Shown here piece after piece: positions 1 through 64,000 of a DNA stretch of 64,000 bases. This stretch comes from Zootoca vivipara (taxonomy: Eukaryota), in the NCBI RefSeq assembly GCF_963506605.1, contig NC_083277.1:27404001-27468000 (forward strand), written 5' to 3'. Position 1 is the stretch's first letter, and each line of letters opens with the position of its first letter. The notes beneath the pieces were generated by a model, which had not been told where the DNA came from, ran no database searches, and saw only the letters and a list, made by a program, of their open reading frames with translations. Made by a program: the position numbers and the translations under genes.

Positions 1-426
1 TCCAGAGAGCCATCTTTTCCCATTGTCCCTTTGAGCTTTCAGATCTGACACAATTAAAAACAGGAGGTCAGGTTACTGCTCAAAATTGAATGATTTTATG
101 CCACTTACTAATGCTGGCTCCTTGTGGGCCAACTGAAAAGAGTGATCTCTCTCATAGGCATTCATGCCCCTTACAATCATAAGGCACCTGAAAACCATAT
201 TAACATAAGCATATTTTCTCCATCTCTTCTGCTAATGTTCAGAGGACATGACCTAACAGTTGTTCTTTTTATTCTCCAGGAATGGCCTCTGCCTTTTGGG
301 TCTCTTAACTTGATTGCTGTTTGTTTTAATTATGTTTTGAGTGGTGCTCCAGATTCTTTATTGCCTTGTTGTGTGACTGGTGAAGACCCTTGGCTAAGGA
401 ATTTGTCCTTAAGGGTTTTAAATTGG

Positions 427-471
<45 letters not shown>
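427..471. repeat. (AAT)n microsatellite
   Basis: Pure ATA/AAT run; explains the poly-Ile/poly-Leu ORFs here. Confidence 0.95.
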
Positions 472-472
<1 letters not shown>

Positions 473-1006
473 CTTTAGCGCTTTGGATGAGATGTAGGGG
501 AAGGTCACGGTTTACCAACACAACAAATGGCAATTTTTTTGGCATCTGGGCTTGTTTTATTTGAGATTTTGCAAGCACCGACTGCTTCTATAAAGCTTAT
601 AGCTGGGATAATGGAAAACCACCCAAGCTGGTGGATTCCAAGCTACCTGCTTGCAGCAATAACACCAGGATTAATTGGCTCCACTATTTTCTTGTTCCAG
701 AAGGCAGCGTCACATTACCATTTTTGCAGCTGGATTAAGAAGAAGAATTAATATTTTAACATAGAAAGGTTTTACTGGAGTTTCCAGAAATGGAAGGTGC
801 CTCGGAGTTTGCAGAGGCCCAATGTGATCATAGAATACTGCAGAAAGTAAAACAGTTGTGATGTAAAAGAGGGAGAGAGGGGGAAAAACCCTCCATGTAA
901 CAGGATTTTGTCATGTGGTGGGTATTATAGAGTGGTGGGCCTTGGGTTTTTATTGTAAATCCACACTGAACATGAGGATTGGGTGGAGCAAACCTCAAAG
1001 TGGGCA

Positions 1007-1219
1007 CAGGGCCGTCTTAAACGCCCCTGCCACTGTGGTGCGCCGGATCTCTCCGGCGCCCTCCCGCCCCGTTTCCCAGCGCAGTGGGCGGGTGGGCGCA
1101 GCGGCGCGGCGGACCAGCGGATCGGCCGGCCAGCGGGCGGGCGCAGCTCGCGGCGCCTTTCTGGCGGGCCGGCGCCATGGTGCCCTGCGCCACCGGGGGT
1201 CTACCTAGAGCCGGGCCTG
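1007..1219. mobile_element. GC-rich non-autonomous hAT element (MITE)
   Basis: Perfect 8-bp TSD AGTGGGCA (999-1006, 1220-1227); imperfect TIRs CAGGGCCGTCTTA / TAGAGCCGGGCCTG. Confidence 0.85.
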
Positions 1220-1375
1220 AGTGGGCAGCCCCACTCACCTACCTGTCAAAGTTGGACCATGCGCAGGGGGAGAAGTAGGGATCTGGCCCACCTGCTAGAT
1301 CCAGTTCCTCTCTCCTGTATTTGGGCAAAAGAGCTACAGAAGTGTCTGGAGCAGAAAGACTGAATGGGTACTAAG

Positions 1376-1654
1376 TACCCTCCAACATTTCTCTGATGAA
1401 AATAGAGGTGTCCTAAGGAAAAGCCAACCTAGCAGTTTGAAAGCACATCAAAATGCAAATAGATAAATAGGAACCGCTACAGCGGGAAGGTAAACGGCGT
1501 TTCCATGTGCTGCTCTGGTTTGCCAGAAGCGGCTTTGTCATGCTGGCCACATGATTAAGGAAATGCAGGATATTCTGGGATCAAATCATAAACTGTGATG
1601 GCTTCTGTAAATCTGGGACTGTCCCTGGAAAATAGGGACACTTGGGGGGAATGG
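1376..1654. mobile_element. hAT-like MITE (ACCCTCCAACATTT.../...GGGACACTTGG family) interrupted by a Sauria SINE fragment
   Basis: Matches the uninterrupted copy at about 21234-21373; GGGAC/GTCCC subterminal motifs. Confidence 0.7.
1423..1554 (+). mobile_element. Internal fragment of Sauria SINE
   Basis: Near-identical to the middle of the full copy at 41609-41954; flanked by TAAGGAAA on both sides. Confidence 0.9.
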
Positions 1655-1790
1655 TAGATGTTTGATCCTCCATTCGCCTACTGTCTTACTAGTTCTCCCT
1701 TCCTGAAGCTGTTTTGCTATAATAGAATAGCTATTTGGATTCCGTTGCATACATTCATGTATACAACAAGTCCCTTTGCCATAAGTTTAA

Positions 1791-1793
<3 letters not shown>

Positions 1794-1823
<30 letters not shown>
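1794..1823. repeat. (TG)n microsatellite
   Basis: TG run. Confidence 0.95.
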
Positions 1824-1826
<3 letters not shown>

Positions 1827-2526
1827 TACACTATGATTGGCCAAAATGATGTCAATGCTGTCAGCAGACAGCTGGGACATTGTGATGGTGGTGAGAAACA
1901 CGCCCAGCGGAATAGTGTATGTTCTGCTTGCACCGGCTTGGGCTTCTCTTTCAAATGTGGCTCTTCCTTTGTTTAAAATGCAGTGACTGAGCAGCCGTGC
2001 AGCTAAGTAACAGCCAGGTCAGACCCATCAACCTGATACCTCACATAAGACCTAAAAATGAAGCAACCTATTAAAGTAAACCCAGGTGAGAGAGACATCA
2101 GCCATAGATCTGCTGAATGTTTTCAGGGAAGTTGCTTTATTTCCGGCAGAGTCCTCTCTTTCACACAAATGATTCTGCAGCTCTGTTCTGCTCACAACAA
2201 GGTTACAGCTGTGTTGTCAGCTGCTGTGTTATGGGGCCTGGGGGCCTGAGGATCTCATGAGTGGTTGACCCAAGAGGTTGGAACTGTGAATGTCTTAATG
2301 ACATCCTGAAATAGAAACAAGTTGCAGCACTGAAAAATCATACTGACATCTGTAAGTCAACAGTGAATCTGGTTGCTTGAAGCAGTGCAACTGTTGTTTC
2401 TGTTTGTAAAAAAATGATCCTATTCTACAACGTGGATTGTAAAACAATCTTCCTTTACAGCACTGATCTTCAGCTAGTGATTTGGGACCCATTTGGTGGA
2501 GTTCTACCACCACTGTTATCTTTTGG

Positions 2527-2935
2527 TGTTGAGGGGTACAGATTTGGTTGGGCCTACCCCTCATGGTTGCTGCTGCCTTTAGGGGTATTCCTTTAAAGGA
2601 ATCCTGGGGCTATACATGTAGTCCGTGTATCCCTGCCAGGGGCCAGGGCCACGCTGAGCCTCGGGGAGCATCTGAGGGATGAGGTCTAAGGCGTGGTCCC
2701 CTGCCCAGATCTCTCCTGGTAAGGATGCTTACCTACTGGCTCCCCTACTAGGCTAGTGGGAGTCAGATCTGTCCCAGGCGGGGGACAGACGGCAAGAACC
2801 AATGCCTAAGCAACCACTCACATTCAGTTGTATTTAAATAAAGTTGTGGCCAAATTAATGCCTAAAACCTTAAACTTAAAATATGGTGTGAGGTGTGAGT
2901 TATTGGGGGGATGTCTTGGTACCTCGGCACGCAAC
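2527..2935 (+). mobile_element. Probable solo LTR (Gypsy-like), degraded ends
   Basis: Starts TGTTG, ends GCAAC; AATAAAGTTGTGGCC polyA motif at about 2837; no clean TSD. Confidence 0.45.
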
Positions 2936-3481
2936 TCCCAACTCCCTCCCACTAGCCTGTGCCATGCAAATGATGGTCATGCAGGTGGGAGTGTTGCTGG
3001 AAGGATGCCAATCAACAGCAGCCATAAGCAGACCCACCCTCAAATGGGTCATTTCAGAGACGGGGGTAGGCAGCTGAGCAAGCCTGAAATCACAGACAGC
3101 ATCAGGCCCAAACCAGGATGAATCGCTGCACTAGTTGCAGGCTGGCATGGCAATGTTACCACCCTGGCCATTGTTGACAGCAGGCCTTTGGCTCTGCCAC
3201 TCCATAAATCCCCACTGGCAGGTGTGGGTGGGGGAAGAGTTGGATTGTAGCCTTGTAACCTTGGAGTTGAGGGTGCCATTTATTGACAACTCTTTCTAGA
3301 AATGGCTTTCCATGGTCTCAGGCAGAGGACTATCCTGTAAGCTGCTACCTGGTCCTTTCAGCTGGGGATGCTATTAAAAATGGAACTTTATGCAGCATGT
3401 GCTCTACCACTAAGCCATGACTCTTTGCCCCTGTTTCCTAAATACTACTGCTTCAGCATTAACTAGTACCATAATCTAATA

Positions 3482-3804
3482 CAGGGGTCAGCAACCTTTT
3501 TCAGCTGTAGGCTGGTCCACCGTCCCTCAGACCAGGTGGTGGGCCAGACTATATTTTGGGGGAAAAATAATGAACAAATTCTTATGCCCCACAAATAACC
3601 CAGAGATGCATTTTAAATTAAAGCACACATTCTACTCATGTAAAAACACCAGGCAGGCCCCACAAATAACCCAGGGATGCATTTTAAATAAAAGGACACA
3701 TTCTACTCATGGAATAACATGCTGATTCCCGGACAGTCCGCAGGCCGGATTGAGAAGGTGATTGGGCCTCATCCGGCCTCCGAGCCTTAGGTTGCCTACC
3801 CCTG
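3482..3804. mobile_element. hAT-Charlie/Buster-type MITE with internal ~70-bp tandem duplication
   Basis: TIR CAGGGGTCAGCAACC / GGTTGCCTACCCCTG; perfect TSD ATCTAATA; same family as 7919-8168. Confidence 0.9.
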
Positions 3805-5061
3805 ATCTAATAGGTGTGATAGAAAGACTGATTTACTCATCATTTTCAGATAGCTCAGAATGTGATGAAACTTTAGGTGATGTTGGACTGTATCTCATTG
3901 GGATGCTTCTTTTTAAATATAAAAAAGCACCTGAAAGTGTAGAAATAGGCTATGATAGAAGGATTAGCAAGAAAGTTGGCACAGTGTGCAAAAAGAGTAA
4001 ACCCAAAGCAACTGTTTAAAATAATAAAACGCTACAGTTGCCTAGCCACTGCAAACCAGCCATGCATTCATAGGCTGAAACATGTGTTGTTCTCATGAGC
4101 CACCCTAAATCTCCATCGCAGACCAAATATATGGGAGAAAAGCAGGCCTAGTTGAAAACACTTAATCCTTTTAACAAAATTGCCAATTAAAAACACAGTT
4201 TTTTTTCATATTCCAGAAAACCTAGCCATCTGTCTTGCCACTTAATCCTGTAAATAAGAGAGAAAATAAAGGGATACTAATTTTATTGACGCTTTAACGG
4301 TAGGAAACAAAATTGCAGAGTTCCCTGGTGCTGACAAATACCTCTCCTGGCTCCTTTCAAAAGCATGATTGCATTCTTGCAAAACTGTAAATTAATGAGT
4401 TAGAGAAAATCCATGCTTAGGCGAGCAAGGCCCGGGGCGCCAAGCCAGGTGTTCCAGTTCTAATCTCAACACTTTCAAAAAGCCCTAGGAAGCACCGCCA
4501 CTGTCTGCCTCAGTTTCCCTTGGGGCACCTGTCATGTCCCACCACCAATGCCATCCTGGTCCCCCCACGTTCAATTTTTCTTGGTGCTCTAGTCAGTGTT
4601 GGACAGCAGGGCCTGACTGCCATTGTAATTCCCCACAGTTCCTGGAGCGGCATTACATCAGATCCATTGTGGGAATTTAGCTATAGCTCCAGAGGCTTGG
4701 TGCTGCTTGGAATACTGATGCCCACTGCCAGGCAAGCCCACCTGGGTCTACCTATAGAGAAGGAAGTTCAGGACCATGAAGGGCAGTCTCAAGCCAGCTC
4801 TGCCCATTATCATAGAATCATAGAGTTGGAAGGGATACCATGGAAACCAGGGCCTAGAATTCAAGGCCTTCTTCCTGCTGTGCAAATTGGTGATAAGTTC
4901 TTAAGGCAGATTTGTTTTTGTGTTTACAGATTAGATGTGAACAGGGAGGCATACCCTACGGTTTACTAGAAGCATCCCTTGTAATTATCAGTAGCTGTTT
5001 CCTCATGTTTTAATTTTGTTGTTATTGTTATGACACCAATCAGTCACAGGCTTCTTAAGGC

Positions 5062-5062
<1 letters not shown>

Positions 5063-5110
<48 letters not shown>

Positions 5111-5225
5111 TGCCACCCATCTGACTGGGTTGCCCTAGCAAAATATGTTGGTTCCCAACAAAATATGAAAACACATAAAACCTCAAGCAATAAAAACCTC
5201 CCTATACAGGGCTGCCTTCAAAGAG
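5063..5225 (-). mobile_element. L2 LINE 3' end with (AAT)n tail
   Basis: (AAT)n followed by CCACCCATCTG...CAGGGCTGCCTTCA, homologous to the L2 copies at 11.1 and 20.4 kb. Confidence 0.75.
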
Positions 5226-5743
5226 ACTTGTGTGAAAGAAGCCAGCACCACCCACTAGATATCTGCATGGCCAAGTTAAGATTCCCAGGATGCTTTGCCC
5301 TTTATTTTAATAGATTGGCATGCCTTTGCTTCCATTCCTAGCAGGACTGATGTCTTTACAATTTATTGTTCCCTGCCCTTGGCATTGTAATAATCATCTG
5401 AGCAAAAAAGGGATTTGTCCATGTAGGAAAGCTACACTAGAGCTTATGATCTGGGCCAAGCCTTCAGCTGCTATCGAGAGAGAAAATGATGACATTAACT
5501 GAATAACTACAGTGTATTTCTGGAGCTGAAGAAACGTCACCCCACCACACTTGAGATGTAAATTTTGTGTTATTATCCACACAGCTCAAGCTGTCCCTGC
5601 CAAATGAGGTGGCACAACACTTTGGGCACCGTTACATTTAAAAAACAAACAGAAACCAAAACTTTCCGGGGATGATTACAAAAGCTTTACCTGCTGTTTG
5701 GAAAAGCAGATGGGAAAAGGAGAGAAGGCTGCATTGCCTAGAC

Positions 5744-6129
5744 CAGGCGTTGGCAATGTTTTCTGCCCATGGGCTGGAGGATTCCCATGGACTATTGTCC
5801 GTGGGCCGGACATGGACCGCACAGGTGCAGAAGCGATTTCTGGTGCTGCGCTGCCATGTCCCAAACACCAGAAATGGCTTCTGCGCATGTCCACTGCTGC
5901 GCAGAAGAAATTTCCGGTGCTGGCTGCCCATTTCCAAAATGTCCGCAGCGCCAGAAATCGCTTCTGTGGCTGCATAGATGTGATTTCTGGCACTGCTTGG
6001 TGAGTCCCCGCGCCGCACTGCGCCAGTTTACTGCAGCATGCAGGGGACTTGCCGAGCGGGCGGCTCGGTTCATGGGCGGCCTGTGGGCCGGATAAACGGC
6101 CTCCATGGGCCGGAGGTTGCCGGTGCCTG
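5744..6129. mobile_element. hAT-Charlie/Buster-type MITE
   Basis: Perfect TSD GCCTAGAC; TIR CAGGCGTTGGCAA / TTGCCGGTGCCTG; internal inverted repeats. Confidence 0.9.
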
Positions 6130-7918
6130 GCCTAGACTGTCACCATGATATCATCGTAAAAATCAAAGTGTCAAGGGTGACTGTCTGCAGAATATTAAGG
6201 ACTTTGCTTTTGTGGAGCCAAAACATTTGTGAGGTGCTGTATGATGGAGCTGTTCCTGGTGCTGGATAGCCTATTATGAAAGACTTGGCATACGTTTTCA
6301 GTTATTTACACACCCATCCCCTCTTTTTAGACATAGTGGGGTCATTATGTGGTATGTGGGGGCACATACACCCTCAGAGCTTAATTACATAAATGAAGTT
6401 TGGCTTAAAGCTTTGGAAATAGTTGGACAAGGACCTCCCAGTAACCTGACTATTACGGGTTTGGGTAGTCGGCAGCCATTGAACTCAAGAAGGCTCACCA
6501 TGATCTGGCCCCCTTAGTTGATAGTTCAGGGACAGGATCTGTTTCCTCTTCATCCCAGTAAGTAACTGGAATAATAGACCACTTGCAAGTGAGCCGGATG
6601 AGGCCTCCGCCCTGCTTCCCAGGTGCTGGATCATTCTGAAGCAGCAGTGGCACGAGTTCCCTCTGACACTGCAGTGGCTCATGCTGATCTGTGGGACTGA
6701 GTTGCTTAGCTACCTTTCGCACCTGCTGCTTCTCATGTGAGACAAAATGCAATGTTCCCCACTTAAAGACATCTTTGGTGCGACAAAAAGAGGGACCAGG
6801 ATGCACACTTAACATTTCCTTCCTGTGCCATTATCTTCTCTGTCACCTCCAAAATCCAGTGCGTGTCCCCTGAAGTGAGAGGTCCACAAAATCAGTTTCG
6901 GGTGAGACATGGAAGGCATAAGATGCACAAATCAGTTTTGCTTTCTCTGCTTCTCTGCTTATTGTCACATCCAATACCTGGCCTGCTATAGTTTGCATTA
7001 TATTTGTTGTGTTTAAACCAGACTATTTCTCTAATAGGAACTGACTCTTTAAGTTATTGAAACCTTTGCACGGCTGTACCCTGCTATCATCATATTTTAA
7101 ATCCTCAAAAATACCCCCTGGATTTAAGCAAGACATGTCGTAGTTGAAGATTGCTGTTTGGGTTTAATTGCATTGTCCTGAGAGGCAGAGTTTATATGTC
7201 AATTTGGTGCACATAGTCTAGGAATACCGCATATTATAATGTTGCCAAGAGAGTGCCCCAGAATAACGATAATGATGAGAGATAGCATATGAGACACTCA
7301 AAAGGCAATTGACACTGAAGGAGCTTGTTGGAGAGCCTAGATAATGAGATATGGGCCTAAAGGGAATATGAAATAATTCTCTTTTTTCCTGTAAGGTGCC
7401 ACCACCAGCTCTCTCACCATGTTTGTTAAATACCTTCTGAGGAATCTTATATGGAAGCAGTCCCTGGGATTTTCAGACATTCTTTTTTTGAAATCACGCT
7501 GAGCTAAGAAGCATTTCTTTCTCCCCCCCAAAAAATTCTTGATAAAATTGAATTGGGTTAAGAGAAGTGGCAAGGACTTTCAAGGAATCTGGGCAGCTCC
7601 TTCCTGTTTGTCATTGGGACTCTCCTAATCCACCTAGGGATGGGTGAATCAGTCTGTGTCCAAACCCTTTTACATTTCTGTGTGTCACCCATTGTTAGTC
7701 AGTTTTAGATTCTTCATATCCTGCCTTTCATACCTCCCAAAAAGACTCTTTCAAATGGTAAAATACAACTTGCAGAAATGGGAGACTATCATATCTGAAC
7801 ATTGTTAAAACAGGAAACCTAAACACAACACAGACTTTCCTCCGCCTGAAAGCGAAAGCGAAAACTCTCTTCCCCCACCCACCCGAGAAACGTATTCAAA
7901 GAAATAGTAGATCTAACC

Positions 7919-8168
7919 CAGGGGTCTCCAAACTAAGGCCCAGGGGCCAGATGCGGCCCAATCACCTTCTAAATCCGGCCCGCAGATGGTCTGGGAATCA
8001 GCATGTTTTTACATGAGTAGAATGTGTCCTTTTATTTAAAATGCATCTCTAGCTTATTTGTGGGGCATAGGAATTCATTCATTTTTTTTTTCAAAATATA
8101 GTCCGGCCCCCCACAAGGTCTGAGGGACAGTGGACTGGCCCCCTACTGAAAAAGTTTGCTGACCCCTG
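7919..8168. mobile_element. hAT-Charlie/Buster-type MITE (inverted relative to 3482-3804)
   Basis: Perfect TSD ATCTAACC; TIR CAGGGGTC...GACCCCTG. Confidence 0.9.
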
Positions 8169-8357
8169 ATCTAACCTTTCTCCAATATGGTTGCCGCCTC
8201 ATGGCTTCTTATAAGAGTCCTAGGTTAGACCAGTAGGGAATGAAAGATGGAAAAGCTCACCTCTGATGGTTTCAAACACAGCATCCCCCCTGTAGTCTGT
8301 TCTGTCCCATTTCTGTGATTTTATTTTTTAAAACTTAGCTGCCAGTGAACTCATACT

Positions 8358-8535
8358 CACTGGCATAGCTTCATGCTCCGCCACTGGGGGCGGAGGGCAG
8401 GAGGGGGCAGGACGGGGCTTGCGTTTTGGGGGCAGGGCACCCAGCGCGGGGGGGGGGGCAGCCACTATGGCGCCCTCCGAATTACACACTGCCCGGGGCG
8501 GAGCTCCCCTACGCCCTTCCCTTGCTACGCCCCTG
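8358..8535. mobile_element. GC-rich hAT MITE (CAGTGGCGTAGC-type TIR)
   Basis: Perfect TSD CTCATACT; ends CACTGGCATAGC / GCTACGCCCCTG. Confidence 0.85.
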
Positions 8536-8732
8536 CTCATACTCATTGTTAATGGACCCCAACTTAGCTAGGAGACAAATGGGACTAGTTCACAGAAGAG
8601 AAAATGTATTTGGGAGGATAGTTTCCATAAAAGGTGAGTAAAAGTGCTTGCGCATTCAGCATACCAGATGGGTGGGATTTTCATATGTTGAAGGAAGATG
8701 AGTTTTGGAACCCACAAGGGCTTATTTTAAAG

Positions 8733-8872
8733 CAGGCATAGGCAAACTCTGGCGCTCCGGATGTTTTGAGACTACAGTTCCCATAATCCCTGAAGTCTCA
8801 GGTCCCGTTAGCTAGGGATGATGGGAATTGCGGTTCCAAAACATCTGGAGGGCCAGAGTTTGCCTATGCCTG
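8733..8872. mobile_element. Palindromic ~140-bp hAT MITE
   Basis: Perfect TSD TTTTAAAG; long TIR CAGGCATAGGCAAACTCTGGC. Confidence 0.92.
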
Positions 8873-9434
8873 TTTTAAAGGTTTGTCAGTCTATATTTCC
8901 ATGCTTTACTTTGCTGAATATTTTGTGAATGGAAATCTCTCCCGGGATTCTCTTACCAAAGAGTACTTGCCCCAAACTTGGATTTTGGCATTCAGGAATT
9001 AATTCATATATATATATATTGCTTGAAGCAACCATAAGGGCAATTGGGGATTGATTCAATTGGCTGAGCTAAAGCAATGGCACACCAGTGATGTCACCAC
9101 ATTGACAATGCTGGTGCCTATGTAGTGCTGTGGTGTCATTCTGTTGACTATGTGATCCCCAATTGGTTAGGATCATCCACAAAATTAACAACAAGGAAGA
9201 TGCAATGGGGTGGGGATGTCACTGAAGCAGCAAAGAAGGCAGCAAAAGTAGTAGATATCAATTACATCAAAAAGAGAGTACTGTACTGTGTGTTATTAGG
9301 GATTTGACAGGAGTGGCCTTTGTGGTGCTGTACTGTGGCCCTCCTGACAGTAGCATTGCCCAAACAGCCCTTGCCTGTCCTAGTAAATATCATCAATGCC
9401 ACTCTCGGGAGAGTGGTGGCATTGCATCACCGTT

Positions 9435-9789
9435 GGGACGCGGGTGGCGCTGTGGGTTAAACCACAGAGCCTAGGGCTTGCCGATCGGAAGGTCAGCGGT
9501 TCGAATCCCCAAGACGGGGTGAGCTCCCGTTACTCAGTCCCAGCTCCTGCCAACCTAGCAGTTCAAAAGCACGTCAAAGTGCAAGTAGATAAATAGATAC
9601 TGCTCCAAGCGGGAAGGTAAATGGTGTTTCTGTGTGCTGCTCTGGTTCACCAGAAGCGGCTTTGTCATGCTGGCCACATGACCTGGAAGCTGTACACCGG
9701 CTCCCTCGGCCAATGACGCGAGATGAGCCCCGCAACCCCAGAGTCGGTCATGACTGGACCTAATGGTCAGGGGTCCCTTTACCTTTACC
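9435..9789 (+). mobile_element. Sauria SINE (Squam1), full length
   Basis: tRNA-like head with A box (TGGCGCTGTGG) and B box (GGTTCGAATCC), Bov-B-like 3' region, (ACCTTT)n tail. Confidence 0.92.
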
Positions 9790-10532
9790 CGCCCCTGGGA
9801 TCTGGAGGGAGGGATATTTTGACCTTGGAAGCTCCATTTTAGCCTGAAAATCCAAATCGACAAACGTTTCATTCACCCCATAAATGCTGCCTGCTGCCTG
9901 TCACCTGCAAACCCTCCAGCTCTGCTCACATGGCATTCACTGAGGTTTTATCCTGTCATGGTTTGTTCACAAGCATCATAATTAGCACGGAAGAAGCCAT
10001 AGAGATAATTAAGATTTCTCTTGATGGCACACCACATAAAAGTGATAATGACAAAGTTTAAATTAGGTAATGAACGAAGTAAGGCACACTTAAACTTGTG
10101 TTTAAACTTTAAATGCTCCTTTTGTTTGGTCCGTACGTTTGTCAGCTGAATAAATCATACACATCACAGCATGAATAAGTTGATAAGGCACCATATGGCT
10201 AAGCAACGTTTAAACATGACTGGTTGGGTATGAAATGCTGCCACCGGGTAGGTCTGTGGGGATATTCACCTAGAGGTGGCAATATCAAAACCAGTTATTA
10301 GAGCTGACTAGGACGTTGCGAAATGAGCCAAGATATTCTGAAGCATGGCGGACTCACGATCATAGTTTCTCTCTGCTTCTGCTATTTTGTCTCTGTCTCG
10401 GCTATTTTCTTGGGATTTGGAGATCACGGTCCCCACAGAGTCCTCAATTCACATAATACACCTAAAGTGTGGAACATTTCAAAGTGTTGGTGTTGAAGTA
10501 CTTGAAAGCCCAAAATGATTTTAAAGATAACT

Positions 10533-10537
<5 letters not shown>

Positions 10538-10596
<59 letters not shown>
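10538..10596. repeat. (GA)n microsatellite
   Basis: GA run. Confidence 0.95.
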
Positions 10597-10600
<4 letters not shown>

Positions 10601-10960
10601 GAAGAGCTCCAAAAGGACTTCTCCAAGCTGAATGGGTGGGTAGTAAAATGGCAAATGAAATTCAATGCAGACAAGTGTAATGTGATGCTGCCAGGGCAAA
10701 AAAACAAAAACAAAACGAAAAACCCCTTAATTTCACATACTGTATACACTCATGGAGTCAGAACTGACAGTGACCGACCAGGAGTGAGACCTTGGTGTCA
10801 TAATGGATAGCTCAGTGAAGATGTCAACCCAGTGTGAAAAAGGCAAATTCCATGCTGCGGATCATTTGGGATGAAATAGAAAATCAAATTGCCAATACCA
10901 TAGTGCTGTTATACAACTCTACAGCGTGACTGCAGTTTAGACACTGTGTACAGTTGTGGA
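10595..10960 (+). mobile_element. CR1 LINE ORF2 fragment (RT C-terminal region), degenerate
   Basis: Translates DCEELQKDFSKLNGWVVKWQMKFNADKCNVM, the CR1 LQ.DL..L..W...WQM.FN..KC motif. Confidence 0.85.
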
Positions 10961-11041
10961 CAGTCAGTGAATGTGTGTGTGTGTGTGTGTGATTTTATTG
11001 GTTCCCCAAAAATGTGCATTGTCTTTTTTTCAAGTCGTATA

Positions 11042-11621
11042 CAGTGGTACCTCCGGTTAAGAACTTAATTCATTCCGGATTCTTAATTCTTAACCTGAAA
11101 CTGTTCTTAACCTGAGGTACCACTTTAGTAATAATAATAATAATAATTTATTATTTATACCCCACCCATCTGGCCGGGTTCCCCCAGCCACTCTGGGCGG
11201 CTTCCAACGGAATATTAAAATACAGAAATCCATCAAACATTAAAAGCTTCCCTAAACAGGGCTGCCTTGAGATGCTTTCTAAAGGTCTGGTAATTGTTAT
11301 TCTCTTTGACCTCTGGTGGGAGGGCATTCCACAGGGCGGGTGCCACTACCGAGAAGGCCCTCTGCCTGGTTCCCTGTAATTTGGCTTCTCGTAGCGAGGG
11401 AACCGCCAGAAGGCCCTCGGCGCTGGAACTCAGTGTCTGGGCAGAACAATGGGGGAGGAGACGCTCCTTCAGGTATACTGGACCGAGGGGCCTCCTGCTG
11501 CCGCTGCGCTGCCAAAGCACGATTTCTGTTCTCATCCTGAAGCAAAGTTCTTAACCTGAGGTACTATTTGTGTGTTAGTGGAGTCTGTAACCTGAAGCAT
11601 CTGTAACCCAAGGTACCACTG
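11042..11621. mobile_element. Tc1/mariner-pogo (Tigger-like) MITE carrying an L2 insertion
   Basis: TA TSD; TIR CAGTGGTACCT / AGGTACCACTG; same family as 20896-21129. Confidence 0.88.
11129..11488 (-). mobile_element. Young L2 LINE 3' fragment
   Basis: ORF2 C-terminus RAFSVVAPALWNALP...FRKHLKAALFREAF; (AAT)n tail. Confidence 0.9.
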
Positions 11622-12730
11622 TAGTCCATTAACAAGCACACTGCAGCTTCAGTCTTAGTAGTTGGCTTAGAGGAATAGGGGCTCGGACAAGGTCTAAGTA
11701 AAGTTTGAAGGTGTCAGGAATATGGATGAACAGCATAATGAAGCTAAATGGGAACATCAGTGTCAGAAGGAGGGACAGAACCTAAGCAAGATTTAACATG
11801 GATGAAGTTTGGGGGGAGGCTGGTTGCAGCTTAGGGCTGAAGACCAGGCATCACTGGGGAGCAAGATATGGGAAAAATAAGAACTGAAGGCTGGAGCTAA
11901 GAAGTTGATTGCACAGGAGATATGGAAGGACTTTTCTTTGCCTCTAGGCTTATGCAGACAATTAAGAAAAACATGTTCCATAAGAGTGAGCTGGAGATCT
12001 GTTTTATTTATTTTTTAATTTTTCTTACTGTTTTAAAGACTTTGATTATATTATGAAATTGTAGTACACAGATTTTATTTTATTTTTACAAATGCATGAG
12101 TGAGTTGAAGAAATGAATAATAAAGGATGGTTTCTGAATGGTCAATAAATTGCAATGTGGCCCAACGATCGCTTTCTCCAAGACCAACGACTTCCCTAAA
12201 ATAATAAAGGTAAACATGGCCAGGATTGCTCCACGCATTATTCTGACTACTCAATACATTAAGAAAATTAAGAAAAAATAAGACATCATTTCCCATGCTT
12301 AAGCCACATTGATTTTATAAGCAGAGACATCTTTGAAAATTGTAGAGGCAAAAGTAATCTGTGTTAAGTGGTGACGCAAACATCTCAGTGGTGTAAACAT
12401 ATGGCTTCTATGATTCCCCCCCCCCCTCCAAACCACCATAAATGTCACTTGGGAAGGTTGAAATTACAAAGCAGGTTGGAACTGAAAAGCGATCTATGAA
12501 TCAGCTCAGACAATGACAGTATTTTGGAAAGGGTTTACCCATCGTCGTAACTCAGCAGCCCCAGCCCTTTACTCTGTTGTGTTGTTCTCGGTTTAATTAA
12601 AATACAATGTGTCTGCTGTTTCCTTTTGACTAATAAGTGATACATAGCCATAGCTGCACTTCTGCTATATGTCCCTAACAAGTCTTCAGTGAAAGGGATG
12701 CATATATGGCTTCTGACCTCCGGGGACAGT

Positions 12731-25017: not shown

Positions 25018-25782
25018 CTTAAATAATAAAAGATTCCCTAACTATTTTAAGAGGCCTACAGAAACGTGGGCATGACCATTTTGCCATAACCCCATTCTAG
25101 ATGTAGGGGCAGAGGAAAGAAAGTATACCCATCCTTAAAACTAAGCAGAAGTGAGCTGAGTCCCGAGGAGCATAGGGTAAGTGCAGTCCTATTGGAGCTA
25201 GAAGAGCAAGCTAACGTTGCTAAAGGGGCATGGCAGTGGAGAGGGGAAGGGGCTGTGAACTGAGTGATTTCTACAATTTCCTGAGCCTCACACCTCCTTC
25301 CCAAAGCCCAGTGCCCCCTCAGCTCAGCGCCCAGAGCATGCACCTCACTCGCACAGTCCTAATTCGGCCCCTGGCCCTATTTGAAACTGGATTTTGGATT
25401 ACACGGGCCCTTGGTCTGATTCAGCGGAGCTCTTTCTGTTCTCATGCTCCCGTCTTTAAAAAGAGAACTACTGGAATGAACACAAGCCGGTTTCAGTCGA
25501 CCCTTTTATCTTTAATATGATTCATGAAAATCCTACGCAAAGCATCCTCGGTAGCCTAAAGACTGTTTTGCATATCTAAATAGCATCCGAAAGGAAAATC
25601 CTTCTAGTTAAGACTCTGCAATATTGCTGTAAGCAAGTGTCAAAGATCCAAGGAGGGAATGTTCATTAATGGTGCAGCAAAGGAAGCCTGTTTCAATGGT
25701 CCTTAGAGAAAACCCATGGAGATTTGTCATCTGTGGGAACAGGGGTGAGAAAATCCAGGCCCTGTGGGTGAATGCAGCCTCT

Positions 25783-26225
25783 CATAGAATTCTAGAGTTG
25801 GAAGGGACCCCCGAGGGTCATCTAGTCCAGCCCCCTGCAATGCATGAATCTCATTTAAAGGGACCATGACAGATGGCCATCCAGCCTCTGCTTTGAAACC
25901 TCCAAGGAAGGAGAGTCCACAACCTCCCAAGGGAGATCATTCCACTGTCAAACAGCTCTTACTGTCAGAAGGTTTTTCCTGATGTTTAGTCGAAATCTCC
26001 TTTCTTGTAAGTTGAAGCCATTGGTTCGAGTCCTACCTTCAAGAGCAGGAGAAAACAAACATGCTCCCTCTTCCATGTGACAGCCCTTGAGATATTTGAA
26101 GATGGCTATCATATCTCCTCTCAGTCTCCTCTTTTCCAGGCTAAACATACCCAGCTTCCTCAACCGTTCCTCATAAGGCTTGGTTTCCAAACCCTTGATC
26201 ATCTTAGTTGCCCTCCTATGCACAC
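25783..26225 (-). mobile_element. CR1 LINE 3' end with ORF2 C-terminus
   Basis: RRATKMIKGLE.KPYEERLRKLGMFSLEKRRLRGDMIAIFKYLKG; CR1 tail. Confidence 0.93.
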
Positions 26226-29200
26226 ATTCTACATTCCTCAGACCATATCCTTCCCTCCCCAGGCCACACCCTCCAGCCCTACTTTGCCCTCTCCTTGAGT
26301 GTTCTTCTGCCTGGCTGGAATGTATCCCTGAACTCCACAAAGCCTCTTGATTGGCTGGGTGGACAGATGATAAGAGGTGTGGGTAGATATTGTCCAACGG
26401 CAAACATTTCCATCAATTGCTTTCCCCACACTTGCCTCTGGCTCTGTTAACCACTGGTATGTGGCCCCTGGAAGGTTGTGCAGAAGAGAATGTGGCCTTC
26501 AGGTGGAAAAGGCTGCCTTCACCTTTGATAGCACAACTATGCAGAACTTATCCCGTTTCGGAGGCACTATGCCTCAGAAGACCTACACTGTGAAGAAATA
26601 GAAAGGGAAGGCTGTGGCCGTCGCATCCTACTTACAGGCCACCAGGAAGCTTTCTGGTTGGCTGTTGTTTTTGCAGACACACTTGCCCCTTTGGAAATCT
26701 AGGCATCCGTGTGTCATGTTGGGTAATAGCAATGTGGGAGTGCAAGTTTCTAAATCCCTGAGCCATGGCTGTGCACACTTTACAGCTCTTATCTCTGAGC
26801 TGTCGGATCTATCTCAGTATCATCAAAGTAAACTTCCCATTGGCTGTTATGAGACGATAGGCCCTTATTCCATAGGGCACCATCTTTAAAGGCCCTGCAT
26901 GAAGTGAGCAGAAAGACCAAAGCCATGAAATAAACTCAGACTTGACATAATTAAAGGAAATCCCCTTTCAGCTCAGTCGGCAGCTTGCTCTTCCCAAGCC
27001 CTTAAGATCACCGATTCTGCTGGATCAGGTGGAATTGGTAAAAGTCTAAAATGTACCTTAGTGGTTGATTCACTGTAATTTGTAGTATCTCTATCCTTGA
27101 GTGTAACTGTTCAATTAACCTCAGCCTGAAGAATTCTTGCTAAGAAAGGGGCTTTTTTGAAACAGCTCTGAGGACCGGGTCAGCGGTGAATGATGGCGAA
27201 ATTATAAAAGGACAATCTTGCTGCTTTATGAGTACCAAGGACAAGCCAGCTAGAAGTTCTAGAAAACTGAGGGAGAAAATCATTCAAGGTTTTGTTTCTC
27301 AGCTTCAGTAAGAGAAAAATCACGGTGAAGCAAACATTAAATATTTGGGAGTCTGTTATCTAACTTCCTCTTTGCAGCACTGCCATTTGGCTCATTAAGG
27401 TTTTCTAACAGCAGTGAGCATATTGATGTTTTTAGTTATTTCAGAGGACGTTGGGGGCTTTGGTGAGACAAAATGGAATTGTACTTGTGGGGAGGGATAG
27501 GAGCCAGGGGATGTGCCTTTGCCTATTAGCTGTCGTAGTTGCAGGTCTCTGTCACATTTTCTCTCTGTGTAAAACCATATTCTGTTAATAGAGAATGCAT
27601 GGCTAGAACCGTGTGCTCATACGCTTTGCTTGCCCGGTTCTTCCTTTCTGTGCTGGAAATTCTAAGTGCCCACAATTTATTCCAATTTAGAGCAGTGCTA
27701 TTTTGTGCTGGTCTCCCCCAAGAGGCCTTTGATCAAGGTCCTCCTGCAAATTGGAAGGGAGCCTGATAGGATTTCCATGCCACTGGTGGAGTTTGGCCCT
27801 TTCTGGATACTGCTAAATCATCTCTATCAAAGATTACTTCTCCCTGGAGCTCAAAAAAATGCCCCAGTGAGAACAATTTTTGCCTTTAGGATGGATTAGG
27901 TTGCATTAAACAGAAGGTACTTAGGAAAAAAATAAGGGGGAGCAAGAAAGAGAGAGGGACGGGGAGAGGGGGGGAGGGAAAGAGAGAGATTCCCTTGAGT
28001 CCTCCTCAGAGCTGTCTGTTACCTGCTTCAAATTAACATGCTGAACTGTTCCACTACCTGGTAGTACAGTTTCAATGGGAAAAATCAAACCATTTTCTAA
28101 CCAGGGGTTTCTCATACAAATTGACTTGGTTTATTTACTGATGTATACCTCAGGCTAAATTGTTTTAGCTTCCCCACCCCACCCCACCCCACGACTTATA
28201 TTTGGAGCTGTTTCAGGCCCTCACAGGTGTAGGAGTTGTTCCCAGATCTGAAATCAAAGTTTATCCCAAAAGTTAATGTAGAACAGCTTGCCCTTGCCCA
28301 AGAGATAGGCCTGGTTTGCCCATACAGCTAAGCCAGCCCAGCAGTTCCTCTGCTTTGCAAAGGTGCCCCCAAAAGGTTGGCGACTCCTGGTTTACAGATT
28401 AGGATGAATCCCAGTTTGGACATAAAGCACAGGCAAAATTGCTACAGCTCCACAACAGGACTCATGGAAGGTCCAGTGCAATGGGGACCCTTTGTGCTGT
28501 GTTTGGTCAAAAATGCAGCAAAGCCCTTAATCAGGTTTCTGCCTGATTTGCAACTTTTGCTGGTTCTAATTAACAGCTCAGCCATTTGGGCTCTCCAAAT
28601 GTATTGCACCGTGCTTCAGTTGTTGTTAACTCGGACTCAAGCAATAATGGGAATGCAGCCTTTATAAGTGCCCAGAGGATTGCTTCCACTCTCGCCTCTC
28701 CATCCCCACACTGCCAATCTCTCACTCTCCCCCCCCTACTTTGTAAGCCCTGTTAATTGACACACTGGGATGACTGGGAGTTTATTCATTCTTCTGGGGC
28801 AGGCAGCTAAAAAGGATGAGTTGCCTTTCTCAAGTTCCCAGAAGATCAGAGAAAGATCTATTAAGTTTAACTAGGCTGACAGACTTCAGAAGTGGTTCTC
28901 TCAATTCCCTCCTAACCTATACTGTTGGTTCGCGAGGCTACCAGTGGGCTGGGCATATCATAAGAATGTTACGGTATTAAAAGGCTTGTCTTGAGACATT
29001 TCTCTCTTTTTGGCTAAAACATTTAAAGACGTACCTACTAACAAAAATATCCAGCAGGCAGCATTCTGCTGCAATGAACTGTAATGCTGTAAAGAACAGC
29101 CAAATCGATATGATTTGATGTAATAACATTCTTGATAGACTTAAGTAAAGATACTTCCTATTACTATTTGGCAAGTCAAAGGCTTGGGCCTCTGTGAATT

Positions 29201-31399
29201 GCTAATCTGCGCTTGTGCAATCATAATACCAAAATCTACTCCTCTCTCAATTACATTATCATATATTTTACCTTCATCTTCACCCCAGGCCTGCCTCAGC
29301 TCCTGTCAGCTTTCTACCCACAATTAAATCAAAAGCTGCTCTCCCGCCTTTTTTGTTTTAAGTGCCAACAGTCTGACTCCATCCTGGTTCAAGTGCAGGC
29401 CCATCTTCTCCCAAAATGTTCCCCAAATCTGAACCTCTCCTCCCAAAACCAGTGTCTCATCAACAGCTCATACATTGCAGAGTACAGTTGCATATACAAT
29501 AAAATTGAAAACCCTGCAAAGAAACAACACCCCCCCCAAAAAAAACACCCCACCCTGCAAAATGATGGAAATCACTGGCTGATCAAAAAATGTAAATAGG
29601 CATAGGACTGTCTACATGAGAAGATCTTCAAAGGACACCTGAAAATCAAAAGCCCCACCTTGCCTCTAAGGCAAGCTGGCAGGTATCTTTCCTCTATTCT
29701 CTTCAAATGCAAAAAGGGTATTTAAGATGCTCACCTGGGAGACATGAGCTACCTGACCACCTGGTTCTGACACCCCATTGGACAGAAAAATTCAGAGCTT
29801 ATTCCCTCAGACAATTTGGGGCGGGGAGAAGAGCCATTTAAACAGAGTCCTGCAGTCTTACCTATCTCACTAAGCTGGACTTTCTAAACCACCAGGAAAA
29901 GTGGCCATTCATGCTGCCTACTCATAAGTAAGCTGAGAGACTTGTGTAACTAGGACATGAGTTTTGAAGGTTTTGAAGTCATTGGCCTTTTTGTTGGTTG
30001 GTTTGTTGCTTTCAGTATATCTTTTGGACCTTATTGCCCTCTTCCTCAATAAAGTTTCAAAGCTGGAATAAGTGGAGTCATTATGAGATTGCCACCCTCG
30101 GGATTTGGGAATCCTCACATGCCTAGATCACTTTGGGTTTCACACTATTGGAAGTCTAAGACGAGAGCTGGTAAAGCCAAGAGTTTACTTTATTCTTGGG
30201 AGAAACAGAGGGCTGGAGAGCTGGCTTTATGCTCTCTGCTAATTGCAAGGAATTGACCGAAGGCACATAGCGTCCTAGGGTATAGGATGTAACAATTAAT
30301 TGCATATTCCCGGTCTCGCTGCCTTCTTTGGGGTGACCAAAAAGGGGGTTGCAGCAACTACTGGTGAGTAAGACTCAACTGGCAGCTCTGCAGGGCTGTT
30401 GTGTTCCAGTTGGGCAAGGAAGAGCTCTCCTGAGGATTCCCCCTTCTCCATAAAGGTGCCAGCAGGGGATGGGCAAGCAACACTAAATGCCTGATGTATA
30501 AATAGTGTTATGAATCTGTGGGCACAAGACACACTAAAATCTGGATCAAGTTAGTGTTAGAATTTAATTCAGGCTTGGGGTGTCAGAAGTTAGTCTCTGG
30601 TGTGAGGTGATAGCTAGACCCATGTGTGTATTTGAGCAATGTATCAGACCCCCAAGTGTTAGAATGTAATCAATTTACATATCGATGCATCTCCTTCCCC
30701 AATATTCATCTGAAGGTTAACAGCGAGGATGCTTGCTGAATCTCTGTGAAAGAGTTTTCCACAGCATGAGACCACTGACCCTAAATGCCTGGTTTCTAGT
30801 TGAGGCCAGTCAGGCAACTGAGGCATGGGGTGCAGCTAACACTGATCAAGAGCTACCAACATATTTAATCATTATGCTAAAGCTGTCTCTTGTGACTGTG
30901 GCTCTGAAGCAAAGATGCTCAGCCAAAGTTGCGTATTCTAATCTACTAAAGCACAGAAATAATTGCATTCATTATGAGGAGGCATCTTTATGGTTACTGG
31001 GCAAGTTATGTGGAGAAACATGCGTGCAAGAAAAGAATGCAGAGAGCATTATGTTCTGTTGAGAGCGGAGGAGACGGTGGATTTGAAATGAAATTACATT
31101 AGTAAATAATGATCAATGGCAACGTCTGTTTCACAGCGACTGCTCTTTCTTATTCAGAAAACAGTGTTTAAAGTACTCGTTTGCCGAAGGCTGAATATTA
31201 CCCTGAAATTAAAATAAAACTGAGGTCAGATTGGGGCCTAGGTCCAACTCATGTATGGCAGTTTTCCAACTTGCTGCTGTATTTATTTACACAGCACCGT
31301 CAGTACACATGATACTTTACAGAACATTGAGGTCATATGTTTAGCTTCAGTAAAGTCAAATCCTTATAGACTCCCCATAGGATCCCAGCTGTGATGGAT

Positions 31400-32203
31400 A
31401 AGGGGCGGCCTCAGACATTTTGACACCTGAGGTGAACCACAAAATGGCACCTCCCCAACATGAAGAATGAGTGAAGATGTACGCCAGGAACAAATATTTA
31501 CAAAGGGAAGGATCAAATCAACCTCACCTGATGGTTGAAGTGGAAATCAAAGGAGGGAAAAGGGCCATAGCTGCCAAGTACCCCGTTTTTCCCAGGAAAC
31601 CCCCGTTTTTACTTAACTTTTCCCGGTAGTCCCCTGTATCACTTCGTCTCCCATTTTTCTCCGTTATTTTCTCCTGCCGGCGGCCATTTTTTTCTTTCCG
31701 ATTTGCCCTTCTATGGGCACAAAAAATAGCCGGCGCCGGCTTCAAAAGTCGCATCTACGCATGTCCGGAAGTGCATAGACGCGCCTTCCGGTGTCGGCGG
31801 CCGCCATTTTTGGTGCCCATAGATGGGCGGAGCGACACCGGAAGTTGCGTTGACGCACTTCCTGACATGCGTACAAGCGACTTTCGAAGCCGCCGGCGGC
31901 CATTTTTGGTGCCCATAGAAGGGCAAAGCGACACTGGAAGTTACGTTGACGCAACTTCCAGTGTCACACGGCTGCCCCTTCCATTTCCTCCCTAGGGGTG
32001 GAAGGAGGCCAGCAGTACCTCCTGTTCACCAAGATGCCCCTGTAGAGACAACACTGGGGGCTCTGCCAAGGAGAGGGCAGATCCAGCCTCCAAGAATGTG
32101 CAGCAGCTGCTACTGCATTGCTTGGAGGCTGGATCTGCTGCCCCTGTGGTTCCTGCCGCCTGAGGCAGTTGCCTTACCTTGCCTCGTGGGTGGGGCACCC
32201 CTG
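31400..32203. mobile_element. Old hAT MITE hosting a younger element
   Basis: Ends AAGGGGCGGCC / GGCACCCCTG; degenerate TSD TGATGGAT/GCATGGAT. Confidence 0.55.
31566..31970. mobile_element. CpG-rich CATAGCTGCCAAGT-type hAT element, one end missing
   Basis: Left TIR matches 63362-63451; internal direct and inverted repeats. Confidence 0.7.
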
Positions 32204-33017
32204 GCATGGATATAATATGCAATCAAGTCAAATGGTAGGCTGACATTATGAAAAAAAATGAGCCATGCTAACGTTTTCACACATGCAAGGTGATTACAGA
32301 TAAATCACATGGAAAAATGTAACATGTCAACTTCTGAGCACTACTAGAGGCTTACAAGGCCTGGTAAAACTTGACAAGGAGTGGAGTCAATAAATGGGGA
32401 AGGAGATGCATCAATATGTAAATTCAAGGTAAGCCTGACATGAGAGTGTAAGGCCGTAAGTTATTGCTTTTACAGCTAACAGAAGCTTTGACAGTGGACT
32501 TGAATCAAGGATATAGTGCAAGGGCAAAGTGACATAGCCTCTGTAACACTGCAGTCCCAATCCATATTGGAGCCACCCAGGACTGTTTTCTGAGAAAGAA
32601 TATGATGTTGGAGACACCCAAACAGGGAGCTTCTGCATAGTGTCTAGCTTGATGCTATTCTGGTATCATGAAAGTGTAGTTATGAGAAGAATTAGCATAG
32701 CTTATGACAGTATGCATAGTCGTGGAGGTGGAATGGAGTTTAGTGAAGAACAGCTGATAAATGGCCTTCAGGGATGAGAAAAAGGCAACATAATAAAATG
32801 TTACAAGCGCTAATTTGGAAGAGTCTGTGCTTCCCTCTTCCTTTATTATCGACTCCAGTTCAGGGTTGCAACATTTCAGTCTTCCTCTTAGCTGAGAAAT
32901 TCCAGGTAAGTTTATATGGCTCTCAATGGAAGAATAGCTATGGACAGTAGAGTTGCTGACACATCTGTAGAAACTTCAAGAGTTTTATTATCTGGAAAAG
33001 TACATCGCTAACATCTT

Positions 33018-33018
<1 letters not shown>

Positions 33019-33057
<39 letters not shown>
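33019..33057. repeat. (TG)n microsatellite
   Basis: TG run. Confidence 0.95.
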
Positions 33058-33060
<3 letters not shown>

Positions 33061-34303
33061 AAATAAAAGAAAACAATGGATGCTCTCGAAACAAATCCCG
33101 GTATATATGTTGAACGTGTGGGGACCATTTGTGTAAAATATTGGAACCTAAAAAGGGGGGTTAACAGGGAAATCCAAAAAGCTCAAGAATTGCAGGTTTG
33201 CTCATATAAATGTTGCATAGAACCATGATAAGAGGTAGAAGCCCACATCAATGTGAAGCTGTTTGAAAGCTTGAATGGAAGACTGAAAGAACTTGAGTAG
33301 ACTTGTCTCCTCCTAGGACTTAGGAGGATAGTCTGATAGTGGCTTTAGGCATTCAATAAATATAAAATTATGCTATTTTCTCCTTTTTTAGGTGGAAAAA
33401 ATAGCTCTTGCTTCTAGTAACAGTTGGTACTTTATTAAAATAACCCCTACCCTGCCTTTTCCCATGTGTGTAAGAATACATTTATTAAATGCTAGAAAGC
33501 CTTCCTACAGAGAATGGAAGAGCTATTGCAGTTTCAGACCTTTCCTAGTGCCCAGATATTAAGCAGTGATAGAAAGGCAGCCCTCAAATATTCAATACAC
33601 TCAAGACTCATTCAAACAGCGGCCGCTAAATGAGTTCCAACATTTGGTGACTTCTGGAGCAGCTGTTTGTGGCAGATAGCCGCTATAGATATCCACGGAA
33701 GGGTCACTTCCAGCCATTTGCTAGTCTCTTTGCTTTTACAGAGGAGACAGTTTCTGCTGGTGTCACATTCAGCCTGTAAAATGGAAAAAAGAAAAGAAAA
33801 AAGGAAGCATGTCTCAATTTGCCAGGAGCACAGCAGCAAATTGGAATGGGCTTCTCCAGCCGTAGTAGCCTTTGGGTGGGTCACAATCAGTAACAGGTTT
33901 GTGATCGTGCTTTGATATTGATTTGTTTTAGCCAAATACGGTTAGAACAAACCACAGTTTCCCAAGTTCAGACATCACAGGAAACGGTGGTTAGGCCAAA
34001 CGCAGAAGCTTTTGATGTCCTCTCCTCATGCAGGATAGAGAAGAGGATGAAAGAGCACAAGTCCACTGGGTCTGAACCAGAGTTTAGTCACTGTGTTGAC
34101 CTGAACAGGATGTGCAGTTTTTGTGGAGGAATGCTTGCTCATAGTTCTCAATAATAGTTAATATAATTACAAAGGAGGGAGACACCGTTTCTCTCCCCCC
34201 CCCAATCCTCTCACATCTCCTTCACTCAGCCATGCAATCCTGATAAAAGTGTGGCACATTGCTGAAAGATGCCTTCAGTTCAGTAGCCCTAGATGACTAA
34301 ATC

Positions 34304-34502
34304 CAGTGCTTTTTTTCCTTGGGGAACGCAGGGGTACACATACCCCTAAACATTTTGTGAATCTTTGTACTTTTGTTCATTTACTGCATATATTTCCCCC
34401 GATTTGAACTATAAAGTGGTGATTTTCTTGAGTTAAAATGAGAGTACTCCTAAACATTAGGAGAGTACACCTAAACATTTTTTTAAGAAAAAAAAAGCAC
34501 TG
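34304..34502. mobile_element. hAT MITE (CAGTGCTTTTTTT TIR)
   Basis: Perfect TSD ACTAAATC; TIR CAGTGCTTTTTTT / AAAAAAAGCACTG. Confidence 0.9.
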
Positions 34503-34879
34503 ACTAAATCAAATGGTTCAAAGGCGAATACGGCCGTCCACATCACCAGCTGTTCTTGATAGTGGTGTTGGAGAATTCCTTCCCAGCCTCACTTCAGTAG
34601 TCAGGCAACGTGAGTGGCTCTTCCATTAGAACGCCACAAATGGTCACAAAATGTGTGTCATATCAGAAATGTAAACTAGATGGTGGTCATATTGTAAAAG
34701 CATATTAACAAATTCTTTCACCTGCATATCCCAGTGGTTTTCAAACTGTTCCAGGAACACTTGCAAGCCTGTCAGCAATTCAACAATGAAAATCTCAGCA
34801 ATGGCAGACAATATTCCCCGAAAAGCATTTTATCCACCACAAACACTGAGATGCAAAAATATGTCAGTCATGTTCTAGG

Positions 34880-35139
34880 CACGGGCGGAGGAACGGGGCT
34901 GTGGGGGAGTGCACCGCCCCCGGCAGCACGATCCTGGTAGGGTGCCATCATGGCTGCCCCCCACCCACGCTGGGTGCCATGCCCCCACAGGCTGCTTACC
35001 ACGCCCCCAGGATGTGTGTCACGCCCCTGCGGGCGGTGCACCATGCCCCCAGGCTGCACGCCACGCCCCCAGGCTGCGCACCAGCCCCACCCCACCTGCT
35101 CTCCACCCCCCAGTGCCAGAGCATGAAGCTCCACCACTG
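34880..35139. mobile_element. GC-rich hAT MITE related to 8358-8535
   Basis: Perfect TSD GTTCTAGG; end GCATGAAGCTCCACCACTG; CACGCCCCCAGG internal repeats. Confidence 0.87.
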
Positions 35140-36792
35140 GTTCTAGGGCATATTCTGAGAATATCACTGGTGCCCCACATGAACCAACTGTGCACCCTTT
35201 ATAACTAGGAATGGAGGGCAATTTTGTTTGCTCCGCCTTTTAACATGAACAGACTAATGTGTGTTTCCCAAATGTTTACATGCATTTGAACACAACTGAT
35301 CGTGCACTTCTGTGAAATTCTGACACAGTTTTGGTCAAAGAAAAGCATGCAGAGGCAGAGTGTATATTTTACAATGAAAATGCCTTTAAAGTTCATGGTT
35401 TCGAGAGAAATGCATACGAAACCCATTTTTAGGGTGAAATACCTAAATTTAAATGCAAACATTTTCCGCATGTTTCACAAAATCCACTGGAAACAGGGTG
35501 GAACAGACTTGTGATTAAGTGCATGAAAAACTAACACAGAACAGACATAGGTTAACCCTTTCATCTCTACCTCTGTAACATGCAAGAGATCCAGTGGTAG
35601 ACATTATTTGAATCCATGAAAGGCAAGCCAATGAAGACTAGCAAGTTTTGAAAAGCGCTGGCAAAAGCTTCTATCCTCACAGTCTGAATTTTCACTGCTG
35701 AGAGTAAGTTTACTGACATTGGATGGCGGCATATCCGAAACTCCATACATAGATAAAACCGAGAGATTCAGATGACTGGGGATCATAGCAGTTCAGTGCT
35801 GAAATGGTACAAATAATCATGAAAGTGGTTCTGTTAACATACAGCTAAATGTAGGTGATACCAAGGTTTGCTGACACAGCTGCTTGTCTCATTTTACAGC
35901 TCCTCAGTAGACACCCATAGGCATATTAGTAGAAGAAACGCAGTCAATTGGGTAATGATGGTAATTAAAAAAGATGTAAACTTTCAAAGTAGCTGACACT
36001 TACTCATTACACTGAGCTGTCATGCTTGACTGAGCTAACGTTAATTTCGATATCCCATTATATCTAGCTGATATGAGCTTAGGAGATGTCTGCTGTTTCT
36101 CTTTAGAAACTGGCATCAGCAGTCATAGCAGCATTATTGATTGCAGCGCAACGTTGACAGATGCGGGAGGTGTTCTAAGGGTTCTTGTGCTCAAGACATT
36201 CTCTTTTCCCACTCCAGCCGCTCAGCGCACTTTGTCATGATATCTAACAAGATCTAAAGAGGGAGTCTGTGGAGCCACTGCCTTGCTATTAAAACGTACC
36301 CTCTGTACCATGGATGGAAATCCTTTCTACACCCCGTGCAACAGATTGAGCTGTTAAAATACTAAAAGAGAAGCCTGTAGTGCTTCAGTCGGCGGGGAAT
36401 GGTGCATTTTTTACGTATATGGTCCCTCCTGTAAGAACGCCCTGCAGGCAAAGAGCTAGCACATTATTGGGAAAGGGGCCAGTCTGGCCAAACTGTGTTA
36501 CGCTAAGTTTCTACCCAGATGAAGAAGCATCACAAAATATGATATTTCATTTGCTTCTTGAGATGGTACAATCCATCTACCACCTTAGGACTGTATCACA
36601 TTCTGATGCATGTGTCGACCAGGCTCATGATCTGATGGAAAGAGTGTTGAGAAGCTCCCCACCTTCTTTTCAAGCAAGGCTCCTCTCCATTGTAATGTCG
36701 AGCAATCTTATATACATCTGCTAAAGCCAACTTACACAGCCAAGAAAAGCAGAGCAAACGCTACACCTTTCCTTGTGGCCTGATGAATGCAC

Positions 36793-36940
36793 CCAGTGTA
36801 GCGCAGTGGTTGGAGTGCCAGACTATGGCCTGGGAGACCAGGGTTCAAATCCCCACTCGGCCATGAAGCTCACTGGCTGACCTTGCGCCAGTCAGTGCCT
36901 CTCAGCCTAACCTACCTCACAGGGTTGTTGCATGGATTAA
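36793..36940 (+). mobile_element. MIR/Ther1-related tRNA SINE
   Basis: A box (AGCGCAGTGG), B box (GGTTCAAATCC), CORE-like TGACCTTG...CTCTCAGCC...ACCTCACAGGGTTGTTG. Confidence 0.75.
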
Positions 36941-37479
36941 AGGAGCAGCTAGTCCCATCCCGTTTCAAAACCGGATCCATATTAAGATGGGGCGGGCAGC
37001 TTTATCACAAACTTTCACAACCAATAATTAGTTGCTGATTTCGGACACTCTCTTAAGTCGCCAGGAAGGGCATCAAGGAAGTTTGGAGCTGAGCATGTTT
37101 TGCACAGTTTTATCAGGAAGGTTTTCAGTGGTACTAAGATCCTCTCCCTCCCACCCCATCCAATCCTAGTGCGATATTAACATTGATAATAGAGTCCAAT
37201 AGACCAAGTACAATAATCATGGCAATATTACTTCTAGCTCAATTTAGGATGTTAATCTTGTTTTCCACTGCCTCTTCTAACCCTCCCTTCCAGCCATTTA
37301 GCATAGAAGTTTTATACAGCAAACAGCTTTTTGGGACCATGCTCAAACCTTCTAGATCATGTTGAATTCTCCAGGCCTAGCCTAGCTAGAATTCAGAACA
37401 GTTGACTTAGCATTCAGGTGGCTTGAGACAGCATGTGGTTCCTGCAGAGTGAGGGATACTCTCAGAGCCCTCCTTTGTA

Positions 37480-37690
37480 TCCCTCCTTTTAATCCAAGGA
37501 GCTCAAGGTGGCATATATGGATTCCCCTCCCTCCTCATTTAATCCCCACAACAACCATGTGAGGTAGGTTAGGCCAAGAGGCAGTGACTGGCGCAAGGTC
37601 AGCCAGTGGACCTCATGGCCTTATAGGGATTTGAACCCTGGTCTTCCAGGTCCTAGTCCAGCACTTTAACCACTATACCACACCGGCTCT
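37480..37690 (-). mobile_element. MIR/Ther1-related tRNA SINE
   Basis: Reverse copy of the same family as 36793. Confidence 0.75.
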
Positions 37691-37969
37691 TTCTCTATAT
37701 GCACATGTGACTGCAATAAAATGCATGGAAGCAATGTGCTTTCCTGCACCATCCCATCTTATCATTATTGCCCCCCGTCTGTGCATATAAAAGAATAGCA
37801 AAATGGGGAACTGTGTTTAGAAATTATCACCTTTTCAGTTGCCCGCTAGTATAATTGCCCCCTAGTCTATTAGTCAACTAGACTGGCCCAGGTTCAAGCA
37901 TTCTTCAGAAGAATGGGGTCAAAGTAGTTACGTTCCATTCCCACAGTTAGAGCTGTCTGGATGTTCCCC

Positions 37970-38268
37970 CATAGAATCATAGAACTGTAGAGTTGGAAGG
38001 GGCCCTGAGGATCATCTAGTCCAGGCATGTCAAACCTGCAGCCCTCCAGATGTTTTGGCCTACAATTCCCATGATCCCTAGCTAGCAGGACCAGTGGTTG
38101 GGGAAGATGGGAATTGTAGTCCAAAACATCTGGAGGGCCGCAGGTTTGACATGCCTGATCTAGTCCAACCCCCTGCAATGCAGGAAAATGCAACTGTCCC
38201 AGATGGGGATCCAACTTACAACCTTGGTGTTATCAGCCCCATACTCAAAAACCAACTGAGCTATCAGC
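37970..38268 (-). mobile_element. tRNA-Ile-like SINE with CR1 3' tail, interrupted by a MITE
   Basis: Minus-strand head TAGCTCAGTTGGTT...GCTGATAACACCAAGGTTG...GATCCCC resembles tRNA-Ile; CR1 tail (TTCTATGA)n. Confidence 0.72.
38022..38157. mobile_element. Palindromic ~136-bp hAT MITE
   Basis: Perfect TSD ATCTAGTC; TIR CAGGCATGTCAAACCTGC. Confidence 0.93.
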
Positions 38269-38849
38269 AGTGATGTCCCTTAACACTCGTTTATGGCCTG
38301 GAGCTTCTGGAAATGGGTCTGAATTGCTTGCTGGATAGACAGCACAGTTTGTCAGAACTGGTATCATTGTCAAATGTATCCACAATGTCAAGATTGATTT
38401 ATCCAGCATAAATCCTGAGTCCAAAACTGACAGAGGCATAACATGTCCATATCTTGTAAATGTGTCCCCTTGCAGGCTGTAAACTTTATAGAAGTCACAT
38501 GAGGATTTGCAAAAATAGCTCTTCTTTTGAGCAGACAGTAAAAGGACCTTGAAATTCCTTGTCCAATTAAAATCATATTTCTTTTCCTTTCTTATCTATG
38601 TCTTGTATCATCACACAGAGATAGACAGCACAGCTGTCCTTTCGGTGTGAAGGGAAATGTTCATGGGATCTAAAATATCCCTTCCCAGTGTTTATTGGGG
38701 AAATTTTATAGTGACTGTTTGCTGCTGTTAGGTCAGTCTCAGCTGTTGGTCTGGTGCCATTACGTATAAAAATAAAACAGGGTCTTCTTTTGAGAATTGA
38801 GATCCTAACCAGTCATGGTTCAGGCAGGCAGTGTGGTGATACACTATAC

Positions 38850-39252
38850 CAGGGGTGGCCAGCTCCCAAGAGACTGCGGTCCACTCACAGAATTAAAAAC
38901 TGGCAGTGATCTACTCCTTTTTGGGGGGTTCAGCTCAAATTGTTGGGCTTTTTTAAGGAAGGGAATACCCATTTTAGGGGTTCTGGGCAAAGCTGTTGAG
39001 CCTTTTTTAGAGGGGAGGATAGCCCCTATTTTTGAGAATTCAAGCCTAAGCTTAGGGGAGAAAGGGGAACATCCACTCACCAACAGATTGCTGGGGAAAC
39101 AAACAGGCTCACTGAGTAAACTATCTTCCATTCTGTAGATCATGCAACAGTGGAGGGCATGGCTAAGGAAAGGGACCCAGCGATCGACCGTGATCTACCA
39201 AAACCTCACAGGATCTACCAGTGGATCGCAATCAACCTGTTGGACATCCCTG
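38850..39252. mobile_element. hAT-Charlie/Buster-type MITE
   Basis: Perfect TSD CACTATAC; TIR CAGGGGTGGCCA / TGGACATCCCTG; GATC-rich subtermini. Confidence 0.88.
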
Positions 39253-40393
39253 CACTATACCAATCAGATTTAGTTAAATGGCAATGGCACAAGTCAATTA
39301 AGATTGAGGGTGATGCTTTCCACCCTCACTCAGATTGAGCTAAAATTGCTTGGTTGTTGTGAGGATTAAAAGACTATAAACTTAAAGGGACAGTGCATAG
39401 GATGATTCAGATGAAGAGCCTAGATGGACCACACTGTTCTTGCATATACACCATTCCATTGAAGTTGATGGTACTGAGCAGACATGTATAAGAAGGGAGA
39501 TGTTTGCTAGGAGCACCATTTCAAGTTTCAGGGTTGGTTGTATCGATTTCAAATTGCAGTACATAATTGCATTCAAGAGCACTGGTTGTTACTTTTTATA
39601 CTTGTTTTTACATCTTAAATGTGACCTGAAGCAAGGTGGGACTAATGGTGTCCCTGGGCATTGCTTGACTAACACAGTTATAAAGTCAGCATGCCTTTAT
39701 AACTGAAATGAAGAGGATCCTATGGAGGAAAGTATATGCCTTTTCTTATATTTGTTTCTGAACTCCTGGTTATATATTAGTGCCCAACCATCTTGATAGG
39801 ATGTAGTAGTGCTTTATCAATCCATCAGAAGTTTTTTTTCTCCCCAGTGGCCACGGCAGAAAGTGAGGGGCAGGTCCTTTTTAGTGGTGGCTCCTTTCCT
39901 TCAGAATGCCCACCTGGTGCCCTTGTTACTATAATTTCAGCACCAGACATTAATGGTTAACAAAACTAAAGAATGGTTAATTGAAGCATAAGAACCCCCC
40001 CCCTTTAAAAAAAAGAAATGTCTATCTGATTTGACAGTTGCTATTTTAGCTGGTTGTGTTCATTTGCATGCCTATGTCCATTACTTTCTATTTATAGCAT
40101 GCCTTCATTGCATCTTACTACTTTGTTGGCTAACCTGGGGGATTTAAACTTAGGCTGGAGGAATGTGTGGGATATAAATCCATGCAAATAAATAAATAAA
40201 TATGTGTTTTAAAACACACATTGGGCGTTGTATATCTAATACTTTGGACTTGACATGTGACACACTTGCCAAAAATTCTGGCTTGATTTAACTCCATGTG
40301 GCAGTGACAAGACTGAGAACAATGTGCTCAATATTAAACTGGAAGACCATGTAAAAGAGGCATGCCCTATGTGCCCCTATTGTGTGAGGGGTG

Positions 40394-40396
<3 letters not shown>

Positions 40397-40432
<36 letters not shown>
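40397..40432. repeat. (TG)n microsatellite
   Basis: TG run. Confidence 0.95.
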
Positions 40433-40433
<1 letters not shown>

Positions 40434-41608
40434 ATACATGCACATGAGAAGCCTGAATGTAAAGTGTTGCAAAGACTGCCATGCTTGTGGTAGGTGAGCC
40501 AAGGACCACCCCCACCCAAAGATTTGGAAGCTGCTGCTGGAAGGATCAATGTTCGCCTTACAGCATGGCTTGCGAAAAATCGTTTCTCAGCTAATATCCT
40601 CAAGGACAAGATAGAGTCTGGTTTGGCTCTTCCAGGAGTTATTCTTGATTGCTTCGGAAAGCAATATTTTTTTTAATGGGAGGGGCTGGCTTTCGAGCGC
40701 TACCTTAAAGGACCAAATACCTAGCACATCAGTCAGCCACAAGATCATTCTCTTCTGCATGCCTCCCCCACCGCTTCCGTGTATTTCGCGGGTTTCCCGA
40801 GTCTCTGTCAAATTGGGAATTGTTTAAATGAGATAAACCTGGTTCTCTCCCCCCCCCCGAAGCACATTTTCATCTCACCCACCCACTGCAGCGCCTCAAT
40901 CTTTTCCTCTCGCCAATTATTTCATTTTCTCATAATAAGGCAAAACAGTATTTTGCATCCGAATGTAATTGTGCAAATCTTTTGCCTTTTAAGATGTGCT
41001 CCAGATTGTTGTATCCATGCAATTAAAATCTGAATGCCATAGAACTGACTTCACTAATATATTGTTGAGAGGCGTATGAGGCGTTGGCAAGACGACAACA
41101 GGAACATTCGCATTCAGCTTTAGGAGTTCAGAACGGCAATGCCTGCCTTGGTGGCTCCCCCCTGCCCTTTCATTTTAAAAGTTTCTGGTTGGCACTGCAA
41201 ATAAAAAAAAAATGCAAATAAAATGATGTTGCTAAATGCACTATTTTATTTCAAGAGGGTAGAGACTTTGTTTGCATCCCACCGGCTTGCTAATAAGATT
41301 TGTCTTGCAGAGCTCCCACGCCATGTTTAAAATCCTTTCCCCTCCAATGTACAAATATGCCTGTTCACTGTATGCCTGCTTTTAAATGAGGGAGCCTCAC
41401 ACACCTCCTGTTCATTCACTCTGTGATGTTACATTGTCGGCTTTATTTTTGAACACACACACACACACCCTGATTGTACTGCACACATTAGTACCAAAAA
41501 AAAAAATCTGTCTTGCATGGCATTTTATTCATTATGAATAAAAGACACAATTAACTCTTTTTGAATTAAAGGCATAGAGTTTTAGGGTTGTATGCAGCTT
41601 TAGTTTTA

Positions 41609-41954
41609 GGGACCCAGGTGGCGCTGTGGTTAAACCACTGAGCCTAGGGCTTGCTGATCAGAAGGTTGGCGGTTCGAATCCCTGTGACGGGGTGAGCTTC
41701 CGTTGCTTGGTCCCAGCTCCTGCCAACCTAGCAGTTCGAAAGCACGTCAAAATGCAAGTAGATAAATAGGAACCGCTACAGCGGGAAGGTAAACGGCGTT
41801 TCCATGTGCTGCTCTGGTTTGCCAGAAGCGGCTTTGTCATGCTGGCCACATGACCTGGAAGCTATACGCCAGCTCCCTCGGCCAATAATGCGAGATGAGC
41901 GCGCAACCCCAGAGTCGGTCACGACTGTACCTAATGGTCAGGGGTCCCTTTACC
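41609..41954 (+). mobile_element. Sauria SINE, full length
   Basis: Same structure as 9435; flanking repeat TATGCAGCTTT. Confidence 0.92.
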
Positions 41955-42187
41955 TTATGCAGCTTTGCATTAAGTAAGTCATTGTGTGAGTAGCATGACT
42001 TCCATTTGTGGCAGTGAGACTCCCCCCTCCTTCCCTCAGAATTTCTAAATTTGTTCTGGGGGTTCTTCCAACCCCCCAGAGAAAATCTGGGGACAGCATG
42101 GGATATGTGCAAGGAGGGAAGTCCCATTGCGCAAGTGGAAGGCATTCTACTCATGCGAAGATTTAGTTGAATACTATTTCAACTAAA

Positions 42188-42428
42188 TGTGGTGTGCCAG
42201 TGTAGTGGTTAAGAGCGGTAGACTCGTAATCTGGGGAACCGGGTTCGCGTCTCCGCTCCTCCAGATGCAGCTGCTGGGTGACCTTGGGCTAGTCACACTT
42301 CTCTGAAGTCTCTCAGCCCCACCCACCTCACAGAGTATTTGTTGTGGGGGAGGAAGGGAAAGGAGATTGTTAGCCGCTTTGAGACTCCTTTGGGTAGTGA
42401 TAAAGCGGGATATCAAATCCAAACTCTT
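42188..42428 (+). mobile_element. Squam3-like (Ther1/MIR-derived) SINE
   Basis: tRNA head TGTAGTGGTTAAGAGC...GGTTCGCGTCTCC; three near-identical copies in the window. Confidence 0.8.
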
Positions 42429-43377
42429 ACCATAAGTTTGGTATCATCAGTGCTTCCTTTTGGCTGAAGAAGAAAAGAAGGAAAAAGGTTCTGACCTCCT
42501 TTGCCTGGTCCTCGCACCGTAGTCGGCACAAAGAGTCCTTGAGAAAGAGTACTTTGCAGAATGCTGCTTTTATTCTAAAAATAATCTTCTTCTCCGATTA
42601 CGACCGACACCTTTTATGCATATCAAACGCAACCAGCTTTCTACCATCTGACCAACCCATCATACACAGTCAGTGACCACTCTATATATACAGGCATATG
42701 TAGGTGAAAGGTTTCATGAGTCATGCAGGCTTTGCCGATTCTTTGTAGCCTGCTGACTCATACTGATTCACTTCCTTTTATATATATATTTTAAAAGAGT
42801 GGCTAATTTTAAGCTGTGACATAATAGTCCTGCTGGATGGGGCCAAATGTCCACCTGGTCCAGCATTTGGTATTCAGCAGTGGAGAACCAGTGGCCTTGT
42901 GCCACGATTCCTACTCTAGTAGCCTGGATCCCAACACAAAGGATTAAAAGGTCGTGAGCCAGGAGAGCCGAGTTGTGCATCTGGCTTCATGCTCAGTGCC
43001 TGTCTCTAACAATCAAGTATCTCAAAGCTGAACTAGAAATCCTGAGCCAACATTTCCAGAGACTTCAAGTCTCAAGGGACTCGTCTCTTCACCCTCTGTT
43101 TCTCCCCATCATGCCACATCTTTGCCCTCAGGACCTTGTCACTGCAGACAATGTGCCCAGTGGACAACAGAGGAGATTTCCAGGCCATATGATTGCCTGC
43201 TTAAGGTTCTCCTCTGTTTAAGAAGGGACCAGAGCCTGGTTGTTGGAGGAAGTTGCTAGCTCCCAGTGCTCTGTCCAGGGTACTGAAAGGCCTGTCATTC
43301 ACCACTGTTGCTCTCTGACATCTTTTTAGAAATATACCAGACTCCATTGCTCCTCTTAGGTGTTCTAGTATTCTGAA

Positions 43378-43934
43378 CTTAAAATTAAAAGACATCTGCT
43401 TCTTGGGAGAAAAGCAATGACAAACCTAGACAGCATCTTAAAAAGCAGAGACATCACCTTGCCGACAAAGGTCCGTATAGTTAAAGCTATGGTTTTCCCA
43501 GTAGTGATGTATGGAAGTGAGAGCTGGACCATAAAGAAGGCTGATCGCCAAAGAATTGATGCTTTTGAATTATGGTGCTGGAGGAGACTCTTGAGAGTCC
43601 CATGGACTGCAAGAAGATCAAACCTATCCATTCTTAAGGAAATCAGCCCTGAGTGCTCCCTGGAAGGACAGATCGTGAAGCTGAGGCTCCAATACTTTGG
43701 CCACCACATGAGAAGAGAAGAATCCTTGGAAAAGACCCTGATGTTGGGAAAGATTGAGGGCACTAGGAGATGGGGACGACAGAGGACGAGATGGTTGGAC
43801 AGTGTTCTCGAAGCTACGAACATGAGTTTGACCAAACTGCGGGAGGCAGTGCAAGACAGGAGTGCCTGGGGTGCTCTGGTCCATGGGGTCACGAAGAGTC
43901 GGACACGACTAAACGACTAAACAACAACAACAAA
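43378..43934 (+). mobile_element. Bov-B (RTE) LINE, 5'-truncated
   Basis: Open 167-aa ORF2 C-terminus (43417-43920), (CAA)n tail, TSD AGTATTCTGAA. Confidence 0.95.
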
Positions 43935-44939
43935 AGTATTCTGAAAGGAGCCTAGGATAATCTGGAGGAAAGCTGCTTCATGTCACAGAAACCCATTTTG
44001 TGTCACTGATCACATGCTGTGGAGTACTCTTCCAGCAAAGACTCAGTAGGCATCCTCATTTTAGAGTTTCAGGTGTCTCTTCGATACTTTCTTAGACCTA
44101 CATACTTGTTTCAAACTGTCTTGAATATTTACTGCATTTATGTATTCCCCCTTGACTCTGGACACAGTTTAGGTAAAATAAAGAAAATGAATGCTGCTTA
44201 GTTGCTATTTCTATCGGTTTTCCCAAATAAGAGCCTTTCTATTCCAAACAACACACATAAACACAACCACGCAACATTATTAGAAATTTAACTAAATTTG
44301 AAATATATTACATAAATCCTGAAGGTGGGGATAAAGTGTTTGTTAAAGACTATTATCTTTTACTAAAAGCAGAAACTGTAGATTGTAAATGTTATATGGT
44401 AAAATGTGGAAACAGATTAACAAAGGATATTTCATGAGAGGTGTGGAAATGTTGGTTTACAAAAGGTTCAAAGTCCTTGGTTCACGTAAGGTTAAGCCTC
44501 CTCTCTCCATTTGTTGTTTTCCTAATATAAAGCACCTGTGATAGAAAACATATGTGTACAATTTGGGCTACATGCAGCTGTTTTAATTATTTTTAAAAAA
44601 TGTAGTTTTGATCACAGATCTTCTGCTGTCTCATCTAGTTGCACTTTTAATACAGAATCTTCTGATGGCTGCCAGACTGACCTTTGTCAAACCAAAGAAA
44701 AGAAAAGGGCTTCTAAAGGTCAAGAAGTTAATGTGGATTAGTAAACTGACATCATATCACAGAACAACATATCAGAGATCTTCCAATATAACAAAACAAC
44801 AACAACAACTTGTTCTTGTTAAAATATGGGAAGTTCCTGTACCCAGTATTATGTATAATGTAATGTTCATTTCAAGACTTCCTGTGTAGCTTAATTTCAA
44901 AAATACTCATGGTAATATATTGCTCCATTCTCTGTCTCT

Positions 44940-45337
44940 GGCCAAGTTCAGATGTAACAAGCCACTCCAGAAAACTGGTGCAGCAATGTGTGGAAAGCTC
45001 CTTTCTTATGCCTCCCTTTCATCCTTTCATAAACTCAGCTGTGGAGATTTCTTAAATAATTTGTATTTATGATGTCCACACTGGGAAACTGAAATGTGCT
45101 TGGGACCAATGATCTGATCCTGATTTGCAGTCCTGGTTTGGAAAGACATAACATTTTCCAGATTCAAACACCACAGGAAACTATGGTTTAAGAAAGCAAA
45201 AACTCTTCACTCAAACTAGACATGCAAGGGGAGGAAAAAGGAGATATGTGTGCTTGAGCTCAGCACTCAATTGCTTGCTTTTGGGGGGGGGGAACAACAT
45301 GATTTGTTGTAGTGGCATATTGTAGCTGAACTGGGCC
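44940..45337. mobile_element. Old MITE, possibly PIF/Harbinger-like
   Basis: TIR GGCCAAGTTCAG / CTGAACTGGGCC; 3-bp flanks TCT/TCA. Confidence 0.45.
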
Positions 45338-45784
45338 TCAGTCAGAAAAGAAAGTTTGCAAACAGATGACTGTCAGATTGAATGAAATTATTCAAAACAG
45401 AAACAAAAGAGTACAGAGAGTGGTATTTGTTTCTATGCCATCTTTTAGTGTGGTTTCAGCATGATATTTAGGTGCTGCTATATCAGAGTTTCCACTTCCC
45501 TGTCATAAATTTTGCATTATTCTGATTTAAGCAATGTGTTGACAGGCTACATTCCCACTCCATGTTTCAAATCACTGTTAGAAATTCACTCAAGAGTAAA
45601 TTTAGCTTTGTCTGCTTTGATGAAATTTGTTGGATGGTGTGATATTTGTGTTTGAGGATTGCATGGCATTTTCTCTGCATGGATGTAATACCCAGATAGA
45701 AAACTCTCATACATGAAGTGTGGCATGAATTCATTTATCTGCAGCTACAAGCATTGAACAGCCAATACTTCTATCATTTCTAGA

Positions 45785-45793
45785 CAGATAGAT

Positions 45794-45844
<51 letters not shown>

Positions 45845-45845
45845 C
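45785..45845. repeat. (AGAT)n microsatellite
   Basis: AGAT run. Confidence 0.95.
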
Positions 45846-46079
45846 TGATACATCTCATTTTTAATTGGGCAGAGACTGGGCTGGTTTGGATGATCATATG
45901 AACAAGCCTTGTGGGTGTGCAGACAGCTCTCCACTCTTCCCTTTGCAGTGAGAGTGAACAAGCCAAGAACTCCTCAGTTAACTACAGTGCCCCATTTCCT
46001 CTGAACTGGGAAACCATGGTTAGTAGCTTCAGGACAAGGCAGGATATGAAACTATGTGTGGCGTTTGCCTAGGAAGAGA

Positions 46080-46645
46080 GTGATGTAATCCCCAGTATGT
46101 ATGTGAAAGGGTTTAATGTAAAGCCAATGAGAACCCAGGGGGCGGAGTCAGCGAGAGTATAAAACAAGCCTGGGGGGGGGGAGTTGAGATATAGATGAGG
46201 AGATGAGTTAGATGAGAGAGGGAGATGAGATGATGAGAGAAGAGATAAGATAAGAGATGAGAAGAGAGAGTTGTGGTTGTTGAGCTGAGGGGAGTCTGTG
46301 GGTTGGTTTGAGCTGTGTGAGAAAGTAAATCTGAGTCAGTGATGGTCAGCATCTGAAAGGAACAGATAAGAACCTGGGCAGTTCTGGTTGGGAACTGGGA
46401 GGCGGTTGGTTGAATTGTGATCTTGTGAGTGGAAGTATAGGCCGGTATAGGAACTAAGTTAATATATTGACTGAACAGCATCTTTGAAACCATATGCTTG
46501 TTATACTTGTAAGAAATAAACTGAAATTTGTGTTCACTTTAACAACCCTGACGGGACCCAGTGATTACCAGGAAGTACCTGGTTGGTGGCAGTGAGTTAC
46601 CGTGGTCAATCGACCATGAAACGTCCGGGGGTCCCTGTGTGATCT
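46080..46645 (+). mobile_element. LTR-like remnant (Gypsy-type) with promoter architecture
   Basis: CCAAT (about 46124), GGGGCGGAG (about 46139), TATAAAA (about 46158) and AATAAA (about 46515) in LTR order; TG...CA termini not clean. Confidence 0.6.
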
Positions 46646-47789
46646 ATGGCTTGAAGTTGAATCAATATCCTGGCTTTTCCTGAAGCCACTAACAACACCT
46701 TCTAGGAAGGAAGGCAGGCAGGGAGGGAGATGACCGCTCCTATTTTTGACTTTGTGCCACCCACCACTGGCCTCATCCATGGCAGGTTATCTCTGAATGT
46801 AGGCAGTTCTCAACAGAAACAACAACAAAAAAAGAGTTTCTCATCCCTGCTTTAGATGTGGTTGGAATTGTGAAATCTCTGGCATTGCACGCCATGAGAA
46901 AAACAGATTTGTGAAAAGGGTGGGCTAACAACGTAGAGAATCAGCACATGTTTCTGTGTGTTCTACCCCTGTAGAACCAGTTTTTGTTGGTAGGTCAAAA
47001 CATTTACAGTAGGAGCCATATACGCTGCAACTGTCCAATAGAAATTCAAAGCTAAACTCCCAGAGCCCGGTTTCCCTTGTCTAAATGACGGTGCTTAGTC
47101 AGGGAGAGGCAGAAAATATTACTTTAATAGAAACATTTGATTGAAGAAGAAGAAGAAACTTCTATCAGCTAGTTAGATGTGCAGATATATTTCCTCAGTG
47201 ACCTTTGCAATGCTGGTACACCAAGCTGCTGGCAGCTGTAATTGTCTTTCACTCTTTAGGATGATCACTACTGCACTTTGCTAAAGCCCACTCTTTTTTA
47301 TAATATTGATTGGATAAACAACTCTTGCTGAGAATCACACAATAAGAGTTACCACTGATAAATCAGGAGGAGTTCTGCATGGGCAGGAAGCTTTCAGCCA
47401 AGGACAATGTACCTCACTAATTTATAGACTACATCGGAGTTTCCCAAATATTGTGGTTATTTTTTTTGGGGGGGGGGGCAGCCAGGGAAAGCATGTTACC
47501 ATAAAAGGAATGCTACTGGTTTTGGAGGTTAGAGGAACACATCTCAATTCTTTTTCTGTGATCCAGAAGCTCACTCTTTCCGCCCTTCTCTGGTCAAGTG
47601 ATCCACAGCCATGAATGTCATATTTTACTGGTGGATCCTACTGGAGCAAGAAATGCTACAAAGCATAGAACTGGACTCTTGTCTCCAAATTCTGTAAACC
47701 TGATAGAGGGGGGGAAAACTCTCTGCACACATTTTCCACAATGCAGATTATTTCTTACACATATTTCTAGGGGGTGGGGTGGGCCCCAA

Positions 47790-48205
47790 CTACAAAGCCC
47801 GAAACCTTTCCTTGTAGGAAATGTGTTCCAACCACTCCATTGTATGGGCTGTTTTTTGCTGCACCTTTTCCAATTCTGCAATATCTTCTTTGAGTCGGGG
47901 TCTCTAGGTGGTCCTTGTCTTGCAGGCTTCCCAATTTATTGAACTTGATGGCCTCTTTGACATACAGAGGCACACCATCTCTCAAATGGTACCAGCTTGG
48001 GTGGCTTTACAATAGGGTTAGACAAATCCATGGAGGTAAAGAAGACCAGTGGCTACCAGCCTTGATGGTTATGCTCTGCCTCCATAATTGGAGACAGTCT
48101 GCTTCTGCATAAAAGTAGCCACCTGGTTGGCCATTGTGAGAATGGGATACTGCACTAGATAGGCCACTTGCTTGATCCAGCAGGCTCTCCTTATGTTCTT
48201 ACATG
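47790..48205. mobile_element. Degenerate CR1 fragments (minus-strand ORF2 piece; plus-strand 3' tail)
   Basis: KEDIAELEKVQ-like translation on the minus strand; GATCCAGCAGGCTC..CTTATGTTCTTA tail. Confidence 0.6.
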
Positions 48206-48705
48206 TGTCTCTGATCCCTTTTTAATTTGTATTTGTATCCAAATAGAATTTGTATCCAAGGACAACCATATCCCACTGAGTTACTCCGTTCTACTAGCCT
48301 TCTGTTTTGCCCACCATACTTATGTTCTCATTTACACTCAAGCATTCAAGTTGGCTCAGAGGCTTCTACTAATAGCATTTGAACACTTACACATTGTCCC
48401 CCTTTCCAGAGGTCTCTGGCATGTAGCTTTCTCCCTATGGCCCTTCAGTATCTTTGACTGGCTATCCCATTCTGCCATACATTTGTTGCCATGCCCTTTA
48501 CCATTACACATTTGGCTGATCTGGAACGTTTACATGCATATCTCTAGAGACAATTCATCCTGAACTAGGTACTCCTCAGCTCCCATTGAATCAAAATGGC
48601 AGAACTTAAACAGACCTGGGACTGATCAGATGAGATACCTCCTGGGAACCTTAGGCCGGCTGTCTTGATGTCCATGAGAGAGGAATAAGTGATATCTAAA
48701 ATGTA

Positions 48706-48802
48706 TCTGAAGAAGTGTGCATGCACACGAAAGCTTACACCAAGAACAAATTTAGTTGGTCTCTAAGGTGCTACTAGACATTTTTTTAATTTTTATTTAT
48801 AT
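48706..48802 (+). mobile_element. Solo Penelope pseudo-LTR mini-copy with hammerhead motif
   Basis: CTGAAGAAGTGTGCATGCACACGAAAGCTT; 14-bp direct repeat ATATCTAAAATGTA at 48692 and 48803. Confidence 0.88.
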
Positions 48803-48819
48803 ATATCTAAAATGTAATA

Positions 48820-49098
48820 CAGTAGTTCATTTTATGCAGAGGTTCGAACCCAAGGTTTATGCATATCTGCAAAAATCACATGTAGTCAAGCCCTTGGAGA
48901 TACCCTATGTCAAGTGTGTGAAGGGGAAGAGAGAGTACATCCCAGAGCCTTCCAGAACTAGACAAGGCAGAGAGCATAAAAGCTCTTCTTGAGCTGGGTA
49001 ACCCAAGCAGACCCAATATGAAAAGATCTCCACCTTGTTTCAGACTGTGTATGGTTGAAACTGTGCAAATCAAATGCATGTAAGATGAGGGATTACTG
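48820..49098. mobile_element. Old Tc1/mariner-pogo MITE
   Basis: TA|CAGTAG...TTACTG|TA ends. Confidence 0.5.
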
Positions 49099-49103
49099 TA
49101 CAT

Positions 49104-49534
49104 AAAGGGTGTCCAAGAGGTCGATCACAATCGACAGGTCGATCCCTGGATGATCGTGGTCAATCGCAAGATCCTTATCACTTGTGTTGTTTAGAATCAT
49201 GTCTCCGCCCCCTGCACCCATTGGTCTTTCCCTGTGTCGCGTTCAGTGTGCGTTCCTTTGTTGTCTGCTGTAGCACTGCGTTTGTCTGTTAGCAGCTGTG
49301 TTGTCGGTGAGCGATTTACATTAATTCTGCACACTTACTGTTTTTAAAAAGGTCAACAAGTTTGGGAAGCGTCCCTCTAAAAAAAAGCTCAACAACTTTG
49401 ACCTGCTCCCCTAAAAAAGGCAAAAGGCTCTACAACTTTGGTCTGTCCACCCCTCCCCCTGGAAAAAAGGGTAGATCACTGCCATTCCCTCCCCCAGGAG
49501 TAGATTGCAGTCTCTTGGGAGTTGGACATCCCTG
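49104..49534. mobile_element. hAT-Charlie/Buster-type MITE (family of 38850, inverted)
   Basis: Perfect TSD CTGTACAT; end GCAGTCTCTTGGGAGTTGGACATCCCTG. Confidence 0.85.
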
Positions 49535-49823
49535 CTGTACATCAATAAAATGTAAAACAACCTTCACAAGGCTCTTATGAGCATCAACTTGATCAATGCA
49601 CATGCAAACACACACAAAATGCACACCACACCAGAGTTCACAGGAGGCTGCTCGGACGGCTTTAAAAGAGAATTAGATATGGAGAAGAGGGTAATTGAGT
49701 GCTACTACCCATGATGGTTGGAGGAAGCAACTCTTCTGAATACCATTTGCTGGAGGCCACAGGACAGAATAATGCTCTTGCGCTTGAATCCTGCTTGTGG
49801 GTTTTCCACAGGCATCTGTTTGT

Positions 49824-50050
49824 CCAGTGTGGTGTAGTGGTTAAGAGCGGTAGTCTCGTAATCTGGGGAACCGGGTTCGAGTCTCCGCTCCTCCACATGC
49901 AGCTGCTGGGTGACCTTGGGCTAGTCACACTTCTTTGAAGTCTCTCAGCCCCACTCACCTCACAGAGTGTTTGTTGTGGGGGAGGAAGGGAAAGGAGAAT
50001 GTTAGCCGCTTTGAGACACCCTAGGGTAGTGATAAAGCAGGATATCAAAT
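49824..50050 (+). mobile_element. Squam3-like SINE inserted in an old CR1 3' tail
   Basis: Near-identical to 42188-42428. Confidence 0.8.
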
Positions 50051-51489
50051 GGACGAGATGAAGCAATGGCCTGATTGAGCAGGCTCTTCTTATATTCTCC
50101 TTGAAAGAAGGGTAGGATATAACTGGGATAAACAAATGTACACAGATTTTGTTATTTTTGCCTACACAATAAGTGCAGGAAAAACATACCATTTGAAGTA
50201 GTCCTTAACGGAAGGCAAAACTGAATACATCTTTTCCTGCCTGTGGATAGCATTCATCGGCGTGCCAGCCTCCTTGTAGACTTCTGGGTGGGGGGGGGGG
50301 AGAAGAAAAGCTCTCGCCCTCCAATCTCAGTTCCATTGTGTGTGCAGTCGATTCCCTTGATTTCAATGGGAGTGACTTCTTCTGAATGGGCTTTGGATGG
50401 GGGATAGGAGGGCTGGCGAAACCTGACTGCTCCCATTGTGCCTCAGCGACGGGAAGCCCGTACTCCAGAGAGTACTGCAGCCATCATCCAGTAACAATGA
50501 ATGCCTAATCAAGGAGCTTTGTGTCGAAAAGCATGTGGGCTCCCCTGTGACCTTTCTTCTCTTTCCTTTGTGCTCCCACTTAGGCAGCCTCAGCTAGCAA
50601 AGCTGCGTTTGGGGGGCTCAACTTGCGCTACACGCAGATCGCAGTCGGCGGCAAAGTGACTCCTCCCTCTCCGCCCCCCCCCCAATCTCTCCTTTGATTC
50701 GACACAGATCATTAAGTGCTGCGCTTTTGTTCCCAACCCTCCTGACTCTAAGAATTGGCTAACTGTACACACTGCGAAAGAGATCGCCTCACGCTGCTCA
50801 AACCTAAGGAGGCTTTTATTGGACTTTCATGCTAAATAACTTTAAAGGTGCCCCCCGCTGCTTTTATATACATTTTAAATGCTTAAAAATATATATCCAA
50901 AAATATGCCTTAATAGCTCACTTTCAGAGCATACAGCCTCACACTAGGAAAGTGCCCCATTAGGGCTATTTATCCCCTTTTCCTGAAGCTCCACAGAGAG
51001 ACAGCTGTTTATTTGGCTTTTGTAAAAGACACCTTTGGTTTGTGGGGGTTTTTCCCCCTCCTATTACTATTGCATTTATTCGTTATTACATTTATATCTC
51101 ACCTTTCCTCCCAGGAGCACAAGGTGGGATATTGGCGAATTTGGGGAAACTGGTGAAATTGCACCAAGTGCTTGTCCTGAGAAGCCCATCTGCCATGTCT
51201 GGATTCTGTTTAGAGTTAGCATGTCAGTTGCACTGGGTGGCTTAGAAACAGTCCGTGGTTAATTGCCTGGGAAGAGGTTTTGCTTAATGCAAGGAAACAT
51301 GGTAAAATGCTAGTGGATCCCTCTGTATACCTGTATCTTTGCAAGGTTTACATCTAAGAACTGTATTATAATCAAATATTTCATGATGTATCAGCATCTC
51401 TTGAGCCATAAACTTGATACTCTAAACTGAACTGAGTGAGAAAGGGGCCTTGACTCATAAGCCCCTAAAAAGGCCCCTGCATTGACTTT

Positions 51490-51607
51490 TGTTGTTGTTT
51501 AGTCGTTTAGTCATGTCCGACTCTTCATGACCCCATGGACCAGAGCAGGCCAAGCACTCCTGTGTTCCACTGCCTCCCGCAATTTGGTCAGACTCATGTT
51601 GGTAGCA
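51490..51607 (-). mobile_element. Bov-B 3' terminal ~118 bp abutting the Penelope 3' end
   Basis: (GTT)n-TTAGTCGTTTAGTCATGTCCGACTC matches the other Bov-B ends. Confidence 0.9.
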
Positions 51608-51693
51608 GGTAGGTAGCCGTGTTGGTCTGGATCGAAGTAAAATAAAAAAATTCCTTCAGTAGCACCTTAAAGACCAACTAAGTTTTTATTTTG

Positions 51694-51731
51694 GTATGAG
51701 CTTTCGTGTGCATGCACACTTCTTCAGATAC
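51694..51731 (-). ncRNA. Minimal type I hammerhead ribozyme in the Penelope pseudo-LTR
   Basis: Minus strand GUAU-CUGAAGA-A-GUGUGCAUGCACAC-GAAAGCUC^-AUAC. Confidence 0.82.
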
Positions 51732-51918
51732 AGTGAAATGGAAGTTTCCAGGCACTTATGTAGAGAAGGGGTGGGGAGGGGTGGGGATGGGGAGGGGGGA
51801 TCACTCAGAAGGGTGGTGGAAATGGGTGATTGACTGACTGATAGCTGTTGATGACCGCAAACGACTGCAAATGGTTTTGCATGAAAAAGCAAGGGTTGAG
51901 ATGGCTGAAGATCGCTTA

Positions 51919-54099
51919 TCATGTATAATGAGATAAGAACCCGATATCTCTGTTCAAACCAGGTCCCTCCATGGTTTTGAGCTTGGTGATAAGTTGCAAT
52001 TCAGCAACTTCTCTTTCCAGTCTATTTCTGAAATTCTTTTGTAGTAAGACAGCTACTTTGAGATCTTGTATAGAATGTCCTGGGAGATTGAAGTGTTCTC
52101 CTACTGGTTTTTCTGTCTTCTGGTTCCTGACTTTATGTCCATTTATCCTTTGGCGTAGGGTTTGGCCTGTTTGTCCAATATAGAGAGCTGAAGGGCACTG
52201 TTGGCATTTGATGGCATACACAATGTTAGAGGATGAGCAATTGAATAGTCCTGAGATGGTATGTTGGATGTTGTTGGGGCCAGTAATGGTGTTGTCTGGG
52301 TGTATGTGGCAGCAAAGTTGGCATCTGGGTTTATTGCAGGCTCTGGTACCAGTGTCCATGTTAAGTCTGGTGGTTGTATTATTGTGGGTGAGGAGTTGTT
52401 TAAGATTGGGTGGCTGTCTGTAGGCAATGAAAGGTCTTCCTCCCAGAGCTTGAGAAAGGGAGCGGTCATTGTCCAGGAGAGGCTGTAGATCTCTGATGAT
52501 GCGTTGTACTGTTTTAGCTTGGGAGCTGTATGTGATGACTAGTGGTGTTCTGTTATTTTCTTTTTTGGGTCTGTCTTGCAGCAGGTTCTCTCTAGGTATC
52601 TGTCTGGCTCTGTTGATCTGTTGTTTAACTTCATCAGGTGGATATTTTAGTTCTAAAAAGGTTTGCTGTAGATCTCTTAGGTGAGATTCTCTGTCTGTAG
52701 AGTTGGAACAGATGCGGTTGTAACGTAAGGCCTGGCTGTATACGATGGATTGTTTGGTATGTTTGGGATGGTAGCTAGAAGCATGTAGATATGTTTGTCG
52801 GTCAGTTGGTTTTCTGTATAAGGTGGTGTCTATACGTCCATCCTGTATTTTTATAGTAGTGTCCAAAAAATGTATTTCTTGCATAGATTGGTTCATTGTT
52901 AGGTTGATGGTGGGGTGAAAGTCATTGAATGTCTGGTGGAAGGTTTCCAGGGTCTGTTGTCCATGTGTCCAGATAATAAAAATATCGTCAATGTATCGCA
53001 GGTACAGGAGAGGTTTGAGTGGGTAGGAGTTAAGGAAACGTTGTTCTAAATCTGCCATGAAGATGTTGGCATACTGTGGGGCCATGCGGGTGCCCATGGC
53101 TGTGCCGCTGATCTGGAGGAACAGGTCATCACCAAATTTGAAGTGGTTGTGGGTAAGGACAAAGTGGCAGAGTTTGGTAGCAAAGTCCGCCGTGGTTTTA
53201 TCTGAAATGGTGTTCCTTATGGCTTGTAAACCATCATTGTGTGGGATGTTGGTATATAGAGATTCCACATCCATAGTGGCTAGTATAGTATTGTTAGGAA
53301 GATTGTTCAAATATTGTATTTTCCTCAGAAAATCTGTGGTGTCACGTACGTAGCTGGGAGCACTGATAGCATATGGTTTCAGAACAGAGTCCATATAGCC
53401 GGAAACACCCACTGTAATGGTGCCAATACCTGAGATGATGGGGCGTCCTGGGTTTCCTGGTTTGTGTATTTTGGGTAGAAGATAGAAAGTTCCTGGCCGA
53501 GGTTCCGCTGGTGTGTTTGTGAGGATCTGTTCTTGGATGTGTAGGGGTAGCTCCTTAATAATCTTGTTCAGTTCTTTTTTGTATGCTTGTGTGGGGTCTG
53601 AGTCCAATTTCATGTAAAAGGCAGTATTGGAAAGTTGTCTGTGGGCCTCTTGGATGTAATCAGTTTTGTTCATGATGACGACAGCTCCACCCTTGTCTGC
53701 CTCTTTAATTATAATGTCTGGGTTGTTCCTGAGATTTTCTATGGCTCTCCTTTCAGCATGGTTTAGATTTTGTTGTAAGCGATGGTGTTTTCTGGTCACA
53801 TCCGTTTGGATTCTGTGGCGGAAGCATTCGATGTACAGATCTAGTGTGGTATTGCGTCCATCAGGAGGGGTCCATGTGGAGTCCCTTTTTGTGTAACTTC
53901 TTTTCGGTGGTAGTTGGTGGTCAATGTTCTGTTCATTGATGCGTTTGGAGGGTGATGGTTGTTCCCCAGTAAGTTGAGAGGTGTTGTGTTGTGGGGATGT
54001 AGTTTGTTCTACTTTGTCTTGTTCTTGTGTGTGATGAAAATACTCCTTCAGGCGTAAACGGCGGAAAAATGCTTCCAGGTCCCCGCAGAACTGAATCAT
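51919..54099 (-). CDS. Penelope-like reverse transcriptase / GIY-YIG endonuclease (726 aa from an internal Met; frame open upstream to about 54309)
   Basis: ADKGGAVVIM, LPKIHK, GRPIIS, DVESLYTNI, GTAMG, YLRYIDDIF, LYRKPT; endonuclease VYAIKC..C...YIGQT..LRQRI..H, E and GLNRD; upstream IVNLS...LS..E..VLSRGLSFCP is in frame. Confidence 0.93.
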   Translation of the reverse strand: MIQFCGDLEAFFRRLRLKEYFHHTQEQDKVEQTTSPQHNTSQLTGEQPSPSKRINEQNIDHQLPPKRSYTKRDSTWTPPDGRNTTLDLYIECFRHRIQTDVTRKHHRLQQNLNHAERRAIENLRNNPDIIIKEADKGGAVVIMNKTDYIQEAHRQLSNTAFYMKLDSDPTQAYKKELNKIIKELPLHIQEQILTNTPAEPRPGTFYLLPKIHKPGNPGRPIISGIGTITVGVSGYMDSVLKPYAISAPSYVRDTTDFLRKIQYLNNLPNNTILATMDVESLYTNIPHNDGLQAIRNTISDKTTADFATKLCHFVLTHNHFKFGDDLFLQISGTAMGTRMAPQYANIFMADLEQRFLNSYPLKPLLYLRYIDDIFIIWTHGQQTLETFHQTFNDFHPTINLTMNQSMQEIHFLDTTIKIQDGRIDTTLYRKPTDRQTYLHASSYHPKHTKQSIVYSQALRYNRICSNSTDRESHLRDLQQTFLELKYPPDEVKQQINRARQIPRENLLQDRPKKENNRTPLVITYSSQAKTVQRIIRDLQPLLDNDRSLSQALGGRPFIAYRQPPNLKQLLTHNNTTTRLNMDTGTRACNKPRCQLCCHIHPDNTITGPNNIQHTISGLFNCSSSNIVYAIKCQQCPSALYIGQTGQTLRQRINGHKVRNQKTEKPVGEHFNLPGHSIQDLKVAVLLQKNFRNRLEREVAELQLITKLKTMEGPGLNRDIGFLSHYT

Positions 54100-54888
54100 G
54101 TGTTGGGATTTGGCAGGGCAGAATGATAGTCCCCGTGAAAGGACGGATTCCTCAGCTGGGCTGAGTGTTTGCTGTGAAAGATTGACAATGTTGTTGATCT
54201 TGTTTTGATTGGTGGCCTGTAGGTTGGAAAGGTTGCAGAGTTTTTTATTTTTCTGGTTCTTCAGTAACTCCAGTTGAGAGTGGTAAATGGTTGTTTCCTT
54301 AAAAGCCTTTTAAAATAAGTTTGAAATCCCCTCCGAAAGCCTACACACTTGTAAGCATTCCTTGATTTCAATGTGAAGTGAAACCATGTGGGCATTTGGA
54401 TTCTTAACTGGCTTCTTGAGTGCAGAATAATTTTACAAATAATAATAAAAATATGAAAAGTCACTTCTCCGGAACAAAGCTATTCTTCTACCTCTGGTGA
54501 TGCCAACAAAGGAACCAGAGCAAAAACAATCACTGGTGCATTGTTTCTTTTTGCAGAGAGAGCGACAGCCTAGTGTCTCCTATTGGCCATCCACTTCCCG
54601 TGACTGCTTTTGTCAACAGGGAGCCTATTCCCCATCAACATCATCTGTCAAATGTGAGTGGCCAGAAAACATAGCTGCCAATTTGGCCTTCCCTTGGAAC
54701 TCTTCTGAGCATGGCTGGGATCCCCAGAAATTCAATTTGACAGTCGTCTTCAAAGCACCTCCACTTGCTGAAAAACGGTGCTGATAGATGAGGCAAATAA
54801 TATCATAAGGGGTTTTGCAGAATCTCAATGCCCTAGAACCACTGGTGCATATTACTGTAAATTGAAAACCCTTGTCATACGTGGATAC

Positions 54889-55327
54889 GTTTTACACACT
54901 CAGATATGCTCTAGCACAGCTAAGCTACAATCCTAGCTCTCTTTTAAAAAAAGAGAGACTTGCGTGGGGTTCTGCTAGTTTTCTCTGCATCATTGGGATC
55001 ACATGCCACAGGATGCTCCTGTCCATGCCACAACGGGTGCCATACCACTTTCATCCCAGCCAAAGCTTGCCCACCCAACAAGAATTCTGGGTGAGTCAGC
55101 CCTGACCTCAAGTGTGTATTAACCAGTCTGCGAGAAGAAGCCAACACAGAGCTATGATGAATGTTCCATCTCTGCAGGCTTATCAGCTTGGTATATGGAA
55201 CAATCCCCACCTCCCCACTGATCTGGGGTTCTTATGCCCCTCTCAGAGCCAATGTCAAGGGGCATGGGGGAGGAGAGGGGAGGACAAACCCATTGCTGTT
55301 TTACACACTCAGATATGCTCTAGCACA
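54889..55327. other. 379-bp unidentified segment between perfect 30-bp direct repeats
   Basis: GTTTTACACACTCAGATATGCTCTAGCACA at 54889-54918 and 55298-55327. Confidence 0.85.
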
Positions 55328-55507
55328 TCTGAGGTGAATCCCACCCTGTAAGACCCTTACACCCTGCAACACACTCATCACTTGATGGCTGCAGTTTGGC
55401 TGTGGACTTGCATGTGTGACTGCCACAGCATATAAGAACTATTCACAAAACACTCACATCACTTTGAACATCCTGGAGACCCTTCCTATCTTTTGCAGAA
55501 AGCCATC

Positions 55508-56197
55508 TGTGAGGGATTCCCCGTTTCCCACCCCTCACTGCTTCAACAACAGGGTTTCCCTGTGCTTCCATACAAACAGGAATAAACCTCCAGTGTCCAA
55601 ATTGGACTTGTCTCCAGGGTACCTCAGGGCTCTGTGTTCAAAACCTATTGCCACCAGGGGGTCTCCCTCCAGTGGATCCCTACTGCTACAATTTGTCTCT
55701 CCCTCTGGCAACTATGTGGCTCTCTTGGTTTCACTAACCAGCCCTTTGTATGACAGAAGAAAAAGCAAACAGTTTCCTCTTCCACAGGAAAGCTTTGTTC
55801 TTGCCTCTTAGTCACACCTCTGAGGGTACTGAGACACTGCCCGAGTCCACGAACGTTTAGGCACATTTAACTTTATTGTTTAACTTGAAAGCATGGATTT
55901 CTCTGGTTCTTAAAAGTGCATATCTTCTTTTCATATAATACAGACTTGTTAACACATCTCCTGCAGCTTGATAATAACGGTTATAACCTTTCTTCCCATC
56001 CACTCAAGCCTAACCTCCTGCTCCCTCTCTAACCCTCCACTCCCCAACTGCCAACCCCCAACTGCCTTTCAACGGTTGTTCCCCCTCCATTTAGAACGCC
56101 GACTAGCTCCGCCTCCCAGGGAACACCTGCCTATCATGGGAGTGACAGATTAACCCATGATGAACCCGGAATCATCATCAGTCACTATTCCACCACA
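55508..56197 (-). mobile_element. Solo LTR
   Basis: TGTG...CACA termini; minus-strand GC box (GGGAGGCGGAG) and AATAAA; degenerate flanks CCATC/TTATC. Confidence 0.65.
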
Positions 56198-57008
56198 TTA
56201 TCCAGTGTGAAGAAATTACACTAATATGACCCAGCCCAAATGTAAGCAAGGTCACCTGATGCCTGTGCTTCATTCATTTTTTAAAAAGAGCCCTCGTAAG
56301 GTTTATCTCTAAAACTTAGGCAACAACCACCACCAAGAAATTAACCACATAAGAGGCTGTTCTAGGGGCCAATTACCAAAATTTACAGTCACAAACCAAC
56401 ACCATCCGTAAAGAAGAGCGGCAAAAATAAAGAATGGATTTGCCTCTCTTCACCCACCCACAAGACAGGGAAATAAAGGACCTTGACAGAACAGTGGATA
56501 TTAGTGTTAGTGAACGACTGCAACATGTCTTAATATAATCTCAAACTCTCATCACAAATCAGCTTAGAAGCAGCATATGAGCTGGCCTGCAATGACTTGC
56601 GCACCCTTGCTGGCTCTTATCTGCTAAATTGCTTTGCGGCAACCTCCCTCCGTGCCCTTGACCACATCTGAAAAGTATTTGTCTCCGGCTTCCAAACAAT
56701 ATGACAAGTCTACTTTGTGGCTTCCAAATATCTTAGGGTATAATTTTCTTTTAATAGCCACCTTCTTTCCTTGATGCATTTTTCTCCGCAGCTGATGGAT
56801 GACCGAGGACCTAAAATGACTTGGAGACTCCAGCAATATTCATTTATCAAATGAATCCTTCCGCCAAGAATCTAACTAGATAATGGGGACAGAAATATAT
56901 TTTGTAAAAGAACAAAACAACAACACATTGCTGAGTGAATAAAATAGAAAGGCGGAGCGGGGAGGAAAGCGACAAATGAAAATGTTGCTACATAGGTTGT
57001 ATTGTATC

Positions 57009-57704
57009 TAGGAATGGGTGAATCTGTTAATTTCAGTTTCTCTCAGTTTCTCAGTTTCCCAGTATTCACTTCAATTCTCTCCATTTCTGCATGCGTTTAT
57101 GATTACTTTTTTTTTAAGGGCCTCATGAGAATAATCAACATTTTAGTGAAAACATCTCCTGAGATAATCATTTTTGTAAGCATTTTTGACTGATACACAC
57201 ATATTTTGCAAGCAGTTTCCCCTTATATAATAAATTGTGTGTGTTATTCACTAATATATGCATCGAAGAAGAGAAGAAAAAGAGTTTGGATTTGATATCC
57301 TGCTTTATCACTACCCTAAGGAGTCTCAAAGTGGATAACATTCTCCTTTCCCTTCCTCCCCCACAACAAACACTCTGTGAGGTGAGTGAGGCTGACAGAT
57401 TTCAGAGAAGTGTGACTAGCCCAAGGTCACCCAGCAGTTGCTTGTGGAGGAGTGGAGATGCGAACCCGGTTCACCAGATTATGAGTCCATCGCTCTTAAC
57501 CACTACACCTCTCTCGAATGTACACTTTCCCCTAAAACACACATTCTGTGCAAACGGGATATGTTTGGAGAATTGCATTGCAATATTTGGAGAAGTGCAA
57601 ATCTCAAAGCATAGTTGTGTTTGGGTTTGCATATTGTTTTGGAAAGTGAGAATTTTGGTAGGTTTACACTAAAATTCTAACCAAAACAAATTTCTCCATC
57701 TCTA
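57009..57704. mobile_element. Old TAGG(G/A)ATGG-type hAT MITE with SINE insertion
   Basis: Ends TAGGAATGGG / CCATCTCTA; flanks ATTGTATC/GTTGTGTC; related fragments near 7635 and 35205. Confidence 0.55.
57266..57509 (-). mobile_element. Squam3-like SINE
   Basis: Reverse copy of 42188-42428 with (TCT)n-like tail. Confidence 0.8.
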
Positions 57705-58923
57705 GTTGTGTCTAACGGATTCGTATTTGGAAAAGGTGCACTACAAATTTACGTTGATTGATATCAGTGGGTCTATTCCGAGTATGGCATAGTTGGGTAC
57801 AACCAACTGCAGTTGGAGTTCTTTCTGGGTCAGGAAATGAGGAACAGCAATTAACTTCAAAGTGAAGATGTATCATCAAGGCGTATCAACATCCCAAAGT
57901 TCTCCGGTAGTATAGTTAATTCTTAATCCCTTCTGCTCAAGCGGAAGGCTGAAATATTAAACAGCAGATCATTCTTTGCCTCGCAGAGAAGCATGAGCTG
58001 GCGATATCTTGTTCTCTCTTTAAAGGGATCGATTATTCCCCAGAAACTCAGTCAATGGGGAGCGTTATTCAGTATCTTGCCATCCATTTCCAGCCACACT
58101 TTAGTGCCTAAGGGTATTAATTTAAGGATAATATGTATGAGTCAAGCTTCTACACAATGAAGTAGCATGTGTGACTGCCAGAAAACCTCCCTCCAAGAAA
58201 CACCCTGAATGGCACCAACCTTCCGCTTTCGTTCAGCATTGCCAAATGGAGTCATAAAGTTTCTGTACGCTGTAATGAGGCTGGTAACATTTTGAGTGGA
58301 GGGAGTTCAGTTGGTGAACTTCCTCAGCTTGAAAAGGCACAGTCCACTGTGAGTCAACTCCAGACCCATTTCTGGCATCCACCAGGCTAAGGCAAAGAGA
58401 AGCGGGGGACTCCAGGGACTCCTTAAACAGCTCTGCTGAAATACCACCTCCATCGGGGTCTCCATAAACAGTGATATACAGCAGCCCTTGCATCAGTCCA
58501 AAGGAGAGGGAGAAAGATGGGCCTGCAAGGCCTCTCTTTCAGCTCTGTCAAAAGGCCAGCAATCTTTGGTTGCTCCTCTCCTTGAGACCTTCCCATTCTA
58601 GCTAGTCGTTACGAGAACTCTGAAGCTACGAAATAGGTTTCATGGTTTTCTTCTTTCCTTCTCTCTCCCAATCCCTTTCCCTTTTGTATTGTGCCTTTTA
58701 GATTGTAAGCCTGAGGGTGGGAACTGCCATATTCTTGATGTTTGTAAGTTACTCCAGGAACCTTTTTGGGGAAAGATGGGGAGGGGATTGGGTTGAAGAG
58801 TGTGACAACAATGCTTTAAATAAATACCTAAATCAAATTCAGTAGAGGAAACAAACTGGCCTATGAAGCTGGCACAAAGTGCTGCTCCTGAGGATGCTCA
58901 GCAATCTCATTCTCACTGTAGAG

Positions 58924-59059
58924 CAGGCATCCCCAAACTGCGGCCCTCCAGAGGTTTTGGCCTACAACTCTCATGATCCCTAGCTAACAGGACCAGTGGT
59001 CGGGGAAGATGGGAATTGTAGTCCAAAACATCTGGAGGGCTGAAGTTTGGGGATGCCTG
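58924..59059. mobile_element. Palindromic ~136-bp hAT MITE
   Basis: TIR CAGGCATCCCCAAACT; flanks CTGTAGAG/GAGTAGAG; same family as 8733 and 38022. Confidence 0.9.
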
Positions 59060-59085
59060 GAGTAGAGTCAGACAAGTGTTTGTCT

Positions 59086-59222
59086 AGTTACAGGTAGGTA
59101 GCCGTATTGGTCTGCTGTAGTCAAAACAGAATAAAAAGAAAAATCCTTCCAGTAGCACCTTAGAGACCAACTAAGTTTGTCATTGGTATGAGCTTTTGTT
59201 TGTATGCACACTTCTTCAGATA
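59086..59222 (-). mobile_element. Solo Penelope pseudo-LTR mini-copy, hammerhead core decayed
   Basis: Matches 51607-51731; TSD GTTTGTCT; core GAAA changed to AAAA at a CpG. Confidence 0.88.
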
Positions 59223-59260
59223 GTTTGTCTGTAAACCTTCCTTATTCCAAAGGAAAGGGT

Positions 59261-59264
<4 letters not shown>

Positions 59265-59313
<49 letters not shown>
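59265..59313. repeat. (TG)n microsatellite
   Basis: TG run. Confidence 0.95.
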
Positions 59314-59315
<2 letters not shown>

Positions 59316-60507
59316 TTGCTGGTGAGCAGAGACAGAAGTGGCTGTGCAAAAAAACCCCAAAAACAAAACAAAAAACACCTGGTTTTTGAGTCCTCAAGGA
59401 TTTTCAAGCATCTCAAGGTAATATAAAAAACCCTGAATGGTTTTAGAAGTGACATGGGTGGTGGGGGTAGAAAAACCACACATCAATAGTTATTTAGACA
59501 ATGGCTCACAGCTGGCCATTTCCACCATTCAGCCATTGATTTCATATTATTTGTCTATTTCTCTTTGGTGGTATTATCAGGCATTAGGAGGGAGCAATTT
59601 GATCCATCCATCCTAACTGGCGTGCTTTATTAAGATAAGGAAGAATGAAGTTTGGTGTGATCTGGCTTTGAGCTAAGCTGTGTCAAGTCTGGGTGCTTTG
59701 AAAAGTAGGCGTCATATTCATTCCAGCCATCTTCATTGGGGAGAATCGTGGGAAATGGTGAGTGTGTGTAACAGTTTAAGTCTTATAATGTCAGCAATGA
59801 GAGTTGCTTGAGTCAAAGGCAAATTTCCAGCATTCATTCTGTGAGTTCCGGTATGTGTATTCATATTTATATTTTGTTAAGGTGATTCCAGTTAAAAGAA
59901 ATAAAGTGATGCAGAAAAAAGAAGGGAAAGTGAGAGGGAGAAAACAACAAAGATACATATAAAAGTGAAACTATGAAAAAAGGAGCAATATACGATATTC
60001 CCATACATTATTGTATAAATTGGTATAGTGTTATTGTCCTAGTGCGTATGTAAATGCTGATAGCCTGCTACATTTTGTATAAACTTATTCCAAATGTTTA
60101 CGTATTTATCCATACAGAGTCTGTGCCTGGAAGCAGTCCGTTCATAAATTGCTAGTGATGTCATTTAGTCAGTCCATTGATTGAAGGGTACCATATCTTT
60201 ATTTTTCCAGTTCCTCAACATCAGTCTCTTGGCCACCATTAGGGCATGGAAAATCAATTTCCATTGTCCCATTGATAATTTTCATACCGCAAGTACATAC
60301 TGAAAGATTTAACTTTTTCTGCCCAGTCATAGCTACAGAGTACAGCACTTTCTCTCAAAACTTGTTAAGTAAAGAACACTGTACAAATGTGTTTCAGAGA
60401 GTCGCTGTCCTTGCCACATCTCCAACACTGAGCTATCTTACCTAACCCCTTTTTTATAAAACGGTAAAGGCGTCCAAGAAACTCTAAATATTATTTTTTG
60501 TGGCATT

Positions 60508-60674
60508 GTTGTTGTTGTTTAGTCGTTTAGTCGTGCCCGACTCTTCGTGACCCCATGGACCAGAGCACGCCAGGCACTCCTGTCTTTCACTGCCTCCCGC
60601 AGTTTGGTCAAACTCATGTTCGTAGCTTCAAGAACACTGTCCAACCATCTCGTCCTCTGTCATCCCCTGGATCG
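60508..60674 (-). mobile_element. Bov-B 3' fragment inserted in L1
   Basis: TSD TTTGTGGCATT; (CAA)n tail. Confidence 0.92.
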
Positions 60675-61750
60675 TTTGTGGCATTAGTCTAATGACTAAT
60701 CTAATGACACCTTAGGTATTGAAGCTAATACATTTTCCCATTGTCTGGGTAATAATGAAAGTTCCAATTCTTTATTCCAATCATCTCTTACAATCGGCAT
60801 ATTGAACTTGTCTATTGTTAATAGATATGTATAAAAAGTAATTGCTGGCTTTTTATTTTTGAATGAGTTGTCCAATTGCTCCAATATTTCAGGTATTTTG
60901 GAAGTAAGGAGATGTTGTAATTGAAGATATTACCTGTTGGATTCTATTTGCTATCAGTTGGTCCAATGTCAATACACCTGCTTCCATCCAATTTTTCCAT
61001 ACCACCATATTTTTTGCAATTCTTAGTGTGGGGTTTCCCCACAGATTACGTTTAGCATGTGATAATGGATCAAATTTGTTTTTATTAGCCAATATATTCC
61101 ATATTCTTCTAAACGACTTAATTGTTTCAAGAGTCACCTGAGATTTCAAATATTTCAATCCTAGTTTTGTCCAACCAACCAAAGGTGCTATCTACATATA
61201 TTCTAGGGTTGCTCACACCAGAAAATTAGGGCCAACAGTGGGATTCCAATATTTAGAACTTGACAGAATCTGGGAATAATATTCATTTTGAGAGCATTCA
61301 CCCTTTCCCAAAGTGTAAGGTTCAGTGACTCCGACCTATCAATATCTGAAGAAACCTTTTTTTAAATTAATTTTTTTCATATTAACTGTAACTCACGTGT
61401 TATATCTCTTGATATTAGCATACCTAAATATTTAATAGATTTGGAATAAACCCAAAATTGATATTACTTGAATGAGTGTGTAAACAAATTTTGATCTATT
61501 GGCATCAATTCTGATTTGTACCAATTAACAGAATAACCTGATATTTTACCAAAGGCGTCTATCATTTGCATCAAGATGGGTATACTAGACTGAGGTTCTG
61601 AAATAAACAAAAGTATATCGCCTGCAAATAAAACTAACTTGTGGTCAGTCAACTGAATTATGAACTGCTCCGTGAATCTCGTGATGTTGTCTAATAGCGT
61701 TAACCAGGGGCTCTAAACAAATTTTAAAAAGCAAAGGTGAGAGTGGACAC

Positions 61751-62418
61751 TAGGATGATGACTTTTTCATTTTTTTCCTCAAATTTTTTTCCCTGTAGCA
61801 CAAATGGATGATCTTTTGCCTATTAATGACTGAAATGAAGTATATTCCATTGAAATATTTAAAAAGGTCACGCACAAACTGTTTTTAATTTTTGTATGCC
61901 GTTTTACCATTTCATAAAATTGTATTAACAATTCTATATATATTTCATATCAAATTTGTACACAACACCACATTCCACAATGGGGAGTGTTCTTAGCAAC
62001 ATAGGATATACAAATACCACACCTGTGCAAGGTAAAAGACCCTTTTTGGGACCTCAAAACTCTCAACATGACCCTGCCGGACATGTTGGGAAAAGAACCT
62101 ACAGGAGAGGTAGCAAAACATCGTCCTCTAGTGGCGTCTATACTGTTAATGCAGCTTAAAAAAGCTTCCTTGTGTGTTTGATGACCCTATATAATGTTGT
62201 ATATATGTGACTCTAAAGCTTGGGTTCAATTTTATATCTGCTTACAGTGACTTCAAAAATGGTCAAAAAACTGATAAATAAAATTTTTTAAATCATTTTG
62301 TGCGTGAGGTTTTTTTTTTTATCAAATCTCTTTGAAAGTAAGCTTTTATCTAATCTTTAATGAAAGCTCATCATATTATGATACAGGAAAATGAGGTTGT
62401 AAAAAAGTCATCACCCTA
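61751..62418. mobile_element. AT-rich non-autonomous hAT (Ac-type) element inserted in the L1 RT
   Basis: TIR TAGG(A/G)TGATGACTTTTT; TSD GTGGACAC/GTGGACAT. Confidence 0.9.
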
Positions 62419-63361
62419 GTGGACATCCTTGTCTGGTTCATTGAGCCAACAGAAAGGTGGCAGACTCTAGATGTGGGTGCCTCGTACATTACTTTGATCC
62501 ATTTTATAAACTCCAAGGGAAATCCAAATTTAATTAAAGCTAACTCCATATACTGTTTATAAATTTTATCAAAGGCCTTTTCGGCATCTAATGATACGAT
62601 TACAAACTGATCTTAATTTTTATTTAAGCCAAACAAATGTACCACTAATCTAGTGTTATCTGCAGCTTGTCTTGTTTTTATAAAGCTGGTCTGATCCCTC
62701 TCGATTACCATCGCAATTACCTGTTGGATTCTATTTGCTAGTGTTGATGTTAAATTTTTTGTATCAGCATTAATCAAGGATATAGGGCGATAATTCACAC
62801 ATTTTCTGTTATCCTTATCTTGTTTGGGAATAACTTTGATATAAGCTTAGTTAAATATTGTTGATATGATACCTTTATCAAGTATCTCATCATACAATTG
62901 ATGAAGTTTTGGTCCAGTATCCATCCTCAATAGTAACTGGCCACACTAAGTCCAAAAACATATGTGGGGTACCATATTGGCTATCTACAATCTAGAAGCT
63001 TCCAGGTATACCTCCCTTCCAAGTATACAATGAGTTTCAAGTACATGCCTATGTCTGCATGGTGAAATGTTAATAGAACAACATGAAGGACTGGTTTTTG
63101 TGTATGTCTGAGAACAGTCTTACTGTTGTAATGCAAGACATTTATTTTAACTTTCATTGTTACTCATAACTTATCTTATATTTTTACCATTATTTTCTAC
63201 AAGCCTGATGTTAAATTTTATTCATGTTGATGCCAGATAATGAGAATAAAAGCTAGAATTCTGATAGGTTTGTGGCCGATGCTCATATTGTTAGGTTAGT
63301 AATTTGGCAGTTAAGCACATTTTAAAAAGGATAGATGAGTGAGCTGAAAGAAATGAAGAAG

Positions 63362-63451
63362 CATAGCCGCCAAGTTATCCCTTTTTAAAAGGGATTTTCC
63401 CTTATGCTGAATAGGCTTCCTCGTGAGAAAAGTGAAAACTTGGCAGCTATG
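63362..63451. mobile_element. 90-bp hAT MITE
   Basis: Perfect TSD TGAAGAAG; TIR CATAGC(C/T)GCCAAGTT. Confidence 0.92.
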
Positions 63452-64000
63452 TGAAGAAGACACACCAAGTTTGTTGGAAATCAGAAATCCAAGCAAAACA
63501 CGCCATTAATTACAAAAGTCACTGTAGCTGTTCATTCTGCATTTTTATAGAAGCTACTTTCTCTTTGGAAATGCACAAGGGCAATGAGAGTAATATGATG
63601 TGAAATACGCTTCATAGGGAAGCATCAGATCACAGTCTTTGGGAGGTTTCTACACGTCTCAACCTTCTTTTGATGGTTCACCTGCCATACACGAGGGACT
63701 CCATCCAAATTCTGACAGCCTTGATCTACCAGAAGGAATGAGTAATGCCAGCCAATCAGTACTAAGGGGCATGATCAAAAGCATCAAGTCATTTAGATTT
63801 CTGCCTTTAAAGCACGGGAGTTGGACAGCCCTGGGTTAAGCCTGCAGAGATCCAAATTCAGTATTAGTAGGCGTGCACAATATGTCTGAAGAACGATTCT
63901 TTTCCCCTGCTCCTCCCTAATACACAGGTATTAAGAGTCAAATCACTGCAGTGAGAATGGCTGGCACGTTGTTTGTTTCTTCCCCTGTTAAACAAATTGG

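Follow-up and report, generated by a model that had tools for sequence, protein, structure and literature searches.

A Penelope-like tandem array in Zootoca vivipara, probably split by a 25-kb inversion, and signs of a unit-length template in its family

The window, the whole 64,000-nt stretch of the Zootoca vivipara genome that we analysed, carries on its minus strand what appears to be one arm of a young Penelope-like element (PLE). A first, sequence-only reading had described this arm as a 5'-truncated Neptune-type copy, in which a stop-free frame encoding a reverse transcriptase (RT) and a GIY-YIG endonuclease is followed by a hammerhead ribozyme in the 3' pseudo-LTR. The features of the arm are the following (positions of the window).

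51607..54290, minus strand: element arm, unit 329-3018 of 3030, read as the 3' arm of an 8.0-kb, 2.66-unit insertion
51919..54290, minus strand: RT-endonuclease ORF, codons 110-901, with 790 codons left after a 2-codon loss
52984..52995, minus strand: YIDD, catalytic site of the RT (translation and RVT_1 match)
52312..52338, minus strand: C-x4-C-x2-C linker, CNKPRCQLC (translation; by-eye comparison with published rows)
52129..52131, minus strand: net 6-nt loss that turns three residues into one, just past the conserved R-x3-H
52108..52224, minus strand: GIY-YIG endonuclease core (Pfam PF01541 match)
51607..51918, minus strand: 3' pseudo-LTR, ending at the "long" 3' end of the family, with tail
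51731..51762, minus strand: likely core promoter and start of the RNA, with a TATA-like word (51762-51755) and an initiator-like word (near 51734)
51694..51731, minus strand: minimal type I hammerhead motif (pattern and features as in PMC4209133; activity predicted)

According to the ORF list, the frame extends over 796 codons between stops (51922-54309 on the minus strand, or 51919-54309 with the stop); 790 of these are element-derived and the first six are flank or junction sequence, the sequence-only reading having given about 790 stop-free codons. The RT (YIDD), the Cys-rich linker and the endonuclease that it had named all lie in this frame: a Pfam profile search matched RVT_1 with an E value of 2e-12, and GIY-YIG with an E value of 1e-4 (23 bits, cut-off 22.6) when the C-terminal 159 aa were the query, a match that went unreported when the query was the whole protein. 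IVNLS and LSRGLSFCP are encoded upstream of the first Met, again as described, and the ORF of the arm has neither a start codon nor a promoter of its own. Position 51607, given earlier as one limit of the element, is its exact 3' end. The suspected 2-codon in-frame deletion (HK-VRN in place of HKSDIRN) proved to be real and private to this copy, the 6-nt loss being missing from the other 29 of 30 loci and the 32-mer across its junction occurring once genome-wide. It shortens the helix that follows R-x3-H, where the other aligned rows covering the site are gap-free, and would presumably harm the enzyme.

By its architecture, compared by eye with published alignments, the element appears to be a Neptune-type PLE, in agreement with the first assignment. 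A single ORF bears both RT and GIY-YIG endonuclease, as in endonuclease-bearing PLEs; a DKG motif precedes the RT, the endonuclease has the CCHH residues (by eye, against supplement rows of PMC8557442), and the pseudo-LTRs derive from partial tandems, direct or inverted, with an optional 30-40-nt tail, as is usual for PLEs. A C-x2-5-C-x2-C linker of the Neptune kind separates RT and endonuclease; Penelope and Poseidon lack it, and the Neptune group is paraphyletic in the RT tree, according to the accessible parts of PMC8557442. The spacer after the linker is long (about 24 aa), unlike the short one of Nematis, and the endonuclease is C-terminal, unlike that of Naiad and Chlamys (by eye, Fig. 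S2 of the same source). The nearest named proteins are from turtle (61-73% over part of the query), followed by echinoderm and hemichordate proteins at about 50%. The element and its predicted ribozyme represent a new family within known kinds.

The unit of this family is 3030 nt long, is arranged head to tail and has an ORF of 901 aa. A genome-wide search gave 40 scored matches among 1813 candidates, nearly all 99-100% identical, and, of 35 units that were read from the ATG, 31 keep the 901-aa frame open, both of which bear out the earlier suggestion of recent activity. Two 26-mers near the 5' end of the unit have 155 and 189 exact copies (controls, 0). Using the first 100 of the 189 matches of the second, on contigs C1-C5, we surveyed 90 regions, of which 69 were young (at least 99% identity) and 61 of these had both ends in view. 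Flanking duplications of at least 10 nt were found in 48 of the 61 young two-end insertions, measuring 12-14 nt in 33 of them, with a mode of 13 nt. Two-armed loci have one long (~3018-3030) and one short (~2984-2991) 3' end in 24 of 28 cases. Of 89 outward ends, 4 were non-canonical, one being due to a nested LTR element and two being 5' inversions with no partner within 30 kb.

The hammerhead motif that had been placed about 190 nt after the frame was found at 51731-51694, 187 nt past the stop (191 nt to its CUGA). It is composed of a 4-bp stem I, CUGAAGA, an extra A, a 5-bp stem II, GAA and a palindromic AGCU with a 2-nt loop, with a predicted cut after the C at 51698. The core (CUGANGA, GAAA, UH), the extra base before G10.1-C11.1, the stems and the palindromic helix III are those of a minimal type I hammerhead; the palindromic stem III that the first reading had mentioned for PLEs is present here, and activity is predicted. 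Stem II and its loop form a perfect 14-nt palindrome, with predicted folding energies of -25.2 kcal/mol as a duplex and -4.1 kcal/mol as a hairpin, and might provide a second dimer contact. An Rfam scan returned no hammerhead match at E<=1 and the isolated fold did not exceed shuffled sequences in stability (z -0.2 to -0.9), both of which are expected because the motif is so small. Genome-wide, the hammerhead 34-mer has 17,230 exact matches and the reversed control pattern none, an abundance that is not due to chance. One stem II pair showed no two-sided change in the 100 listed of 120 in-genome variants, which resemble single-copy decay.

A look-up with the flank listed no RNA sample that contains it. 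In two 2026 RNA runs filed under the same species label, depth was mostly below 10 over the 5' two-thirds of the ORF and peaked on the pseudo-LTR, where 82-90% of the reads continue into unlike sequence and thus represent dispersed fragments; no pile of read ends was seen at the predicted cut in these two fragmented libraries, of which about 6 in 100 reads of each run were covered. The TATA-like and initiator-like words beside the motif probably mark the core promoter, as we infer from their letters, and the RNA 5' end: among short copies, 28 of 68 start at unit 2888-2896, just after these words, which suggests that the RNA begins there.

The arm had been taken for a 5'-truncated copy. By contrast, its missing 5' part sits inverted 20-25 kb away, as the features around the arm indicate.

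51489..51606, no strand: half of a SINE-like repeat, the insertion target of the element; the rest lies reverse-complemented beside the other arm (L032 ~859-970)
51594..51606, no strand: 13-nt target-site duplication; inverted second copy at L032:958-970 = C2:27477958-27477970
54291..54296, no strand: proximal inversion junction, a 5-6-nt A-rich word found at both junctions
54297..64000, no strand: first part of the inverted host DNA, which measures 19.7 kb and continues beyond the window to ~C2:27477970
C2:27477991-27483345, plus strand: other arm, an array of unit 1034-3030, 1-3030 and 1-328

The window arm begins at unit 329 and the opposite-strand array ends at unit 328, the adjacent base, so that the arm was likely severed by a rearrangement and not by ordinary 5' truncation. 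The whole inverted segment is C2:27458297-27483345 (25,049 nt), and undoing the inversion restores one colinear 8.0-kb insertion with a duplication typical of the family and a loss of 0-1 nt of element at the break. The 5' junction of the array has a 20-nt filler, mostly copied from target DNA, and the outer flanks of the broken repeat, which we take to be a SINE, show an additional 16/17-nt match. Two variants, 1428G and 2376C, are present in all three units and in 0 of 28 other loci (L003-L030); the 27-mer with 1428G has three matches in the genome, all within the three units of the split array. As 5' truncation is the commonest form among family copies, the arm could be an ordinary truncated copy beside a separate insertion that arose by local hopping; yet it has no flanking duplication when considered alone, and four features connect it with its neighbour (the target duplication, the broken repeat, the abutment of 328 and 329, and the variant private to these units), which excludes hopping from the neighbouring array and leaves this reading scarcely credible. 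Ectopic recombination between two inverted copies was also rejected, as the element was cut once and there is no copy at the other breakpoint. No second split array was detected within 30 kb on each side of 10 of the loci that have no clear duplication.

The inversion is known from the assembled sequence, with which contigs of four other samples were compared. In three samples from two studies, contigs whose depth is that of single-copy DNA pass through position 54295 and run 289-295 letters into non-element sequence, and the contig of the fourth extends 18 letters beyond 54295; since the contigs continue into non-element sequence, those samples do not have this junction, and the 25-kb inversion is apparently polymorphic. 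The 295-letter extension fits the distance to a microsatellite of the distal flank (L032:6605-6642), and an old repeat between the breakpoint and this microsatellite has at most 23 exact letters in common with 29 relatives. The expected 295-nt contig piece was not found on the distal flank, a repeat there being skipped; a loss of host DNA, by deletion or a more complex event, at breakpoint 54295 is possible. A junction missing from other samples, in a tandem array of a kind that is hard to assemble, might also point to an assembly error at a repeat. Nevertheless, one breakpoint lies in single-copy DNA (the proximal flank is single-copy, and no paralogue across the host breakpoint turned up in a genome search), and both junctions are exact to the base, carry a short duplication and have no gap (0 N letters in the window and L031-L033); the long repeats in inverted orientation that a misjoin would require at each end are absent. 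We therefore regard such an error as very unlikely.

Our preferred account, to which we give a probability of about 0.62, is that a single 8-kb insertion of 2.66 units was broken after integration by the 25-kb inversion. The element protein would have cut the target with a 13-nt stagger, and reverse transcription, primed at the "long" pseudo-LTR site, would have copied one unit-length template about 2.7 times, this template being either a hammerhead-made circular RNA or one linear RNA with jumps between its terminal repeats, at about even odds; the 5' end would then have been sealed with the 20-nt filler taken from target DNA. At a later time the third unit would have broken, as would the host DNA 19.7 kb away, there with a stagger, and the ends would have been joined crosswise with the help of similar A-rich words. 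The order of these events is only inferred, because no haplotype with an intact 8-kb array was seen.

Alternatively, the inversion could have arisen during integration, if two DNA ends 19.7 kb apart had primed on one RNA, at the long site and at unit 328, the first cDNA stopping at 329 and each cDNA being attached at the other of the two sites. The observed abutment, exact to the base at 328/329, is also what priming on one RNA from two ends would produce, and there is A-rich similarity between the host site and the element; in addition, reciprocal L1 inversions of tumours can have two bridges that are halves of one element, as far as the available part of the preprint describes (10.1101/2024.08.27.596794), and the protein of a Poseidon PLE cuts and extends both strands in vitro, according to the accessible text of PMC11167929. 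Priming at 328 would however be internal, a kind of start that was not demonstrated for any other copy; second primers start at the canonical site in 24 of 28 two-armed loci, the second-site duplication is 5-6 nt and not 12-14, the junction letters would give a primer at 328 only 1-2 nt of pairing, and undoing the inversion makes the arms colinear, which sets them apart from those of same-site L1 twin priming. It is because of the canonical ends and the short second duplication that we favour breakage after integration, and we consider inversion during integration rather unlikely.

Whatever its origin, the split locus is predicted to be dead, because a promoter and 109 codons are missing from the window arm, which also bears the 2-residue loss, and because the sole whole unit reads YIDN (D545N; it also has R425H, both being G-to-A changes at CpG); no unit of the locus encodes an intact protein. 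As for host genes, 76 frames to the left of the element gave no convincing Pfam match, and neither did, apart from two old RT fragments, 35 of the 51 frames of at least 75 aa in the inverted DNA; such a scan would overlook short exons.

The family also allows the formation of the tandem arrays to be studied. With the L009 unit as reference and the window arm set colinear by hand, we compared 42 pairs of units that run in the same direction, from 30 of 79 loci. Units within a locus differ by 0.61 per kb (34 differences in 55,308 nt, five of which are alignment noise at a deletion and a junction) and units of different loci by 2.88 per kb. Among variants confined to a single locus of the survey, 25 were common to all overlapping units (in 13 of 30 arrays) and 29 were unit-specific, with CpG transitions accounting for 1 of the former and 7 of the latter; in some arrays (L159, L163) the common set extends over entire units and across the two arms. 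For three array-wide variants, 3 of 3, 3 of 4 and 3 of 9 genome-wide matches fell inside their own array, so that these variants are rare and not always private. As a new variant can reach every unit only via a one-unit step, the arrays were likely copied repeatedly from one unit-length template, as would be expected under the published hypothesis of a circular RNA.

The accessible part of PMC2377424 reports no obvious mechanism for the regeneration of pseudo-LTRs, and a circular RNA template was proposed, with no genomic test in the accessible text, in PMC4209133 and repeated in reviews. By titles and the beginnings of abstracts, and with subscription papers outside the search, we found no earlier test of arrays by shared variants. 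Among arms that cross a unit junction, 34 of 43 run past the likely RNA 5' end and 4 stop there, which would be explained by a circle cut by the two hammerheads, and also by jumps from one terminal repeat to the other on a single linear RNA. We tentatively propose, at somewhat less than even odds, that tandems and pseudo-LTRs are remade whenever the element jumps, through rolling-circle reverse transcription of an RNA circle of 3030 nt that the two hammerheads excise and that is then re-ligated, the array-wide rare variants being its genomic footprint and the present locus a 2.7-turn product that was then inverted, either via two distant DNA ends or by a later break.

Arrays might instead stem from transcripts that read through source arrays already uniform in sequence, or have been homogenised by gene conversion after insertion. 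Uncut RNA is the main in vitro substrate of Poseidon, for which PMC11167929 reports that RNA ends were looked for and not found at the hammerhead site, as none were found here, and two of the three variants checked genome-wide occur at other loci too and can therefore be inherited. Such an origin is nonetheless improbable, given that only a one-unit step spreads a new variant to all units, that the rare variants are so often array-wide (25 against 29 unit-specific), and that most junction-crossing arms run past the likely RNA 5' end. For the rolling-circle proposal, the lack of cut-site RNA ends in this species and the sufficiency of uncut Poseidon RNA in vitro mean that a circular template is not certain.

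The element class and the ribozyme were already known. What the locus adds is an inversion of 25 kb, resolved to the base and apparently polymorphic, of which one breakpoint falls within a Penelope array; this indicates that PLEs have been involved in rearranging a vertebrate genome and that half of a split insertion can pass for a 5' truncation. Older cytological work reportedly placed Penelope near inversion breakpoints in D. virilis. The young family, for its part, gives a genomic signature of a one-unit template for the long-unexplained regeneration of tandems and pseudo-LTRs, together with an exact prediction, namely a 3030-nt circle joined at unit 2927/2928.

Compared with known systems, as described in the accessible parts of the sources cited, the element resembles the Neptune clade (Craig et al. 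2021, PMC8557442) in its single ORF with RT, C-x4-C-x2-C and C-terminal GIY-YIG with CCHH, and in its partial tandems, inverted 5' copies, optional 30-40-nt tail and pseudo-LTR hammerhead; it differs in that the flanks inspected here are not microsatellites and bear regular 12-14-nt duplications. With the PLE hammerheads of Cervera and de la Pena (2014, PMC4209133) the motif shares the core, the extra nucleotide before stem II, G10.1-C11.1, the short stem I and the palindromic helix III, whereas the 14-nt palindrome of stem II and its loop and the 17,230 identical 34-mers set it apart. Poseidon of the green anole (Frangieh et al. 2024, PMC11167929) has two adjacent RT start sites, which the long and short 3' ends and the tail of the present family match, and cuts and extends both strands; however, it has no Cys linker and its hammerhead overlaps the start codon, while in tandems of the present family about 100 nt separate the hammerhead from the ATG downstream of it. 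Reciprocal L1 inversions (10.1101/2024.08.27.596794; 10.1101/2024.12.14.628481) likewise have two junctions, each with part of one retroelement, and a common internal breakpoint, as do the two bridges here, but they are somatic, human and mostly due to two events or to same-site twin priming, and our literature search, as far as the texts available to it extend, found no base-resolved PLE case of such an inversion. The present case, unlike those, concerns a PLE in an assembled animal genome, with arms that are colinear when the inversion is undone, a second arm whose 5' end touches the target, and both copies of the target duplication kept.

Three short, older fragments of the pseudo-LTR of the Penelope-like element (PLE) family lie in the window, together with old reverse transcriptase (RT) fragments in the inverted DNA:

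window 17522-17620: short, older pseudo-LTR fragment of the PLE family
window 48702-48793: short, older pseudo-LTR fragment of the PLE family
window 59083-59222: short, older pseudo-LTR fragment of the PLE family
window 61467-62846, minus strand: old fragments of RT that match Pfam RVT_1 at E 1e-7 and 1e-4

All three pseudo-LTR fragments start at the 5' edge of the hammerhead (positions 2893-2895 of the young unit) and resemble strong-stop products, with RT starting near the 5' end of the RNA; numerous short family copies across the genome are similar to them.

The stem II and loop of the hammerhead form a perfect 14-nt palindrome (window 51706-51719), through which the pairing of two RNAs is predicted to be far more stable than through AGCU. 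RNA reads contain a strand-switch joint adjoining this palindrome (75 reads, data set X21). Elsewhere, four exact hammerhead copies spaced 598 nt apart (G000:C1:2777825-2779652) possibly represent a retrozyme-like tandem of pseudo-LTR pieces.

Among the head-to-head insertions, in a sample that favoured long arms, the two arms meet at most 7-25 nt apart in unit position at six loci (L066, L068-L071 and L166), the pattern that cDNA fold-back would give, and the meeting points in the remaining insertions are hundreds to thousands of nucleotides apart.

Within the inverted segment, window 57110-57507 gives a 399-nt match to L032:6729-7118, just past the distal end; it includes a short repeat and seemingly unique flank, its first 172 nt being at 99%.

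A PLE copy of 99.5% identity (L132:5606 to L173:4165, G000:C3 at about 37.39 Mb) is interrupted by an element of about 5.8 kb, whose 300-nt ends match each other at 99.3% and which is accompanied by a 6-nt duplication, so that this LTR-type element was mobile even later than the PLE. Two relatives of its end (93-96%) occur in stretches L217 and L224.

An older PLE subfamily, at 94-97% identity, is found at L155, L165, L088, L096, L115 and L125; two of its copies have open 901-aa frames, and in several the similarity to the young unit ends at position 2732, so their 3' UTR is unlike that of the young unit. The turtle proteins P0002-P0011 share 61-70% identity with the PLE protein, all other named groups being much more distant.
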